The notes under the pieces are model-generated. The model did no database searches, had not been told where the DNA came from, and was given only the letters and a program-made list of their open reading frames with translations. From NCBI GenBank assembly GCA_002529645.1, contig NAEP01000041.1, forward strand, positions 8,610 through 72,609: a DNA stretch of 64,000 nt, in the 5' to 3' direction. This stretch comes from Candidatus Lumbricidiphila eiseniae. GTDB lineage: Bacteria > Actinomycetota > Actinomycetes > Actinomycetales > Microbacteriaceae. The stretch's first letter is position 1; each line of letters starts with the position of its first letter. A program made the position numbers and the translations under genes. Below are positions 1 through 64,000 of the stretch, piece by piece.

Positions 1-317
1 GGAGCATCCCGAGCGGAAGAATCGATGTGCGCTGTGGGGGCGAAGCCTTGTGGGTGATGCGCTCCTGATTGTGCGGTCGCTGCGGGGTGCGGTGAGCGCA
101 CCGGATGCTACGGTGCAGGGTTTTACCCACGTCATTACGCGGCACAGCCAGCGGATGGATGCGCTGGGATTGACTGCGTAGGACGAGGGGCTCTGCGCGG
201 TGCCCGCCGGCCAATCAGCTCGGCGGATCGCGCGTTGGCAGTTGTCGAATTCGCCTCCGGGGGCCGGATGTGCTTCCGGCAGTTGAATTCGCTTCCGGGC
301 ATCGGCCCCGTCGCTGG

Positions 318-614
318 TTAGTGACCGGGGTGCGCGAGCCTCTCGAAGAGAGCCGTATCGGCCCGTTCGCGTCGGGGGCCGAGGAAGATTCCGACGACGA
401 GTGTGGCCAGTCCACCCGCGAGGAGGGAGACGGCCCAAATCCATCCGCCGTCCCATTTCCAGCCAAGCCAGGTACACCCCACCCACACCGGGCCGGTCAC
501 AAAGGCACCGATGGTGGGAAGGATGGCGACCCCATAGGTGGGCCGCCACGGCAAGACACCACGGGCGATGAGGCCCAGGATGGCACCGCCAATCGTCACA
601 AACAGAAGTTCCAT
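318..614 (-). CDS. small integral membrane protein (possibly GlsB/YeaQ/YmgE-like)
   Basis: ORF 318..665 has three Gly-rich hydrophobic segments (FVTIGGAILGLIARGVL, GVAILPTIGAFVTGPVWV, WAVSLLAGGLATLVVGIFL). Start moved to ATG 614, which abuts the stop (616-618) of the upstream gene. Confidence 0.5.
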   Translation of the reverse strand: MELLFVTIGGAILGLIARGVLPWRPTYGVAILPTIGAFVTGPVWVGCTWLGWKWDGGWIWAVSLLAGGLATLVVGIFLGPRRERADTALFERLAHPGH

Positions 615-615
615 G

Positions 616-867
616 TCAGGCCACGAAGCCCACACGACGGGACTCTTCGGACCCGATCTCGACATACGCCAACGACGCAGTGGGGATCACGTAAATTGTG
701 CCCTTTTCATCGGTGAGGCTGAGCGTCTGCGAACTGCCCTGCAGTGCGGCATCAACCTTCTTCTGCACCTCTGCTGCGGGGAGGGAACTTGCGAAGCTCA
801 GTTCCCTGGAGGAGTGTTGGATCCCAATTCGAACGTCCACGTGAGCGCCTTTCTTCGTCAGAGACAC
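616..867 (-). CDS. DUF3107 domain-containing protein
   Basis: 83 aa. VDVRIGIQHSSRELSF...LSLTDEKGTIYVIPTASLAYVEIG matches my memory of the actinobacterial DUF3107 (TB9.4-like) family. Its position beside adnAB is typical. Confidence 0.75.
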   Translation of the reverse strand: MSLTKKGAHVDVRIGIQHSSRELSFASSLPAAEVQKKVDAALQGSSQTLSLTDEKGTIYVIPTASLAYVEIGSEESRRVGFVA

Positions 868-1009
868 CCTACGACACCGTGGGGACTGTCGGATGTATCT
901 CGGCTGAGTGTGGGCAAACAGGATGGTGCTGAGAGCGTACTTTGGGGAGTGGGCCTGGCCGAGACTGGGTTGTTAGGGCTGGAAGTTTAGGACTGGAATC
1001 CGGGGCCGA

Positions 1010-4000
1010 GTGTCGGTGGCTGGATGTACCGTGATCCCCATGTCAATCATCACCACCGATCACACTGCCACAGGCCATGGAATTGGTGCTCTTTCCCGCG
1101 GTGCGGGGGAGCGGGAAGACGGGTGTGTTGTGGAGCAGATGGTGGAAGTGATGTCCCCGGAGGTGACCAGCGAGGTGGACGCCGGTTTGGTGCAGGTTCT
1201 GGCCTTGGCTCCGGGTGAGCATGCGGCCGTGTTTGGTGTTCCGGGCAGCGGTAAGACGCGGGCTATTGTCGAGCTTGTTGCTGATCGCGTGCACCGGCGA
1301 GGCTATTCGAGTGATGAAATTCTCGTGCTGTCAGCCAGTCGTGTGGCGGCGAGCGAACTACGCGACCGCATTGAATTGCGGCTCGGAGTGCCCGGCCGAG
1401 GTTCGCGCGCGCGGTCGGCTGTCTCGGTCGCATTTGACATCGTGAAAACATTTACCGGGCAGAAGATCACGCTGCTCACGGGGGCGGAACAGGATCAGCT
1501 CATCGCCGAGCTTGTGGACAGTGGCATCCGGGACGGCTTTGGTCCGCAGTGGCCCGATGAACTGGGACCTGCCGTGCGGGTGTTGTCAGGATTTCGTGGC
1601 GAATTGCGTGATTTGCTCATGCGGGTCACCGAACAGGGGATGGACGCGGAGGAATTGGCGCAGCTTGGAGAGTGGGCGCAGCGCCCAGAATGGGTTGCCG
1701 CTGCCGCTTTTTTGACGGAGTATGAGAACATCAAGGCCGATGTGCGGCCGACCCAGTACGACTCGGTTGAACTTGTCATGTTTGCCGCAGACATTGTGCG
1801 GCGCAGTGGTGGTGACCCGACGGCAGAGGCAGCGCTGGGGTCACTCGCGGGTCTTCGGTTGTTAGTTGTTGATGATGCGCAAGAAGCCACTGAATCGACC
1901 GCTGCGCTGCTCGGCGCATTCGCCCAGCGTGGCTGCTCGGTGGTTGCCTTTGGTGATCCCGACATTGCAAGCAATGGCTTTCGCGGGGGGCGGCCCGATC
2001 TGCTCGGGTCGCTTCCACAGGTGCTGGATCGCACTGTCCGACGAATTGAACTGCCCACTGTGTGGCGAGGGCGGCCTGAATTGCGCGCCGTCGTCTCGGA
2101 GACAACATCCCTCATCGGGGCGGCCCTGGGAGGCACTCACCGGGTCGTGCAATTCCGGGGCGATGCCGAGTCGCAGGGTGTGGAGAATGGCTCAGTCACC
2201 CCCGAGCCAACCGTGCACCCGGACACTTCCTCGACCGAATCGGAGGTGCCGTCAGGGGGCAGTACTACTGTCGAGTCGGTCACACCCTCGTTTGCCGACC
2301 GGCTGCCACCGCTGCTGGGAATTGAAGCGCCCTCGCGACAGGTTGAGTGCCAGCAGATTGCGACACTGCTGCGTGAGCATCGATTGCGCAACGGCGTGCC
2401 CTGGTCTTCGATGGTCGTTCTTGTTCGGTCCGGTCGAGAGATCCCCGCTCTCGTGCGTCGACTCAACGCGGGAGATGTTCCCGCGACAACCGGGCGACCA
2501 CACGGTGCGCTGCGAGAGTCACCAGCCGCTGCGGCTCTGCTCGCGGTGACCAGTCTCGCCCTCTGCAACGAGGTAGCCACGGTTGACCAGATCGAAACGG
2601 TGCTGCTCGGACCTTACGGGGGACTCGACGGCATGTCACTGCGACGACTGAGACTGGCATTGCGACACGAGGAACTCGCTGCGGGTGGTACCCGGACAGC
2701 GGATGAGTTACTCGTCGAGGCCTTCGCTGCACCCGGTGGTTGTGAAACCCTCAGATCGTCGGCGGGGCGCCGAGCGGCGAAACTTGCCGTTCTCATCACG
2801 GGTGCTCGTCGACTCGCCACCGAGGGTGGATCAATTGATGAGATCCTCTGGCACCTTTGGCACGGCAGCGCTCTGGCGACCCACTGGGAACAACACACCG
2901 CGCACAACGGAATGCTCGCCGAGGAATCGCATCGAGCACTCGACGCGACAGTTGCACTGTTCGCCGTTGCACAGCGATTCGTGGAACGGGAACCCGACGC
3001 TCCTCCCACACGATTCCTCGAGACAGTCATGGGAAATGATCTGCCGGAAGATTCATTGGCACCCACCCGTCGAACCGAGAGCGTACTCGTGGCAACCCCC
3101 GCCGCTGTGCTCGGACGCGAGTTTGACATTGTCGTCATCGCCGGACTGCAAGAGGGAGTGTGGCCAAACCTCCGACCGCGCGGGCAGTTGCTTCACGCAC
3201 CGATGCTTCCGCTCGTTCGGTCGGCTGCGCGGGCGGGCGAACCCTGCCCACACCTGCCGGAATACAGCGAAGAACGCGCCCTTGTCCGCACCGATGAACT
3301 GCGACTCTTTGCGCTCGCGGTATCGCGCGCTCGTCGGCAACTTGTCCTCACATGCACCGCGAACGAGGAGGAGCAACCGTCACCGCTGATGAGCATTGTC
3401 GCGGCGCGGCGGGCTGCGACTCCGCGCTGGCCATTGCACCTGCGGGAACTGGTTGCCGCGCTGCGTCGGGAGGCGGTGGCAGGTGCCGGGGCGAGCGCGA
3501 GTGTCGCGAGCGAGGCACTCGCGAGACTCGCTGTGGCGGGTATTCCGGGGGCGCACCCCGCAGACTGGTACGGGCTGGCAGCACCATCGACGACGGCACC
3601 GCTAGCTGACCTTGACGATCCCAATGTGCTTGTGAGTGTGTCGCCTTCGCAGATCGCGCGGGTAGAGGAGTCCTCGCTGGCGTGGTTTGTCACCTACATC
3701 GCCGCTCCGGCATCGGGGCTCCCCGCGGCGATGGGCACCATTGTGCACGCAGCGGTAGAAGAGATAGCAGCGCGTACCGACGGGGCTCCCTTCGACGTGG
3801 CGCTCCTCAGTGCGGTTGACCGGCGTTGGCAGGAGCTTCGTCTCGAGAGCGGTTGGGCCTCCGAGCGTGACCGCGCACGAATCCGACAGCTTGCCGCATC
3901 GGCTGCCGCCTACCTAACCGCGTGCGTTGACGAAGGACGACAACTCTTGGTTTCCGAGCACCGATTCACGGCGGTCATCGACCGGGCCTGTCTCACCGGC

Positions 4001-4441
4001 ACGATTGATCGGGTAGAGATCTCCGCCGACGGTAGTCTTCAGATTGTTGACCTGAAAACCTCCAGCACGAAGTCCTCGGTGGCCGAAACCGCGCGACACG
4101 CCCAACTAGCGGCATACCAGCTCGCGGTGCGCGAGAGCGCTGACCTTGCTGACCGTCGCATCGGCGGCGCGAAACTCGTGTTCCTTGAGACCACGACGGC
4201 AAGACCGGACGCGAAAGAACCCGGCTTTACAGTGCGGGCACAGCAGCCGCTCACTCCCGAAGCGGAAGCAGAGTTCCGTGCCCGGCTGGGCGCTGTCGTC
4301 CGGGCAGTGTCGGGCACCACTTTCACCACACCCGTCGAACGAGACATCCATTCGCCGTTGGGATCGTGGGAGTTCTGGATTCACACCCTACCGGCGGTGT
4401 CCGCTGCGGAACAGCCGTGCATACTCGACGAGGAAGGCTGA
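1010..4441 (+). CDS. adnA: ATP-dependent helicase/nuclease subunit, AdnA-like (UvrD-like motor plus C-terminal RecB/PD-(D/E)XK nuclease)
   Basis: 1143-aa ORF with Walker A GVPGSGKTR and a C-terminal nuclease motif GTIDRVEISADGSLQIVDLKTS...AYQLA. It sits 10 nt upstream of the partner subunit. The true start may be nearer 1139-1151 (MVEVMSPE). Confidence 0.75.
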   Translation: MSVAGCTVIPMSIITTDHTATGHGIGALSRGAGEREDGCVVEQMVEVMSPEVTSEVDAGLVQVLALAPGEHAAVFGVPGSGKTRAIVELVADRVHRRGYSSDEILVLSASRVAASELRDRIELRLGVPGRGSRARSAVSVAFDIVKTFTGQKITLLTGAEQDQLIAELVDSGIRDGFGPQWPDELGPAVRVLSGFRGELRDLLMRVTEQGMDAEELAQLGEWAQRPEWVAAAAFLTEYENIKADVRPTQYDSVELVMFAADIVRRSGGDPTAEAALGSLAGLRLLVVDDAQEATESTAALLGAFAQRGCSVVAFGDPDIASNGFRGGRPDLLGSLPQVLDRTVRRIELPTVWRGRPELRAVVSETTSLIGAALGGTHRVVQFRGDAESQGVENGSVTPEPTVHPDTSSTESEVPSGGSTTVESVTPSFADRLPPLLGIEAPSRQVECQQIATLLREHRLRNGVPWSSMVVLVRSGREIPALVRRLNAGDVPATTGRPHGALRESPAAAALLAVTSLALCNEVATVDQIETVLLGPYGGLDGMSLRRLRLALRHEELAAGGTRTADELLVEAFAAPGGCETLRSSAGRRAAKLAVLITGARRLATEGGSIDEILWHLWHGSALATHWEQHTAHNGMLAEESHRALDATVALFAVAQRFVEREPDAPPTRFLETVMGNDLPEDSLAPTRRTESVLVATPAAVLGREFDIVVIAGLQEGVWPNLRPRGQLLHAPMLPLVRSAARAGEPCPHLPEYSEERALVRTDELRLFALAVSRARRQLVLTCTANEEEQPSPLMSIVAARRAATPRWPLHLRELVAALRREAVAGAGASASVASEALARLAVAGIPGAHPADWYGLAAPSTTAPLADLDDPNVLVSVSPSQIARVEESSLAWFVTYIAAPASGLPAAMGTIVHAAVEEIAARTDGAPFDVALLSAVDRRWQELRLESGWASERDRARIRQLAASAAAYLTACVDEGRQLLVSEHRFTAVIDRACLTGTIDRVEISADGSLQIVDLKTSSTKSSVAETARHAQLAAYQLAVRESADLADRRIGGAKLVFLETTTARPDAKEPGFTVRAQQPLTPEAEAEFRARLGAVVRAVSGTTFTTPVERDIHSPLGSWEFWIHTLPAVSAAEQPCILDEEG

Positions 4442-4450
4442 GAAATACCC

Positions 4451-7400
4451 GTGTCTGATGTGCGACAACTGTGTGCCTCGGCTCCTGACACGAGCCATCC
4501 TGTTCGCCCCCGTGGTGAACCTGATTCCGTCCGATCTCCCGGCAGAAACCAGTCAGCTGGAACTCTCGGCGCGGATCCCGGCGTTCCACCAACGCCCCTT
4601 TCTGCCGACACAATTGCGGACGCGCTGGGGTTGCACCGTCCAACCCCCGAACAGCGCATGGTGATCGAAGCCGATCCCCACGCGACCGCAATTGTGGTGG
4701 CGGGTGCGGGCAGCGGCAAAACCGAGACCATGGCTCATCGCGTCGTCTGGCTGCTGGCAAATTCGCACGTTGCCATTTCGGAGGTGCTTGGTCTCACGTA
4801 CACTCGCAAGGCCGCGAGCGAGCTGGCCTGCAGGGTGCGTGACCGGGTCCGACAGCTTGTGGCATCGGGACTAACCTCGCTTGAGCACGATCCGTATGAG
4901 TCCGCTGCAATGAGCACGTATCACTCGTTTGCGAGCACGATATATCGTGAAAATGCGCTGCTCATCGGCCACGAACCCGACGCCCTAGTACTGGGGGAAG
5001 CGGCGGCATGGCAGCTGGCACGGTCGCTCGTGATCGGTACGACTGACCCTCGTCTGGTTGACCTCGATGTCGCTCTCACCCCCGACAAGGTCACTGAGGC
5101 AGTGCTTTGCCTCAGTCGTGCGCTTGCCGACAACGTCACGATCGAAACGGATGTCGCCGCCATGGCGCGAGAATTCCTCCAACTATCGAACCTGCCGCGC
5201 GGCAATGATCGGATGACTCGCCCCCACTATGACTCGTTCCTCGGGGCGATTACCACCGTGCAGGCGCTGCCGCCGTTGCTAGATTTAGCGGAGCGGTTCG
5301 CTGCGCTAAAACGTGAACGCGGTTTTGTTGAATTCTCCGATCAAGTGGCACTTGCCCTGCAGATATGTGAAAAACACCCCGAGGTTGTTGCCTCGTATCG
5401 CGCTCGGTACCGAACCGTGCTGCTCGACGAATACCAGGACACCAGCGTTGTGCAAACACGTTTGCTTGCAACACTGTTCCGCGATCACCCGGTCATGGCG
5501 GTCGGCGACCCCGATCAATCAATCTACGGATGGCGGGGCGCAAGCGCCGCAAACCTCGCCCGCTTCGCACAAGATTTTTCCACCAGAGCCGTCGTTTCGG
5601 AGCCACACCGGAGTGCCCAGAAGCAGAAGAGGGCAACCGAATCGGGAAAAGAGGTCATGGAATTTAACCTCTCTGTGAGCTGGCGGAACCCAACATCGGT
5701 GCTTGCCGCTGCCAACACGATCATCGGCGCGAACGATTCGGGTCGTATCCGAAAACCGCTGCAGCCCGCCCCCAACGCTGTTGCTGGGCGATGTGAGGTG
5801 TCGTGGAGCAACACCATCGAAGAGGAGGCCGCAGCGGTTGCCGAATGGTTTGCAACCCGGTTGCGTCCCGCTCCCGGTCTGGAAATCGGGCAGCACGACG
5901 CGAACCTTCCCACCCCGCCCAGCGGTGCAGTGCTCTGCCGCACGACCAAACACCTGGAAACCTTCGCATCGGCCCTGCGTTCTGGCGGCGTGCCTGTTCA
6001 CGTGCTCGGAGTTTCCGGACTTCTCACCCAACCGGTCGTTGTCGACCTGATATGCACACTTCGAGTCATCAATGACCCCACCGCCGGATCCGAACTCGTG
6101 CGCCTACTCGCGGGTGCGCGCTGGCACATTGGTGTGGCCGATCTCGTCGCGCTCCGCAGCGTGGCGCGGTGGGTGGCACACCGCGACGCGACATCCCGAC
6201 AACTACCACCCGAGGTGAGCGCCCGGCTGCGCGAATCCCTCACCCGAGACGAGTCACTCTCCCTCGTTGACGCCGTCGATTTCCTCCTCACCGCGCCCGA
6301 CAGTCACCCACAATTACGCGATTTCAGTGCGACGGGACTAATACGAATTCGCCGTGCCGGGGCGCAACTACAGTCCCTGCGACGCCGACCGGGCCTCGAT
6401 CTGCCCGAACTTGTCCACCTCGTGCAACACGAACTGCTCCTCGACATTGAAGCGGCCGCAAACCCACAGCAGCCGCTCGGCCCGCGAAGCCTTGATGCGG
6501 TTGACGATCTTGTGTCCTCGTATCTGGATGTCTCAGAGAACCACACGCTCGGTGGTTTCCTCTCGTGGTTGCGAGAAGCAGAACGCCGTGACCGACTCAG
6601 CCCGCGAGCCGAAGAACCGGAGCCGGGCTCTGTGCAACTGCTCACCATTCACGGCGCTAAGGGGCTGGAATGGGACCTCGTTGCGGTTCCACGGATGGTT
6701 GCCGCAGAACTTCCGTGTGCGCCACGATCGACAAACGGGTGGTTACAATTTGGGCAACTGCCCCACGACTTTCGGGGTGACCATCGTGAGCTCCCCGAAC
6801 TCGCCTGGCGTGGCGTATCAACCCAAGCCGAACTTGACACCGCGATCAGTGACTACAAGCGTGCCAACAGCCAACGCTACGCCGAAGAAGAACGCCGCCT
6901 CGCCTATGTTGCCATCACGAGAGCCCGGTCAGAATTGTTGCTGTCGGGCTCGTGGTGGGCGGGACAGAAAAAACCACGCGGACCGGGCCAGTTTTTGAGT
7001 GAACTTGTGAAAAGTGGCGTTCTTGGTGCAACGCAATTGCCGTCAATCCCAGAATCGTCGACGAATCCCCGTACCAGCTCTGAGGCACGTCTGCAGTGGC
7101 CGCTTGATCCGCTCGGTGAGCGTCGTTCAGCGGTGGAGACCGCCGCCGCCGCGGTTACCGCAGCCATTGAACATCCCGGGCGTAACCTTGTGCATCCCGA
7201 CCTCGCCGAGCACCTTGATCTACTGCTCGCCGAGCATCTGAACGGGTATGACCCAATTGGTGCCACGACTCTGCCGATTCGGATCCCGGCATCGCACATG
7301 AAGAACTACCTCGATAATCCAGCCGCCCAGGTGCTGGCGCTTACTCGGCCTCTGCCCCGTCGTCCGTTCCGAGCGGCCCGGATCGGCACTATCTTCCATC

Positions 7401-8038
7401 AGTGGGTGGAAGAGCGTGCCGTGGCACGGGATGTTTCATTCGATGGGGTATCGGATAGCGCTGATGACGCACGGCTCGGTACAGCGGATGTCACTCCAGA
7501 AAAGTCCAGCACTGAGGAGCGTCTTGGTGTTCTCCAACGCACCTTTGCAGCATCCGAGTGGGGCCAGCGTCGGCCGACACACGTGGAACTGGAACTACAC
7601 CTTCCCCTCGCGGGCCGTATTTTCGTGTGCAAACTGGACGCTGTCTATGACGTGCCCGCCGACTCAGAGCTTGCCGCACGCGGCATCCGTGAACAGATCG
7701 TGGACTGGAAAACCGGTCGTGCGCCGCGGGATCCGCGTGAACAAGAACTTCGGCAGACCCAGCTTGCGCTATACCGTGCGGCCTACGCTCGGTGGCGCGG
7801 TATCAGCCCCGACACCGTTGACGCGGTGTTCTACCACGTCGATGACGACCTGGTTGTTCGTCCAGAACGACTCTACGATGAGGATGAGCTGCGGGAAGCC
7901 TGGGAAGCGGTCGAAAATACAGTCTCGTCGCCGCTTGCCACCGCTTTTTCACCCTCATCAGTGTCTGATGTTTCCTCATCCCAATTCGCGAGATCAAGCA
8001 CTAAGGGGGTGGTCGATTCGAGGTCTGGGAACGAATAG
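4451..8038 (+). CDS. adnB: ATP-dependent helicase/nuclease subunit, AdnB-like
   Basis: 1195-aa ORF with UvrD motif I AGAGSGKTETMAHRV, LLDEYQDTS and GDPDQSIYGWRGA, plus a C-terminal nuclease motif FVCKLDAVYD...IVDWKTGR...QLALYR. Confidence 0.8.
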   Translation: MSDVRQLCASAPDTSHPVRPRGEPDSVRSPGRNQSAGTLGADPGVPPTPLSADTIADALGLHRPTPEQRMVIEADPHATAIVVAGAGSGKTETMAHRVVWLLANSHVAISEVLGLTYTRKAASELACRVRDRVRQLVASGLTSLEHDPYESAAMSTYHSFASTIYRENALLIGHEPDALVLGEAAAWQLARSLVIGTTDPRLVDLDVALTPDKVTEAVLCLSRALADNVTIETDVAAMAREFLQLSNLPRGNDRMTRPHYDSFLGAITTVQALPPLLDLAERFAALKRERGFVEFSDQVALALQICEKHPEVVASYRARYRTVLLDEYQDTSVVQTRLLATLFRDHPVMAVGDPDQSIYGWRGASAANLARFAQDFSTRAVVSEPHRSAQKQKRATESGKEVMEFNLSVSWRNPTSVLAAANTIIGANDSGRIRKPLQPAPNAVAGRCEVSWSNTIEEEAAAVAEWFATRLRPAPGLEIGQHDANLPTPPSGAVLCRTTKHLETFASALRSGGVPVHVLGVSGLLTQPVVVDLICTLRVINDPTAGSELVRLLAGARWHIGVADLVALRSVARWVAHRDATSRQLPPEVSARLRESLTRDESLSLVDAVDFLLTAPDSHPQLRDFSATGLIRIRRAGAQLQSLRRRPGLDLPELVHLVQHELLLDIEAAANPQQPLGPRSLDAVDDLVSSYLDVSENHTLGGFLSWLREAERRDRLSPRAEEPEPGSVQLLTIHGAKGLEWDLVAVPRMVAAELPCAPRSTNGWLQFGQLPHDFRGDHRELPELAWRGVSTQAELDTAISDYKRANSQRYAEEERRLAYVAITRARSELLLSGSWWAGQKKPRGPGQFLSELVKSGVLGATQLPSIPESSTNPRTSSEARLQWPLDPLGERRSAVETAAAAVTAAIEHPGRNLVHPDLAEHLDLLLAEHLNGYDPIGATTLPIRIPASHMKNYLDNPAAQVLALTRPLPRRPFRAARIGTIFHQWVEERAVARDVSFDGVSDSADDARLGTADVTPEKSSTEERLGVLQRTFAASEWGQRRPTHVELELHLPLAGRIFVCKLDAVYDVPADSELAARGIREQIVDWKTGRAPRDPREQELRQTQLALYRAAYARWRGISPDTVDAVFYHVDDDLVVRPERLYDEDELREAWEAVENTVSSPLATAFSPSSVSDVSSSQFARSSTKGVVDSRSGNE

Positions 8039-9114
8039 CTGTCGGTCAGCATTGCTGTGCCGGAATCCTCGGGGTGGAAGCTCTGGGTATCGGTGCGACG
8101 GTTTTGCGCATCGGGGTGAAGGTTCTGTGGAACCCTGGTGAGCAACCGCTCCACCTCGTCGACGCTGAGGGCCTCACCGCTATCTGAGAGGAGTGTGTCA
8201 CTGACTCGGTCATGAACCTGTGATACGAGAGCATCAAGCAGAACCACCGCATCGTTAGTAACGGCAAGATCATGCGTATCGATTCCGTGTAGCAACCACC
8301 GCGCGAGTTCGAGCTCCGCGTAGAGAAGTGCCCGCCGAGTGATATTTTCGTCGACATCACCGCCGCGTGCCGCGAGGTACGTTGTGAGCGCGTGTTCGGT
8401 CGCGGTCCCAGACGAGGTCATTAGCCAGTGCAGATCACGAGCTGGATCATCCACCGACAGGCCCGACCAACCGACAACGCCAACAACAGTGTGCCCGTAA
8501 ACGAGTATCGAATCCGCAGAAAGAGTGCCATTGACGACGGTCTCGTGGAAGTGCCAGAGCATCGCATCGTCGGTGGCTTCCTCCCAGCGACGGATGAGTG
8601 CGGCAGGAATGCGCCCGGTATCGGCGGCTCGGCCAATGAGCTCAATAACCGTGGAGCGGGCGTTAGTGGCCCGATGCTGCGGCAAGCCAGACTCGATCAC
8701 GAACCCGGTTGGGAGAGCGTGGATCGCGGCGATCATCTGACCAATCGATTCCGCCAGCCGATTCGTGGCCGTGAGCTCATCCGCGCTAAACACCGAGCCC
8801 GCGAGGAAATCCGTGACAACAGCGCGGGTATCCTCGGTAGGAATTTGGCCGACGTACCGTGGCACCGTGAACGGCAACAGCGATCGGATGCCCGGTGTCA
8901 ATGCACGCAACGCTCCCAGGTCGGCGGACTGCTCGACCTCGGCCACAGCCGAGGTCGGGATCCGAACGAGCAACTCATGACCCTGGGTATCGGTGACCAC
9001 GACCGCGTCATACAGGCCTGCACCGGCTCGGGTGTGCGCTCGGGCTGCCTGCACCCGCAGCCCCGGCACCGCGGCCGTCGCCAACGCCGCTAGAGTGAGG
9101 GAAGGTCGTGCCAT
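7873..9114 (-). CDS. phosphotransferase family protein (APH/choline-kinase-like fold)
   Basis: ORF 7873..9219. Kinase-fold core VVNGTLSADSILVYGHTVVGVVGWSGLSVDDPARDLHW with a long acidic/Ser-rich tail. Start moved to ATG 9114 (MARPSLTLAAL). Confidence 0.6.
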   Translation of the reverse strand: MARPSLTLAALATAAVPGLRVQAARAHTRAGAGLYDAVVVTDTQGHELLVRIPTSAVAEVEQSADLGALRALTPGIRSLLPFTVPRYVGQIPTEDTRAVVTDFLAGSVFSADELTATNRLAESIGQMIAAIHALPTGFVIESGLPQHRATNARSTVIELIGRAADTGRIPAALIRRWEEATDDAMLWHFHETVVNGTLSADSILVYGHTVVGVVGWSGLSVDDPARDLHWLMTSSGTATEHALTTYLAARGGDVDENITRRALLYAELELARWLLHGIDTHDLAVTNDAVVLLDALVSQVHDRVSDTLLSDSGEALSVDEVERLLTRVPQNLHPDAQNRRTDTQSFHPEDSGTAMLTDSYSFPDLESTTPLVLDLANWDEETSDTDEGEKAVASGDETVFSTASQASRSSSSS

Positions 9115-9323
9115 GGCACTCAGCCTAAGCAGACTCGCCGCGACTGGCCGGGTACGCCACGCCTTCTGTCGTATCTCCTGTGTCATACCCGGTGAGGAAG
9201 GTGCTGTGTTCGCATCCATCCGGTCACATCACCCCGCGACATCCCCACACCGCCACCCCAGTGCCGCCTCACCCCATCTCACCGCCATTTCGCCCCACCC
9301 CACCTCACCCCCGCCCCACCGAC

Positions 9324-11207
9324 ATGACTGACCCGATCGATTCTCTTCTCACCGTGCTTGACGACGAACAGCGCACTGTCGCGGAGTCGCTGCACGGCCC
9401 GATCTGTGTCCTTGCGGGCGCTGGCACCGGCAAAACCCGGGCGATCACCCACCGCATCGCCTACGGTGTCGCCACCGGAGCCTTTGATCCGAGTCGGGTC
9501 ATGGCGCTTACCTTCACCTCCCGGGCAGCCGCTGAGCTGCGTAATCGTCTTCGGCCGCTCGGTGCTGGAGCCGTGGCAGCCCGCACTTTTCACGCTGCGG
9601 CTCTCGCACAGCTCAACCATTTTTGGCCACAACTGGTTGGTGGCCCGGCGCCACACATTCTTGAGAGCAAGGGTCGGCTCCTCGCGCAGGCCGCTGAACG
9701 GTGTCGCATCCGTGTTGACCAGGCCATGCTCCGGGATGTCGCGGCCGAAGTCGAGTGGCGGAAAGTGTCACTGACCGACGAAGCACACCACCACGCTCGC
9801 CTGGAGTCGCGGGGCGCTCCGGGTAGGCTCACGGTCGATCAATACGTGACCCTCGCAACCGCCTACGAAACGCTCAAAGATGAGCGGCGGATGATTGACT
9901 TTGAGGATGTGCTGCTTGCCACAGCGGGGATGATCGAGGCCGAGCCATCCGTCGCCGTTCAGGTTCGTGAAATGTACCGTTATTTTGTCGTTGATGAGTA
10001 TCAGGATGTCTCGCCGGTGCAGCAGCATCTGCTGGACCTGTGGCTCGGCGACCGCCGCGAACTCTGCGTTGTCGGTGACGCCAGCCAGACGATCTACTCG
10101 TTCGCCGGTGCGAGTCCGCAGTATCTGCTCGACTTCAGCCGTCGCTATGACCCTGCGCTCGTCGTGCGGCTCGAACGCAATTACCGTTCAACCTCTGCGA
10201 TCGTGGATGTCGCGAACAGCCTCATGCGCGGACGCCCCGGTGCCCTTCGGCTCACTGCCGCCACTGTGACGAATCCGGTGCCGATCGGGCACGATGGCCT
10301 AGCCGATGGTTCGTACGGGGCACGTACCGTGCCCGTCCCGACCACGGTACCGGAGGCCTCTTCGCAACCCTCCACGGTGCCGGCACCCACCGCCACCGAA
10401 TACCCCGACGAACGTGCCGAGGCGCGCGGCGTCGCCCGCGACATCCAGAGCCGTCTTGCGGCGGGTGTCTCGCCGGAGAACATCGCAGTCCTGCTGCGAA
10501 TGAATTCTCAGTCCGCGATTGTCATGCAGGCTCTCGATGAGGCACAGATTGGGGCACGAATGCAGGGCGGTGCCCGTTTTTTTGATCAGCCCGTTGTGCG
10601 CAGGGCGATTGATGTGCTCCGTGCATCCGCGTTGACCACGCCTGACAGTGCGCCGCTTTTTCAGCTCGTCAGTGACGCCATGCGGGGCGCGGGGTGGACA
10701 TCGCAGCCCCCGGAGGGGCCCGGTGCAGTGCGTGCGGAGTGGGAGGAACTCAACGCCATCATAAAACTCGTCGATGACATCCCTGCCACGACGACACTGC
10801 GCGAGTTCGCCGACGAGCTGCGCCGTCGCGCTGAGGCCCACCACGAGCCGCCGGTGCAGGCTGTCACACTGGCCACTCTGCACGGCGCGAAGGGCCTGGA
10901 GTGGGACGAGGTGTACATCATCGGCCTGTCGGAGGGCCTGCTGCCGATCAGTTACGCGCAGAGCCCGGAGGCCATCGACGAGGAGCGTCGCCTGCTCTAC
11001 GTCGGCATCACCCGCGCGAAGCATCGCCTGAGCCTGAGCTGGGCGCGGGACGGAGGTCATCGTAACCTTCGTGAGCCGTCGCGATTTCTGCAAGAGAGTG
11101 GCACCCACAGTCGGAGTGGCGAAGCACTCTCTCCGGGTTTCGCATCACATTCGCGTTCCTCGGGGGGGCCTCGGACACAGCGTTCGGATGTCCGCCGCCA
11201 CCGGTAA
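9324..11207 (+). CDS. UvrD/PcrA-family ATP-dependent DNA helicase
   Basis: Motif I AGAGTGKTRAITHRIAYG, plus VVDEYQDVSPVQ, GDASQTIYSFAG, LERNYRS and TLHGAKGLEWDEVYIIGL...RRLLYVGITRAK. The ORF opens at 9180, but its first 48 codons are the Pro/His translation of a C-rich tract, so ATG 9324 (MTDPIDSLL) is preferred. Confidence 0.8.
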   Translation: MTDPIDSLLTVLDDEQRTVAESLHGPICVLAGAGTGKTRAITHRIAYGVATGAFDPSRVMALTFTSRAAAELRNRLRPLGAGAVAARTFHAAALAQLNHFWPQLVGGPAPHILESKGRLLAQAAERCRIRVDQAMLRDVAAEVEWRKVSLTDEAHHHARLESRGAPGRLTVDQYVTLATAYETLKDERRMIDFEDVLLATAGMIEAEPSVAVQVREMYRYFVVDEYQDVSPVQQHLLDLWLGDRRELCVVGDASQTIYSFAGASPQYLLDFSRRYDPALVVRLERNYRSTSAIVDVANSLMRGRPGALRLTAATVTNPVPIGHDGLADGSYGARTVPVPTTVPEASSQPSTVPAPTATEYPDERAEARGVARDIQSRLAAGVSPENIAVLLRMNSQSAIVMQALDEAQIGARMQGGARFFDQPVVRRAIDVLRASALTTPDSAPLFQLVSDAMRGAGWTSQPPEGPGAVRAEWEELNAIIKLVDDIPATTTLREFADELRRRAEAHHEPPVQAVTLATLHGAKGLEWDEVYIIGLSEGLLPISYAQSPEAIDEERRLLYVGITRAKHRLSLSWARDGGHRNLREPSRFLQESGTHSRSGEALSPGFASHSRSSGGPRTQRSDVRRHR

Positions 11208-12108
11208 AGCGCACCGCACACGCCCGCAGCGGTCGACGTTCGGTCGTGACAAAGTCATCAATCACCGCTGCGGCGAACGCGAGCGCGTCATGCCGAATTC
11301 GGGCGGGATGTCTCGGCCCCGGCCGTCCGGACAGTTGGCTGGCAATGGCGGGCCAGGCAGGGTCACGCGCGCACTGTGCGAGGTCAAGGCATCGCAGACA
11401 CGGCCCCCGACCGGGTTCCACCAGTGGTCCGATTCTGATGCCGCGCTCGTCGGTCACGATCGCGAGGTGTGCCTGATCCTGTCGCACCCACCGACGGTGG
11501 CGCGCGGGAGCGATAGCCCACGGTGACACGATGACAACAAGCACAGGATGTCCCGTGCCGTGTTCGTGATGTGGCGGGATGCTGTCGCGCTCGCCCGGGA
11601 TACCCCGGGCACGGATGCCGAGTCCCGTGAGGAACGGGAGCAGCCCCGCCGCAAGCGTCGGTTCGGTTGAATCAAGCAGCACCAGCGGTGGTGTACTTGT
11701 CACATCCGTGGCGTTTGTTCCGTCGGCATTACTCACACTGCGTGGGCGGTGCGCGCAACCGAGATCACCCGTACTGTGCGCCCTGTGTGTGGCACCGGTG
11801 CCGTTCGTGCTCTCGTCGTGTGTTGCGGCCAGCGCTTGTGCTGCGGTTACCGCGTCCTCCTGCCACTGTCGATCAAAGGCCGGGGTAACTTGACCCACGA
11901 GGTGTGCGATCTCGGCATCGCTCGCCCCGCGACTTCGTCCGAGCGCAAACAGCGTTGCCGTGCTCGCGCCCACCTGCAACAGTTCGAGCAGTTCACACTC
12001 GGCACGTCCGGGGTTGTCGAGCACGCAGACGGGTGTGAACGAACCGAGTTGCAACTTGTACGGTGTGCGCCACACAATCGGAAGATTCGGGTCAAGTCGT
12101 GGGGCCAT
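11008..12108 (-). CDS. conserved hypothetical protein with an E1-like (ThiF/MoeB-type) CxxC region
   Basis: 366-aa ORF. GPCLRCLDLAQCARDPAWP resembles the xPCYRCLxP zinc motif of ThiF/MoeB-like folds. I found no clear GxGxxG loop. Confidence 0.45.
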   Translation of the reverse strand: MAPRLDPNLPIVWRTPYKLQLGSFTPVCVLDNPGRAECELLELLQVGASTATLFALGRSRGASDAEIAHLVGQVTPAFDRQWQEDAVTAAQALAATHDESTNGTGATHRAHSTGDLGCAHRPRSVSNADGTNATDVTSTPPLVLLDSTEPTLAAGLLPFLTGLGIRARGIPGERDSIPPHHEHGTGHPVLVVIVSPWAIAPARHRRWVRQDQAHLAIVTDERGIRIGPLVEPGRGPCLRCLDLAQCARDPAWPAIASQLSGRPGPRHPARIRHDALAFAAAVIDDFVTTERRPLRACAVRFTGGGGHPNAVSEAPPRNANVMRNPERVLRHSDCGCHSLAEIATAHEGYDDLRPAPSSGSGDASRG

Positions 12109-12234
12109 TCCCGAGATAATGCCCTATTTGACAGATCAGTGTCGAAGGTTATCCACAGGCAGGCTCCGACCGCGCCAACAGTTGAACGCTCGACCCGTAC
12201 GGCTGTTTTGCGGCCGGATAGGGGCAGGGGGCAG

Positions 12235-12326
12235 GGCTGTCCCCCTCGTCCCGTGGCTCGATCCTGATGTGCGGCAGAAGTAGAACGCGCAATGGGGTTG
12301 TCCCCCTCGTCCCGCGGATCGATCCG
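12235..12326. repeat. 31-bp direct repeat pair, 61-bp period (locus A)
   Basis: GG(C/T)TGTCCCCCTCGTCCCG(T/C)GG(C/A)TCGATCC occurs at 12235-12265 and 12296-12326. Copy 2 contains the perfect 20-bp palindrome CCCGCGGATCGATCCGCGGG (12311-12330). Confidence 0.8.
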
Positions 12327-12342
12327 CGGGGTTGTTTTACCG

Positions 12343-13962
12343 TCAGTTGTCCGGATTCGCCCCGGGCGAATCCTTGTTCCGGTCACGCGACTGCGCATCA
12401 TCCTGATCTTTCGCGCCCGCATCGCCCAGGTTCTGATTTTCCGCCCCCGCACCCCCCGACCCCGCATCATTCTGCCCTTCCGCGTCCGCATCGCCTGAAT
12501 TCCGATCTCCCGCCCCCGCACTCTCGGCATCCGGCCCTGCACCGTCTCGGGTGTCGGTTCCCGACCGTTCCGTTCCGTGCTCGCCCGGTGCCGCCGGAGT
12601 GGCGCCACGCAGCAGTTCGTCGAGCGCTCGATCAAACTCCTGGTCTGCCGCAACCTCCGCACCATCGGCGTGTGTGAGGCGCGTGATGAGAGCACTCGGG
12701 TCATCCAAATCATCAGGGCCGGGGAGTAGATCAGGATGTCCCCATAACCCGTCCCGCTCGACGATTCCCACGGCGTTGGTGACCGCCCGCCAGAGGGCAG
12801 CTGCATCGCGCAGTCGTCGCGGCCGCAGTTCGAGTCCCACCAGTGAGGCGAAAGCCGACTCCGCGGGCCCTCCCGTCGCACGGCGGCGACGGATAGATTC
12901 GGCGATGGCATCCGAGCGCGGCAGGCGACTGGTCGCATCGGCGGTCACGGCATCCACCCACCCTTCAACGAGAGCGAGCAGCGTTTCAAGGCTTATGAGT
13001 GCCGTGTTCTGTCCATCGCTCTGGGAGCGGATGAGGGAGCCGCTGGCGACGGCCTGGCGCAGTTCTTCGGTATCGCTGGGGTCGAATCTGTCGGCGAGTC
13101 GCTCCAACTCGTCGGTGTTCACGCTAATTCCCCTGGCGAAGGCCGTGATCGACGTGATGAGGTGTAGCCGCAACCAGCGTGCGTGTCGGAACAGTCGCGC
13201 GTAGGCGAGTTCGCGTACGGCAAGATACAGATCGATCTCGTCGTGAGGTAGGTCAAGCCCCGCTCCGAATTCGCTCGCGTTTTGCGGCAGGATCGCCCCG
13301 TGGCCGTCCGCAAGCAGCGGAATACCGATATCCCCACCCGAGACCACTTCGGCGGAGAGTTGCCCCACGACCTGTCCGAGTTGCATCGCAAACAGGGCAC
13401 CCCCGGCGCCGCGGATCACCTTTCCCGCGCCGGCGACGATGTCCCGCATCTCTTCCGGGGCATTCTCGCTGATGACCCGCGTGAGCGAATCCGAGATTGA
13501 GATGGCCACTGGTTCCGATAGTTGGATCCAGGTAGGCATGGATGCCGCGACCCACGCGCGGCGCGTCAGCAGTTCCGGTTGTGTCTGCGAGGCCGAAAAA
13601 TCGACGGCCTCGTCTAACCACAGTGAGGCAACACCGAATGCCCGGTCGAATCGGGTTCGCTGCTCAGCCGAGACCTGTTCCTGAGCGGATGTCGCGCGCT
13701 CTTCTGCCTGCCGCATCGCAACCGACCAATCAATGCCACCATCGGCGTTCTGAATGGCGTCCTGCAACTGCGTGATGAGAGCGCTGAGCGTCGCCGGATC
13801 ATGAGGCAATCCGGCTGCCTTCGCGAGGTGCTCCGGTGAAATGGTGCCACCCCCTGAGAGCAGTTCGTTCAGGAGATCCCGGAGCTCTTTTTCGGAATCG
13901 TCGCCGTATGGATCGTCAAAATTGTCGTTCACGTCCGTGGACCTCCGCTTCGGTTCTTTCAA
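12343..13962 (-). CDS. DUF2342 / zincin-like metalloprotease family protein (HExxH position degenerate)
   Basis: 539-aa ORF whose overall layout resembles the actinobacterial putative zinc-dependent hydrolase family. The expected HExxH site reads RELAY (13201-13215). The C-terminal tail is low complexity, rich in D/G/A/N. Confidence 0.6.
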   Translation of the reverse strand: MKEPKRRSTDVNDNFDDPYGDDSEKELRDLLNELLSGGGTISPEHLAKAAGLPHDPATLSALITQLQDAIQNADGGIDWSVAMRQAEERATSAQEQVSAEQRTRFDRAFGVASLWLDEAVDFSASQTQPELLTRRAWVAASMPTWIQLSEPVAISISDSLTRVISENAPEEMRDIVAGAGKVIRGAGGALFAMQLGQVVGQLSAEVVSGGDIGIPLLADGHGAILPQNASEFGAGLDLPHDEIDLYLAVRELAYARLFRHARWLRLHLITSITAFARGISVNTDELERLADRFDPSDTEELRQAVASGSLIRSQSDGQNTALISLETLLALVEGWVDAVTADATSRLPRSDAIAESIRRRRATGGPAESAFASLVGLELRPRRLRDAAALWRAVTNAVGIVERDGLWGHPDLLPGPDDLDDPSALITRLTHADGAEVAADQEFDRALDELLRGATPAAPGEHGTERSGTDTRDGAGPDAESAGAGDRNSGDADAEGQNDAGSGGAGAENQNLGDAGAKDQDDAQSRDRNKDSPGANPDN

Positions 13963-14086
13963 CCGTAGTGGTGTAACGCGCGAGACGCAGAGAAAATGTC
14001 GTAGGCTGGCGCTCCAGGCGTCCGCCCTTCGCGAACAGGTACGCCGTGCTCTACGGCGGCAGTTGAAGAAAGGACATTTTTGCTCA

Positions 14087-15226
14087 ATGAGCCTCTACTC
14101 TGAGGGTGCTGATGTTGCCCCGCCACTGCGGGTGAACCGTCCCCGTTATCGAACCGGAACCGAGCGTGCCGCGTCGATCGCCACCCTTGTTGCAACCCTC
14201 ATTGGGATGGTTCTGCTCGTGCTTCCCGCACCGTATGTTCTGGAGTCACCGGGGCCGGTCTACAACACACTCGGTACTGCTGCGGACGAATCGGGCAAAC
14301 AGGTGCCGCTCATGTCCATCACCGGAACAACGGTCTACCCCACGACCGGTTCCCTCAACCTGCTCACGGTCAGCCTCAGTGGCACTCCAGACCGTCCGCC
14401 AAGCTGGTGGAACGTGATTGGCGCGTGGATCGATCCCACCCAAACCGTCCGGCCGATGGATCTCTTTTTTCCGCCCGGCGTCAGTCAAAAACAGGTCGAG
14501 GAACAGTCCCAGACCGACATGGTCGATTCGCAGCAGGATGCCATTGCCGCGGCCCTTGTTTCTCTCGGGTACTCGATTCCGCTCGATGTCATCGTTGCGG
14601 GGGTGAGTACCGGTTCCCCGGCGGATGGCATCTTGCAACCGGGAGACATCATCGTCTCGGTGAATGGTGCGGTGATGACAGGCACCGAGGAGGTCCGCAC
14701 CGCGGTGCGGACAAACGGGACATCCACCGCTGCCACTGTTGTGCTCATGCGCGGCGGGCAGAACACGACAGTGCAGGTCACACCCCGGAGCATCCAGGGG
14801 TCACCGGCGCTCGGGATTGCGGTCGGCACCGCCGTGCGTAAAGGAAGTACGTTCCCGGTTGATGTCAAACTTCAGCTTGACAATGTTGGTGGTCCCAGTG
14901 CCGGCATGATGTTTGCGCTCGGGATCATTGACAGGCTCACTCCTACCCCGCTGACCGGTGGTCAGTCCGTCGCGGGAACCGGCACAATCGATGCATCCGG
15001 GTATGTCGGACCGATTGGTGGTATCTCTCAGAAGATGTGGGCGGCTCAGCGGGCGGGTACAAAGTGGTTTCTTGCGCCACGGTCCGACTGTCCCGAGGTG
15101 GTCGGCAGGGTTCCACCGGGCTTGCGTGTCTTTGCCGTGGCGACTCTCGCCCAGGCTCGCGCGGTTGTCGAAGACATAGCGGATGGCACGGCCTCCGACT
15201 CGCTCCCTATCTGTCCTGCGCGCTGA
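14087..15226 (+). CDS. PDZ domain-containing Lon-like (S16) membrane protease
   Basis: ORF 13841..15226, with the start moved to ATG 14087 (GAAGAAAGGA upstream). It has an N-terminal TM helix, a PDZ-like segment (GILQPGDIIVSVNG) and a Lon proteolytic-domain motif VGGPSAGMMFALGIID...GTGTIDASGYVGPIGGISQKMWAA. Confidence 0.75.
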   Translation: MSLYSEGADVAPPLRVNRPRYRTGTERAASIATLVATLIGMVLLVLPAPYVLESPGPVYNTLGTAADESGKQVPLMSITGTTVYPTTGSLNLLTVSLSGTPDRPPSWWNVIGAWIDPTQTVRPMDLFFPPGVSQKQVEEQSQTDMVDSQQDAIAAALVSLGYSIPLDVIVAGVSTGSPADGILQPGDIIVSVNGAVMTGTEEVRTAVRTNGTSTAATVVLMRGGQNTTVQVTPRSIQGSPALGIAVGTAVRKGSTFPVDVKLQLDNVGGPSAGMMFALGIIDRLTPTPLTGGQSVAGTGTIDASGYVGPIGGISQKMWAAQRAGTKWFLAPRSDCPEVVGRVPPGLRVFAVATLAQARAVVEDIADGTASDSLPICPAR

Positions 15227-15297
15227 TTGCAGCCCTTGCGAGTTGATGAGGATGAGCGTGTCCTTGAGCACCTGTCCTGCGCGCTGATTGCAGCCCT
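15211..15297. repeat. exact 26-bp direct repeat pair, 61-bp period (locus B)
   Basis: CTGTCCTGCGCGCTGATTGCAGCCCT occurs at 15211-15236 and 15272-15297. Copy 1 contains the last codons and the TGA stop of the PDZ protease gene. Confidence 0.9.
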
Positions 15298-15438
15298 CGA
15301 GCTCGTTTCTGACACCGTTTCTCGAGGCGGCGTGACCCGCGGCGGGTAGCGCGGTGTTGCTGTCATCGTGCTGCTGCGGTCGGCATGCGCTTTAGTATTG
15401 AACGCAGCCGCTAGTTACCGAGTGAAGTTGAGGCCAGA

Positions 15439-18399
15439 GTGAGCGACGAGACCGTGACCGTGAGTGACACCCAGCCGACATCCCGCTTCCGTGCCCCGAT
15501 CATGATTACGATCGCGATCATTGCGGCGCTTGTTGTCGGATTCTTTGCGTTTGCGGGTGTGTATGCCGATGTGCTGTGGTACCAGCAGCTGGGGTTCCTT
15601 CAGGTGCTCACAACCCGCTGGGCTTCGATCCTTGCGCTTGCAGCGATTGGTTTTGTCACCATGGCGGTGCCGACATGGGCGGCGATGCAGATCGCGTACC
15701 GGGCGCGACCGGTGTACACGAGATTAAACGCGCAACTCAATCGGTACCAGACCGTGTTCGAGCCGCTGCGTCGGCTTGCGCTGTACGGGATTCCCACACT
15801 GCTCGGTGTCTTTGCGGCGGTGGCCTCGGGTAGCCGGTGGGATGTCGCGTTAGCCTGGCTTAACCGCACGCCGTTTGGCACAAAAGATCCGCAGTTTGGG
15901 TTGGATGCGAGTTTCTACGTGTTCGAACTACCGTTCTATCGCGGCGTTCTTGGACTCGTGTCGGCGGCCCTGTTGTTGGCTGGCGTCCTGCTCATTGCGA
16001 CGAACTACCTCTACGGTGCTGTTCGAGTTAGCGGCAAGGATCTGATTATCTCTAAGTCAGCGAGGGTGCAAATTTCTACCGCAGCGGGACTGTATGTGCT
16101 CGTGCAGGCAGGCAGCATCTTGCTGGACCAGTTCAGCTCGGTGACTCAGACCGGTCAGCTCATCACGGGGGCAACGTATGCCGGGGTGCACGCAACAATC
16201 CCGGGGCAGCAGATTCTCGCGATTGTTGCACTCTTGGTGGCCGTGTTGTTCTTTGTCACCGCGGTGATCGGTCGGTGGCGATTCCCGCTCATCGGAACCG
16301 CTCTGCTCGTGGTCGCAAGCCTTGTTCTTGGTTCACTCTACCCCTGGGTTGTGCAGCGCTTCCAGGTGGTTCCCAGTGAGGCTGCATTGGAAGAGCCGTA
16401 CATTCAGCGCAATATTGATTCGACACGGGGCGCCTACGGCCTGTCTGCAATCGAAGAGGTGCCATACCAGGCGAAGTCAACTGCTCAGCCCGGTGCTCTG
16501 CGCTCCGATGCGGCAACCACCGCGAACATTCGACTGATGGATCCGACGAAGATATCCCCGGCGTTCCAGCAGCTTGAGCAGTATCGCCAGTACTACCAGT
16601 TTCCCTCTGATCTTGACGTTGATAGGTATCAAATCAACGGCAAAACCCAGGACACGGTTATTTCGGTGCGTGACCTCAATCTGCAGGGACTTGGCAATGC
16701 GAGAACGTGGTATAACTCGCATCTGGTGTACACCCACGGGTACGGTTTGGTGGCAGCGGCTGGTAACCAGCGCGCGAGCGACGGTCAGCCTGTCTTTATT
16801 CAGTCTGGTATCCCCTCCGCGGGCTCGCTGGGCACGTTTGAGCCGCGCATTTATTTTGGGCAATACTCGCCCGATTATTCGATCGTCGGGGCACCCGCGG
16901 GTGGCTCATCTATTGAGCTAGATTATCCGGCCGGTGGGACCGATGACCGGACCCAGACAACCTTTACCGGTAACGGTGGACCGAAGCTCGACAACATCTT
17001 CACGAGACTTGTCTACGCTCTAAAATTCCAGTCCGAGCAGATTGTGCTGTCGGATAAGGTGACAAATGATTCTCAGATTCTCTACGACCGTGACCCGTTG
17101 CAGCGCGTGGCGAAGGTCGCACCGTATCTGCGGTTGGACAGCGATACCTATCCGTCTGTTGTTGACGGACGGATAGTGTGGATTGTCGACGGTTACACCA
17201 CGACAAATCAGTTCCCCTACTCAAACCAAGTAAAAATGGATGACGCGATCGCCGACAGTGAGACAGTGCTCACGTCGCGGGGATCGCAGAACCAGATCAA
17301 CTATATTCGGAATTCGGTGAAGGCGACGGTAGACGCGTACGACGGTAAGGTCACGCTGTATTCGTGGGATGAGTCGGATCCGATTCTGAAAACGTGGGAG
17401 AAGGTGTTTCCCTCAACGGTGAAGCCGATGAGCGCCATGTCGGGCCAACTCATGAGCCATGTTCGGTACCCGTCTGATTTGTTCAAGGTGCAGCGCTATA
17501 TGCTCGGACGGTACCACGTCACGCAGTCAGTGCCGTTCTACCAGCGGGAGGACGCATGGACGACGCCGAAAGACCCGACCGAAGAATCAAGCAAAGCGCT
17601 GCTGCAGCCGCCGTATTACCTGACGATGCAGATGCCCGGTCAAACTGTGCCGAGTTACTCGTTGTATTCGACATTTATTCCGGAGGCGCGTGGTGAGCAG
17701 AGCCGAAATGTGCTGCGTGGATATCTTGCCGTCAATTCGGATGCCGGTACCCAGGATGGTCAACGGTCCGGTGACTATGGCAAGCTGCGCCTTCTGATTC
17801 TGCCAGAAGGGGACAACGTTCCCGGCCCCGGTCAGGTGCAGAACACATTCAACTCCGATCCCACCGTGGGGCAGAAGCTCAATATCCTCAAGCAGGGGCA
17901 GTCTTCGGTCATTAACGGAAATCTCTTGACCATTCCGGTTGGCGGTGGTCTCTTGTATGTGCAACCGGTCTATGTGAAATCAACGGGAAGTACGAGCTAC
18001 CCACTACTGCAGAAGGTGCTTGTTGCATTCGGTGACCGGATTGCCTTCGAAGACACTCTTAATACTGCGCTGGATGTTCTTTTCGGTGGTGATTCCGGCG
18101 CGAGCGCCGGTGACTCGACGACGGCTTCTCCGTCTACGACCCTGCCTGCACCGCCTTCTGTTCCCGGAGCAGCACAGGATTCACCCGCTCCGGGTGCTGC
18201 GTCCGTCACTACGCAATCGTTGCTGCAGCAGGCATCCGTGCAGCTAAAAGCAAAGCAGGCGGCACTCGCCGCCGGTGATTGGGCCGCCTACGGTGCCGCC
18301 GATACGAAGCTCACCGAAGTCATCAACCAGCTTGTCGCCCTCAATCCGGCTCCGGCGGTTGCGACGCCGACTCCGTCACCGTCAGCCGGGACGCAATAG
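15439..18399 (+). CDS. UPF0182 family large membrane protein
   Basis: 986-aa ORF with a GTG start. It has multiple N-terminal TM helices followed by a large soluble domain. Size and position after the PDZ protease match the UPF0182 family as I remember it. Confidence 0.75.
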   Translation: MSDETVTVSDTQPTSRFRAPIMITIAIIAALVVGFFAFAGVYADVLWYQQLGFLQVLTTRWASILALAAIGFVTMAVPTWAAMQIAYRARPVYTRLNAQLNRYQTVFEPLRRLALYGIPTLLGVFAAVASGSRWDVALAWLNRTPFGTKDPQFGLDASFYVFELPFYRGVLGLVSAALLLAGVLLIATNYLYGAVRVSGKDLIISKSARVQISTAAGLYVLVQAGSILLDQFSSVTQTGQLITGATYAGVHATIPGQQILAIVALLVAVLFFVTAVIGRWRFPLIGTALLVVASLVLGSLYPWVVQRFQVVPSEAALEEPYIQRNIDSTRGAYGLSAIEEVPYQAKSTAQPGALRSDAATTANIRLMDPTKISPAFQQLEQYRQYYQFPSDLDVDRYQINGKTQDTVISVRDLNLQGLGNARTWYNSHLVYTHGYGLVAAAGNQRASDGQPVFIQSGIPSAGSLGTFEPRIYFGQYSPDYSIVGAPAGGSSIELDYPAGGTDDRTQTTFTGNGGPKLDNIFTRLVYALKFQSEQIVLSDKVTNDSQILYDRDPLQRVAKVAPYLRLDSDTYPSVVDGRIVWIVDGYTTTNQFPYSNQVKMDDAIADSETVLTSRGSQNQINYIRNSVKATVDAYDGKVTLYSWDESDPILKTWEKVFPSTVKPMSAMSGQLMSHVRYPSDLFKVQRYMLGRYHVTQSVPFYQREDAWTTPKDPTEESSKALLQPPYYLTMQMPGQTVPSYSLYSTFIPEARGEQSRNVLRGYLAVNSDAGTQDGQRSGDYGKLRLLILPEGDNVPGPGQVQNTFNSDPTVGQKLNILKQGQSSVINGNLLTIPVGGGLLYVQPVYVKSTGSTSYPLLQKVLVAFGDRIAFEDTLNTALDVLFGGDSGASAGDSTTASPSTTLPAPPSVPGAAQDSPAPGAASVTTQSLLQQASVQLKAKQAALAAGDWAAYGAADTKLTEVINQLVALNPAPAVATPTPSPSAGTQ

Positions 18400-18420
18400 T
18401 CGGCGGTCGTGAGCAGGTGC

Positions 18421-18572
18421 TACGGCTCCTGCGGTTGCGGGTACCGGAGTGTGTGTGGTTCTGCACCCCGCCAATCCGCCGTACATGGCTCCCGCGGTGC
18501 GGGTACCGGTGTCGGCGGTGTAGGTGCACGGAATGGCCCCGTACACGGCTCCCGCGGTTGCGGGTACCGGAG
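18421..18572. repeat. CRISPR-like mini-array: three degenerate about 29-nt direct repeats separated by 32- and 31-nt unique spacers (locus C)
   Basis: Repeats at about 18421-18449, 18482-18510 and 18542-18570. Consensus is TACAYGGCTCCCGCGGTTGCGGGTACCGG with an internal hairpin CCCGC-GGTT-GCGGG. Each of the first two copies carries a 1-nt deletion. There are no cas genes in the window. Confidence 0.35.
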
Positions 18573-18596
18573 GTGGGTGCAGAAGTGATATCGCAC

Positions 18597-19484
18597 CTAC
18601 TTCACGCTGCCCGCGGTGAGCCCGCCGATGAGGCGCTTTTCAATGAGCATGAACAAGATCACCACGGGCAGGATTGCGACGATTGAGACCCCGAATACAA
18701 AGTGCCAGCTTGTCTCATGCTGCCCGACAAACTTCGTGAGAGCAACGGAGAGCGGCTGATTTCCGGCGGTTTGTAGCACCACAAGGGACGCCGCAAACTC
18801 GTTCCAACAGGACACAAAAGTAAAGACAATCGCGGTTACAATTCCTGGCCAAACCAACGGCAGGTTGATTCGAAACAGGGTGGCCAGCCTGCCCGCACCG
18901 TCAAGCTGGGCAGCTTCGTCTACTTCTTTCGGCACACCGGCAAAAAAAGCATGCATTATCCACACGGCGAACGAGAGGTTAAAGGCGGCATTGACGATGA
19001 TCATTGCCAGCCATGTGTCAATAAGTCCAAGTGCAAGAAATTCTCGGAAGATTCCAGATGTGAGAACAGCTGGTTGGAGCATCTGGCTGACGATGACAAG
19101 AAACAAGAAGACCATGCGTCCGGGAAATCGGAACCGCGCCGTATAGTACGCGGCAGGAAGCGCGACCAGCAGCACAAGAAGTGTTCCGAACACCGCGATG
19201 ATGACAGTGGACAGGAGATTTTGAACAAGCGGTGTTTCTGGAGTTGTCCACATAGCGACAAAGTTTTCCCAGTGCCATTCCTGGGGAAAGTACGTCGGGT
19301 CAACTGAGCGTATTTCTGCTTTGGACTTTACGGAAGCAAAGAGCATCGTAATATATGGCAACAAGAATATGAGTAGCACGATAAGACCGGTGGCCATTCG
19401 CGCGATGACTCGTCCGAGTGAAATGCTGTCTTTGGTGTAGCGTCGCGAACGGGGTTGAGTGGCCCGGACAGTGGCTGATGTCAT
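18597..19484 (-). CDS. carbohydrate ABC transporter permease (MalG-like)
   Basis: 295 aa with 6 TM helices and the EAA loop VDEAAQLDGAGRLATLFRINLPL. Confidence 0.85.
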   Translation of the reverse strand: MTSATVRATQPRSRRYTKDSISLGRVIARMATGLIVLLIFLLPYITMLFASVKSKAEIRSVDPTYFPQEWHWENFVAMWTTPETPLVQNLLSTVIIAVFGTLLVLLVALPAAYYTARFRFPGRMVFLFLVIVSQMLQPAVLTSGIFREFLALGLIDTWLAMIIVNAAFNLSFAVWIMHAFFAGVPKEVDEAAQLDGAGRLATLFRINLPLVWPGIVTAIVFTFVSCWNEFAASLVVLQTAGNQPLSVALTKFVGQHETSWHFVFGVSIVAILPVVILFMLIEKRLIGGLTAGSVK

Positions 19485-19486
19485 TG

Positions 19487-20455
19487 TTACACCTCCTTCA
19501 TGGGCTTGACAACCCGGACGTAGAGTGCGACGACGATGAGAACAATAATGAATGCAATGACGCTGAGTGCACTCGCATAATCGACCCGGCCCTGCACCTG
19601 GATGTATTTGAAGATCATTGTCATTATTGTGTCCGCGTCATATCCGGGGATACTGTTTGTCATTGTACGGAGAATCGGAAGGGAGTTGAATACGTTGATG
19701 ATGTTAATAAGAATTGCAATGGAGATCGCCCCACGGAGTTGTGGAAGAGTGATGTTGACGTAGATTCGAGCTGGTCGTGCTCCATCCATTTTTGCCGCTT
19801 CTAATGTATCGACAGACACTGTTTGCAACCCCGCAAGAATGGTGTATGTGGTAAACGGGAGGGAGACAAACACGGCTACCGCAATTGCCCAGAGGAAGGC
19901 AGTCTCGGGTTGCTTCGTCCAACCGAATCCTGCGGGATCGTGGATAATCCCTAAGTCAATAAAGAGTTTATTGAAAATGCCAAAATAGGGTTCGAGTCCG
20001 AAGTAAACCACAAGCGTTGTCATAACAACACTTGCCGCCCAGGGAACAATAACTGCGAGGCGAACGAGGCGCCGTCCTGGGAATTCCTTATAGAGAAGTT
20101 GCGCAAGTGCCAGTGAGATAAGGACGGTGAGGACAACCACTAAAATTACCCAAACAAATGTCCGGACGACGATTGGTCCAAAGTCGGGGAATGCGAATAT
20201 TTGCGCAAAATTACCGAATCCAGCTGTTCCTTTATCGAGTCCTGACCGACTAATAACACGCGTCGAATTGTAGAACATCAGTCCGGCTGGAAAAAGCACA
20301 ACGCCGAAAATCATGATCAGCGCGGGTGTGATCCAGGGGAGGGCAGCAACCAGATCGGCCCACCTGCGGTTGTGCGCTTCTGTGGACCGTGCGGAAGAAC
20401 CCCGGCGGGAGTGGCGCTTGTCCACTCCCGCCGAGGTGTTAGGCAGAGAGTTCAT
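19487..20455 (-). CDS. sugar ABC transporter permease (MalF-like)
   Basis: 322 aa with the EAA loop LEAAKMDGARPARIYVNITLPQL. Confidence 0.85.
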   Translation of the reverse strand: MNSLPNTSAGVDKRHSRRGSSARSTEAHNRRWADLVAALPWITPALIMIFGVVLFPAGLMFYNSTRVISRSGLDKGTAGFGNFAQIFAFPDFGPIVVRTFVWVILVVVLTVLISLALAQLLYKEFPGRRLVRLAVIVPWAASVVMTTLVVYFGLEPYFGIFNKLFIDLGIIHDPAGFGWTKQPETAFLWAIAVAVFVSLPFTTYTILAGLQTVSVDTLEAAKMDGARPARIYVNITLPQLRGAISIAILINIINVFNSLPILRTMTNSIPGYDADTIMTMIFKYIQVQGRVDYASALSVIAFIIVLIVVALYVRVVKPMKEV

Positions 20456-20483
20456 GGTTCGTCTCTACTCGACCGCAGGCCGG

Positions 20484-21722
20484 TTATCCGGCCATCGCTT
20501 GCTTTTGCACACTCGTCAGAACCTGTGCCGCAGGGTCGGTCTGGATCTTTCCGAAGAGCGACTTGAACGCTGCGTCAGCAGCTGCCCATTTTGCATTTGT
20601 CGTCGGGTAGAACCTCGCGCTCGGGAGGACATCCAAGAATGGTTTGAGCTCGGGTAGGCTCGAGAGAGCGACTGAGCCAGACTTGGTCGTGGGCAAGAAA
20701 CCCTCTGCTTTCACCCACGCTGTGTAGACATCGGCTTGGTAGAAGTAATCCATGAATTTTGTGATCGCACTCTGTTTGTCTCCCTTGTTCTTGAACGCCA
20801 TGAGTCGATCAGCAACGCCAAGGGTCAGCGGTGCGCCATCCTTGGTCGGGATTGGAACGATCGAGTAGTCCAGCGCCGGGTTTTTTTCTTTGATCTGACC
20901 AACGATAGGTGGCAGGAGTACCTGCATGCCGATCTTGCCCTGAATAAAGACATCGGTGAGTGTTGATCTGTTCATCGAACCTGGATTTTCTTCGGTTACT
21001 CCGGCGTCAATCATTTTCTTCATCTGCTCAGCGCCGACAAGATTCGAAGGATCGTCGATCTTCAACGTGGTTTCGTTACCGAAAGTTCCACCGCCACCCC
21101 AGAGCCAGATTGCAGCCTCACCCTGGGTTTCTTCAGAGCCCAGCGGCATTCCGTACCCCTTGATGCCGTTACCGAGTGAGGTAATCTTTTTTGCTGCGTC
21201 GAGCAACTCATCCCAGGTTTTCGGAGCAGCTGCCACGCCAGCCTGCTTCAGCAGTGTGTTATTGACAAAGAGTGCGCGGGCAGATGCGATGAGCGGGAGA
21301 GCGTAGGTGGTACCGTTGAGCTGCTCATTTTTGATGAACGACTCTTGGAAGTCAGCGAAGGTTCCAGGAGAGGCAATCTCCTCAGCTTTGTAGATGAGGT
21401 CGTCGGTTGCATAGGAAGCAAATGGGCCACCGTTGAAAATGTCCGGCGCTTGGTTGCCCTGGATCTTGGTTTTCATGACACCATCAATGGCATCCCACGA
21501 CTGGACCTCCAGGTTGACCTTGATGGTGGGATTTTTGGCTTCGAAGCCTGTGATGACATCTTGCCATAGCCCTTTTGTTTTATCATCGTACGTGGGAACA
21601 AGGAGGTTTAAGCTCGTTGATCCGCTCCCTGCGTTTGATGAGGGACCGGAGGCACATCCAGAAAATGCGAGCGCAGCCACGACGGAAAAGGCTGCTGCTC
21701 CGATTCGAAGTGTTTGTTTCAT
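20484..21722 (-). CDS. ABC transporter substrate-binding lipoprotein (family 1 sugar SBP)
   Basis: 412 aa with a lipobox AFSGCASG. Typical family 1 SBP composition. Confidence 0.85.
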   Translation of the reverse strand: MKQTLRIGAAAFSVVAALAFSGCASGPSSNAGSGSTSLNLLVPTYDDKTKGLWQDVITGFEAKNPTIKVNLEVQSWDAIDGVMKTKIQGNQAPDIFNGGPFASYATDDLIYKAEEIASPGTFADFQESFIKNEQLNGTTYALPLIASARALFVNNTLLKQAGVAAAPKTWDELLDAAKKITSLGNGIKGYGMPLGSEETQGEAAIWLWGGGGTFGNETTLKIDDPSNLVGAEQMKKMIDAGVTEENPGSMNRSTLTDVFIQGKIGMQVLLPPIVGQIKEKNPALDYSIVPIPTKDGAPLTLGVADRLMAFKNKGDKQSAITKFMDYFYQADVYTAWVKAEGFLPTTKSGSVALSSLPELKPFLDVLPSARFYPTTNAKWAAADAAFKSLFGKIQTDPAAQVLTSVQKQAMAG

Positions 21723-21819
21723 GTGTTGCTTCCTCTCGATAGTTTCTTGGTGTTTTTTGCAATTGGCTGTAGTGCTGGGAATCTATCGATACCAACTGTG
21801 TTTCGGCTACACGGTCTAT

Positions 21820-22581
21820 CTATGTCGTGTGCCGTTGGTTGGTCGATGTGAATGTTGCTATGCGTGTAACAAGGTCGGCCGCACCTCGAACAGCGGCGTC
21901 GAAGAATTCATGACCTCGGGTGACTGTGGCACCGCGGGGATCACCGACACCGCCGTGACGGCTTCGCTCGGGGATCCCTTCGGTTGTTGCGATATGGAGT
22001 CCGATTCCGTCTCCGTATCCGTCATCTTCAGCTCGCTCCATAGCGACGAGTTCGGGGTGTTTTGCGAGCAGAATGGATGTCTCGATAATGTCCGCGTGCC
22101 CCATGAAAGGCGGGCGATCAATGCCAACGACATCCAGTGCATCAAACATGAGAGCCCAATAGTCCACCCCGAACCCAAGCACCTGCGGCTGCTTTTCGTG
22201 AATGTGCTCGAGCGCAAGACGCACTGCCGGTTGGTTCCCGCCGTGTCCATTGAGGATCAATATTCGATCGATACCCGTACTTGCGACCAGGCTCAGTACC
22301 TGTCGGGTCACAACCTCGGTGATGGTGAGGGTTCCGACCGAGGCCGATCCCGGTAGAGCGAGGTGGTGATTGCTTGCACCAATCCACACTGTTGGTGCAA
22401 GCAGAACCAGTGCGGGGTGTGTTTCTTCAAGCGCGCGCGCAATATGTTCAACTATGAGTGCATCGGTTCCAAGCGGCAGATGCCGACTGTGTTGTTCGAC
22501 GGCACCGATCGGGATAACAAGTACCGGTTTGTCATTCTCGCCGAACCTGCACTGATCGGAACGCAGGAGAGCGAGTTTCAT
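21820..22581 (-). CDS. creatininase family amidohydrolase
   Basis: IPIGAVEQHSRHLPLGTDALIVEHIA matches the creatininase-family metal-binding motif. Start set to ATG 22581, which forms an ATGA overlap with the ridA-like stop. Confidence 0.75.
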   Translation of the reverse strand: MKLALLRSDQCRFGENDKPVLVIPIGAVEQHSRHLPLGTDALIVEHIARALEETHPALVLLAPTVWIGASNHHLALPGSASVGTLTITEVVTRQVLSLVASTGIDRILILNGHGGNQPAVRLALEHIHEKQPQVLGFGVDYWALMFDALDVVGIDRPPFMGHADIIETSILLAKHPELVAMERAEDDGYGDGIGLHIATTEGIPERSRHGGVGDPRGATVTRGHEFFDAAVRGAADLVTRIATFTSTNQRHTT

Positions 22582-22961
22582 CCTGCCGCCCACATCTCAA
22601 TTTCAACGAGCATGCCCAGGAGCAGTTTGGTGCCGACAGCTGTTCGCACCGGCAGTGGTTCCGAGAAGTGTGTGACATACTCCGTGTTGAATGCGGGCCA
22701 GTCGTCAAGGTCAGCGAGGAAGACATTCACCTTAAACACGTCGTCGAGTGTTACCCCGGCTTCCGCGAGTGCTTTTGCACAGTTTGCGAGCGTCGCACGG
22801 GTCTGTTCAGCAATGTTGGAGCCGATGAGTTCACCGTCGTCGTTAAGTGGTCCTTGACCACTAATGACGATAAGGTCGCCGGCTGAGATCCGCAGCACCG
22901 GCGAGTAAGGTCCTGCTTTGCGGTGTTGTGTTGCATCCGTATAAGAGGTGATGCGGGTCAT
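22578..22961 (-). CDS. RidA family protein (YjgF/YER057c/UK114)
   Basis: 127 aa, containing ISGQGPLNDDGELIG...AEQTRATLANCAKALAEAGVTLDDVFKVNVFLADLDDW. Confidence 0.8.
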   Translation of the reverse strand: MTRITSYTDATQHRKAGPYSPVLRISAGDLIVISGQGPLNDDGELIGSNIAEQTRATLANCAKALAEAGVTLDDVFKVNVFLADLDDWPAFNTEYVTHFSEPLPVRTAVGTKLLLGMLVEIEMWAAG

Positions 22962-23407
22962 GAGGTGCTAACCTTCCAGTCGTGTGCGAGGTAGCCGACG
23001 AATCCGGTGATTTTCCACCGGTTTACCCGTTGATCACATCGCAAGAAGTAGTAGGTCACCCAGTCCAGTTTGATGGGTCCTGCCGGGCCATCCAGTTGCC
23101 CCTTAATAACCTTCGTGACCAGTGCCCGACCGTGTAAAATTTCAACCGTTCGCAGTGACATGGCTTCGAGTAGTTGTCGCTTCAGAGTGACCGGATCGCA
23201 GCCCTCCAATTCCCTCGCCTGACGGAGCCACGAGTCTCGGTAGCTTTCAAGGGTGGGATAGATGAGCCGGAGCGGGCCGTTTTCAGCGCTCGAACCCATG
23301 AACATATCATCATCAAAGTCGTCCTTGACGAGATTCCAGTCACGGGCGACGAATCCAACCGCGTCGCGCTCTAACAGGATGTTGTGAATCGCTGCTGTAT
23401 CATCCAT
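22958..23407 (-). CDS. hypothetical protein, NTF2/SnoaL-like fold suspected
   Basis: 149-aa ORF translationally coupled at both ends. Size and pattern (IHNILLERDAV...DWN...WKITGFVGY) suggest an NTF2-like fold. Confidence 0.4.
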   Translation of the reverse strand: MDDTAAIHNILLERDAVGFVARDWNLVKDDFDDDMFMGSSAENGPLRLIYPTLESYRDSWLRQARELEGCDPVTLKRQLLEAMSLRTVEILHGRALVTKVIKGQLDGPAGPIKLDWVTYYFLRCDQRVNRWKITGFVGYLAHDWKVSTS

Positions 23408-24555
23408 TAGTCCTTGACCTCCTCCGAGACGGTGCTGTGCGAAATCGCGTGCTTGTCAACCGCGTCAAGGTCAAGCTCTACACCAAGACCGGGCCCGGTC
23501 GGAACTTTCACAGTTGCGCCGTTCAACTCGAGACCTTCAACGAGCAGGTCACTTGAACGGATGTGTCGACCAAAGATGTCACTCGGGAGTGTTCCACCGT
23601 GCGAGGCAGCGGTGACGTGCACATAGCCGGCCTCCATAATGCCGAGGTCTACTTCTGATCCGTGCCAGTACGGGCGCTGGGCTGCATCGGCGATGTGTGC
23701 CATTCGTATGAAGTCGCCGATGCCTGAGCTGAGGTTGAACACATCAGTTGCTCGCATTGTGATTGCTGTGAGAACATCAGATATTCGTTGCCCGTGCGCG
23801 ATGTATCCGAGCGCAACGTGCACGGCGATCGGAACGGTGGTGCGTGCCCGCAGCTCGGCGTACGACCCGAGATCCCAGCGGGGCAAGGGGTCTTCTAAGC
23901 AGATGACATTGCCGACTTTTTCTAAATCTTTTGCGATTTTCACCGCGTGCCGGAGCTCGACAAATCGTTCGTTTGGGTCAAAAATAAGTCCGAAACTTGG
24001 CCCACACGCATCGAGTACCGACTGTGCAATTCCCCCCACGTCGTCATGGACATCGCACTTCAGCTTCAGGGATGTCGCACCTCGCTCCTGCGCTGCTTGT
24101 GCCACCTTCCCGGCATCCTCCGCAAAGCGGTGACTTGTCCAGGCGCCAACGTTCACCTCGGAACGAAGCGCACCCCCAATGAGGGACGACACCGAAACGC
24201 CAGTACGCTTGCCCAGCAGGTCGAGAACCAAGAGCTCGAAGCCGTCGTATTCGCGGTTTTTCACAAGCGGGAGTGCCTGCCACGCGAGTTTTGTCAGATC
24301 GACACCGATGAGTTGTCGTGCCATAGCCTTCGTGACCTCGAGGCTTGTGTCGCGGAGTGATTCACCGAACCCAATGATTCCCTCATCGGTCGTTCCGATG
24401 AGCATGAACTTCGAGAATTCATCAAACTGCTTCGTCCACGCGGCATCCGCACCGGACACCAGCTTGTGCAATGGGATGTTGAGCCCAACGGAGTTTACCG
24501 TTCCCGGGTTCGCTGGAACGACAACCTCAATAATCTCGATTGAAACAAGTTTCAT
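23407..24555 (-). CDS. enolase-superfamily enzyme (mandelate racemase/muconate lactonizing family)
   Basis: 382 aa with KxK (SLKLKCD), DPNERF, CLEDP and an overall capping-plus-barrel layout. Confidence 0.8.
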   Translation of the reverse strand: MKLVSIEIIEVVVPANPGTVNSVGLNIPLHKLVSGADAAWTKQFDEFSKFMLIGTTDEGIIGFGESLRDTSLEVTKAMARQLIGVDLTKLAWQALPLVKNREYDGFELLVLDLLGKRTGVSVSSLIGGALRSEVNVGAWTSHRFAEDAGKVAQAAQERGATSLKLKCDVHDDVGGIAQSVLDACGPSFGLIFDPNERFVELRHAVKIAKDLEKVGNVICLEDPLPRWDLGSYAELRARTTVPIAVHVALGYIAHGQRISDVLTAITMRATDVFNLSSGIGDFIRMAHIADAAQRPYWHGSEVDLGIMEAGYVHVTAASHGGTLPSDIFGRHIRSSDLLVEGLELNGATVKVPTGPGLGVELDLDAVDKHAISHSTVSEEVKD

Positions 24556-25454
24556 GCTGTGCCTCCGGTATTGGCTTGTTCCTCGTTGATCGCGTTCAGG
24601 CCCTGCCAGATTGAGTTCCCTCCGTCAATGGGGAGCTCGACACCGGTAATGCTCCGACTTTTGTGTGACATCAAGAAGGCAACGGCTGCACCGATCTCCT
24701 CGGGGGTAATGGTCGAGGGTAGCATTTGTCGCGATTCAGCGAAGTTTCGAATCCAGGCTTCCGGATCGCCCCACTGCGCAATCAGTTGCCGGTTTAGTGG
24801 GCTGTCAACCAAGCCCGGGTGAATAATGTTGCAGCGAATATTTTCGCGCCCATGGTCTGCAGCAATGCCTCGTGTGAGGCCAATCATCCCCGTCTTTGCA
24901 GCAGAATAGGTCGAGTATCCGACTTCGGGGGCGATGGCTTGCACCGATCCGATGTTCACAATGGAACCGCCCCCGTGCGTTCGGAAGTGTGCGATAGCTT
25001 CGCGCGCGCACAGGAACGCACCCCGGAGATTCACGGTGTGAATTCGGTCCCACTCTGCCGTCGAGACATCCCCGAGAGTCTTGACCAACCCGACTCCTGC
25101 GCTGTTGACGAGCCCACAAAGTTTCCCGTTCTTCGGTACAAATTCGCGGAATAGGGTGTTGACGGTCGATTCATCTACAACATCAAGGTATGTTCCGAGG
25201 GCGGACAACCCTTCTGCGACAAGTTGGTCTGCGAGTGCGATGGCTTCTTTTTCCTCGCGGTCAGCAATCACGACGCTCCAGCCCTCGACCGCGAGTGCAC
25301 GGGAAATGCCTTGACCGATTCCGCCCCCTGCCCCACCGGTGACCACGATAAGGCGCGCCGGGTCGTTTTGCGGTGTCTGCACCGCTTCGTCTTGTGGTGC
25401 TTGGCTCACCCTGTTTCGCGGTGCCCGCACCGCTTCGTCTTCTTGCTGGTCCAC
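24552..25454 (-). CDS. SDR family oxidoreductase
   Basis: VTGGAGGGIGQGISRAL and YSAAKTG motifs. The GTG start lies at 25454. The N-terminal about 30 aa contains a 16-aa (48-bp) duplication, AVRAPRN.../AVQTPQN... Confidence 0.8.
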   Translation of the reverse strand: MDQQEDEAVRAPRNRVSQAPQDEAVQTPQNDPARLIVVTGGAGGGIGQGISRALAVEGWSVVIADREEKEAIALADQLVAEGLSALGTYLDVVDESTVNTLFREFVPKNGKLCGLVNSAGVGLVKTLGDVSTAEWDRIHTVNLRGAFLCAREAIAHFRTHGGGSIVNIGSVQAIAPEVGYSTYSAAKTGMIGLTRGIAADHGRENIRCNIIHPGLVDSPLNRQLIAQWGDPEAWIRNFAESRQMLPSTITPEEIGAAVAFLMSHKSRSITGVELPIDGGNSIWQGLNAINEEQANTGGTA

Positions 25455-25541
25455 TCCAGCTCCTTGTGTCGAGGGAAGATGTCTTTATGCAAAGGTACTC
25501 TACATCTGAAAAATCCAGCTCCTTGTGTCGAGGAAGATGTC
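25455..25541. promoter_or_regulatory. 28/29-bp direct repeat pair in the divergent SDR-AraC promoter region (locus F), candidate AraC-type operator
   Basis: TCCAGCTCCTTGTGTCGAGG(G)AAGATGTC occurs at 25455-25483 and 25514-25541. The two copies differ by one 1-nt indel and are separated by an unrelated 30-bp spacer. Confidence 0.45.
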
Positions 25542-25630
25542 GGAGCCTAGAATTAGCTTCGACGGCAATTGACCCAATGCTTACACGGGATGCCGCGAAG
25601 GCCATCGTGTTTCTTTCATAGGATATTTTC

Positions 25631-26557
25631 ATGTGTTCAACGCTCGCTCCGGTGGTGGGGGGTATCCCACCAACCGACACGCCAGAATTAGGAGATACGG
25701 ATGAGCGAACCATTGTCGATCTCCGAAGCCGTCCGCCCTTTGTCAGTCTTGGTTGGCTGCGCCATCTCACGGCGCGCGATCCGATTCCAGAGCAGCACCA
25801 CACGGGGTTTCTCTGGCTTGCGTTCCCGCAGCGAGGATCCTTTGAGGTCGTTGTTGATGGCGCCGACTACGAGGTTCAAACCAAGCAGGTGCTTGTCGTT
25901 CCCCCTCGCCATGTGTACCGCATTGGTGTGGAATCAATGCCGCGTGGTGAACTGTTGTGGCTGCTGATCGAAACATCAGCATGTTTGGATCGTCGTGGAC
26001 CGCTCGACGGTGCGCTTGCCCGGGTGATCGGCGAACTAGCCGACCTGGGAGTGAGCGTGTGGCAGGCGCCGGTAGCTTCTGCAGATCTACTTCGTCGTGC
26101 GTTCATGGATGTCCCCGTCAACACTGAATTCGCACGACTACGGCAGCACTTCTTCTGCGCCACGGCGCTCATCGAACTTGCCACGTTTGGTCTTCGTCGG
26201 AAGCCCGAGAATGAATCGGTGCATCCTGGGATTCGACGGTCGCTGCGGTGGCTTGATGACCATCTCGAAGAAACCGTGACGGTTACGCAACTCGTTGAAA
26301 TTTCTGACCTCTCGACAACGCATTTCTACCAAGAGTTCAAGCGTTCCTGTGGCACGAGTCCCAAAGATCACATTCTGCGTGTGAAAATTAGTCGGGCCGA
26401 AGCATTCCTCTCGGAGGGTGAGGCAACCATTACCGATATTGCACACCGCCTGGGATTCAGTTCAAGCCAACACTTCGGCACCGCGTTTCGACGGTATGTC
26501 GGTATCAGCCCCTCTGAATATCGGCGGGCACACCGCGGCCAGTCACCGCAGGTCTGA
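25631..26557 (+). CDS. AraC family transcriptional regulator
   Basis: C-terminal double HTH: VTQLVEISDLSTTHFYQEFKRSCGTSPKDHILRVKISRAEAFL...ITDIAHRLGFSSSQHFGTAFRRYVGISPSEYRR. Confidence 0.85.
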   Translation: MCSTLAPVVGGIPPTDTPELGDTDERTIVDLRSRPPFVSLGWLRHLTARDPIPEQHHTGFLWLAFPQRGSFEVVVDGADYEVQTKQVLVVPPRHVYRIGVESMPRGELLWLLIETSACLDRRGPLDGALARVIGELADLGVSVWQAPVASADLLRRAFMDVPVNTEFARLRQHFFCATALIELATFGLRRKPENESVHPGIRRSLRWLDDHLEETVTVTQLVEISDLSTTHFYQEFKRSCGTSPKDHILRVKISRAEAFLSEGEATITDIAHRLGFSSSQHFGTAFRRYVGISPSEYRRAHRGQSPQV

Positions 26558-26604
26558 GGTGCTGTTTGCTGGGTTGGTGTTGCAGGTGTGGAGAGGCTGT
26601 GATC

Positions 26605-27357
26605 CTAGAGTGCAAGCGTTCCTGAATGCAGTTCTCGCCCACCATCTACCACCAGGGTTGCACCAGTAATCCAACTCGCTTCATTCGACGCAAGAAAATT
26701 GACCGTGCTAGCAATATCTTGCGGAGCTCCGAGGCGTTGCAACAGTGTCCTCGCGGCTGAGCGCTCTTTTGCTCCATCAGGCTGCCCTTGCCATGCGTGT
26801 GTATCTACTGGACCTACCCGCACCGTGTTGACTCGCACATCGGGTGCTAACTCGATGGCTAGCTGTCTGGCAAGACCCTCGAGCGCTGCTTTTGAGGATG
26901 CATACCCCGCGTGCCCCGCGGCCGATCTAGTGACGTGAACAGATGAGATCAACGTCACACTTCCCTGTGCCCGTCGAATTGCATCAAGACACACTCGAAC
27001 GGCACGAACGGCTCCGGTTACATTCACCGCCCACTGTCGATCCCAGGCATCAAAATCAATCTCTCCGATTCTTTGCCGAGCGATTGAGTAGGCGTTGCAC
27101 ACGAGCGAGATGACACCCGCATCTCCTACGCGGTCAGAAACAGAAACCCATGTGCTTTCGTCAGACACATCTCCAACCACCGGGATAAATGAATTACTGT
27201 ACTGTTCGGTGAGAGTTTTTAGCGATGGGTCATCAACGTCAACTCCAATGACCGTTGCACCCTCTGCAATAAACCTGGCGACAGTCGCTGCACCGATCCC
27301 AGCAGCGGCACCTGAGATGACGGCAAACTGGCCCGTGTATCTACGTGCATTGATCAT
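26605..27357 (-). CDS. SDR family oxidoreductase
   Basis: 250 aa with ISGAAAGIGAATVARF and YASSKAA motifs. Confidence 0.8.
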   Translation of the reverse strand: MINARRYTGQFAVISGAAAGIGAATVARFIAEGATVIGVDVDDPSLKTLTEQYSNSFIPVVGDVSDESTWVSVSDRVGDAGVISLVCNAYSIARQRIGEIDFDAWDRQWAVNVTGAVRAVRVCLDAIRRAQGSVTLISSVHVTRSAAGHAGYASSKAALEGLARQLAIELAPDVRVNTVRVGPVDTHAWQGQPDGAKERSAARTLLQRLGAPQDIASTVNFLASNEASWITGATLVVDGGRELHSGTLAL

Positions 27358-28712
27358 GTCAGCTCCTCGACGATTGCGCCCTGAGAACGGAGTGTGTGCC
27401 GCAACTCATCAGTGTCGATGTCTGCAACCGAGCAGTCTTGTCGCGAACTCATTGCAGCAGCCGTTCCTGCGGCCTCACCCATTGCCATACACTGCGCCAT
27501 TGATCGGACGGATGCATGTCCGTCGTGCGTGGCCGAGAAGCATCGCCCCGCAACGACGATATTTTGTGCCCCTTCCGGAACCAGCGTTCGATATGGAATT
27601 CCCACCACCCCACCGTTCGGGATATAGTGCCATCGCGTATCGGTACCCTCGTGATGATCTTCAATTGGAGCACCGCAGAGCGCGATTTGATCTTCAAACT
27701 GGCGTGCCGAGAGCACGTCTTCCTTCGTCAAGCGTGCGAGGCCTTGAATCCGTCGAGTTTCGCGGACACCAATCTGTGTTCCCATCCACACGAGGTCCGC
27801 GTGTTCGTAGCCTGGAACCATATCCTTGAGGAACCGCACGTACTCGAGTGCTTGTTTACGTCCCTCAATCTCTGCGGCGGACAGGAAGATCGGATCCGTA
27901 GCGTTTACTTGTTTGCCATCTCGCATCTTGGTTGACGGTAACCGGGTCATAATCGTTGCCATCACTCCGTCAACCGGGGTGACGTGGTCAGATCCTTCGT
28001 GGCGCGGCATCTCATACCTTCCAGTTGCGGCAGCTGATTTCATCAAATCGTGCAGTGTTTCTTTCGTAATCGTCTTTCTTCTTGTCACATCAACATTCCC
28101 CATTCGGAAGGTTGTTGTCAGAGTTTGAGCAGGAAAAATATGCCCGGCAGTTTCGAATTTCAATCCTGCATGAAAACACACATCGGCATCACCAGTGGCG
28201 TCCACGACGACACGTGTCGAGATACGTTGAAGGCCAGCCTTGGTCGCGACGGCAACGTCAAGAATGCGGCCATTTTCAATTCGAACAGCTTGGAGCACGG
28301 TGTGAAGCAAGACCGTAACTCCGGCGGTGAGCGCCATGTTTTCCCACGCAACTTTGAGGTGTTCTGGGTGGTAGGTAATTCCAGTTCCGGCTCCAAAAGT
28401 GTTCGGGCGCTCCAAAACTGGCCCAAGCTTGCGAAGTTCATCAACCACTTCCGATCCAATGCCAGCGACAACCCGGCGCGGTGTATCTCCCGGTGTGTAG
28501 AAGCCGTAGAATGTGTCAAGGACTGCTGTGCTCGTCCCGCCGAGAAAGCCCATTTTTTCCACTAGCACAACAGAAGCTCCGCTGCGGGCAGCTGCGATTG
28601 CGGCTGGTACACCAGCTGACCCAGAACCCACTACCAAGACATCTGCCTCGGTAATGATTGGGAGGCCTGAAATCCATTCATTCATAGTGTTCTCTTTCTC
28701 TCGAAATTCCAA
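27354..28712 (-). CDS. FAD-dependent oxidoreductase
   Basis: Dinucleotide-binding motif DVLVVGSGSAGVPAAIAAARSGASVVLVEK. The start may be ATG 28685 (MNEWISG). Confidence 0.75.
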   Translation of the reverse strand: MEFREKENTMNEWISGLPIITEADVLVVGSGSAGVPAAIAAARSGASVVLVEKMGFLGGTSTAVLDTFYGFYTPGDTPRRVVAGIGSEVVDELRKLGPVLERPNTFGAGTGITYHPEHLKVAWENMALTAGVTVLLHTVLQAVRIENGRILDVAVATKAGLQRISTRVVVDATGDADVCFHAGLKFETAGHIFPAQTLTTTFRMGNVDVTRRKTITKETLHDLMKSAAATGRYEMPRHEGSDHVTPVDGVMATIMTRLPSTKMRDGKQVNATDPIFLSAAEIEGRKQALEYVRFLKDMVPGYEHADLVWMGTQIGVRETRRIQGLARLTKEDVLSARQFEDQIALCGAPIEDHHEGTDTRWHYIPNGGVVGIPYRTLVPEGAQNIVVAGRCFSATHDGHASVRSMAQCMAMGEAAGTAAAMSSRQDCSVADIDTDELRHTLRSQGAIVEELT

Positions 28713-28824
28713 GTTTCTCGTGGATGCCTGGTTTCGTGTGAATTGCTTACTTTTCTTGAAGGCATATTTCTCGTGAAGGTTCTGCTTTTCCCGTGGAGTG
28801 CCTATTTTCCTATGAGATATCTAC
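28712..28824. repeat. six degenerate about 18-19-bp tandem units, core TTTCYCGTGRA
   Basis: Cores start at 28714, 28732, 28751, 28767, 28787 and 28805. On the transcribed (minus) strand they read YCACGAGAAA-N8. The array fills the gap between the PTE-like gene and the FAD oxidoreductase gene. Confidence 0.6.
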
Positions 28825-29822
28825 TTCTCTCTTGGTAAATTCAATGGTGCGCGGAATGTCAGCCATTTCTGCGGATTGGTGGCTGAAATAAGCTGGATAT
28901 CACCGTCAGAAATTCCAAAACTTCGTAGGCGCGGGACAAATTCACCAAAAAGATATTGCAGACCAGGACCACCACCGTAAGAGGGCCAATAGGTGCGTCG
29001 TACCAGGTCAAGACCAAGCGTAATTCGATTTGCATAACCTGCAGTAGTCAGCTCAGAAATTAGCTCGTACACAACCGAATCAGGTCGCACCTTAATCCGC
29101 CCCATCCAGTCGTATCCGAGATAGCAGTTACGACTTGCTAGTTCCTTGTGAAGCACCCGGTCAGGATTGCGGTCGGCGTGCGAAAGCATAATCGCCTCAA
29201 GAGGAACATCGTGTGATTCGAAGAGGTCCAGTGCTGCATGGGCTGCAGTTCCCTGTTCAATGTGAATCATGATTGGTGACCCAGTGGCGTGGTGGGCCAA
29301 AATCACTGCCTCAATGAGTACTTCCGTTCGATTCGGAACATGGTGAAATTCTGTCGCAATTTTGAGTGCTCCCGCGCGGATGTCAGTAGGTACGGGCTTG
29401 GGACCGAGACTGCAGCGCTCATCCATACCGTTTTGAAGTTCACAGATCAGTATTTCTGCCAGCTCATTTGCGCTCTGACTATGAATCCAATGCCCTCCGG
29501 AGTAGTATTTCAAGCGGTGGAATCCAGTCATTGCTATGAGCGGAACTCTTGTTCGGTTGGATATTTCCCGAAGCGCTCTGGCGGATCTCCCCTCAATCAG
29601 GGGGAGTGCGTCCACAAGTGCCTTACCACCGCTATGGATGAACTGCTTGACTCCGGTGACTGTGCGCTCAAGATCGTTAAGCAGAAACTCGGGTTCGAGC
29701 GATGTCATCAGACTCGGACCAACCCACAGGTGTTCGTGTGCGCTCACGGTTCCAAGGGAATCCGGACTAACATCACCAGTGACCGTGCGTACTTTCCCTG
29801 TAGGATATGTGGAATAGGTCAA
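28821..29822 (-). CDS. phosphotriesterase-related (PTE/amidohydrolase) family protein, likely lactonase/hydrolase
   Basis: VSAHEHLWVG metal-binding start and TIM-barrel length. Start set to TTG 29822, with GGAGGG 7 nt upstream and a TTGA overlap with the permease stop. The longer ORF to 29978 overlaps the permease gene. Confidence 0.7.
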   Translation of the reverse strand: MTYSTYPTGKVRTVTGDVSPDSLGTVSAHEHLWVGPSLMTSLEPEFLLNDLERTVTGVKQFIHSGGKALVDALPLIEGRSARALREISNRTRVPLIAMTGFHRLKYYSGGHWIHSQSANELAEILICELQNGMDERCSLGPKPVPTDIRAGALKIATEFHHVPNRTEVLIEAVILAHHATGSPIMIHIEQGTAAHAALDLFESHDVPLEAIMLSHADRNPDRVLHKELASRNCYLGYDWMGRIKVRPDSVVYELISELTTAGYANRITLGLDLVRRTYWPSYGGGPGLQYLFGEFVPRLRSFGISDGDIQLISATNPQKWLTFRAPLNLPREK

Positions 29823-30844
29823 GCTGAATCCCTCCTCTTTCTGTTGTAGGAATCTACCGCAACCATCACGAGAATAATGACCCCAGATGCCACATTTTGC
29901 CAAAAAGATGGCACATTTAGTAAATTGAATCCGTTTGCGAGCAAAGCAAAGAACACTGCTCCCGCGGCAGTGCGCCACATTGAACCTTCACCACCGGCAA
30001 GGCTTGTGCCGCCAACAAGCACTGCCGCAATGACCGAGAGCTCAAGCCCCTGACCAACATCTGCAGCTCCGACACCGATCCTTGCAGCAAATATAAGACC
30101 TGCAAAGGCAGCCATGAGACCGGTGAGAACGTAGGTACTCACTACGATCCGATCGACTCTCACTCCAGCAATTTTGCTCGCTATAGAGTTGGATCCGGTC
30201 GAGTAGACAAATCGTCCATACTTTGTTTTTGAAAGAACAAACCACGCGAAAGAAAATATGGTAATCATGAGAATCACAGGAACTGGAACCCCGGCAATAT
30301 TTCCTGCCCCGAGCCAGCGGAATGCGGGGTCGGGTACACGTATTGGAGCGGCATCGGTATACAACAGTGCGAGTCCTCTGACTATTTGCAGTGATGCGAG
30401 CGTCGTGACAAACGCATTTATTCCCAGTTTTGTGATGATGGTGCCGTTAATGAAGCCCACTAGACCGCCAGCCAGTACCGCAATAAGCATTGCAATTGGT
30501 ACAGTAAATACGTGAGACAATCCGGCGGCCAGTGCGCCACCTAAGGCAAACACTGAGCCAACCGACAGATCAAACCCACCAGCAATGAACACAAAGGTCA
30601 TTGCAAACGCAATGATTGCGACGATAGACGCTTGGCGGATGATATTGAGAATATTCTCAATTGACAAGAACCCCGGGCTAGTGATTGCCAGTACTATAAA
30701 TAGTATAACGACTGCAGCGACAACAGCATAGTTCCTGAGAATGACCGCGATACGGTTGCTCTGATTGGAATTTATGTACACGGTATCGCTGTCCAAGTGT
30801 GTGGATTTAGCATTCATCAGCGTTCTCGATTCGTTTCTGTTCAT
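29819..30844 (-). CDS. sugar ABC transporter permease (RbsC/CUT2-like)
   Basis: 341 aa with about 9-10 TM helices and Gly/Ala-rich CUT2 permease composition. The start may be ATG 30817. Confidence 0.8.
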   Translation of the reverse strand: MNRNESRTLMNAKSTHLDSDTVYINSNQSNRIAVILRNYAVVAAVVILFIVLAITSPGFLSIENILNIIRQASIVAIIAFAMTFVFIAGGFDLSVGSVFALGGALAAGLSHVFTVPIAMLIAVLAGGLVGFINGTIITKLGINAFVTTLASLQIVRGLALLYTDAAPIRVPDPAFRWLGAGNIAGVPVPVILMITIFSFAWFVLSKTKYGRFVYSTGSNSIASKIAGVRVDRIVVSTYVLTGLMAAFAGLIFAARIGVGAADVGQGLELSVIAAVLVGGTSLAGGEGSMWRTAAGAVFFALLANGFNLLNVPSFWQNVASGVIILVMVAVDSYNRKRRDSA

Positions 30845-32324
30845 AGGCTGCTAAAAGTATATTGTGTTCGTTCATATCGTCGCCCTGGAGTTGCGCGATG
30901 ATATGCCCATGTGACATGACCAAGACCCGATCGCACACTGTTGCTATTTCCGCGAACTCCGATGATGCATACAGCACCACCTTTCCTTCTTCTGCGAAGG
31001 TGCGGATCACCCCAAAAATTTCCTCTTTAGCTCCGACATCTATGCCTCTTGTTGGCTCATCAAGGATAAGGATCTTTGGATCCGACATGAGCCAACGTCC
31101 AATGACGATTTTTTGCTGGTTTCCGCCAGAAAGATTCCGAACCAGAGTTGCTGGATGAGGAGCTTTTATTTTGAGGCGGGTCATGACAGTCTGTGCAGTT
31201 GTGTGCATCCATGTCAGATTTATGATCACACGAGGTCGAGTCATTGCAATGGAAGGCAGTGAAATATTCCATGATACAGACTTTTCCAGGAGCAATCCCT
31301 CGGCCTTTCGATCACCTGGAACCAGGGCTACCCCTGCATCAATATGCGCTTTTAATGACCCGTTCTTTGGAGCTATCCCGTCGACTAAAATGTGACCACT
31401 ATCTGAGCGATTCACGCCAGCAAGCGACCGCACAACGTGTGACACTCCAGATCCAACTAATCCGGTGATTCCAACGATTTCACCGCAACGAAGTTCAAAG
31501 TTTACATTAGAATAGCACCGAGTTTTTGACAAATTCGAAACTTTAGCAATTTGTTTTCCCGGGTGAAAATTTTTCTTCTTAGTAATAAACTTCGAGAGTG
31601 GGCGTCCTAGCATCAATTCTGTGAGCTCAGCTGAATCGGTTTCAGACGGGGTGCGAATCGCAACGACCTGACCATCACGCAGAACGATGATCTGATCGGC
31701 AATTGCCAAAACCTCGTCCAGGTAATGTGAGACGTAGATCACGGTTTTACCAGTTGCTACAAGTGCCCGTGTGGTAACTCGAAGTGTACGAGCAGCTTCA
31801 AACCCAAGTGAAGCGGTGGCCTCGTCCATAATGATGATATCAGCATCACGTGAGAGTGCTCGAAGAATCTCAACGATACGTTGCTGGGCCACATCCAAAT
31901 GGCGTGTTGGAATATCGAGAGGCACGGAGAACCCAACCCGCTCCATGAGTGTTTTCACAGTCTCACGTTCTTTTTGAGAATTGACCAACAGACCTGCATT
32001 TGGCTCGTGATTTATGAGAATGTTTTCCGTTGCTGTCAGTGCTAGTGCGAGGTTTATTTCTTGAGGTATGAGTGCTATTCCGTGGTTCAGGGTTGCAGTT
32101 TCAGTGAGATCAACAGCGACACCTGCCCGTTCAACTATTCCGCTGTCTGGACGGTCGAGTCCGGCAAGTATTCGCATGAGAGTCGATTTGCCGGCACCAT
32201 TCTCTCCGACCAGTGCGGTGACATTCCCGACAGGAAATTCGACCGTCACATCTGACAGGGCGAGACTGCCCGGGAAGCGTTTATACACTCCCCGGGCAGC
32301 TAACACCGGGATTCCAGTCACCAT
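30807..32324 (-). CDS. sugar ABC transporter ATP-binding protein (RbsA-like, two fused ATPase domains)
   Basis: 505 aa with GENGAGKST, a second P-loop-like GLVGSGVS, LSGGNQQK and ILDEPTRGID. Confidence 0.85.
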   Translation of the reverse strand: MVTGIPVLAARGVYKRFPGSLALSDVTVEFPVGNVTALVGENGAGKSTLMRILAGLDRPDSGIVERAGVAVDLTETATLNHGIALIPQEINLALALTATENILINHEPNAGLLVNSQKERETVKTLMERVGFSVPLDIPTRHLDVAQQRIVEILRALSRDADIIIMDEATASLGFEAARTLRVTTRALVATGKTVIYVSHYLDEVLAIADQIIVLRDGQVVAIRTPSETDSAELTELMLGRPLSKFITKKKNFHPGKQIAKVSNLSKTRCYSNVNFELRCGEIVGITGLVGSGVSHVVRSLAGVNRSDSGHILVDGIAPKNGSLKAHIDAGVALVPGDRKAEGLLLEKSVSWNISLPSIAMTRPRVIINLTWMHTTAQTVMTRLKIKAPHPATLVRNLSGGNQQKIVIGRWLMSDPKILILDEPTRGIDVGAKEEIFGVIRTFAEEGKVVLYASSEFAEIATVCDRVLVMSHGHIIAQLQGDDMNEHNILLAAYEQKRIENADEC

Positions 32325-33376
32325 TCAGCCCTGAAGTCAGTAACGTTCTGTCGTGTGATGATCTGGTTACCAGAGTCGTTGTAGTACGGTGCAATATCGG
32401 CAATTGCTGCGCCGCGAGCTACCACCGCGGCAGCGACTGTCGGAAGCTGACCCTGAATAAACGGACGGAAGTAGATCGTGCCGTACATCTCTCCGCTTGC
32501 AATGAGTTTTAAACCTTGCTCGCTCGCGCCCACTGAGACAACCTTGAGTTGTTTTCCAGCAGCCTTGAGCGCAGTAATCGCTCCAGAGGCCATGTTATCT
32601 GAGTGTGCATAGACTAGCGCAGCATCAGGATGTGCCTGAATCAGATTTTCAATAACCGACTGAGCTTTACCCTCATCGAAGTCCGCGGGCTGATCAGATA
32701 CAATTTTACAATTGGGATTCCTGCTCATATTCTTTGCGAAGCCGTTGGTTCTATTTTGTGTGATAGGTGAAGCTGCCAAGCCGCTGACAATGAGGATTTT
32801 GCCACATTTCTCACCGAGCGCATCAAGTGCCATTTGACCGGCCTGCTTGCCAACCTCTATTTCCTTGTGCCCGACGTAAGTTATGGTTCCTGGATAGCGA
32901 TCAGCAGCATCACCCAACGGACTATTCGTGACGGAAACAATTATTTTGTGATCGATAGCATTTTTAGCAGACTCTACGATTGGAACGGAGTCAACAGGCT
33001 GGATGACAAAGGCAGTGTACTTACCCGCCGTAATCGCATCCTCAATCTGATTGATCTGAGTGGTTGTATCGAACTTTGCATCAAATACATCGAGTTTGAT
33101 ATTGCACTCTTTTGCAGCTTGCTCTGCACCAGATTTCATTGCCTGAACAAACGTGTTGTTTTGCGTGTTAAGAAAGAAGGCGATGTTCAAAGCCTTGTCT
33201 CCACGGCATGACGGAGTTAATTTTTTAAGAGCGTCAGGACCGAACACACCATCGGTCGGCCCCTCCGCCGCCACTGTGGGAGTGGTTTGTTCAGTTTTTG
33301 TTGTGGCGCACCCAATGAGAGTTGTTGCGACGAGCATGAGCAGAACCGGGTACTTATATAGTTTGGGAATCATCAT
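32318..33376 (-). CDS. sugar ABC transporter substrate-binding lipoprotein (RbsB-like)
   Basis: 352 aa with a lipobox LIGCATT. Periplasmic-binding-protein type I pattern. Confidence 0.8.
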   Translation of the reverse strand: MMIPKLYKYPVLLMLVATTLIGCATTKTEQTTPTVAAEGPTDGVFGPDALKKLTPSCRGDKALNIAFFLNTQNNTFVQAMKSGAEQAAKECNIKLDVFDAKFDTTTQINQIEDAITAGKYTAFVIQPVDSVPIVESAKNAIDHKIIVSVTNSPLGDAADRYPGTITYVGHKEIEVGKQAGQMALDALGEKCGKILIVSGLAASPITQNRTNGFAKNMSRNPNCKIVSDQPADFDEGKAQSVIENLIQAHPDAALVYAHSDNMASGAITALKAAGKQLKVVSVGASEQGLKLIASGEMYGTIYFRPFIQGQLPTVAAAVVARGAAIADIAPYYNDSGNQIITRQNVTDFRAEW

Positions 33377-34898
33377 TGCCTCCTAGTATTATTGAGTCAT
33401 TTTCACGGAGTTCGCAAAAGGTTGGTCGTAGAGCCTGTATTGCGTTTGCATATATATCTGAGAGATGCCTGTAGTGCGCCATTTTTGTGAGATGTGGAAC
33501 AACCGAAGAAATATTTTCAAGACCACGAACTGCTGCATCGGCAAGGTCAGGCACACGGCCAACGGCGTGAGCTGCAAGGAGCGCTGCACCCCAACTGGCT
33601 GTGTGCTCGCGGTCAGTGACAAGGTATTCAAGACCCAACACATCAGATTTCAGTTGATTCCACACTGAACTTTTGGCTCCTCCACCGACACCCAAGACAC
33701 GTTGAGGTTTGGTTTTTAGACCAATATTTTTCATGCGGCTAATATACAGTGAGTACTCAAGCGGTACGGCTTCAAGTATTGCCTGATAGAGATGCGCCTG
33801 TGTGTGGCTCCACTTGAGCCCTATCCAGGCACCGCGGATTTCTGGCTCGGTGGGACACACTCTGCCTCCAAGGTGCGGAATGAAGAGGAGATCTGAGGGA
33901 GTTCGCATCGTCTTGCCAGCTGCATTATTTAGTTCTTCGAATGTCCTATAAAGCCCGGGGTCACCAAGGATGTTTGTCATGAACCACCGGTGGCTCAGCC
34001 CAGCTCCTGCGGTATATCCAAGCAGGTGAAACACACCCTCGAGTGCTGATGGAACGGTTGCGAGAGCCCCATCTAAATCTGCAAAAAAGGTGTCTGTTAC
34101 AACCGAGAAATGATTCGTGGTTCCGGCAGTATCAACCGCGTCACCGGGAGCGATGGCACCAGCCCCGAGCCATCCGGCTGAGGCATCCCCTAAGCCTGCG
34201 ACGAGTGGTGTTCCCGCAAGAATTCGGGTTGCCGCGGAGACTTTTTGGCTCAGCTTGCCGACAATATGCTCTGGTCGCACGATCATCGGAAGGACATCGG
34301 CTGAAACACCCCAAGACCTCACTGCATCCTCGTCCCACTGTGCAGTCTTGATATTCGCACCACCGTACAAGCCAACCGATGTCGAGTCGATGCACAGTTC
34401 TGAAACGGACGAGTCGCTCAACATCCACGTCACCCACGAAGGCAGCATAGTGACCTTTGCGGCCATATCAGCGCGGGAAACATCCTGATCTTTCCACCGC
34501 AGTATTCGAGGCATCACATACGGATCGATTCCCGACAACGCCCGTGCCTGTTGTTTTTCCTGATTGCTTCTCGCATCGCGATACACAGTCGCTCGTTCGT
34601 CTAGGTAGGATTCGTAGGCACCTATCGGATTCCCGGCTGCATCGATCGCAATCGCGCCGCCAATTTGCCCTGTTACGCCTATGGCTTCGGGCGTGCTGTA
34701 GCCACTTTGGGCAAGGTCGGTCAGTCCTGCCACAACCGATTGAAATACTGCGTTCGGGTCTGCCTCGATGGCATCAGGAGCGGAGTTCATAACGGTCGGA
34801 GTTTGTATTGAAACAGCGAGCTCGTGCCCGTGAAGGTCGAATGCTATGACTCTCGTTGATGAAGTTCCGAGGTCAACGCCAATAGTGTACGGGTTCAT
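33354..34898 (-). CDS. FGGY-family carbohydrate kinase
   Basis: IGVDLGTSSTRV N-terminal motif and GGGAKSSVWNQLKSDVLG C-terminal motif. ATG 34898 follows GGAGGAG and forms an ATGA overlap with the SIS gene stop. Confidence 0.8.
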   Translation of the reverse strand: MNPYTIGVDLGTSSTRVIAFDLHGHELAVSIQTPTVMNSAPDAIEADPNAVFQSVVAGLTDLAQSGYSTPEAIGVTGQIGGAIAIDAAGNPIGAYESYLDERATVYRDARSNQEKQQARALSGIDPYVMPRILRWKDQDVSRADMAAKVTMLPSWVTWMLSDSSVSELCIDSTSVGLYGGANIKTAQWDEDAVRSWGVSADVLPMIVRPEHIVGKLSQKVSAATRILAGTPLVAGLGDASAGWLGAGAIAPGDAVDTAGTTNHFSVVTDTFFADLDGALATVPSALEGVFHLLGYTAGAGLSHRWFMTNILGDPGLYRTFEELNNAAGKTMRTPSDLLFIPHLGGRVCPTEPEIRGAWIGLKWSHTQAHLYQAILEAVPLEYSLYISRMKNIGLKTKPQRVLGVGGGAKSSVWNQLKSDVLGLEYLVTDREHTASWGAALLAAHAVGRVPDLADAAVRGLENISSVVPHLTKMAHYRHLSDIYANAIQALRPTFCELRENDSIILGGNDDSQTI

Positions 34899-35689
34899 TT
34901 TCTCCTCCCACGGTGACTTGACTCTGCCCAAATTCGTTCATAGATTTTTCTGGCATTCTCGCGTTTTTTCCGCTGCACTTCACCCGCGTAAAAGGCCGAT
35001 GGCATGACCTCAGGAGGCTTTCCACGCGAGGTAAGAATGAACGCGACCTCAACGACGAGTGCATTTCCGATTAGACAGGCAGCGATGGTTGAAGTTCCCC
35101 CGACGGGTGCATTGAGTCCGTCGATATGCACAGCCGCATCACCCGCAGGCGTGCACAGGTCAATCACCACATCGCATGCTTCATGAAGCCTCTTGCCTGA
35201 CGAATGAGATGGTTCAGATGCCATCGCGTGTGCAATGGAGGTTAGCGCGATGGTAGTGGCACCAACCTCTTTCGCACAGATGGCAAGATCAACCGTCACT
35301 GCGTTGATTCCGGTAGCGGTTGAGCACAGCAGCACATCGCCGGGGCGAATGTCTTGGTCTTCGAAGATAATTCGACCGTAGGTTTCGATGGTTGAGAGAA
35401 AGAGATTTGCGCGGTGTGTGGTGTCTCCGCCGCCTGTCATCGATGTAAAACGTGAGAGCGGGAGATCCACGATTGGATTGAATCCCGCGAACGAGCCGAT
35501 GCGCGGGAACATTTCTTGCACGACCAGTGATGAGTGACCGGAGCCGAACAGATGAACGATGCCACCCCGTGCGATCACCTCGGCCATTAGTGATGCCACA
35601 CGGTGCATGGTCTCGGACTGGGTCACACGAATCTGCTCGTGGATGCGCGCATTCGCGTCGAAGAACTTCCCTGTGCTCACAGTTGACAT
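34895..35689 (-). CDS. SIS domain-containing protein (UPF0309-like sugar isomerase/binding domain)
   Basis: GGIVHLFGSGHSSLVVQE and LLCSTATGINAVTVDLA motifs. ATG 35689 is preferred over the TTG at 35716. Confidence 0.65.
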   Translation of the reverse strand: MSTVSTGKFFDANARIHEQIRVTQSETMHRVASLMAEVIARGGIVHLFGSGHSSLVVQEMFPRIGSFAGFNPIVDLPLSRFTSMTGGGDTTHRANLFLSTIETYGRIIFEDQDIRPGDVLLCSTATGINAVTVDLAICAKEVGATTIALTSIAHAMASEPSHSSGKRLHEACDVVIDLCTPAGDAAVHIDGLNAPVGGTSTIAACLIGNALVVEVAFILTSRGKPPEVMPSAFYAGEVQRKKRENARKIYERIWAESSHRGRRK

Positions 35690-35693
35690 ATAA

Positions 35694-35713
35694 ACATACG
35701 GACGTTCGTATGT
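35694..35713. promoter_or_regulatory. near-perfect 20-bp palindrome, candidate GntR/HutC operator
   Basis: ACATACGGAC|GTTCGTATGT, with 9 of 10 positions symmetric. It lies 5 bp upstream of the SIS ATG and 50 bp from the divergent GntR start. Confidence 0.4.
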
Positions 35714-35762
35714 CAACTGGCTGTATCAGTGTGCCTATATCTCTGGTGACCATAATTGAGGT

Positions 35763-36494
35763 ATGGCGACGACGACTTCCCTCTACCTTCGGACTGCGGA
35801 GACACTACGGTCTCGATTCCGGTTGCTCCCACCCGAGACGTTGGTGCCTTCCGAACCGGTCCTTCAGGCGGAATTGGAGGTCAGTAGAGCCACGCTCCGC
35901 CATGCCCTAGACATTCTTGAGCGTGAAGGAGTGATCAAACGCCAACGAGGTCGTGGGACATACACTCATCACCGTCGCCTTGTTCATAACCTCAGTGGAC
36001 TCAGTAGCTGGACCGATCAACTGCGAGCCACTGGTGTGAGAGCCGGAACGAGGTCACTCAGGGTCAGCTTTGAGACTGCTCCTCCCCGGGTGGTTGAGCT
36101 TGGCATGCCGGAGTCTGAAGAGGTGATGGTAATAGATCGCGTTCGCTTGGCTGATGGTGTCCCCATTTCGTGGATGCAAAATTATCTTCCGAAGGATCTG
36201 GCAGAGAACCTTCGAGTTGTCGAGTTGCAAAACGGCTCGCTGTACGAAGCATTGCGGCTCGTTGGAGTTCAGCTGGTACGTGCCGAAGACGTGGTGACTG
36301 CTGAACTCAGTGGATCTGAGGCGAGCGAGCGGTTGGAGATTGCTGTTGGCGATCCAGTATTGTGCACCGCACGTCGGTCATGGAACGAGGTCGGCAGGCT
36401 TGCTGAAGTGGGATTCGTTGTGTCCGCTGCGCATCGCTATGAGTATCGGGTTAGTTTGGAGGGCAGGACGGAACCTTTCGTTGAGGAACACTGA
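35763..36494 (+). CDS. GntR family transcriptional regulator (HutC subfamily, UTRA effector domain)
   Basis: LPPETLVPSEPVLQAELEVSRATLRHALDILEREGVIKRQRGRGTY winged helix, followed by a UTRA-length C-terminus. Confidence 0.85.
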   Translation: MATTTSLYLRTAETLRSRFRLLPPETLVPSEPVLQAELEVSRATLRHALDILEREGVIKRQRGRGTYTHHRRLVHNLSGLSSWTDQLRATGVRAGTRSLRVSFETAPPRVVELGMPESEEVMVIDRVRLADGVPISWMQNYLPKDLAENLRVVELQNGSLYEALRLVGVQLVRAEDVVTAELSGSEASERLEIAVGDPVLCTARRSWNEVGRLAEVGFVVSAAHRYEYRVSLEGRTEPFVEEH

Positions 36495-36515
36495 GCTGAC
36501 ACCGCCGAGGCGGCT

Positions 36516-36818
36516 GTGAGTGGAGTGATCCGACGGAGCCCCTCACTGACACCGACACATTGCGATCCTTCGATTAGGAGTCCTGGGACGATTCCATTGT
36601 TGGTCGGCAGATCAGGCATGCCATTGCATGCGCTGCGCCACTACGGGTTAACCCGGTTCGCTCAGGCCGGTGCGGCTACTTGTGAACTGTTAGCGCGGGC
36701 CGGGCACTCAAACATCACCGTTGCGCCCCACTACCAGTACAAGACAGGACGGGATGCGGAACTCGCAGCTTGGATGGCGCAACTTTCCGGCATTGGACTC
36801 GGTACCGTCTCTCAGTAG
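36516..36818 (+). pseudogene. tyrosine recombinase/integrase C-terminal remnant
   Basis: Only about 65 aa of the catalytic C-terminus remain: LHALRHYGLT (HxLRH box) and AGHSNITVAPHYQY (catalytic Tyr region). The N-terminal about 250 aa are absent. It lies 425 bp from the 3' end of tRNA-Lys. Confidence 0.7.
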
Positions 36819-37243
36819 AGCAGGTTGGTCCTTGGCACCTCTGGTGCCTCTAGATATCTGTCCTAAATATGTCACGAAATGTGGTGGGGTCGGGTGTGGG
36901 TGGGTCGTGCTGCGATGGTGAGGTGCCATCCTGCGGAGTTGCCGGTGCCTGGGGGTGTGCTGTTGGTGCGGGGTAGTCGGATTAGGTCGGAAGAGCCTGC
37001 GAGTGCTTGGGTTTGGCGGGTGTGCTCTGCGACAAGGTCGTCCATCGCGGCGCAGAGTCCTGGGCTGAGGGTGTGTTTGAGGTCGGGTTGTTCGAAGCCG
37101 CGTGCGGTGCGGGGTTGATTTTCAGGACTCCGGTCAATTTGTTCAGGACCAGTCCGATCGCGCGTCTGCGCGCGGCCCACTCCGCCAGCACCGCTCTCGC
37201 ACACCACCCTTGCCCCAACAGCGGCGGAAACGCGGTAGCCCCG

Positions 37244-37316
37244 GTGCGCCCCCCGGGACTCGAACCCGGAACCCACTGATTAAGAGTCAGTTGCTCTACC
37301 GATTGAGCTAGAGGCG
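37244..37316 (-). tRNA. tRNA-Lys (anticodon CTT)
   Basis: Hand-folded cloverleaf: acceptor GCGCCTC/GGGGCGC, D arm GCTC-AATCGGTA-GAGC, anticodon arm ACTGA-CTCTTAA-TCAGT, T arm CCGGG-TTCGAGT-CCCGG, discriminator A. CCA is not encoded. Confidence 0.95.
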
Positions 37317-37368
37317 CAGCGGCTCCGAGCATCCGGAACCGCTGTCAAAGCTATCAGGCGGGAAGCGA

Positions 37369-37512
37369 CTCGCGCGAATCGGCGAAAGAACACGGAGTGA
37401 TACCGCAGTCGTTGGTGTTTGGAGCCGCCTCGTGCGAATCGAACGAGGGGTGTACAGGGCGGGCAACCTGAGTCGGCCCCATGGAACCGTCTCGCACGAA
37501 CCGACCAGAGGA
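37369..37512. repeat. three copies of a 13-22-bp motif CTCGYRCGAAYCG at 60- and 62-bp spacing (locus H)
   Basis: Copies start at 37369, 37429 and 37491. The 13-nt cores match at 12/13 and 11/13 positions. The sequence between copies is unrelated. Confidence 0.45.
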
Positions 37513-37549
37513 GGGGGAATATCTCGGAAAGATCGCTAGTCTGGCGGGC

Positions 37550-38491
37550 ATGAAGAGTATTCCGGCGGATGTTCCCCGTCTTGACCCTGCCAATAGCTGC
37601 GACCTCGCTGCCGATCTTGATCTTGCACAGGAACTCGCCGACATCGCGGATTCACTGTCGCTGAGCCGGTTCCGGGCCGTGGATCTGAAGGTGGACACCA
37701 AACCCGACCGGAGCCCGGTGACGGAGGCGGATCTCGCGGTGGAGCGGGCCATCCGGGATCGACTGTCGGTAGTTCGACCGGCTGATGTGATCTTTGGCGA
37801 GGAGTTTGGTGGCACCGAGGATCAGGCGCGCGCGCGCAGCGCGGCCCGCACGTGGATCATCGACCCCATCGATGGGACAGCCAACTTTCTTCGTGGAGTC
37901 CCGGTGTGGGGCACCCTCATCGCACTTGCGATGGACGGCAACCCGGTGGTTGGCGTGGCATCGGCACCTGCTCTCGGCCGACGGTGGTGGGCTGCGCGAG
38001 GCCACGGTGCGTGGACAAACGTGATGAATGGCGTGGGTGGAACACACGGTATGGACAGGGAGGCACGCTCGCAGGATGCGAACGACATAGCGGATGCTGC
38101 AAGTCCGGCCAGCCCGTTTGTCACAACCGCCGCACGCCGAATTTCGGTATCGGGCGTGACGGAGCTCACCGATGCATCCCTGAGTTTTCAGAGTCTCGCG
38201 CAGTGGCGAGACGCAGGGCAACTCGCCACGATTCTCAATCTGGCTGCACGGGTGTGGCGCGACCGCGCCTACGGCGACCTGTGGCCGTATACCCTGCTCG
38301 CGGAGGGCCTGCTCGACATTACGACCGAGTATGGGATCCACCCCTATGACATCGCCGCCCTCATTCCGATTGTCGAAGAGGCGGGTGGTCGATTCACCTC
38401 GGTCACCGGCGAGCCAGGGCCGTGGCACGGCAGCGCGCTGGCAACCAATGGGATGCTCCACGGTGAGGTGCTTCGCGCGCTTGCCTCGTAA
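37550..38491 (+). CDS. inositol monophosphatase family protein, histidinol-phosphatase (HisN)-like
   Basis: KPDRSPVTEADLAVERAIR, WIIDPIDGTANFLRG and DITTEYGIHPYDIAALIPIVEEAGG motifs. The ORF opens at 37481 and ATG 37550 is preferred. It contains an about 45-aa insertion (NVMNGVGGTHGMDREARSQDAND...). Confidence 0.7.
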   Translation: MKSIPADVPRLDPANSCDLAADLDLAQELADIADSLSLSRFRAVDLKVDTKPDRSPVTEADLAVERAIRDRLSVVRPADVIFGEEFGGTEDQARARSAARTWIIDPIDGTANFLRGVPVWGTLIALAMDGNPVVGVASAPALGRRWWAARGHGAWTNVMNGVGGTHGMDREARSQDANDIADAASPASPFVTTAARRISVSGVTELTDASLSFQSLAQWRDAGQLATILNLAARVWRDRAYGDLWPYTLLAEGLLDITTEYGIHPYDIAALIPIVEEAGGRFTSVTGEPGPWHGSALATNGMLHGEVLRALAS

Positions 38492-38692
38492 GAAATTGTG
38501 TCGAAGCCTGGATGGCGTGTCGCAGCGTCGGGACGGGCGTGCCCGCCGCGAGACCTGCAGGTTCGGCTTGTATCTGAGCGATTGCTGCACGGTTGTCGGC
38601 TAGAGTGTGAGCTCCGATAGACACTGCATTCAGGATGCCTCGGTCGGGCCATCCCGAACCGTGTCTACTCGCTCAGAACCAAGGAGTAAGTC

Positions 38693-39169
38693 GTGCCCAG
38701 GGAACGAGGCCGAACGGTCGTCGCGACGAATCGGAAAGCCCGCCACGACTATTCCATAGAGGATACGTACGAAGCCGGTGTCGTGCTCGTTGGCACCGAG
38801 GTGAAATCGTTGCGCGCCGGACGTGCCTCGCTTGTTGACGGATACGCCTTCTTTGAGGGCGGTGAACTGTGGCTTGATGCGGTGCACATCCCCGAGTACA
38901 CGCAGGGGACGTGGACCAACCACGCCCCGCGCCGCAAACGAAAACTGCTGCTGCACAAACAAGAGCTCATCAAGCTCAGCCACCGCACGAAAGAGGGTGG
39001 GTACACCCTCGTTCCACTCTCGATCTACTTCTCCGACGGGAAAGCGAAGGTCGAGATCGCCCTCGCCAAGGGCAAGCGCGACTACGACAAACGGCAAGCA
39101 CTGCGTGAACGACAAGATAAGCGTGAGGCGGATCGAGCGATGGCCAGCCGCCGCCATCTCGGCGACTGA
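38693..39169 (+). CDS. smpB: SsrA-binding protein SmpB
   Basis: [42 protein letters not shown]... with a GTG start preceded by AAGGAG. Confidence 0.95.
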
Positions 39170-39320
39170 TCCGAGTCATCCACTGCTATCACCGGGGTCT
39201 GCCCTGATCCGGTTGATGGTCGGGGTTGGTTGGGCTCATCCGGTGTTATCCTGGAGTTTACGACATCTCAGGATGCCTCGTGCAGTTGACAACTCCACAG
39301 CGTGCGACAACGGCCCACAC

Positions 39321-39689
39321 GGGGATGATCGGTTTCGACATCGCCTGCGAACCCACGAGAAGCGGGCCGAGGATGCAGGGTTATCTCGCAAACGATCTCT
39401 GCACAATATAAGTGCCAACGCAAAGCGCACTGACTTCGCCCTCGCCGCATAGGCGAGCCCGATAGTCCGTCAGCCCGGGTTTGTTTCCGCCCCGGTCGCT
39501 GGCGTCATCTAGGGAACTTGCTGCACGTCGTCGCCTGAGCGACGTGCGGGACTTTATTCAGGCTGGACCCGTCGACTTAGGTGCCTGTGGCAAAGGTCGG
39601 GGCCGAGTAGAACGCCAACACAGGCTGCGCCCGGAGAAGGCGTGGAATCACAGCGATGGACGGGGGTTCAATTCCCCCCATCTCCACCA
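39321..39689 (+). ncRNA. ssrA: tmRNA (ssrA), tag reading frame 39414-39452 encoding ANAKRTDFALAA
   Basis: The 5' GGGGATGATCGGTTTCGAC pairs with 3' ...CATCTCCACCA, including G3:U. The T arm is GGGGG-TTCAATT-CCCCC. The tag ORF GCC AAC GCA AAG CGC ACT GAC TTC GCC CTC GCC GCA TAG lies directly downstream of smpB. Confidence 0.95.
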
Positions 39690-39857
39690 GCGCCGTTGCC
39701 GCACGTTGTGGGTCAAAATGCCCTGGTATTGCAGTGAGTTTGGCTTTCGTAGCGGCTTCTGACGGTTCGTAGCTGGATGCGGCAGCGGGCGCTGTGTTCG
39801 CGCTGTGTTTCTTGATGGTGTGCGAAGTATGGTCGGACTTCCTGCCACAACGCAGCG

Positions 39858-40769
39858 CTATACCTTTAGGTAGCGACGGATTGCAATACTCGCGGAGACA
39901 GCCGCGAGCAGTACGCCCACGCCGACAAGCAACGGCACAGCCAGGAGCGCGTCGTGCGTTCCGACATACGCGACCAGGGGGTTGGTGGCCGTGTTTGGCA
40001 CGATGAAGAAACGCACAATCGCGACGATGGCGCCGCCGGCGAGGAGCGAACCGACCAAGCCCGCGAATACACCCTCAAGCACAAACGGGGTTTGAATAAA
40101 GCGATTGGATGCCCCGACCAGTCGCATGATGCCCAACTCGCGCCGACGCGAAAACGCCGACAGTCGAATTGTTGTAGCGATGAGCAGCATCGCCGCAACG
40201 AGCATGATGGCCGCGAGTGCAAGTGCCGTGTAGCTCGCTGTGTTGAGCAGCGAGAACACGGGGCCCAGCAGCGCCCGCTGGTCAGTGACATCGTCAACCC
40301 CGGCCATCCCGGCCAAGCCTTCCTTGATAACACCCGACTTGTTTGGGTTCACAAGTTTGAGGTGAAACTGGGCCGGTAAAAGGTCTGGAGTGACGAACGC
40401 GAGGTTAGGGGCCCCAGAGAATTGTCGTGTGAAGTCTTTGTACGCAGTCTGCTGATCTACGAAGTACAACTTCTGGACGTACGGTGCCAGTGTTGCTGAA
40501 GCAAGTCGGTCTTGCACGGCTGTCTTCTGCTCGTCGGTTATCGCTCCGCCGCTGCATCCTGCTGCACTGGATACCGTGTTGCAGAGGTAGACCGTCACTT
40601 CTGCACGGTCGTACCAGTAGCCTTTCATGAGTCCGATCTGCACCTGCAGCAGCACAGCAGCACCGACAAAGGTCAGCGAAATAAACGTGACAAGAATGAC
40701 CGAAATGACCATTGTTGCATTGCGCCGGAGACCATTGAAAGCCTCCGATAGCATGAGGCCGATTCTCAT
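39858..40769 (-). CDS. ftsX: cell division permease-like protein FtsX
   Basis: 303 aa with an N-terminal TM helix, an extracytoplasmic domain and three C-terminal TM helices. It overlaps the ftsE stop by 4 nt. Confidence 0.9.
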   Translation of the reverse strand: MRIGLMLSEAFNGLRRNATMVISVILVTFISLTFVGAAVLLQVQIGLMKGYWYDRAEVTVYLCNTVSSAAGCSGGAITDEQKTAVQDRLASATLAPYVQKLYFVDQQTAYKDFTRQFSGAPNLAFVTPDLLPAQFHLKLVNPNKSGVIKEGLAGMAGVDDVTDQRALLGPVFSLLNTASYTALALAAIMLVAAMLLIATTIRLSAFSRRRELGIMRLVGASNRFIQTPFVLEGVFAGLVGSLLAGGAIVAIVRFFIVPNTATNPLVAYVGTHDALLAVPLLVGVGVLLAAVSASIAIRRYLKV

Positions 40770-41740
40770 CGCGTGGGCCCCACATCCTGGCCGTCATCGC
40801 CCTCGCGCGGCCCACCCGCGCCCGTTAATCCCAGTCTTTCAACGAGCGACTGTGAGGGGAGTTCAACCGGTCGTGGCAATCGCGGAACTGCGCCTGTGGC
40901 TGCGAGGGAGATCGCTGCCGCGGCATCCGTAACCGCATCGGTGACCTCTGGCTCAATGTACAGCGGCTGTGCCTCGCGCATGGTGTCGGCATTGACCTTG
41001 GGGGCAGCAACCGGGGTTGAGCCATCCGGCAATTGCACCCGCGGCTTGTTGACAGTGCGCCCACCATACCCGGCGTCGCGTTCGTCGCGCACAATGCGTC
41101 CGGCAGAGAGTTCAATGACGCGCCGCTGCATTTGATCGACGATTCCAGCCTCGTGCGTGGCCATCACGATGGTTGTGCCGCTCGTGCTGATTCGTTCCAG
41201 CAGTGTCATGATTCCGGCGCTTGTCATCGGGTCAAGGTTGCCTGTGGGTTCGTCGGCAAGCAGGATCTGGGGCTTGTTTACGATCGCGCGGGCGATTGCG
41301 ACCCGCTGTTGCTCACCACCGGAAAGTTCATGGGGCATTCGCTTATCTTTGCCGTCAAGCCCGACCAGCTTGAGTGTGTCTGGCACTGCCGATTGGATGT
41401 AACCGCGTGACTTGCCAATAACCCGCAGCGTGAAAGCGACGTTCTCATAGACAGTTTTGTTGGGCAGGAGGCGGAAGTCTTGGAAGACGACGCCGAGATT
41501 GCGTCGGAAGAAAGGCAGTTTTCCGGTGGAGATCGAGAGCAGGTCCTGCCCGAGCACGTGGATAGAACCCGAAGTTGGGCGGTCTTCCTTCAGGATCAGT
41601 CGAATGAAGCTGGATTTTCCCGAGCCGGATGCCCCGACCAGAAACACGAACTCGCCGCGCAGAATCTCGACGTTGATGGTGTCGAGCGCCGACTTAGACT
41701 GGCCGGAGTAGGTTTTTGTAACCGTGTCAAAACGTATCAT
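40766..41740 (-). CDS. ftsE: cell division ATP-binding protein FtsE with an about 95-aa C-terminal extension
   Basis: [11 protein letters not shown]...GASGSGKSS...[14 protein letters not shown]...[14 protein letters not shown] 41740 is preferred over the ORF start at 41785. Confidence 0.9.
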
Positions 41741-41810
41741 CGGTTTGAGCTTATGGATCGCGCCGAAGAATCTTTGCAGCGACACTGCGGATTGCCGAGG
41801 CTGTGTGTGC

Positions 41811-41902
41811 GGTGTGGGTCGCAGATCCCGCGCCGTGGGCCGCAGATCCCGCGCCGTGGGCCGCAGATCCCGCGCCGTGGGCCGCAGATCCCGCGCCGTG
41901 GG
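41811..41902. repeat. perfect 21-bp tandem repeat x4 (CGCAGATCCCGCGCCGTGGGC) plus a partial leading copy
   Basis: Exact copies at 41819-41839, 41840-41860, 41861-41881 and 41882-41902. The repeat lies in the gap between the prfB stop (41951) and the ftsE start (41740). Confidence 0.95.
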
Positions 41903-41950
41903 CTCCGGAACTGCGGTGTGTGGAAGGCGAGAGCATCAGGCCGCTGCTTG

Positions 41951-43057
41951 TTATGAGACCCGCTGTTTGCGCCATCTAATGCCGGCCGCGATGAAGCCGT
42001 CGAGTTCGCCATCGAAAACCGCAGACGGATTGTTGACCTCGAACTCTGTGCGCAGATCCTTCACCATTTGGTAGGGCGCCAACACGTATGAGCGCATTTG
42101 ATCGCCCCAACTCGCGGTAATGGTGCCCGCGAGTTCCTTCTTTTGAGCCGCCTCTTGCTCGCGCTGCAGCAGCAAGAGGCGTGATTGCAGCACTCGCATC
42201 GCCGCCGCCCGGTTTTGGATCTGCGACTTTTCGTTCTGCATCGACACGACGGTGCCGGTGGGCAGGTGTGTTAACCGCACGGCGGAGTCCGTTGTGTTCA
42301 CTGACTGACCGCCTGGCCCCGACGATCGGAAGACATCAACGCGGATGTCACCGTCAGGGATTTCGATCGTGTCAGTTTCCTCAATAAGCGGAATAACTTC
42401 CACCGCTGCGAAGCTTGTTTGCCGTTTGCCGGCCGCGCCGAACGGACTCATCCGCACGAGACGATGGGTTCCCGCCTCGACCGAGAGGGTGCCGAAGGCG
42501 TAGGGGGCATTGATCTCAAACGTCGCGGATTTAATGCCGGCTTCTTCGGCGTAGCTGGTGTCCATGACGGCTGCGGGGTATCCACGCTTTTCCGCCCAGC
42601 GTAGGTACATTCGCAGCAACATTTCTGCGAAGTCCGCCGCGTCCACCCCCCCAGCACCAGACCGGATTGTGATGACGGCCGGTCTGGCGTCCCATTCACC
42701 ATCAAGCAGGGTTTGTACTTCCAGATCGCCAATGGTTTGTTGCAGCGAGGTGAGTTCGGTGCGCGCCTCGGCTGCCGATTCTTCATCGTGTGCCTCGTTG
42801 GCCAGCTCAATGAGCACCTCCAGATCATCAAGCCGTGACTCGATGCGGGTGATACGGGTGAGCTCGGACTGTCGATGGCTGAGAGCGCTTGTTACCTTTT
42901 GGGCATTGGTCGGGTCATCCCAGAGGTCTTGTGCTCCTGCCTGTTTCGAGAGTCTCGCGATCTCGATCTGCAACGACTCGGTGTCAATAACGGTTCGGAT
43001 GTCGCGAAAAGTCGCGCGCAGCGCAGCGATCTGCGCGGAAAGGTCTAGGTCCAACAT
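41951..43057 (-). CDS. prfB: peptide chain release factor 2
   Basis: 368 aa with the SPF motif ([15 protein letters not shown]) and GGQ motif ([20 protein letters not shown]). It is a single uninterrupted ORF with no programmed frameshift site. Confidence 0.95.
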
Positions 43058-43108
43058 GGCTCCCCAAGCCTACGGGAGTTGCGAGACACCGTAGACTGGT
43101 CACCGTCA

Positions 43109-43190
43109 GCGGGAGTGGTGAAACTGGCAGACACGCAGGATTTAGGTTCCTGTGCCTTTGGGCGTGCGGGTTCAAGTCCCGCCTTCCGCA
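43109..43190 (+). tRNA. tRNA-Leu (anticodon TAG)
   Basis: Hand-folded: acceptor GCGGGAG/CTTCCGC, anticodon arm CAGGA-TTTAGGT-TCCTG, long variable arm, T arm GCGGG-TTCAAGT-CCCGC. Confidence 0.9.
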
Positions 43191-43234
43191 CTGAGTTGAT
43201 ACTCAGAAATCACTGCGATCACAGTGACTTTTAT
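43191..43234 (+). terminator. two tandem short hairpins followed by a T-run after tRNA-Leu
   Basis: CTGAGT-TGAT-ACTCAG (43191-43206) and TCACTG-CGATCA-CAGTGA (43210-43227), followed by CTTTTAT. The stems are only 6 bp. Confidence 0.35.
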
Positions 43235-43538
43235 CGGTGGTGCTCTCGTCGAAGCTACATGCACCTCATCGGGGCAGGGCGCGAACTTTGCAGTGGCGCG
43301 TTGGTCCTGAAACGCGGCGAATCTATGGATGCCCCGGTCACCATCGGTGCCTGCGGCGTGACGTACTCCTGGCGGGTGCGGGACCGGTTGCGACCCACCG
43401 TCGGAGAACTCAGCACGAACAGGGCAGGCTTCGCTCTACACACCTGATCAGTGGATGCTGCAGACCGGGCTATTAGACTGGCCGAAAAGCACACCACCGC
43501 CGACCGGCGTCAGCTGTGTCTACGACGGGAGTTCCACT

Positions 43539-44306
43539 ATGTTGCACACTGTGCTCATCCCCTGGCTTGACCCCACGAGCATTATTGCCGCGACCGGTCC
43601 GTGGGCATTGGCTGTGGTAGCGCTCATTGTTTTTGCCGAGACCGGACTGTTGATTGGGTTCCTCTTCCCGGGCGATACGCTGCTGCTCATTTCCGGGTTG
43701 CTGTCCAATCCGCAGGTCACTCCGGGGCATGTCAGTGCGTTTGGTCTCGATGTGTGGTGGGTGTGCCTGGTCATCGCGGGTTCTGCCATCGTGGGCGGGG
43801 AGGTGGGGTATCAGATTGGGCACCGGTTGGGCCCGACGGTGTTCGAGCGAAAAGAATCCGGCATCTTTAGTGTGAAGAACGTTGAGCGCACGAACCTCTT
43901 TTTTGAGCGCTTTGGAGCGCTCGCGGTTATCCTCGCTCGCTTTGTGCCCATCGTTCGCACCTTCGTTCCCATCGCCGCGGGTGTGGGACACATGAACCGC
44001 CGGAAGTATTCGCTTTATAACCTCGTCGGAGCGATCATCTGGGGAGTAGGGGTTACCCTCTTCGGCTACTTCATCGGGTTTATCGAGCCGATTGCGACCT
44101 TCGTGCAGAAGTACATCGATGTGATCCTGCTCGGGGCGGTTGCGGTTGCTATCATTCCGACGGTATTGCACTACGTTCAAGCGTCACGGAGCGCCAAGCG
44201 AGCACTCGCCTCCGGTGCTGCTGCGGCAACCGACCGGGAACACGCGGAAAAGCTTGCCCTCGACCCGGACGTGTTCGGTCGAGTCGACAGCGACCGGCAG
44301 AACTGA
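43539..44306 (+). CDS. DedA family (VTT domain) membrane protein
   Basis: VFAETGLLIGFLFPGDTLLLISG and ARFVPIVRTFVPIAAGVGHM motifs. ATG 43539 is preferred over the ORF start at 43455. Confidence 0.8.
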   Translation: MLHTVLIPWLDPTSIIAATGPWALAVVALIVFAETGLLIGFLFPGDTLLLISGLLSNPQVTPGHVSAFGLDVWWVCLVIAGSAIVGGEVGYQIGHRLGPTVFERKESGIFSVKNVERTNLFFERFGALAVILARFVPIVRTFVPIAAGVGHMNRRKYSLYNLVGAIIWGVGVTLFGYFIGFIEPIATFVQKYIDVILLGAVAVAIIPTVLHYVQASRSAKRALASGAAAATDREHAEKLALDPDVFGRVDSDRQN

Positions 44307-44311
44307 GCGGT

Positions 44312-45208
44312 TTACTGAGCCTGCCGCTGGAAGCACTCCACGTTCACAGCTTCACCCGTGGCCGTAGACTGCGATACAACTTTGCCGTCAATCATAATTT
44401 TGCAGCTGACTTTATTCCCGCTAGCAGGGTCTTTGCTTGCATCGAGGAACACCTTGCTGAGGTCAGTACTACCGGGGACGACGACTCGTTGCATCCACGG
44501 AAGAGTTTGGCCGGTTGCACGCTTAAAGACTCGATTTCCATTGTCGAATTCGACAAAGTTAACGGCAGTGTTCCGAGAAACCCCGGTAACTTCGTAGAAG
44601 ACTATCTTCATCCCCCAACTGGTGGTAATGCCGACCAGTGCGATCAACGCGAGGGAAACCCCGATGGTGACCATGACCTTGCGTGTTCCACGAAGACACA
44701 GGACAACAACGCCGAGCACAAGAGCCATCGCTGCGACGATTGCCGCCCCGATGCTCAACAGTGGGCTATTTCCGAACTCGGCACCCGGTATCAGGGTGAG
44801 AGCGAGCGGAATTCCGCCAATCTGCCAGAGGCGTAGCCCGGCTGCGGCGAATGCGCTGATCGCGAGTATGAGGGCTACAACACCGAGCCCGTCGTGTCGT
44901 CGTGAGCCGGGTTGTGCGGCGGTGTGGCGGCCGTGAGTGGCGGTGTGGTGGCGGTCGTGAGCGGCGCCGTGGCGGCCGTGGGTAGCGGTGTGGCGGCCGT
45001 GAGCGGCGGTTGCAGGACCAGTGTGAGGGCTGGTTTCAGAGGGTGATGTGCTGGCCCCCGACAGGAGCGTCGGAGACGTGAGATGAGGGGTAGTTTCAGA
45101 GGATAATGTGTCGTCTCCACTGGCTGTTGTGGGCGGCCTGGATCGCCGCGGCCGGTCTGGATGCAGTTTTTTTCTCTTATCTACCGAATGTCTGCCCATG
45201 ATCTTCAA
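44312..45208 (-). CDS. membrane protein with a His-rich repetitive N-terminus and an MmpS-like C-terminal domain
   Basis: N-terminus carries AAHGRHTATHGRHGAAHDRHHTATHGRHTAA repeats, followed by 3-4 TM helices. The C-terminus IVFYEVTG...LPWMQRVVV...VSCKIMIDGKVV...VNVEC resembles MmpS-family domains. Confidence 0.55.
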   Translation of the reverse strand: MKIMGRHSVDKRKKLHPDRPRRSRPPTTASGDDTLSSETTPHLTSPTLLSGASTSPSETSPHTGPATAAHGRHTATHGRHGAAHDRHHTATHGRHTAAQPGSRRHDGLGVVALILAISAFAAAGLRLWQIGGIPLALTLIPGAEFGNSPLLSIGAAIVAAMALVLGVVVLCLRGTRKVMVTIGVSLALIALVGITTSWGMKIVFYEVTGVSRNTAVNFVEFDNGNRVFKRATGQTLPWMQRVVVPGSTDLSKVFLDASKDPASGNKVSCKIMIDGKVVSQSTATGEAVNVECFQRQAQ

Positions 45209-45250
45209 GCTTACCCAGGAGTTTTCCCGCGACCGGAGCGACTACCCGCG

Positions 45251-46165
45251 CTAGCAAAGAGGTGGGTGCTCTTGTTTACCATGGCCGGCGGGTTCCAATT
45301 GAAAGGTGGAATGGTCAACATCGAAGTGATCGCGAAGACACTCAGACAGTTGCGTGAGAAGCTCGCCCGACTGGCCGCGTGTAAAAATGGTTGGTGCAAC
45401 TTCAACGTGAGCGCTAAACACGTTCGAACCGCTCGTGATCGCCCAGACGTGCACATCGTGCACGGCAGTCACCCCGGCTGTGTTCAGGATATGGTTGCGG
45501 ACGTCCGCGACATCCGTACCCTGCGGCACTGCTTCACTGAAGATGCGCACGACATCGCGAAGCAGAATAACCGCACGGGGCACGATACACGCGGCAATGA
45601 ACAGTGACGCGAGGGCATCGGCCTGCCGGAACCCGGTGAAGAGGATAACAAGAGCCGCAAAAATGACGGCGACCGACCCGATGAGATCACCGAACACCTC
45701 AAGGTAGGCACCGCGGAGGTTGAGCGACTGTCGGGCACCCGAGCGTAGCAGGAGCAGGGCGAGTGCATTAGCCATGAGACCGACCACGGCAACCACAAGC
45801 ATAGGACCGCTCTGCACCTCGCCCGGCTGGTTTGTCGTGAGTCTTTCGAGGGCACCCACGGTGACCGACACCGCGACAACAAGCAAGATAACCCCGTTGA
45901 TCAGCGCCGCAAAGACTTCAACTCGACGGTAGCCGAATGTTTGTCGATCAGTCGCTGGTTGCGCGGCAATGATCGAGGCAACAAGAGCGATGATCAGGCC
46001 AATAAGGTCGGACACCATGTGGCCAGCGTCAGCGACTAGCGCCAGCGATCCGCTCAACCAGCCACCGACAATCTCGATCACAAGAACCGTCGCGACAATC
46101 GCGATGCTCCAGCACAGCCGACCGCGGTGGGTGAGTTGGACTTTGTGATCGTGAAAGTGGCCCAT
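45251..46165 (-). CDS. cation diffusion facilitator family transporter (CzcD/ZitB-like)
   Basis: 304 aa with a His-rich start MGHFHDHK, LVADAGHMVSD in TM2, six TM helices and a C-terminal cytoplasmic domain. Confidence 0.85.
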   Translation of the reverse strand: MGHFHDHKVQLTHRGRLCWSIAIVATVLVIEIVGGWLSGSLALVADAGHMVSDLIGLIIALVASIIAAQPATDRQTFGYRRVEVFAALINGVILLVVAVSVTVGALERLTTNQPGEVQSGPMLVVAVVGLMANALALLLLRSGARQSLNLRGAYLEVFGDLIGSVAVIFAALVILFTGFRQADALASLFIAACIVPRAVILLRDVVRIFSEAVPQGTDVADVRNHILNTAGVTAVHDVHVWAITSGSNVFSAHVEVAPTIFTRGQSGELLTQLSECLRDHFDVDHSTFQLEPAGHGKQEHPPLC

Positions 46166-46247
46166 GCGTTTAACCGTACGCTGAAAATCTTGTCATTTTC
46201 CTTGATCGGAATGATCGTCATTAGCACATGACGGCGAGCGTTCGAGA

Positions 46248-46850
46248 TTACGGCACCCGATTGTTGAGCTGTTGAATATACGGATGTAATGCCGTAACCG
46301 CACGAGCGCGATGGCTGTGTGCATTCTTCTCACCCGGGTTCATCTCGGCCGCCGTGATAGTGGCTCCGTCGGGGATAAAGATTGAATCGTATCCGAAACC
46401 CGCATCGCCCCTGGCCGTGAGTGCAATTTTTCCCGGCCACTGGCCGAGAAAAATCTTCTCGTCACGGCCGGGAACCACCACCGCGATCGCGCACACGAAC
46501 TGTGCGCATCGATGTGGATCACGGATATCCGCCAGTTGTTCGAGCAGAAGTTCCCGGTTGCGTTCATCGTTGGCCGCCCGACCCGCCCACCGAGCGGAGA
46601 AGATCCCGGGCGCACCGCCCATGACTTCCACGGCGAGCCCGGAATCATCCGCAAGGGCGACGCGATCGGTGTGACGGGCGGCCGCCCGGGCCTTGATGAG
46701 GGCATTATCACCGAAGGATGTCCCGTCTTCACTCGGTTCCGGCCCGTCGTACGGGAGCACAACAATCCCCGGCGCGGCAGCGCCGAGGATCTCCTGGAAT
46801 TCAACCACCTTGTGCGGGTTGTGTGTGGCCAGAACGATCTCCCGGAGCAT
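46248..46850 (-). CDS. rdgB: non-canonical purine NTP pyrophosphatase RdgB/HAM1
   Basis: IVLATHNPHKVVEFQEIL...ALADDSGLAVEVMGGAPGIFSARWAG...GFGYDSIF. ATG 46850 lies directly after the rph stop. Confidence 0.9.
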   Translation of the reverse strand: MLREIVLATHNPHKVVEFQEILGAAAPGIVVLPYDGPEPSEDGTSFGDNALIKARAAARHTDRVALADDSGLAVEVMGGAPGIFSARWAGRAANDERNRELLLEQLADIRDPHRCAQFVCAIAVVVPGRDEKIFLGQWPGKIALTARGDAGFGYDSIFIPDGATITAAEMNPGEKNAHSHRARAVTALHPYIQQLNNRVP

Positions 46851-46851
46851 C

Positions 46852-47628
46852 CTATTCGCCCTGGCGATCGAGCGCGGCAAGCTGGATGGCGGTGAGCGCA
46901 GCAGTGCCACCCAGCGCGAGGTCGAGCAGCGCATCGAGTTCGCTGCGGTCAAACGGTGCACCCTCGGCGGTTCCCTGCACCTCCACGAACAGGCCGCGAC
47001 CGGTCACCACAACGTTCATGTCCGTCTCGGCACGGACATCCTCAACGTAGGCCAGGTCGAGCATGGGTGTGCCGTCGATCATACCGACGGAGACAGCAGA
47101 CACGGTGTCGATAAGCGGCACCGACCGTTGCCCCACAAACTGCCGTTCTCGTGCCCACTCAATGGCATCCGCGAGGGCGACATACGCTCCGGTAATCGCT
47201 GCGGTGCGGGTACCCCCGTCGGCCTGCAGCACATCACAGTCGATCTGCACGGTGTTCTCGCCGATCGCTTTTGTGTCAACGACCGCGCGCAGGCTCCGTC
47301 CGATGAGGCGGCTAATCTCGTGCGTGCGACCGCCGATCTTTCCCCTCACCGATTCGCGATCATTGCGAGTGTTCGTCGAACGGGGGAGCATCGCATACTC
47401 CGCGGTTACCCATCCCTTGCCGGAACCCATCATCCACCGCGGTACACCGTTTGTAAACGAGGCCGTGCAGAGCACCTTCGTGCGACCGAACGAGATGAGT
47501 GCGCTGCCCTCAGCGTGCGCACTCCATCCTCGCTCGATCGTGACGTCGCGAAGGTCACCGGGGGCTCGACCGTCGGCGCGGAGAGCAGAATCGGCAGCGG
47601 CGGAGTCTGCAGTGGAGGAGCTGGTCAT
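46852..47628 (-). CDS. rph: ribonuclease PH
   Basis: [19 protein letters not shown]...[18 protein letters not shown]...[14 protein letters not shown]...[18 protein letters not shown]. Only the C-terminal 258 codons of ORF 46852..48171 are used. Confidence 0.9.
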
Positions 47629-47680
47629 GGTGTTCCAATCGTGGCGTGGGAGGTGGGCAGGGTTCGTGCAAAGGGCCGGG

Positions 47681-48484
47681 TTACCGCGTGTAGGTATGGT
47701 GCAGTTCAGGCACACCGATAAGACGCTCCGCGAGGGATAAAAAATCGGCACTGTGCTGACCGGTCGCCTCATAACGGTAGCTGGCGGGACTATCCGAGCG
47801 GCGTTCAATACCCGTTGATACGAGAATTCGGTAGACGTCATTCGCGGTTTCCACATCGCTCGCGACGAGCGTGACATCCTCACCCATGACGTAGGAGATC
47901 GCACCCCTGAGGAACGGGTAGTGGGTGCACCCCAGCACGAGGGTGTCAATGCGGGCAGCCCGTATCGGTGCAAGGTAGTCATTGGCGACTGCGAGCAGTT
48001 CCTCGCCGGAGGTGACCCCCGCCTCAACCAGTTCCACGAACCGTGGGCACGCGGCGGTGAAGAGTTCGAGATGGGGCGCGGCGGCGAACGCGTCCTGGTA
48101 GGCACGGGACTGGATGGTCCCGGCGGTGCCGATGACACCGATGCGACCACTGCGAGTCGTCGAGACCGCACGGCGCACGGCGGGCTGAATCACCTCAACA
48201 ACCGGGATCGGGTAGCGTTCGCGGGCATCCCGAAGCATGGCCGCAGAGGCGGTATTGCACGCAATGACCAGGAGTTTGACCCCCTCAGCAACGAGCCCAT
48301 CGAGTACCGCCAGCGCATACTCGCGCACCTGGGCGATGGGCTTAGGTCCGTACGGCGAATGGGCAAGGTCACCGATGTAGTGAATTGACTCGTGCGGCAC
48401 CTGCTCTTTGATCGCGCGTGCGACCGTGAGGCCGCCGACACCGGAGTCAAATATCCCGATCGCTGCATCACTCACGACACCCAA
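47681..48484 (-). CDS. murI: glutamate racemase
   Basis: [22 protein letters not shown] and LGCTHYPFL motifs. The start codon is non-ATG (TTG 48484, or GTG 48475). Confidence 0.9.
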
Positions 48485-48628
48485 GTGTAGGGGGCAGGAT
48501 TCGGTGACCCGTCGGGCGGCCAGCCAAAACTATACAACCCCGAGTGCGGGGGGCGGGACAGAGCCACCGCACTCAACCTCGAACCACGTTTGTACAACCC
48601 CGAGTGCAGGGAGCGGGATAAACTCACC
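48482..48628. repeat. about 60-bp-period repeat in the murI-pncB divergent region (locus D): two 38-bp copies plus a degenerate third
   Basis: TATACAACCCCGAGTGCGGGGGGCGGGACAGAGCCACC (48531-48568) and TGTACAACCCCGAGTGCAGGGAGCGGGATAAACTCACC (48591-48628) match at 31/38 positions. CAAGTGTAGGGGGCAGGATTCGGTGACC at 48482-48509 is a weaker third copy. Confidence 0.7.
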
Positions 48629-48631
48629 TGC

Positions 48632-49951
48632 GTGACTGGCTCAACTGCGCTGCACACTGACCGCTACGAACTGACAATGGTGGATGCCGCGTTGCAAGAC
48701 GGTACCGCGCAGCGGCAGTGCCTCTTCGAGGTGTTCGCTCGAGGTTTTCCGGAGGGGCGACGGTTCGGGGTTGTCGCGGGCACCGGGCGACTGCTCGAAC
48801 TTATTACGCAGTTCCGGTTTGGGGAGGCGGAGCTGTTGTGGTTGAGCGAGAGTGCAATCGTGCGGCCGACCGTGGTGGACTGGCTTGCCGATTACCGATT
48901 TACGGGTGATATCTGGGGATACCGGGAGGGGGAGGTATATTTCCCAGGATCGCCGATTTTTACCGTGCAGGGCACCTTTGCCGAGGCTGTCGTGCTGGAA
49001 ACTCTCGTGCTCTCCGTCCTCAACTACGACTCCGCCGTGGCGAGCGCCGCCGCACGCATGGTGTCGGTCGCGCTCGGACGGCCGATCGCCGAAATGGGCG
49101 GGCGTCGCACCCACGAGGAATCTGCGATTGCGGCGGCCCGAGCCGCGTACATTGCGGGGTTTGCTGCAACCTCCAACCTCGCGGCAGGGCGGCGCTGGGG
49201 CATCCCGACCATGGGAACCGCCGCGCACTCGTTCACGATGCTGCACGATTCGGAGGAGGACGCTTTTCGCGCTCAGGTTGCCGCGCTTGGCTCACAGACA
49301 ACCCTGCTCGTTGATACGTACGACATTGAGCACGGCGTTGCGCTTGCGGTCGCTGCGGCGGGGCCGGAACTTGGTGCGGTGCGGATCGATTCGGGGGATC
49401 TGCCGAGCGTTGTCGCCCGGGTGCGCGCGCAGCTTGATGCGCTCGGTGCGCACGGCACGACAATTACCGTCACGGGTGATCTGGACGAGTACACGATCGC
49501 GAACCTTGCACGCGGGCCGGTCGATTCGTACGGGGTAGGAACGTCGGTGGTGACCGGGTCGGGACATCCTGCGGCTCGGTTGGTGTACAAAATGGTTGCG
49601 CGACAGGGCAACGACGGTGAGTGGGTGCCCGTTGCTAAGGCATCACAGCAGAAGGCATCCATTGCCGGTCGTAAGAATGCGGCCCGGGTGATCGGTGCCG
49701 CTCGAACTGCGCGAGAGGAGCTTGTTTATATCGGGGATGGCCCCGGCGGTGCCGACGAGCTTGAGCCGGGCGACCAACTGCGCCCCCTCATGGTGCCACT
49801 CATGTCAGCGGGCACCGCCGCACCCGACGCCCTCGGTGTCGCGGGGACGCGGGCCGCTCGTGAACACTGTGCGGTGGCGCTCGCGGAACTGCCTGCCGAT
49901 GCGTTTCGGCTGGGTCGTGGCGAGCCGGTGATCCCGACGCACTTCCGGTGA
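48632..49951 (+). CDS. pncB: nicotinate phosphoribosyltransferase
   Basis: STALHTDRYELTMV N-terminus and GTAAHSF motif. GTG 48632 is preferred over the ORF start at 48590. Confidence 0.85.
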   Translation: MTGSTALHTDRYELTMVDAALQDGTAQRQCLFEVFARGFPEGRRFGVVAGTGRLLELITQFRFGEAELLWLSESAIVRPTVVDWLADYRFTGDIWGYREGEVYFPGSPIFTVQGTFAEAVVLETLVLSVLNYDSAVASAAARMVSVALGRPIAEMGGRRTHEESAIAAARAAYIAGFAATSNLAAGRRWGIPTMGTAAHSFTMLHDSEEDAFRAQVAALGSQTTLLVDTYDIEHGVALAVAAAGPELGAVRIDSGDLPSVVARVRAQLDALGAHGTTITVTGDLDEYTIANLARGPVDSYGVGTSVVTGSGHPAARLVYKMVARQGNDGEWVPVAKASQQKASIAGRKNAARVIGAARTAREELVYIGDGPGGADELEPGDQLRPLMVPLMSAGTAAPDALGVAGTRAAREHCAVALAELPADAFRLGRGEPVIPTHFR

Positions 49952-49958
49952 GGTGGGC

Positions 49959-50246
49959 CTACTCAGCCCGCATTCGTTCGTAGATTTTTTTGCAGGAGGG
50001 GCAGATCGGAAATTTCTCCGGATCACGACCCGGTGTCCACTTCTTGCCACAGAGTGCGCGCACCGGTTTACCGGTCACCGCGGACTCGACAATTTTGTCT
50101 TTTGGCACATAGTGGGAAAAGAGCTCGTGATCGCCCGGGTCGAGGGACTCTTCATCGAGGAGTTTCTCAAGCTCACGGTCGAGAATCGCTGTTCCGCCAC
50201 CGGTGCCGTCGGGATCTGTCTGTCGTGACCACACAACCTGACTCAT
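49959..50246 (-). CDS. DUF3039 domain-containing protein
   Basis: HELFSHYVPKDKIVESAVTGKPVRALCGKKWTPGRDPEKFPICPSCKKIYE. ATG 50246 is preferred. Confidence 0.75.
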   Translation of the reverse strand: MSQVVWSRQTDPDGTGGGTAILDRELEKLLDEESLDPGDHELFSHYVPKDKIVESAVTGKPVRALCGKKWTPGRDPEKFPICPSCKKIYERMRAE

Positions 50247-50256
50247 ACAGACGAGT

Positions 50257-51846
50257 TTACGTGCCGTGGGCCTGTGGGTGAAGTGCGGCGGCGAGAATCT
50301 CTGGTCCGCGGCGGTCGAAAATTTTCCCACCGACAGCGACGCCGATCACGAGGGCTATCACGCCGGACACGATACCGACGGCCAGCGAGGCGAGAAGCCA
50401 ACCCGCACCGTGGGCTATCCCAATGACGCCAAAAACAAGGGCGGGAAGCGCGATTAACACCGGGATGATAAGGGTGAGTGCCTGCACCATGGCGCTTCTC
50501 ATATCTGTTGACTGTGGTTGTTGAAAGGGGCTGTCTCCGGGCCGCACGGCGGGATAGGGGAATCGGGCGGACGAAATTGACCCCACTCCCAGACCCCCTA
50601 ACAGCAGTGCGGCGCTTGCCCCCAGCAGGGGTGGCAGTAGCCACCATTCATCCACAAGGTACACGCTCAGTGCGCTTCCGGCGACAATGACCGCAATTCC
50701 CGTTGCGAGCACGGGAACGATCCGTCCGATTCGGTCGTTCATACCCCTTGTTCCAGATACCACGTGCAACCAGATTGCGGTCGAATCATGGGCTGTGTCA
50801 TTGTGGAGCGACCAGCCGAGAAACAGAGCCATAATCGGAACCGGCAGCAGCGCGGCTAGCCGTGGTGGAACCCCGGCACACGCGAGAACCACGAGCACGA
50901 CAAGCGGAGTAATGAGGACCGCAACCACCGACACCCAGTACCGCGAGTCACGAAGCCAGTAGGTTGTGCTTCGCGCCGCGATGACCCCGATTTCTCCGTG
51001 TGGCATGAGGGTGAACCATCCCAGTCTGCGATGGGCTTTCGTTGAGAGGTTTCGTCCGGGTGTTGCCAGAGCTCGGGAGAGCACCCGCCGCCACGTCCAC
51101 CACGTGAGGAAGAGGGTTATAACGGCAATGAATAACTGCAGGATGGCCGTTACCCACGTGCCGGTCGCGATGTTTCCCGGTGCCGCAAACGCCGCGCCAA
51201 ACGGCGTCCACCGCACGACCGCCGCAATGTTGCCAAGGACGGTGAAGCCGGATGTCTCCCACTCAACCGTTGTGAGCGCAACGGTTGCCGGGCTGAGCAT
51301 GAGCAGGAGAAAGATACCGATAAGACCGGTGATTATGCGAGCTTGGCCGGTGGTGATCAGAAGCGACCTGAGCACAACCATGATCCGGGTGCCCAGCACG
51401 CACGTGGCGAGGGCGAGGAGCGCGGCAACAGAGGCCACCACCGTCGCTGCCGCACTACTCGACCACACGATGACCGTGCTGATGAGCACTGCGGTGAGTG
51501 CGAGCGTTGGAACCCCGAGCAGGCCACACAGGGCCAGTCCCCACGACAGCGTTCGCTGTTCTAACCCGAACAGGGCGAACCGCCGCGGATCCATTCGGTC
51601 GTTCACTCCGATGATGATCGGTGCGACAAGAAACCCGATCATTACAACCGCGCCAGCCACGGTGAGGATGTCCCGTGTGACCGCGATATCTTCGGCAGAT
51701 CGACGCGCGATGAGTGCAGCACACACGAGTCCAGCCAGCGCGAGGATGATCGCAACACCGGTGATGAGCCCACAACTCTGCCAGCGGGTGCGCCGAAAGT
51801 TGTTAGCCAGTAGCCGCAGTTTTAGCGCGAAAAGCTGTGCAACCAT
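50257..51846 (-). CDS. ABC exporter permease (multi-pass, ABC-2-like)
   Basis: 529 aa with about 12 predicted TM helices. It overlaps the 3' end of the upstream ATPase gene by 25 nt. Confidence 0.6.
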   Translation of the reverse strand: MVAQLFALKLRLLANNFRRTRWQSCGLITGVAIILALAGLVCAALIARRSAEDIAVTRDILTVAGAVVMIGFLVAPIIIGVNDRMDPRRFALFGLEQRTLSWGLALCGLLGVPTLALTAVLISTVIVWSSSAAATVVASVAALLALATCVLGTRIMVVLRSLLITTGQARIITGLIGIFLLLMLSPATVALTTVEWETSGFTVLGNIAAVVRWTPFGAAFAAPGNIATGTWVTAILQLFIAVITLFLTWWTWRRVLSRALATPGRNLSTKAHRRLGWFTLMPHGEIGVIAARSTTYWLRDSRYWVSVVAVLITPLVVLVVLACAGVPPRLAALLPVPIMALFLGWSLHNDTAHDSTAIWLHVVSGTRGMNDRIGRIVPVLATGIAVIVAGSALSVYLVDEWWLLPPLLGASAALLLGGLGVGSISSARFPYPAVRPGDSPFQQPQSTDMRSAMVQALTLIIPVLIALPALVFGVIGIAHGAGWLLASLAVGIVSGVIALVIGVAVGGKIFDRRGPEILAAALHPQAHGT

Positions 51847-53159
51847 TCCATCCCCTCCGCGACTTTCCGACCACCGGCGACCTCTGTGAATCGTTCTTCC
51901 AGCGTCTTCCCGGCCCGCACCTCATCGAGTGTTCCTGCAGCACGAACCCGACCACCAACGATGATGGCCACCGAGTCACACACTCGCTCTATGAGCTCCA
52001 TGCTGTGGCTGGAGAGCACAACAGTCCCACCACCGGCAACGTAGCGTTTGAGGATGTCGGTGAGGTTGGCCGCTGATACCGGGTCAACTGATTCGACCGG
52101 CTCGTCGAGGATGAGCAGTTGCGGAGAGTGAATCATCGCGCACGCGAGCGCGATTTTCTTTGTCATGCCCGTTGAGTAATCAACGATGAGCCGACTGACC
52201 GAGTCCTCCAAGCCGAAGGCGTGAATGAGATCGTCGCTACGTTGACTGACGGTGTCTTTATCGAGCCCGCGCAGGATGCCCGAGTAGTAGAGCAACTGTG
52301 CGCCGGTGAGCCGATCAAAGATGCGCACCCGGTCGGGGAGAACACCGATCATGCGTTTTGCGGCATTCGGGTTTTGCCAGAGGTCAATGTCATTGATGAG
52401 AACCGTGCCCTCATCCGGGCGAAGTAGCCCGGTGATCATGGAGAGGGTTATCGTCTTACCGGCACCGTGGGGACCAACAAGGCCGAAGAACGAACCCGCG
52501 GCAACCTCAAAGCTGACCTCGCCAACAGCAGCGGTGTCACCAAAGTGCTTGACGAGGCCGGTTGCACGCAAAACCCGCGGAACGGTTGCGTCAGGGGCAA
52601 CTGTCTCTGACTGTGGTGTCACCGGTGCGGCTGCGGTTGGTTTTCTTGTCGGGGTTGGTTTTCCTGTCGGGCTAGTTGCCTTCACCGGCGGTGTTGACGG
52701 TGTGGTCGTGGATGATGGTGCTGTTTCGGTGGTGGCTTTGGTGCGGGTGGTGGTGGGCCTGGTGGTGGCTTTGGTGCGAGTCGCGGTGGTGGCTTTGGTG
52801 CGGGCGGCAGGCGTAGCAGAGGCGGTCTTCGCGTCTGCAACGGTTGTGGTGGCCGGTGCTGGTTTCGTGGCGGACGCGCCCGTCTTCTTGGGCAGGGTTG
52901 ACCCCGCTGAGCTCTTGTTCGCAATCGGCCTGGCCGTCGATCTCGCTGAGTTTTTGCTCGCAATCGGCTTTGCCACCGGCGCCGAGGTTTTTTCTGCTGT
53001 GGGCGTGTTTTCCGCCTGCGCGCCGGGGGTCTTGTTCGTACGCGGGGTTGTGCGTGTGGTCGGTAGCCGCGCTGCCGCAGGGGTGCGCGATCGGTTTGTG
53101 ACCTTCTTCGCAGCGGTGGCATCCTTTGCAGCGGTGGCATCGTCGGGCGGATTGGTCAC
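51822..53159 (-). CDS. ABC transporter ATP-binding protein with an about 200-aa Thr/Ala/Pro/Lys-rich N-terminal extension
   Basis: C-terminal ATPase with GPHGAGKT, YSTGMTKK and LILDEPVESVD. The N-terminal region carries RTKATT repeats. The extension is in frame with no stop, but an internal start cannot be excluded. Confidence 0.7.
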   Translation of the reverse strand: MTNPPDDATAAKDATAAKKVTNRSRTPAAARLPTTRTTPRTNKTPGAQAENTPTAEKTSAPVAKPIASKNSARSTARPIANKSSAGSTLPKKTGASATKPAPATTTVADAKTASATPAARTKATTATRTKATTRPTTTRTKATTETAPSSTTTPSTPPVKATSPTGKPTPTRKPTAAAPVTPQSETVAPDATVPRVLRATGLVKHFGDTAAVGEVSFEVAAGSFFGLVGPHGAGKTITLSMITGLLRPDEGTVLINDIDLWQNPNAAKRMIGVLPDRVRIFDRLTGAQLLYYSGILRGLDKDTVSQRSDDLIHAFGLEDSVSRLIVDYSTGMTKKIALACAMIHSPQLLILDEPVESVDPVSAANLTDILKRYVAGGGTVVLSSHSMELIERVCDSVAIIVGGRVRAAGTLDEVRAGKTLEERFTEVAGGRKVAEGMEWLHSFSR

Positions 53160-53248
53160 AAGCTACAACCTATCAACCATTGAAACCACTGTACGTGAGC
53201 TGAGATGCCGAGTTTCTCTCGGTTCTAGCGAGTCCGGGACCGCAGATC

Positions 53249-54046
53249 ATGCCTCGGCACACCGGTACGATAAGGGGTGTGACAACCCTCGCCAGATACC
53301 GACATTCGCTCTGGCTGCTCACCCTCCGTGATCTGAAGGTACGGTACTCCACCTCAGCGCTCGGCTACCTCTGGTCAGTGTTGGACCCGCTCGTGATGGC
53401 CGGTATCTACTGGTTCGTATTCACCCAGGTTTTCAATCGCCCGGTCGGCACGCAACCGTACATCGTCTTCCTGCTGTCTGCGCTGCTGCCGTGGATGTGG
53501 TTCAACGGTGCCATCTCGGATTCCACCCGCGCATTCCTGAAAGATGCGAAGCTGGTGCGGTCAATCGAAATCCCGCGCACGATTTGGGTGACCCGGATCG
53601 TGCTGTCAAAGGGGATCGAGTTTCTGTTAGCGCTCCCGGTCCTCGCGTTCTTCGCGCTCGTGTCCGGTGCGCAACCGGGATGGCACCTGCTTCTATTTCC
53701 GTTCGCGGTGGTGTTGCAGGCGGTGTTCACGACCGGGCTTGCTCTCGTCGTTGCACCGCTCGTTGTGTTCTTCCGAGACCTGGAGCGGGCGGTGAAACTT
53801 ACTCTTCGGTTCATGTTCTACGCGACGCCCATCATCTACGGAGTGTCAAACCTGCCGAGTCCGTACAATTTCTGGGCTGCATTCAATCCGCTCTCCGGTA
53901 TCTTTTGTATATATCGATCGGCATTCTTCCCCTCTGAGCTAGTCTGGCGTGACATCGCAGTCTCGATCGTGATGTCTACTATGGTTCTCATAGCGGGATT
54001 GTGGGTTTTCCGCTTCAGCGAGCGGCAGGTACTGAAGGAGATCTGA
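53249..54046 (+). CDS. ABC-2 type polysaccharide/teichoic-acid export permease (Wzm/TagG-like)
   Basis: LRDLKVRYSTSALGYLWSVLDPL signature and 6 TM helices. Confidence 0.8.
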   Translation: MPRHTGTIRGVTTLARYRHSLWLLTLRDLKVRYSTSALGYLWSVLDPLVMAGIYWFVFTQVFNRPVGTQPYIVFLLSALLPWMWFNGAISDSTRAFLKDAKLVRSIEIPRTIWVTRIVLSKGIEFLLALPVLAFFALVSGAQPGWHLLLFPFAVVLQAVFTTGLALVVAPLVVFFRDLERAVKLTLRFMFYATPIIYGVSNLPSPYNFWAAFNPLSGIFCIYRSAFFPSELVWRDIAVSIVMSTMVLIAGLWVFRFSERQVLKEI

Positions 54047-54813
54047 TGCTCACAGAAACGTTGAACCTCACCGTGACGGCTTCCCCCGCCATTCACACGG
54101 AGGGGCTTGGCATCCGCTTTCGTCGCAACCGGCTTGGCCGCCGGAACTTCAAAGACCTCTTCGGTGGTCGCAACCGTCGGACTCGCCCCGAAGAATTCTG
54201 GGCGATTCGGGATGTCTCCCTCACGGTTCATCCCGGCGAAGCAATCGGGGTTGTGGGTCGTAACGGGCAGGGAAAATCCACGCTGCTGAAGCTCGTTGCG
54301 GGTGTTCTGCTTGCGGATGCAGGACGGGTGCAGGTGACCGGGGGTGTCGCCCCGATTATTGAGATCACGGGTGGGTTCGTTGATGAGCTGAGCGTGCGTG
54401 ACAACGTATATCTCACGGCCGGTTTGCACGGGATGTCTCGAGCAAATATTGACTCGAAATTCAACGAGATCATTGCCTTCGCTGACATCGGCCGTTTCCT
54501 CGATACTCCGTACAAACACCTGTCCAGCGGTATGAAAGTGAGGATCGCGTTCGCGGTGATCTCACAGCTTGAGGAGCCTATTCTGCTCGTCGATGAGGTT
54601 CTTGCCGTCGGTGACGCCCAGTATCGCGAGAAGTGCTATAACCGGATCGAGGAACTCCTCGCCGGTGGCCGCACCCTGTTCTTTGTCTCACACAACGAGC
54701 ACGACCTACAGCGATTTTGCACCCGGGGCCTGTACCTCGACGAGGGGCGTCTCGTGCTTGACGGTCCCATTGCCGCCGTTCTTGAGCGTTACCGGGCAGA
54801 CCACGGTTTCTAG
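54046..54813 (+). CDS. polysaccharide export ABC ATP-binding protein (Wzt/TagH-like, no C-terminal binding domain)
   Basis: GRNGQGKST, LSSGMKVRIAFA and LLVDEVLAVGD motifs. ATG 54046 overlaps the permease TGA. Confidence 0.8.
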   Translation: MLTETLNLTVTASPAIHTEGLGIRFRRNRLGRRNFKDLFGGRNRRTRPEEFWAIRDVSLTVHPGEAIGVVGRNGQGKSTLLKLVAGVLLADAGRVQVTGGVAPIIEITGGFVDELSVRDNVYLTAGLHGMSRANIDSKFNEIIAFADIGRFLDTPYKHLSSGMKVRIAFAVISQLEEPILLVDEVLAVGDAQYREKCYNRIEELLAGGRTLFFVSHNEHDLQRFCTRGLYLDEGRLVLDGPIAAVLERYRADHGF

Positions 54814-54902
54814 TCTGACGGGTGGCTCTGCTCACACGCTAATCTCGACGAGGGATTCGGGAGAGGGCAAGGACTGACCGAGGGGTGCTCGGAACTTTCA
54901 GC

Positions 54903-55453
54903 TCAATCACCGGAGCTAACCGGTAGCACGTCACGGTTCGGTATTGCCTCAACCGTGTCGAGGCGCGGGTCGTGGGAGAACTGGCGATACAGCCTTTGTT
55001 CGGCTGCGACGATGAACGAGTCGGGGCAGAGACCTCCGCCCCACTCGAATGTTCCGGCGTCATCCCAGCAGAACTCTGGTAGTTGCATACCCTCACGCAA
55101 CTTCGTGGGATCGAACGTTCTGAGTGTGTAGTCTGAGTCCTCACCCCGTCGGCTTCCGTGGCGCATCGTGCCTGCGTAGCCGATCCACCAAGCGCCGGTG
55201 AGAGTGAGGCCGTCAAGGATGTCACGCAGGGCGTTGGCCGTGTTGGCATCGACCATGCCCCTGCACGGTTGCACGGTTGCACGGTTGCACGGTTGCACGG
55301 TTGCACGGTGAGGGGGAGCTTTCCGCCCCGATCAGTGAACCGATCGCTCACCTCACTCCAGCACACGGAGCCGGTTAGTTCTTCGCTGCAGGGCAGTGCC
55401 TCGCTGGGATTCACGCAGCGAGTGTGCATCCACCCCGCGCAAATCAACCCCAT
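54903..55453 (-). pseudogene. hypothetical gene split into two frames by an octanucleotide repeat (frameshifted or phase-variable)
   Basis: The N-terminal frame runs from ATG 55453 (MGLICAGWMHTRCVNPSEALPCSEELTGSVCWSEVSDRFTDRGGKLPL). The C-terminal frame runs from the repeat to the stop at 54903 (GMVDANTANALRDILDG...). The span is 551 nt. Removing one 8-bp unit restores a 180-codon ORF. Confidence 0.6.
55261..55308. repeat. octanucleotide tandem repeat (TTGCACGG)x6
   Basis: CTGCACGG followed by five exact TTGCACGG units, 48 bp with no interruption. Confidence 0.95.
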
Positions 55454-55522
55454 AGATCAGTCGTTTCTCCCGACCGCTGACGAGCTTGGCAGCGCCCGAC
55501 GGAGGCTCGAAGCGCTCGAAGC

Positions 55523-55672
55523 TGTAGAAACCTCGGGCGGGAGGAGCTATCGTTCCACAAAACACCTGGAGCCGGGCGAATGCGCAGAAGCCTCGGGCGT
55601 GGGAGCTATCAGCGTCTTCGTGCGCCGAGCGCATAACGACTATGCAGAAGCCTCGGGCGTGGGGAACTATCT
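55523..55672. repeat. three 27-30-bp direct repeats at exact 60-bp spacing (locus E)
   Basis: The core CCTCGGGCG occurs at 55531, 55591 and 55651. The copies read GTAGAAACCTCGGGCGGGAGGAGCTATC, GCAGAAGCCTCGGGCGTGGGAGCTATC and GCAGAAGCCTCGGGCGTGGGGAACTATC. The spacers are unrelated. Confidence 0.8.
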
Positions 55673-55777
55673 TGATAACGACGGCAGCATGGCCGATATT
55701 GCGCCCGTCCGGCGCGCACGGCGACTCCTCGACGGTTAGCGCGGAGCACCCGCGAGGACGCGGTTACAGTTCCCCGG

Positions 55778-56725
55778 TCACGCCACGAGTTTTTGAGTGA
55801 CCAGGTCGAGGAATCGGCCGAAGTCCAGCCCGGTGGTGATGGTGATAAGGGGAAGTTCGGTCCATCGGTGGTGGTGTCGCCGATCAACCACGGTCATCCC
55901 TCTGGTGAGCTGATCATTGATCGAAATATCGCAGTGGACCTGCGCGGTCTTCACGAGTGAAGCGTCCACTGCTGCGGCTACCGCCACGCTGTCAATCAGT
56001 GAGCAGTATGACTGATAGCCGCGCCTGTTGACGAAATCGACCACCCGCACCGCCAGTGCTGCTTCCGGTTTCTCCGAGGCGCGCAGAATCTGTAGGTGTT
56101 CGGGCTCGAAGTTAATGCCGGGATGGGTCGCGACATCGAGCCCAACCGCCAGGAGGTTAAATCCCGCGTGGAATATGGCGCGGGCCGACTCCGGGTCAAC
56201 AAAGATGTTCCACTCGCTGACCGGATTGTCACCGGTCGCCTGCGTCCAGGCATACGGGGTCTCTCCGAAGGACCCGCCGACGATGATGAGTTCGGTTATC
56301 TTCGTCGGGAGTTCTGGGTCAAGGCGGAGTGCTTCGGCAATATTGGTGAGCGGGCCCAAGGCGCACACGGTGATGTTGCCAGCGTGTTCTTTGACGGTGT
56401 CCACGATGAGCTGTGCTGCTGACCGGTTATCGAGGGGGCGGGTCGAGTCCGGAAGGTTCGACTCTGCGAGCCCGTCCGAGCCGTGTGAGAAGGGATCCGA
56501 CGGGTACGACCCTCCTGAGGGAACCAGCGGCCCCTGCGCGACGGGGATGTCTGGCGCATCGAGCATATCGAGGATCCGTAGTGCATTTGCTGCCGTGCGG
56601 TCAGCGGTGAGGTTCCCGGTCACAGCCGTGATAGCCCGCACGCTGATCTCCTCCGATTTGAGAGCCAGTGAGATCGCAAGTGCGTCATCCATGCCCGGGT
56701 CGGTGTCAATGAGGACGTTTTTCAT
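55778..56725 (-). CDS. nucleoside hydrolase (IUNH family)
   Basis: MKNVLIDTDPGMDDALAISLAL signature. ATG 56725 is preferred over the ORF start at 56800. Confidence 0.85.
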   Translation of the reverse strand: MKNVLIDTDPGMDDALAISLALKSEEISVRAITAVTGNLTADRTAANALRILDMLDAPDIPVAQGPLVPSGGSYPSDPFSHGSDGLAESNLPDSTRPLDNRSAAQLIVDTVKEHAGNITVCALGPLTNIAEALRLDPELPTKITELIIVGGSFGETPYAWTQATGDNPVSEWNIFVDPESARAIFHAGFNLLAVGLDVATHPGINFEPEHLQILRASEKPEAALAVRVVDFVNRRGYQSYCSLIDSVAVAAAVDASLVKTAQVHCDISINDQLTRGMTVVDRRHHHRWTELPLITITTGLDFGRFLDLVTQKLVA

Positions 56726-56807
56726 GCTTGCTCCTTCGTTCGCAGGGCAGTCGCAATTCTCGGGTGCCAATGACCAGGGGTATGGTAAGCATAACAACAA
56801 GAGGATT

Positions 56808-57734
56808 ATGGCGGGAAGGAGCCATGTGGGCTACACGGCAATCCTTTCGCACATCGTGATCGACGAGATTTATGCCGCTGGAGCACTTCGTGCGGTGTCC
56901 GAGGTGGGCGGAGCGGGAGCATACGCAGCCATCGGTGCGAGCCTTGCGGGTAGGGCGTGGGACAGCGCCCTGGTGTCGGGAGTTGGCAGCGAAGATCGGA
57001 TCGCTCTTTCAGGGTGGTGCGCTCACAGGCAGATCGATTCGTCTGGCCTGTTCGTAGCTTCCGAACACAGTCCACGAACTCGCATTGAGTACTACGCAGA
57101 CGGTGAGCGGGACGAGACACCGGTGTTCGGACTCGAGCATTTCGATGCCCACACTCCACTCCCGGAACATATTCCGTTTGCACCGACTGATCTGCGTGGG
57201 ACGTATCTTTTTCATGCGCACGAATCTGAATACTGGTCGAAGATTTCCGACTTTCGTTCTCGTTCCACATCGCCCATCCTGTGGGAACTATCGAGAGACT
57301 CGTGTTCTCCGATGCTGCTGGGCACGGTGGTGGAGCGTGCCCAGCTCGTCGATATTGTGTCAATAAATCGCACCGAGGCGTTCGCGCTGCTGGCTACTTC
57401 TACGGTGGAGGAGACAATTCACAGGCTCAGAGACTTCAGCACAACGGTTCTCCTTCGCCTCGGGCATGAAGGTTCGGTGATCGTTGACGGCACGTACTCT
57501 GTTGCTATTCCGCCGGTGAAGGTACGCGTCGTTGATCCGACCGGAGGAGGCAATAGTTACTCGGGCGCGTTCATTGCCGCGTTTGCAGTTTCTGGAAACC
57601 TTGCCGACGCCGGCCGACTGGCTGCCGCCTCGGCCGGGCTCGTCATCTCACAGCAGGGGGCACCGCTCGTGAGTGACACTGAACGCGACTGGGTGGAAGA
57701 GTCCGCGGGCAGTCTCACCCTCCGCACGATCTGA
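56808..57734 (+). CDS. PfkB-family carbohydrate kinase-like protein (GAGD motif reads GGGN)
   Basis: The C-terminal 309 codons of ORF 56028..57734 are used, with AAGAGGA upstream of the ATG. The ribokinase-like motif reads VVDPTGGGNSYSGAFIAAF. Confidence 0.7.
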   Translation: MAGRSHVGYTAILSHIVIDEIYAAGALRAVSEVGGAGAYAAIGASLAGRAWDSALVSGVGSEDRIALSGWCAHRQIDSSGLFVASEHSPRTRIEYYADGERDETPVFGLEHFDAHTPLPEHIPFAPTDLRGTYLFHAHESEYWSKISDFRSRSTSPILWELSRDSCSPMLLGTVVERAQLVDIVSINRTEAFALLATSTVEETIHRLRDFSTTVLLRLGHEGSVIVDGTYSVAIPPVKVRVVDPTGGGNSYSGAFIAAFAVSGNLADAGRLAAASAGLVISQQGAPLVSDTERDWVEESAGSLTLRTI

Positions 57735-57775
57735 TGACGGGAGCGGGTGCTCTCGAGTCGATTCGCAGTGCACTG

Positions 57776-57875
57776 GGTATCACCATCACGCTGGGGTCAT
57801 GCGCATCGGTGATCTGGCGGTCGGTGCCCGAGGCGGGGCATCCCCATCACGTCGGGGTCATGCGTTCCAGTGATT
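57776..57875. repeat. 39-bp direct repeat pair, 61-bp period (locus G)
   Basis: GGTATCACCATCACGCTGGGGTCATGCGCATCGGTGATC (57776-57814) and GGCATCCCCATCACGTCGGGGTCATGCGTTCCAGTGATT (57837-57875) match at 30/39 positions. Confidence 0.7.
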
Positions 57876-58071
57876 CCGGCTTCCGTGGAATCGGGTGGGC
57901 GTCGGTTGGGGGATATGTCCGGCTCTGGCACACGGACATCCCGGATATGTGGGCTCGTGTCGGGCACTGAACGATGGCCGGGAGGTTCGTGCGGGCTGCG
58001 TGTGAGGGCTCGGTTGAGAAGGCCGTGGTGGTTGCTAGAGCCAGCAGGGGGCACAAGTCTGGGCTGCACCG

Positions 58072-58100
58072 TTGACACAAAGGTCTCAAAGTTATAGCGT
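58072..58100 (+). promoter_or_regulatory. candidate promoter of the sugar ABC operon
   Basis: TTGACA (58072-58077), a 17-bp spacer, then TAGCGT (58095-58100, which fits TANNNT). It lies 67 bp upstream of the SBP ATG. Confidence 0.35.
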
Positions 58101-58166
58101 CAGTACAACCATCCCAATGATGTGCAGGATTGCGTCTCATTGGTCCGAGAGTAGGAGCGTCACAAA

Positions 58167-59522
58167 ATGACACGAAAGAGGAGTATCACCGCTGCTATCA
58201 GCATCGCTGCGGCAGTCGCTATCACGATGGCGGGATGTGTCGGGGGCAGCAGCTCCGGCGGCCGTCAAACCTTGCAACTGTGGTTCTGGGGCGCGCCACC
58301 TCAGCAACAGGAGACGATGCAAAAGGTTCTGGTTGACGGGTTCAACGCGTCTCAGAGCAGGTACACCCTGCAGGTAACCTTCAACAACGCGGTAGACAAG
58401 AACGTGCAGGTCGCCCTCAGCGCGGGCAAAGGACCGGACATCGTTTACGGGTCTGGGCCAGCTTTCTCTGCCCAGTATGCCGTGCAGGACAAGCTCGCAG
58501 ACATGACTGCCTACGCGAAAAAGTACGGATGGGAAGATCGCATCCTGACTCCGATGTACCAGTCCGGGACGGTAGACGGCAAGCTCTACTCCCTCCCCAA
58601 CTCCATCGAAGACATCGGAGTTTTCTATAACACGAGGGTGCTCGAGAAGCTCGGCGTCGCAGTGCCACAGACGTATTCCGAGTTCATTACCGTGATGGAC
58701 AAGGCGGCAGCAGCTGGTCTGTATCCATCGGTTACCGGGAATCAGGGCTGGAAGCCAGTGAACCAAAACTACATTTCACTCTTCTTGTCCCACGTCGCGG
58801 GTGGCAAGACCATGTATGACGCACTACAGGGCAAAATTCCGTGGACTGACCCTCGAATTGAAAAAGCAGTTAGAGCATCGGCAGACTTTTATCAGAAGGG
58901 CTATCTGGGCGGCAAAGACTATTCAACGCTGAACTTCGACCAGTCGATGCAGTTGCTCAGCCAGCAAAAATCCCCATTTTTCATTGGTCCGAGCCTTGCC
59001 TTTCAATTCGCATCAAACTACTTTAACGATAAGGCAGGAAATACTGCTGACCTCGGGTACATGACTTTCCCAACGGTAAGTCCAACGCTGCCCACACCGT
59101 ACTATACGCTCGGCACAACGGCGTCGCTTTCGATCAACGCAGCGTCAAAAGACAAGGATGGTGCCGCCGAGGTTATCGACTACATGATGACCAGTTCGTT
59201 TGCACAGGAAATGAACAAGACCTGGCCGGGATACTGGGCAGTTCCGCTGAAGAATTTCGACCTGAAATCTGCTGACTACACCGGGCTATCAAAACCGTTT
59301 GTTGACTCGATCAAAAGCACAATCAAGGGTGTAAATGACGGAAACTATGGATTTTTTGTCGGCACATTTTTCCCTCCTGCGACGGCTACCGCTTTCACCG
59401 ATATCGACTCGGTGTGGCTGGGAACGGTGACAGCGAGCACCTTCCTCCAAAACATCGAGAAAACGTTCAAGGAGGAACAGGCCAAGGGTCTAGTGCCACC
59501 CCTTCCGGAACCCGCTAACTAG
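58167..59522 (+). CDS. ABC transporter substrate-binding lipoprotein (family 1 sugar SBP)
   Basis: 451 aa with a lipobox TMAGCVGG. Confidence 0.85.
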   Translation: MTRKRSITAAISIAAAVAITMAGCVGGSSSGGRQTLQLWFWGAPPQQQETMQKVLVDGFNASQSRYTLQVTFNNAVDKNVQVALSAGKGPDIVYGSGPAFSAQYAVQDKLADMTAYAKKYGWEDRILTPMYQSGTVDGKLYSLPNSIEDIGVFYNTRVLEKLGVAVPQTYSEFITVMDKAAAAGLYPSVTGNQGWKPVNQNYISLFLSHVAGGKTMYDALQGKIPWTDPRIEKAVRASADFYQKGYLGGKDYSTLNFDQSMQLLSQQKSPFFIGPSLAFQFASNYFNDKAGNTADLGYMTFPTVSPTLPTPYYTLGTTASLSINAASKDKDGAAEVIDYMMTSSFAQEMNKTWPGYWAVPLKNFDLKSADYTGLSKPFVDSIKSTIKGVNDGNYGFFVGTFFPPATATAFTDIDSVWLGTVTASTFLQNIEKTFKEEQAKGLVPPLPEPAN

Positions 59523-59534
59523 TGCCGAGAATGT

Positions 59535-59573
59535 GACGGGACACGCCGCCGAGACCGGGCGGTGTGCCCCGTC
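59535..59573 (+). other. long imperfect stem-loop directly after the SBP gene
   Basis: GACGGGACACGCCGCC-GAGACCG-GGCGGTGTGCCCCGTC: a 16-bp stem with 2 mismatches and no strong T-run. It may act as an intra-operon mRNA stabiliser or attenuator. Confidence 0.5.
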
Positions 59574-59590
59574 GTCTATAGGGAAGGATC

Positions 59591-60505
59591 ATGGTTACTA
59601 CCGTCTCGGTATCACCCGCGCACAGGATAGCTAGCGGTCGCCGCGCAAGCTACCTTCGACGAAAGAGCGCACTCAACTGTGTGCTCGTGGCCCCGGCCCT
59701 CCTCCTGTCGATTATCGTTGTTGTTATCCCGGGAGCGCTTACGCTCCTGTTGGCCTTCACAAACTGGAGCGGAATCGGGTTCAACTTCCAGTTTGTAGGC
59801 ATCGACAACTTCGAAAAAATTCTCGCCGACCCGGTCTTTGCGACGTCGCTGAGAAACAACATCACATGGCTTGTACTGTTTCTCACGCTGCCCGCGATTA
59901 TCGGCCTGTTGACGGCGGCGCTACTCTTGGGCCGCAAGAAGATGCGCACCTTTTATCAGGTGATCTACCTAATGCCGTACGTATTAGCGCCGGTCGTCAA
60001 CGCACTGATCTGGCAGACGGTTATCTACAATCCGCACGGGGGTGTGTTTGGTTTGTTCGGAATTCAACCGCCGTCCGGATCAGCCGCTACCTCGCTCTAT
60101 GCGGCTGCTGCCGTGGACATGTGGCACTACTGGGGATTCCTCACCGTGGTGTACCTCGGGGCGATGCGGCAGACACCGGGTGACCAGGTAGAGGCGGCGA
60201 TCGTCGACGGTGCGAACGGTTGGCAGGTTTTTCGAAACATCTACCTGCCGAGCATCCGGCCCACACTGCTGCTCATGGGGGTTATGGCGGTCATCTTTTC
60301 GTTCCTGGCGTTCGACTACATCTACCTGCTCACGCAGGGTGGCCCGGCGCACTCCAGTGAGGTCATGGGTACGTACGCCTACGCTTTTGCCTTCTCTTCT
60401 TTTGAGTTTGGTAAAGCTGCAGCTGTTGGCATCATCATGAGTTTCTTCGGCCTGATCGCGTCGGTTCTGTACACGTGGATCAGCAGAAGGGATGTGACAA
60501 AATGA
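59591..60505 (+). CDS. sugar ABC transporter permease
   Basis: 304 aa with 6 TM helices and the EAA-type loop VEAAIVDGANGWQVFRNIYLPSI. Confidence 0.85.
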   Translation: MVTTVSVSPAHRIASGRRASYLRRKSALNCVLVAPALLLSIIVVVIPGALTLLLAFTNWSGIGFNFQFVGIDNFEKILADPVFATSLRNNITWLVLFLTLPAIIGLLTAALLLGRKKMRTFYQVIYLMPYVLAPVVNALIWQTVIYNPHGGVFGLFGIQPPSGSAATSLYAAAAVDMWHYWGFLTVVYLGAMRQTPGDQVEAAIVDGANGWQVFRNIYLPSIRPTLLLMGVMAVIFSFLAFDYIYLLTQGGPAHSSEVMGTYAYAFAFSSFEFGKAAAVGIIMSFFGLIASVLYTWISRRDVTK

Positions 60506-61326
60506 TGCGCTACATCAAGAGTATGACGGGACACCTGGTGTTGGCAATATTCGCGATACTGGCTTTGATCCCGTTGCTGCTGGTGTTGATCAATAGCTTC
60601 AAATCAAACGCCGAGACGCTGAAGAATCCATTCCAGCTACCGAGTTCGCTCAGTTTTGACAATTTTGTGACGGCCTGGACCTATGGGAAATTCAGCCATG
60701 GATTCATCAACAGCATTATTCTCACCGGTGCGACTGTCATCGTCGTGCTTGTTTTTTCGAGTCTCGCCGGTTACGTACTGGCGGGTCAGAAAATAAAACG
60801 CTGGCCGGTGATTATGGTCTACTTCACGATGGCCATGACCGTTCCGATTCAGTTGTTCATATTTCCGCTGTACTCAGCGGTTGCGGCGCTCAATCTCACC
60901 GACAATGTCGTCGTCGTTGGTGTGATTTTGGCGGCGATCAACATGCCATTCGCCACCTTCCTCATGCGTACCTTTTTCCTCAGTGTGCCGTCAGAAATCG
61001 AAGAAGCAGCAGTAATGGATGGGGTAAACACGTTTCAGCTCGTGAGACGCGTGCTGATTCCGATCGTCCGACCCGGACTCATTACCGTCGGAGTCATCAT
61101 CGGACTCAACTCGTGGAACGAGTTTTTGATCTCGTCTACGTTCCTGCAAAATCCAGAGAACCAGACGCTCACACTCGGATTTCTTACAATGAACGGAACA
61201 TTCAGCACCGACATCGGCACAATGATGGCGGGTGCATTGATTCTCATTGTCCCTATTTTGGCGGTGTTTGTTGCGCTGCAACGCTTCGTGGTGGACGGCA
61301 TGGCAAACGGTTCGGTCAAGGGCTGA
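60502..61326 (+). CDS. carbohydrate ABC transporter permease
   Basis: EEAAVMDGVNTFQLVRRVLIPIV loop. ATG 60502 overlaps the upstream TGA. Confidence 0.85.
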   Translation: MMRYIKSMTGHLVLAIFAILALIPLLLVLINSFKSNAETLKNPFQLPSSLSFDNFVTAWTYGKFSHGFINSIILTGATVIVVLVFSSLAGYVLAGQKIKRWPVIMVYFTMAMTVPIQLFIFPLYSAVAALNLTDNVVVVGVILAAINMPFATFLMRTFFLSVPSEIEEAAVMDGVNTFQLVRRVLIPIVRPGLITVGVIIGLNSWNEFLISSTFLQNPENQTLTLGFLTMNGTFSTDIGTMMAGALILIVPILAVFVALQRFVVDGMANGSVKG

Positions 61327-61448
61327 GATGGTAATCAAACTTGACAAATCGTATCATCCGCACGTTCCCAGCACTGGGCACATCACATCGCATGACTTCC
61401 TGACCATTGAAACCACGACTAGACCATAAATTGAGGAAAGGCAGCACC

Positions 61449-61886
61449 ATGACACCCACTGGAAAGTGGCACAGCATTCCCATCAACACGAAACCGGCCG
61501 AGGGGTTTGCGAACCCGGTGTACTACGTTGACCTCACTACACAGCTTCAGGAGGTTGCCAAGGGCGAGCACGGTGACGGACTTTTGAACGTCTTTCTTCC
61601 GCACACCACCTGCACCCTGATCTTCAACTCGGGTGTTGACGGCACAACGCTGCAGGACATCCGGCTGTTTGTGGAATCGCAGGTGCCGATTGATCGACCG
61701 TTTGTCCACCTCCACGACGGCCCGCAAGACGCGGCCGCACACATTCGGTGTGTGTTCGGTGTCCAGTCATTACAGCTTCCTATCATCGACGGGGAACTGG
61801 GCATCGGGCACAGCCAGGGCGTGTATCTCCTCGAAATGGACGGACCTCGTGACCGCACCGTGCAGTTCGCCGTGCAGACATTCTGA
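61449..61886 (+). CDS. YjbQ/UPF0047 family protein (secondary thiamine-phosphate synthase-type fold)
   Basis: LNVFLPHTTCTLIFNSG...DAAAHIRCVFGVQSLQLPIIDGELGIGHSQGVYLLEMDGPRDRTV. GAGGAAAGG lies upstream of ATG 61449. Confidence 0.7.
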   Translation: MTPTGKWHSIPINTKPAEGFANPVYYVDLTTQLQEVAKGEHGDGLLNVFLPHTTCTLIFNSGVDGTTLQDIRLFVESQVPIDRPFVHLHDGPQDAAAHIRCVFGVQSLQLPIIDGELGIGHSQGVYLLEMDGPRDRTVQFAVQTF

Positions 61887-62785
61887 TGGCAACAGTCGGT
61901 GTGCGGGCCGGCCTGTCGATCGATCATCTGGTGACGGTTGACAGGGGCGCGCGATTTGATCAGCTCGGTGGTCCAGGGCTATACGGAACACTCGGTGCAC
62001 GATTGGTCGAGGGAACCTCGACAAGCCTCTTCGCGAGCCTGCCAGCCGACGACAATCGTTTCGCAGTGCTTTTTGCTGATCTCGGTGTCGATGTTAGATA
62101 CTGCCAAACCGTGCCGAAAGTTCCACGGGTGTGGATCCTCAATGCGCGTGAGGGCAGAAGGATCGTTGCAATCTCAACACCGGGCGGTGTTGAGATCGAA
62201 GGTGGAACCGCGGTCGGAGACAAGGATGACGAGGGTGAGCTCATGTATCCGCCGACCGAGTTTTACCAACAACTTGACGCCCTGTTCGAAAGCTCACCGG
62301 TTGATGCCCCCCGACCGGAGCATCCGATAACCGTCGGGATTGACCCGCACCAGATTCCACTGCGGACCGAAGGATTCGGCTACGTGGAACGTGTCACACC
62401 GCCGGGCTCGGTACTGCTTCCGAGCCGGGTGCACCTGCTCCTGCTGGACAGGGATCCGCGCCGGGCAGCGAGGGAACTGGCTGCCCGAACGGGCGGCCCG
62501 GTTGTTGCCCGGCTGGATACGGAGGGAATGTACATTGTCTCCTCAAACAGAAATTGGTCGGTGCGAGACTCCGCCGTTAACGTCGTCGAGACAACCGGAG
62601 CCGGTGACTCCTCGGCCGCCGCGATTGTCTCGGCACTAGCGATCGGAGCAGACCTAGTCACCGCGGCCCGCTTCGGGGCGAGTGTTGCCCGACTTGCTCT
62701 GTCGGGCTGGGGGCACTCCGGACTACTCCGCTCGAAACCTCTCACTGCCCCCTTGAACAATATCGAATCGAAACAGGAACTGTGA
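61886..62785 (+). CDS. PfkB-family carbohydrate kinase
   Basis: 299 aa with an intact VVETTGAGDSSAAAIVSAL motif. It is translationally coupled to both neighbours. Confidence 0.75.
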   Translation: MATVGVRAGLSIDHLVTVDRGARFDQLGGPGLYGTLGARLVEGTSTSLFASLPADDNRFAVLFADLGVDVRYCQTVPKVPRVWILNAREGRRIVAISTPGGVEIEGGTAVGDKDDEGELMYPPTEFYQQLDALFESSPVDAPRPEHPITVGIDPHQIPLRTEGFGYVERVTPPGSVLLPSRVHLLLLDRDPRRAARELAARTGGPVVARLDTEGMYIVSSNRNWSVRDSAVNVVETTGAGDSSAAAIVSALAIGADLVTAARFGASVARLALSGWGHSGLLRSKPLTAPLNNIESKQEL

Positions 62786-63753
62786 ACGTGATAAACCTAG
62801 AACATCTCACCCGGCTCATCGACTCGTTGGAGAGTTCTGACGATATCCGTCCGAACACAAAACCCGCGAGTTCCGAAGGGACCATCTTTATTGGCTCGGG
62901 CGATTCTCTATCCTCCGGGATCTTGGCGACCGCCTTTGGGCATCGGGCGTTCTCATCGGGCGACCTCACCTGGACCGGCACCCTTCCATTCGGAACCCAG
63001 ACCGTGGTCGGAATCTCTCACTCGGGCAATTCGGGAGCCACGGTGCGGGCGATTCGCCTAGCCCGCGAGGTCGGCAAGCGCACCATTGCTATTACCTCTA
63101 ACCCGGCCTCACCCCTGGCCACAGAAGCAGATGAGATCCAGGTGGTGCCAACGCTCACCATTGCTGAGGTTGTTCCGTGCGCTGGTCACTTGATGCTCGG
63201 GTTGGGGGTAGCGGCCGTGTGCGGCGTTGACACCGCAGCGGCAAGCAGCGAACTCGCGCGCACGATCGCGGCGCATCGCGGCACGATCCAGACCACTGTC
63301 GATGCACTGCCCGCGTCAGCGCCGAACGGAATCTCAATTCTCACCCTTCCGGAACTTCGCGGGGCGGGAGACTTCTGGGCGCTCAAACTTATTGAGGCGA
63401 CAGGACTTACGGTCCGAACGGTTGCGCTTGAAGAGAGTGGTCACGTGGACTACTTCATCGGCCCGGACAGCCACCTGGTGCTGCAACTGGTGGGGGCGGC
63501 CGGGAGGGATCGGTTTGAACGACTCGCTGCCGCCCTGGTAAGCACGGGACAGACGGTGCATCCCGTGTGCTTTGGTGGCCGCGCCACTGACGATATGCGT
63601 GCCGCCGTGCTCGTCGAGATAGCCGGGGCTGCGGTCGGAGCGCTCGTCGCGGAAGCGGCGGCTGCACAATGGGACCGACCGCCGTTTCGAGGTGGCGCGG
63701 TCAACATGGACGCTCGGCACATCAAACTCGACGGCGAGCCCTACTCCACCTAA
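62782..63753 (+). CDS. double SIS-domain protein (FrlB/GlmS-isomerase-like deglycase/isomerase)
   Basis: 323 aa with GSGDSLSS...VVGISHSGNSGATVRAIRLAREVGKRTIAITSN and a second SIS-like half. Confidence 0.7.
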   Translation: MNVINLEHLTRLIDSLESSDDIRPNTKPASSEGTIFIGSGDSLSSGILATAFGHRAFSSGDLTWTGTLPFGTQTVVGISHSGNSGATVRAIRLAREVGKRTIAITSNPASPLATEADEIQVVPTLTIAEVVPCAGHLMLGLGVAAVCGVDTAAASSELARTIAAHRGTIQTTVDALPASAPNGISILTLPELRGAGDFWALKLIEATGLTVRTVALEESGHVDYFIGPDSHLVLQLVGAAGRDRFERLAAALVSTGQTVHPVCFGGRATDDMRAAVLVEIAGAAVGALVAEAAAAQWDRPPFRGGAVNMDARHIKLDGEPYST

Positions 63754-63831
63754 AATTCTCGTCGCGGCGGCCCGCAAATTCGCAAAGGTTATGATGTCAT
63801 AGCACAAATTCCAAACCGCTGGGGAGATTGA

Positions 63832-64000
63832 GTGACCGCCGAATCTTTCGTGCAGCCGATTGCCACCATGGCGACGGTCGTCGATCGAAAATCACCGTTG
63901 CCGGCGTGGGCGCAGGTCGAGCGTGATCTGCGAGCGTTGATTGATCAGAAACTCGAGATCGGGTCGCGACTTCCCACCGAAAACGAACTGGCGTCAATCT
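63832..64000 (+). CDS. GntR family transcriptional regulator (partial, runs off the window)
   Basis: GTG 63832 follows GGGGAG. PLPAWAQVERDLRALIDQKLEIGSRLPTENELASI is a typical GntR N-terminal winged helix. Confidence 0.75.
   Translation, partial: MTAESFVQPIATMATVVDRKSPLPAWAQVERDLRALIDQKLEIGSRLPTENELASI

Follow-up and report, generated by a model that had tools for sequence, protein, structure and literature searches.

Does a perfect octanucleotide tract that separates two reading frames of a small actinobacterial gene act as a switch, or does it mark a gene in decay? This question is raised by a locus of Candidatus Lumbricidiphila eiseniae located in a 64,000-nucleotide stretch of contig NAEP01000041.1, hereafter called the window. 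An initial annotation of this DNA had proposed that the tract splits one gene into two frames and that slipped-strand gain or loss of units would turn the gene ON or OFF, as in simple-sequence contingency loci.

The octanucleotide tract and the split reading frame

In the window, TRF reports an array at 55262-55309 with a period of 8, 6.0 copies, and 100% matches, and no other perfect multi-copy array of a short unit. Read on the minus strand, the tract runs from 55308 to 55261 as (CCGTGCAA)x5 followed by CCGTGCAG, i.e., 48 nt and six units, which confirms the perfect six-unit tract of 8 bp initially annotated at 55261-55308. Since six tandem copies of one 8-mer have a chance expectation of roughly 64000 x 4^-40 in 64 kb, the tract is unexpected by chance. 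On the same strand, an ORF opening at ATG 55453 enters the tract, which occupies its codons 49-64, and runs on to 54839 (204 aa) as a sequence rich in S, T, R, and P. A second frame, offset by one nucleotide and reading GMVDANTANALRD..., emerges from the tract and is closed by a stop at 54903. Both frames and the decay of the upstream one past the tract had been correctly described, as had the GGGAGA located 12 nt 5' of ATG 55453 and the richness in G/C of third codon positions over the first 50 codons (GC3 = 0.76). In a scan for promoters and terminators, no promoter-like site was found on the minus strand 5' of this ATG, and no terminator-like site was found.

The repeat unit, with its 8 bp not divisible by three, is perfect and lies inside an ORF, which is the structure of a phase-variable locus. 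By frame arithmetic, a continuous ORF is obtained with 2, 5, 8, or 11 units. Removing one unit gives 543 nt and a single ORF of 180 aa, as initially calculated, whereas adding two, for which the same 543 nt had been announced, gives 567 nt and 188 aa. The tract codes for an identical cyclic octapeptide, TVQPCNRA, in all three frames. In a true contingency locus, the truncated protein would be functional, and gain or loss of 8-bp units would switch it ON (5, 8, or 11 units) or OFF as an adaptive bet-hedging strategy; the presence, within the 5'-most third of an ORF, of a perfect tract whose unit is not a triplet speaks for this reading.

The same-strand upstream neighbor encodes an inosine-uridine nucleoside hydrolase (55778..56800, minus strand; Pfam PF01156, E=5e-77). 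The convergent neighbor encodes the ATPase of an ABC-2-type transporter (54001..54813, plus strand; Pfam) and is preceded by an ABC-2 permease gene (53249-54046; Pfam). The location of the gene next to this transporter pair is retained in L001 and L017, two sequences from a lineage about 95% identical to the window. That an exporter of polysaccharide type adjoins the gene is a further point in favor of a contingency locus.

Both frames as parts of one protein family

Using the reconstructed protein as a query, full-length relatives are found, such as P0006 from Arthrobacter jiangjiafuii (206 aa). A profile search identifies 127 relatives of ~200 aa in Microbacterium, Arthrobacter, Leifsonia, and Salinibacterium, all annotated as "hypothetical", which mostly cover 93-98% of the 200-aa query and nearly all span both halves. 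The family is small, as an exhaustive HMMER search yields just 66 cluster representatives, and a scan of genome contigs finds relatives at 37-45% identity only, with no close species.

An HMM of 66 homologues matches the window through positions 42-83 in the frame of ATG 55453 and through positions 74-202 in the post-tract frame. The first match corresponds to codons 17-48 (55309-55405, minus strand) of a pre-tract ORF segment that covers 55309..55453 on the minus strand, as delimited by a three-frame hmmsearch and by alignment with L017, and the second one to 117 codons and a stop (54903..55256, minus strand). No match to positions 1-41 is found in any of the three window frames. Judging from these profile matches, both halves belong to one conserved hypothetical family of ~200 aa in Microbacteriaceae and Arthrobacter, and the initial view that the two frames are one gene is borne out. 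The match to this KKR91_07860-like family is restricted to positions 42-202, in two frames, and leaves out the conserved N-terminal block ARDFIPxSHRxLPMLRxYLPF...VRW, nearly invariant over ARDFIPxSHRxLPMLRxYLPF. The window gene is thus a family member by descent, as a truncated and frameshifted copy. Repeats located upstream of ATG 55453, one frame of which reads ARGF, were considered as a source of the ARDF motif of this block and rejected, as the HMM finds no N-terminal match in any frame.

The tract stands at the position of a variable linker (consensus DLVSCMG; TLQPCGG in the closest intact relative), where no other member of the family alignment carries an insertion. An AlphaFold2 model of the intact homologue P0002 (pLDDT 88.9, with residues 11-50 at 86-96) predicts three strands within the segment that the window gene has lost. 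The search by HMM or structure that had been suggested at the outset thus reveals a family, and no domain, defense-system, or fold to go with it: Foldseek with the model of the intact homologue gives no match in PDB or BFVD (all E-values >=0.4), and neither the two halves, nor the reconstruction, nor the intact homologues scanned are matched in Pfam, NCBIfam, or PADLOC. No Pfam domain is present in the 127 relatives or in fused or longer members of the family (270-463 aa). No signal peptide and no surface, restriction-modification, or defense signature was found for the gene product, and the gene neighborhoods of homologues in Microbacterium and Arthrobacter are not conserved; both observations count against a contingency locus. 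A Microbacterium lushaniae strain carries a family gene with an in-frame internal deletion, and the family is therefore decaying outside the window lineage too.

The 117-aa C-terminal ORF starting at ATG 55256 could also be considered as a gene in its own right, with the tract located in a 5' leader where its length would tune expression. Both NCBI and JGI annotate it as such (P0003, 117 aa), gene calls give several homologues a length of 117-134 aa, and an AGGGG is found just 5' of the ATG. However, this AGGGG ends 1 nt before the ATG, which is too close, and among the short homologues checked, P0201 owes its length to a miscalled start codon in an intact 200-aa ORF, whereas P0223 results from an in-frame internal deletion. 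In addition, the 117-aa piece would lack about 40% of what is predicted to be a single compact fold. A stand-alone gene at ATG 55256, which the initial annotation had set against its own reading, was not found, the sequence upstream of the tract being conserved as protein, and this possibility is considered very unlikely.

Origin of the truncated gene by deletion

At the gene, homology between the window and L017 begins only at window position ~55405. In L017, the nucleoside hydrolase gene is followed by a convergent citE-like HpcH/HpaI aldolase gene encoding 285 aa (Pfam on L017:2713-3570), by genes for an MBL-fold protein, a CoA transferase, a GntR regulator, an NMT1-type ABC transporter, and a peptidase S15, by an IS fragment, and by the intact 200-aa gene. 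Eight further genes and the IS fragment stand between the citE-like gene and the intact gene. Identity of the window with L017 is lost after "...GTGAATCCCAGCG" (~2933) and regained at "AGCGAGGCACTGCCC" (~12387). About 9.45 kb of L017 are missing from the window, with an AGCG microhomology at the junction (55402..55405), as established from the alignments, a BLAST comparison of L020 (another tract-bearing sequence) with L017, and the gene content of the deleted stretch.

On the plus strand, the window retains a 3' remnant of the citE-like gene (55406..55739) recognized by comparing the translation of the L017 gene with that of the window ORF 55158-55739; it consists of ~70 original codons and 40 inserted ones. 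From the position of the junction, ATG 55453, GGGAGA, and the first 16 codons of the ORF (55406-55453, minus strand; new sequence MGLICAGWMHTRCVNP in the L017 alignment) lie antisense to the 3'-terminal ~70 codons of the citE-like gene. The ATG and its Shine-Dalgarno-like sequence are not an evolved start, since both are antisense of this remnant. The window gene has lost its promoter, ribosome-binding site, and start codon together with ~45 conserved N-terminal residues, which argues against a contingency locus. Every tract-bearing allele (window, L011, L020/P0001, P0005, and P0009, all described below) displays the truncated N-terminus or the same flank, so the repeat expanded within the deletion lineage.

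Unit number in related alleles

The window allele includes six units and is out of frame. The same count is found in L012 (ENA), which is 100% identical over 8.6 kb and probably derives from the same assembly, so that it is non-independent, and in L011 (JGI 3300002405), an independent sample with 1 mismatch in 1124 bp. L020 (JGI 3300006001) contains 11 units and is in frame, with a 196-aa ORF identical to the protein P0001. In the ~95% identical lineage (L001, L002, and L017), two imperfect units, CCCTGCAA CCGTGTGG, are in frame within an intact 200-aa gene. The comparison of tract length in related sequences, suggested at the outset, thus shows that the tract is not fixed at six, with 2 imperfect, 6, and 11 units observed. 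Among close relatives, the polymorphism is seen at the DNA level (six units in the window and L011, 11 in L020), and the flanks are 100% and 99.9% identical. Contig names place L001/L017 and L020 in a single JGI sample and L002 together with L012 in a single ENA sample.

A single run, SRR6218665, yields P0001 (11 units), P0005 (6 units), and P0007, which is of the intact-lineage type and itself disrupted. No DNA records were found for the SRC proteins P0001 and P0005. The coexistence of natural ON and OFF alleles, with both protein types in one run, is what a contingency locus would display. However, the length differences coincide with different haplotypes (14 SNPs), and the window haplotype keeps six units in a second, independent sample, both of which argue against it.

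A further catalogue protein, P0009 (180 aa), corresponds exactly to the predicted 5-unit product. The SRC catalogue proteins P0001, P0005, and P0009 are presumably Plass protein-level assemblies. As the octapeptide is identical in all three frames, reads can be chained across frames within the tract; for this reason, P0009 is not relied on here and may be an assembly artefact. The 180-aa protein announced for five units is thus matched exactly, by a protein-level assembly that is possibly artefactual. The same concern could be extended to all the length differences, which would then have been created by short-read or protein-level assembly through a tandem repeat. This would account for the 5-unit P0009 and would touch the other SRC proteins, but six units are found both in a k=141 contig, with a 48-nt tract shorter than k, and in a separate JGI contig, whereas the 11-unit length is seen in a nucleotide contig from JGI and, independently, in P0001, which shares its linked substitutions. 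Such an artefact is the most improbable of the explanations considered for the tract.

Substitutions and constraint after the tract

Branch counts were obtained for the 354-nt post-tract region, polarized with L017. The window-specific branch carries 5 nonsynonymous and 2 synonymous substitutions and the L020-specific branch 6 and 0, i.e., 11 and 2 for both tract-bearing branches (omega about 1.7), vs 9 and 8 for the L017 branch (omega about 0.35); at one additional site, no two of the three sequences agree. Neutral evolution could produce the 11:2 ratio (p=0.75), and the contrast between branches has the expected sign without being significant (Fisher p=0.12). In the window allele, Y is replaced by C in the nearly invariant LYPDS motif and A by E in AWGG, and the replacement of such residues is not in favor of a contingency locus. 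With positions 1-41 missing, an origin by deletion, and this 11N:2S pattern, the gene does not behave as one kept intact and under selection in its ON state. The loss of the native start and of conserved residues, the frameshift, and the neutral pattern of substitution are together those of a pseudogene.

The substitutions are unevenly distributed. Between the window and L020, no difference is observed in 2446 bp upstream of the tract, 16 are found in the 439 bp that run from the tract up to a 29-nt element located past the stop codon, and 3 in the 2901 bp beyond (Fisher p=7e-16 for the clustering). This element, a single hairpin (GAAAGTTCCGAGCACCCCTCGGTCAGTCC; 54871..54899, minus strand) placed directly after the stop codon, forms the 3' limit of the diverged segment. 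Transitions account for 13 of the 14 differences in coding sequence and mostly exchange one purine for the other on the sense strand. The diverged segment may have arisen by recombination over a stretch delimited by the two repeat features, by chimeric assembly of strains in the metagenome, or by hypermutation confined to the DNA that follows the tract.

A probable slippage-prone repeat in a gene remnant

From these data, the locus is probably a neutral, slippage-prone octanucleotide repeat carried by a pseudogene or gene remnant. The ancestral state was a stand-alone gene of ~200 aa, which L017 still has, with the two imperfect units CCCTGCAA CCGTGTGG. The loss of ~9.45 kb between AGCG microhomologies then removed the promoter, the ribosome-binding site, the start, and the first ~45 codons, fusing codon 46 onward to the antisense of the citE-like remnant, where an ATG opens the frame by chance. 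Point changes may have produced a near-identical pair of units (7/8 bases), from which slipped-strand mispairing would have led to the six units of the window, frameshifted, and to the 11 units of the sister haplotype, in frame. As each unit gained or lost would shift the frame by one position, the tract could toggle the frame.

Change of unit number by slipped strands, with its effect on the frame, is real at the mutational level. This switching would be mutational noise rather than regulated bet-hedging, because the protein is deprived of its structured N-terminal segment and substitutions accumulate as if unconstrained. To our knowledge, Actinobacteria are devoid of MutS/MutL, and their NucS pathway reportedly leaves indel loops unrepaired, so repeat tracts should drift freely in this phylum.

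Several features sit less easily with a pseudogene. The 11-unit allele keeps a clean ORF of 196 codons, the post-tract frame is free of stops in all alleles despite 14 substitutions, and two distinct lengths are in frame (11 units, and 5 if P0009 is real). The tract is located in a loop-like, alignment-variable linker where insertion might be tolerated. Finally, the contrast between branches is non-significant, and omega above 1 could reflect diversifying selection. The open post-tract frame and the omega value are also what a contingency locus could invoke. Nevertheless, no second such tract occurs in 64 kb, and a true contingency locus remains unlikely, although clearly less so than a stand-alone C-terminal gene or an assembly artefact. 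Of the initial proposal, the single gene in two frames and the variable unit number stand, whereas the gene is 5'-truncated, its start has not evolved as such, and its substitutions look neutral.

If the locus is a pseudogene with a slippery repeat, a textbook-looking contingency architecture can arise by neutral slippage in a dying gene, especially in a phylum lacking MutS/MutL, and gene intactness and constraint need checking in sequence-only "phasome" screens. The locus would also provide a clean natural series of octanucleotide slippage in Actinobacteria, from 2 imperfect to 6 and 11 units.

Repeats with a 60-bp spacing near the locus

The three repeats spaced by 60 bp initially noticed upstream of ATG 55453 are present at 55524-55551, 55584-55610, and 55644-55671 (spacing 60 and 60 bp). 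They constitute an R-S-R-S-R mini-array (55524..55671, minus strand) in which the repeat R measures 27-28 nt (GATAGCTCCCACGCCCGAGGCTTCTGC) and the inserts S1 and S2 measure 33 and 32 nt. At this site, R is single in L017 and present in three copies in the window and L020; the 120 bp that these two have in excess consist of two rounds of a 27-28-nt repeat and an unrelated insert of 32-33 nt. Two further R-S-R polymorphisms are found within 1 kb. Thus, L017 has R(29)+S(32)+R (L017 2618-2708) where the window has a single hairpin element (ACTGTAACCGCGTCCTCGCGGGTGCTCCG; 55742..55770, minus strand, between the stops of the hydrolase gene and the citE remnant), and the single element at 54871-54899 of the window corresponds to R(29)+S(32)+R in L020.

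An offset scan of the whole window for direct repeats outside tandem arrays (offsets 12-300 bp) detects them almost only at 59-61 bp, at seven sites starting at 12233, 15208, 18477, 25452, 48531, 55581, and 57783. Single cases occur at 48, 123, and 275 bp, the 123-bp case being the outer pair of a three-copy array at 18419-18571. Each R-S-R site has its own repeat sequence, and several repeats are hairpins at gene ends or in ribosome-binding regions. The duplicated target measures roughly 26-31 nt (27-29 in the three cleanest cases) and the insert roughly 29-35 nt (32-33 in the same cases); two sites display 36-39/22-24 nt for repeat and insert, one of them inside a ~240-bp insertion absent from L017. 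The pattern recurs at ten or more sites in the lineage, of which at least three differ between near-identical strains, and was not found in the loci compared from other genera. This amounts to about one site per 7 kb in density, for which we know of no precedent in off-target integration.

The inserts are not similar to the repeats. For eight of them, no match was found elsewhere in the window, in L017, in L020, or in any phage record, and three searched in IMG/VR had no exact match there. The insert at 18510-18538 matches Streptomyces argG over 26/28 nt, with the same peptide AIPCTYTAD and both mismatches synonymous, and looks like a captured chromosomal fragment.

Simple tandem duplication was rejected as the origin of the 60-bp repeats, as the inserts resemble neither repeats nor flanks and are lacking at empty sites. 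A degenerate genuine CRISPR array was also discarded, the repeat being different at each site and without Rfam CRISPR-DR match. No CRISPR-DR family reaches the gathering score in the whole window, nor E<=10 at three repeat sites, and no cas gene is found among eight large or repeat-flanking window ORFs tested; neither a known direct-repeat family nor nearby cas genes thus designate a CRISPR array. The three events instead combine a novel insert of ~32-33 nt, a target duplication of ~28-29 nt, and an empty site in a relative, as expected of integration scars.

In its geometry, the pattern corresponds to type I-E-like Cas1-Cas2 integration at non-CRISPR sites, called "neo-CRISPR" (Nivala, Shipman and Church 2018, as described in bioRxiv 10.1101/148544). 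As in that description, a target of ~28-29 nt is duplicated around a novel insert of ~32-33 nt with a period of 60-61, events stack into mini-arrays, each window site has its own repeat, and one insert seems to be a captured fragment of a chromosomal gene. Unlike in that description, the 64 kb show neither cas genes nor a canonical array, no protospacer is found, and some older window sites measure 36-39/22-24 nt. From this comparison, we tentatively suggest that the R-S-R sites may be scars of natural off-target CRISPR adaptation, with inserts often landing in hairpins, a possibility rated as less probable than the pseudogene reading of the tract and more probable than its contingency reading.

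Off-target spacer integration has so far been demonstrated mainly under overexpression in E. coli. If the suggestion is true, this soil member of the Microbacteriaceae would exemplify, in nature, a rampant ectopic integration of spacers that remodels intergenic regions and the ends of genes. If the sites are Cas1-Cas2-derived, off-target integration would contribute appreciably, in nature, to structural variation and to the emergence of CRISPR-like arrays. The R-S-R insertions, with their 61-bp period, could then matter more than the octanucleotide tract.

Comparison with known repeat-switching systems

The simple-sequence contingency loci of Neisseria, Haemophilus, and Campylobacter rely on intragenic non-triplet repeats that turn genes ON or OFF by slipped-strand mispairing (PMC11868660). 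Octanucleotide tracts of at least three units qualify under criteria for phase-variable repeats (PMC7383803). The window tract resembles these loci in being perfect, non-triplet, and located in a 5' third, with each unit step shifting the frame, and in having natural alleles that differ in unit number, both in frame and out of frame. It differs from them in that the carrier gene is a 5'-truncated remnant without visible constraint, the product is apparently cytoplasmic, the length differences track haplotypes, and the host belongs to soil Microbacteriaceae with a single such tract in 64 kb.

Among Actinobacteria, repeat-based switching by frameshift has already been described, namely at homopolymers of M. 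tuberculosis (PMC11868660). These share with the window the phylum, frameshifting indels in an intragenic repeat, and a host without MutS/MutL. Nevertheless, the homopolymers reside in functional genes with a measured phenotype and demonstrated reversibility, whereas the window displays an 8-bp unit in a relic gene known from sequence. As frameshifting at actinobacterial repeats is known and octanucleotides fall within the criteria, even a working switch would be a further case of a known phenomenon. Compared to VNTRs located in pseudogenes or non-coding DNA, the window unit is distinctive in being short (8 bp), perfect, and derived from a two-unit proto-repeat in once-coding sequence; as for those VNTRs, its copy-number polymorphism by slippage needs no adaptive role.

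Divergence at the octanucleotide tract and disrupted family members

Between the window and L020, a contig of a near-identical haplotype, divergence is concentrated in window 54871-55309, where 16 differences are found in 439 bp, as against none in 2446 bp of the upstream flank and 3 in 2901 bp of the downstream flank. With few exceptions, these differences are transitions. The diverged segment is bordered at one end by the 8-bp tract interrupting the gene of the ~200-aa family and at the other by a 29-nt hairpin element.

In Microbacterium lushaniae (GCA_008725635; L022 1501-1860), the homologue of the ~200-aa family has lost about 48 internal codons, in frame, between two RDL codon triplets, and the gene is intact (201 aa) in a second assembly of this species; the family thus appears to be dispensable and decay-prone. 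Two further disrupted variants from run SRR6218665 were read from their protein sequence alone: P0007 belongs to the lineage whose N-terminus is intact and shows an insertion or duplication directly after GGMVDANT, and P0004 corresponds to an 11-unit-type allele with a deletion restoring the frame. As both changes lie near the 8-bp tract, they may mark a structural hotspot, or they may be artefacts of assembly.

Insertion, deletion and tandem arrays

Compared with L017, a contig of a lineage about 95% identical, the window displays a 9.45-kb deletion (L017 2933-12387) whose junction, at window 55402-55405, carries an AGCG microhomology. The lost segment includes a citE-like gene body, an MBL-fold gene, a CoA transferase, a GntR regulator, an NMT1-type ABC transporter, a peptidase S15 and an IS5-like fragment. 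An intergenic insertion of about 240 bp (window 57737-57977), which the ENA record annotates as a 78-aa ORF, is missing in L017 and contains a 39-nt repeat pair spaced by 61 bp. Two tandem arrays, each of about 4.3 copies of a 21-bp period, are located at window 41814-41903 (98% matches) and 44916-45010 (74% matches), and are probably repeats within coding sequence because this period is in frame.

Repeat-insert-repeat sites

A repeat-insert-repeat (R-S-R) pattern with a 59-61-bp period recurs in the window at 12233-12325, 15208-15297, 18419-18571 (a three-copy mini-array), 25452-25541, 45024-45110, 48531-48628, 55524-55671 and 57775-57874, in L017 at 2618-2708 and 12158-12250, and in L020 at 2871-2960. 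Direct duplications of about 26-31 nt (36-39 nt at two older sites) enclose inserts of about 29-35 nt (22-24 nt at the same two sites) that are unrelated to the repeats, and each site has its own, different repeat sequence. Presence or absence of the pattern differs at three sites between near-identical strains, and it was not found in the loci from other genera.

The mini-array is located between the UPF0182 gene and a gene for a transporter. Its second insert (18510-18538) matches Streptomyces argG at 26/28 nt; the peptide AIPCTYTAD is common to both, the two mismatches being synonymous. This insert looks like a captured chromosomal gene fragment. In their geometry, the R-S-R sites of this lineage resemble off-target spacer integration by type I-E Cas1-Cas2.
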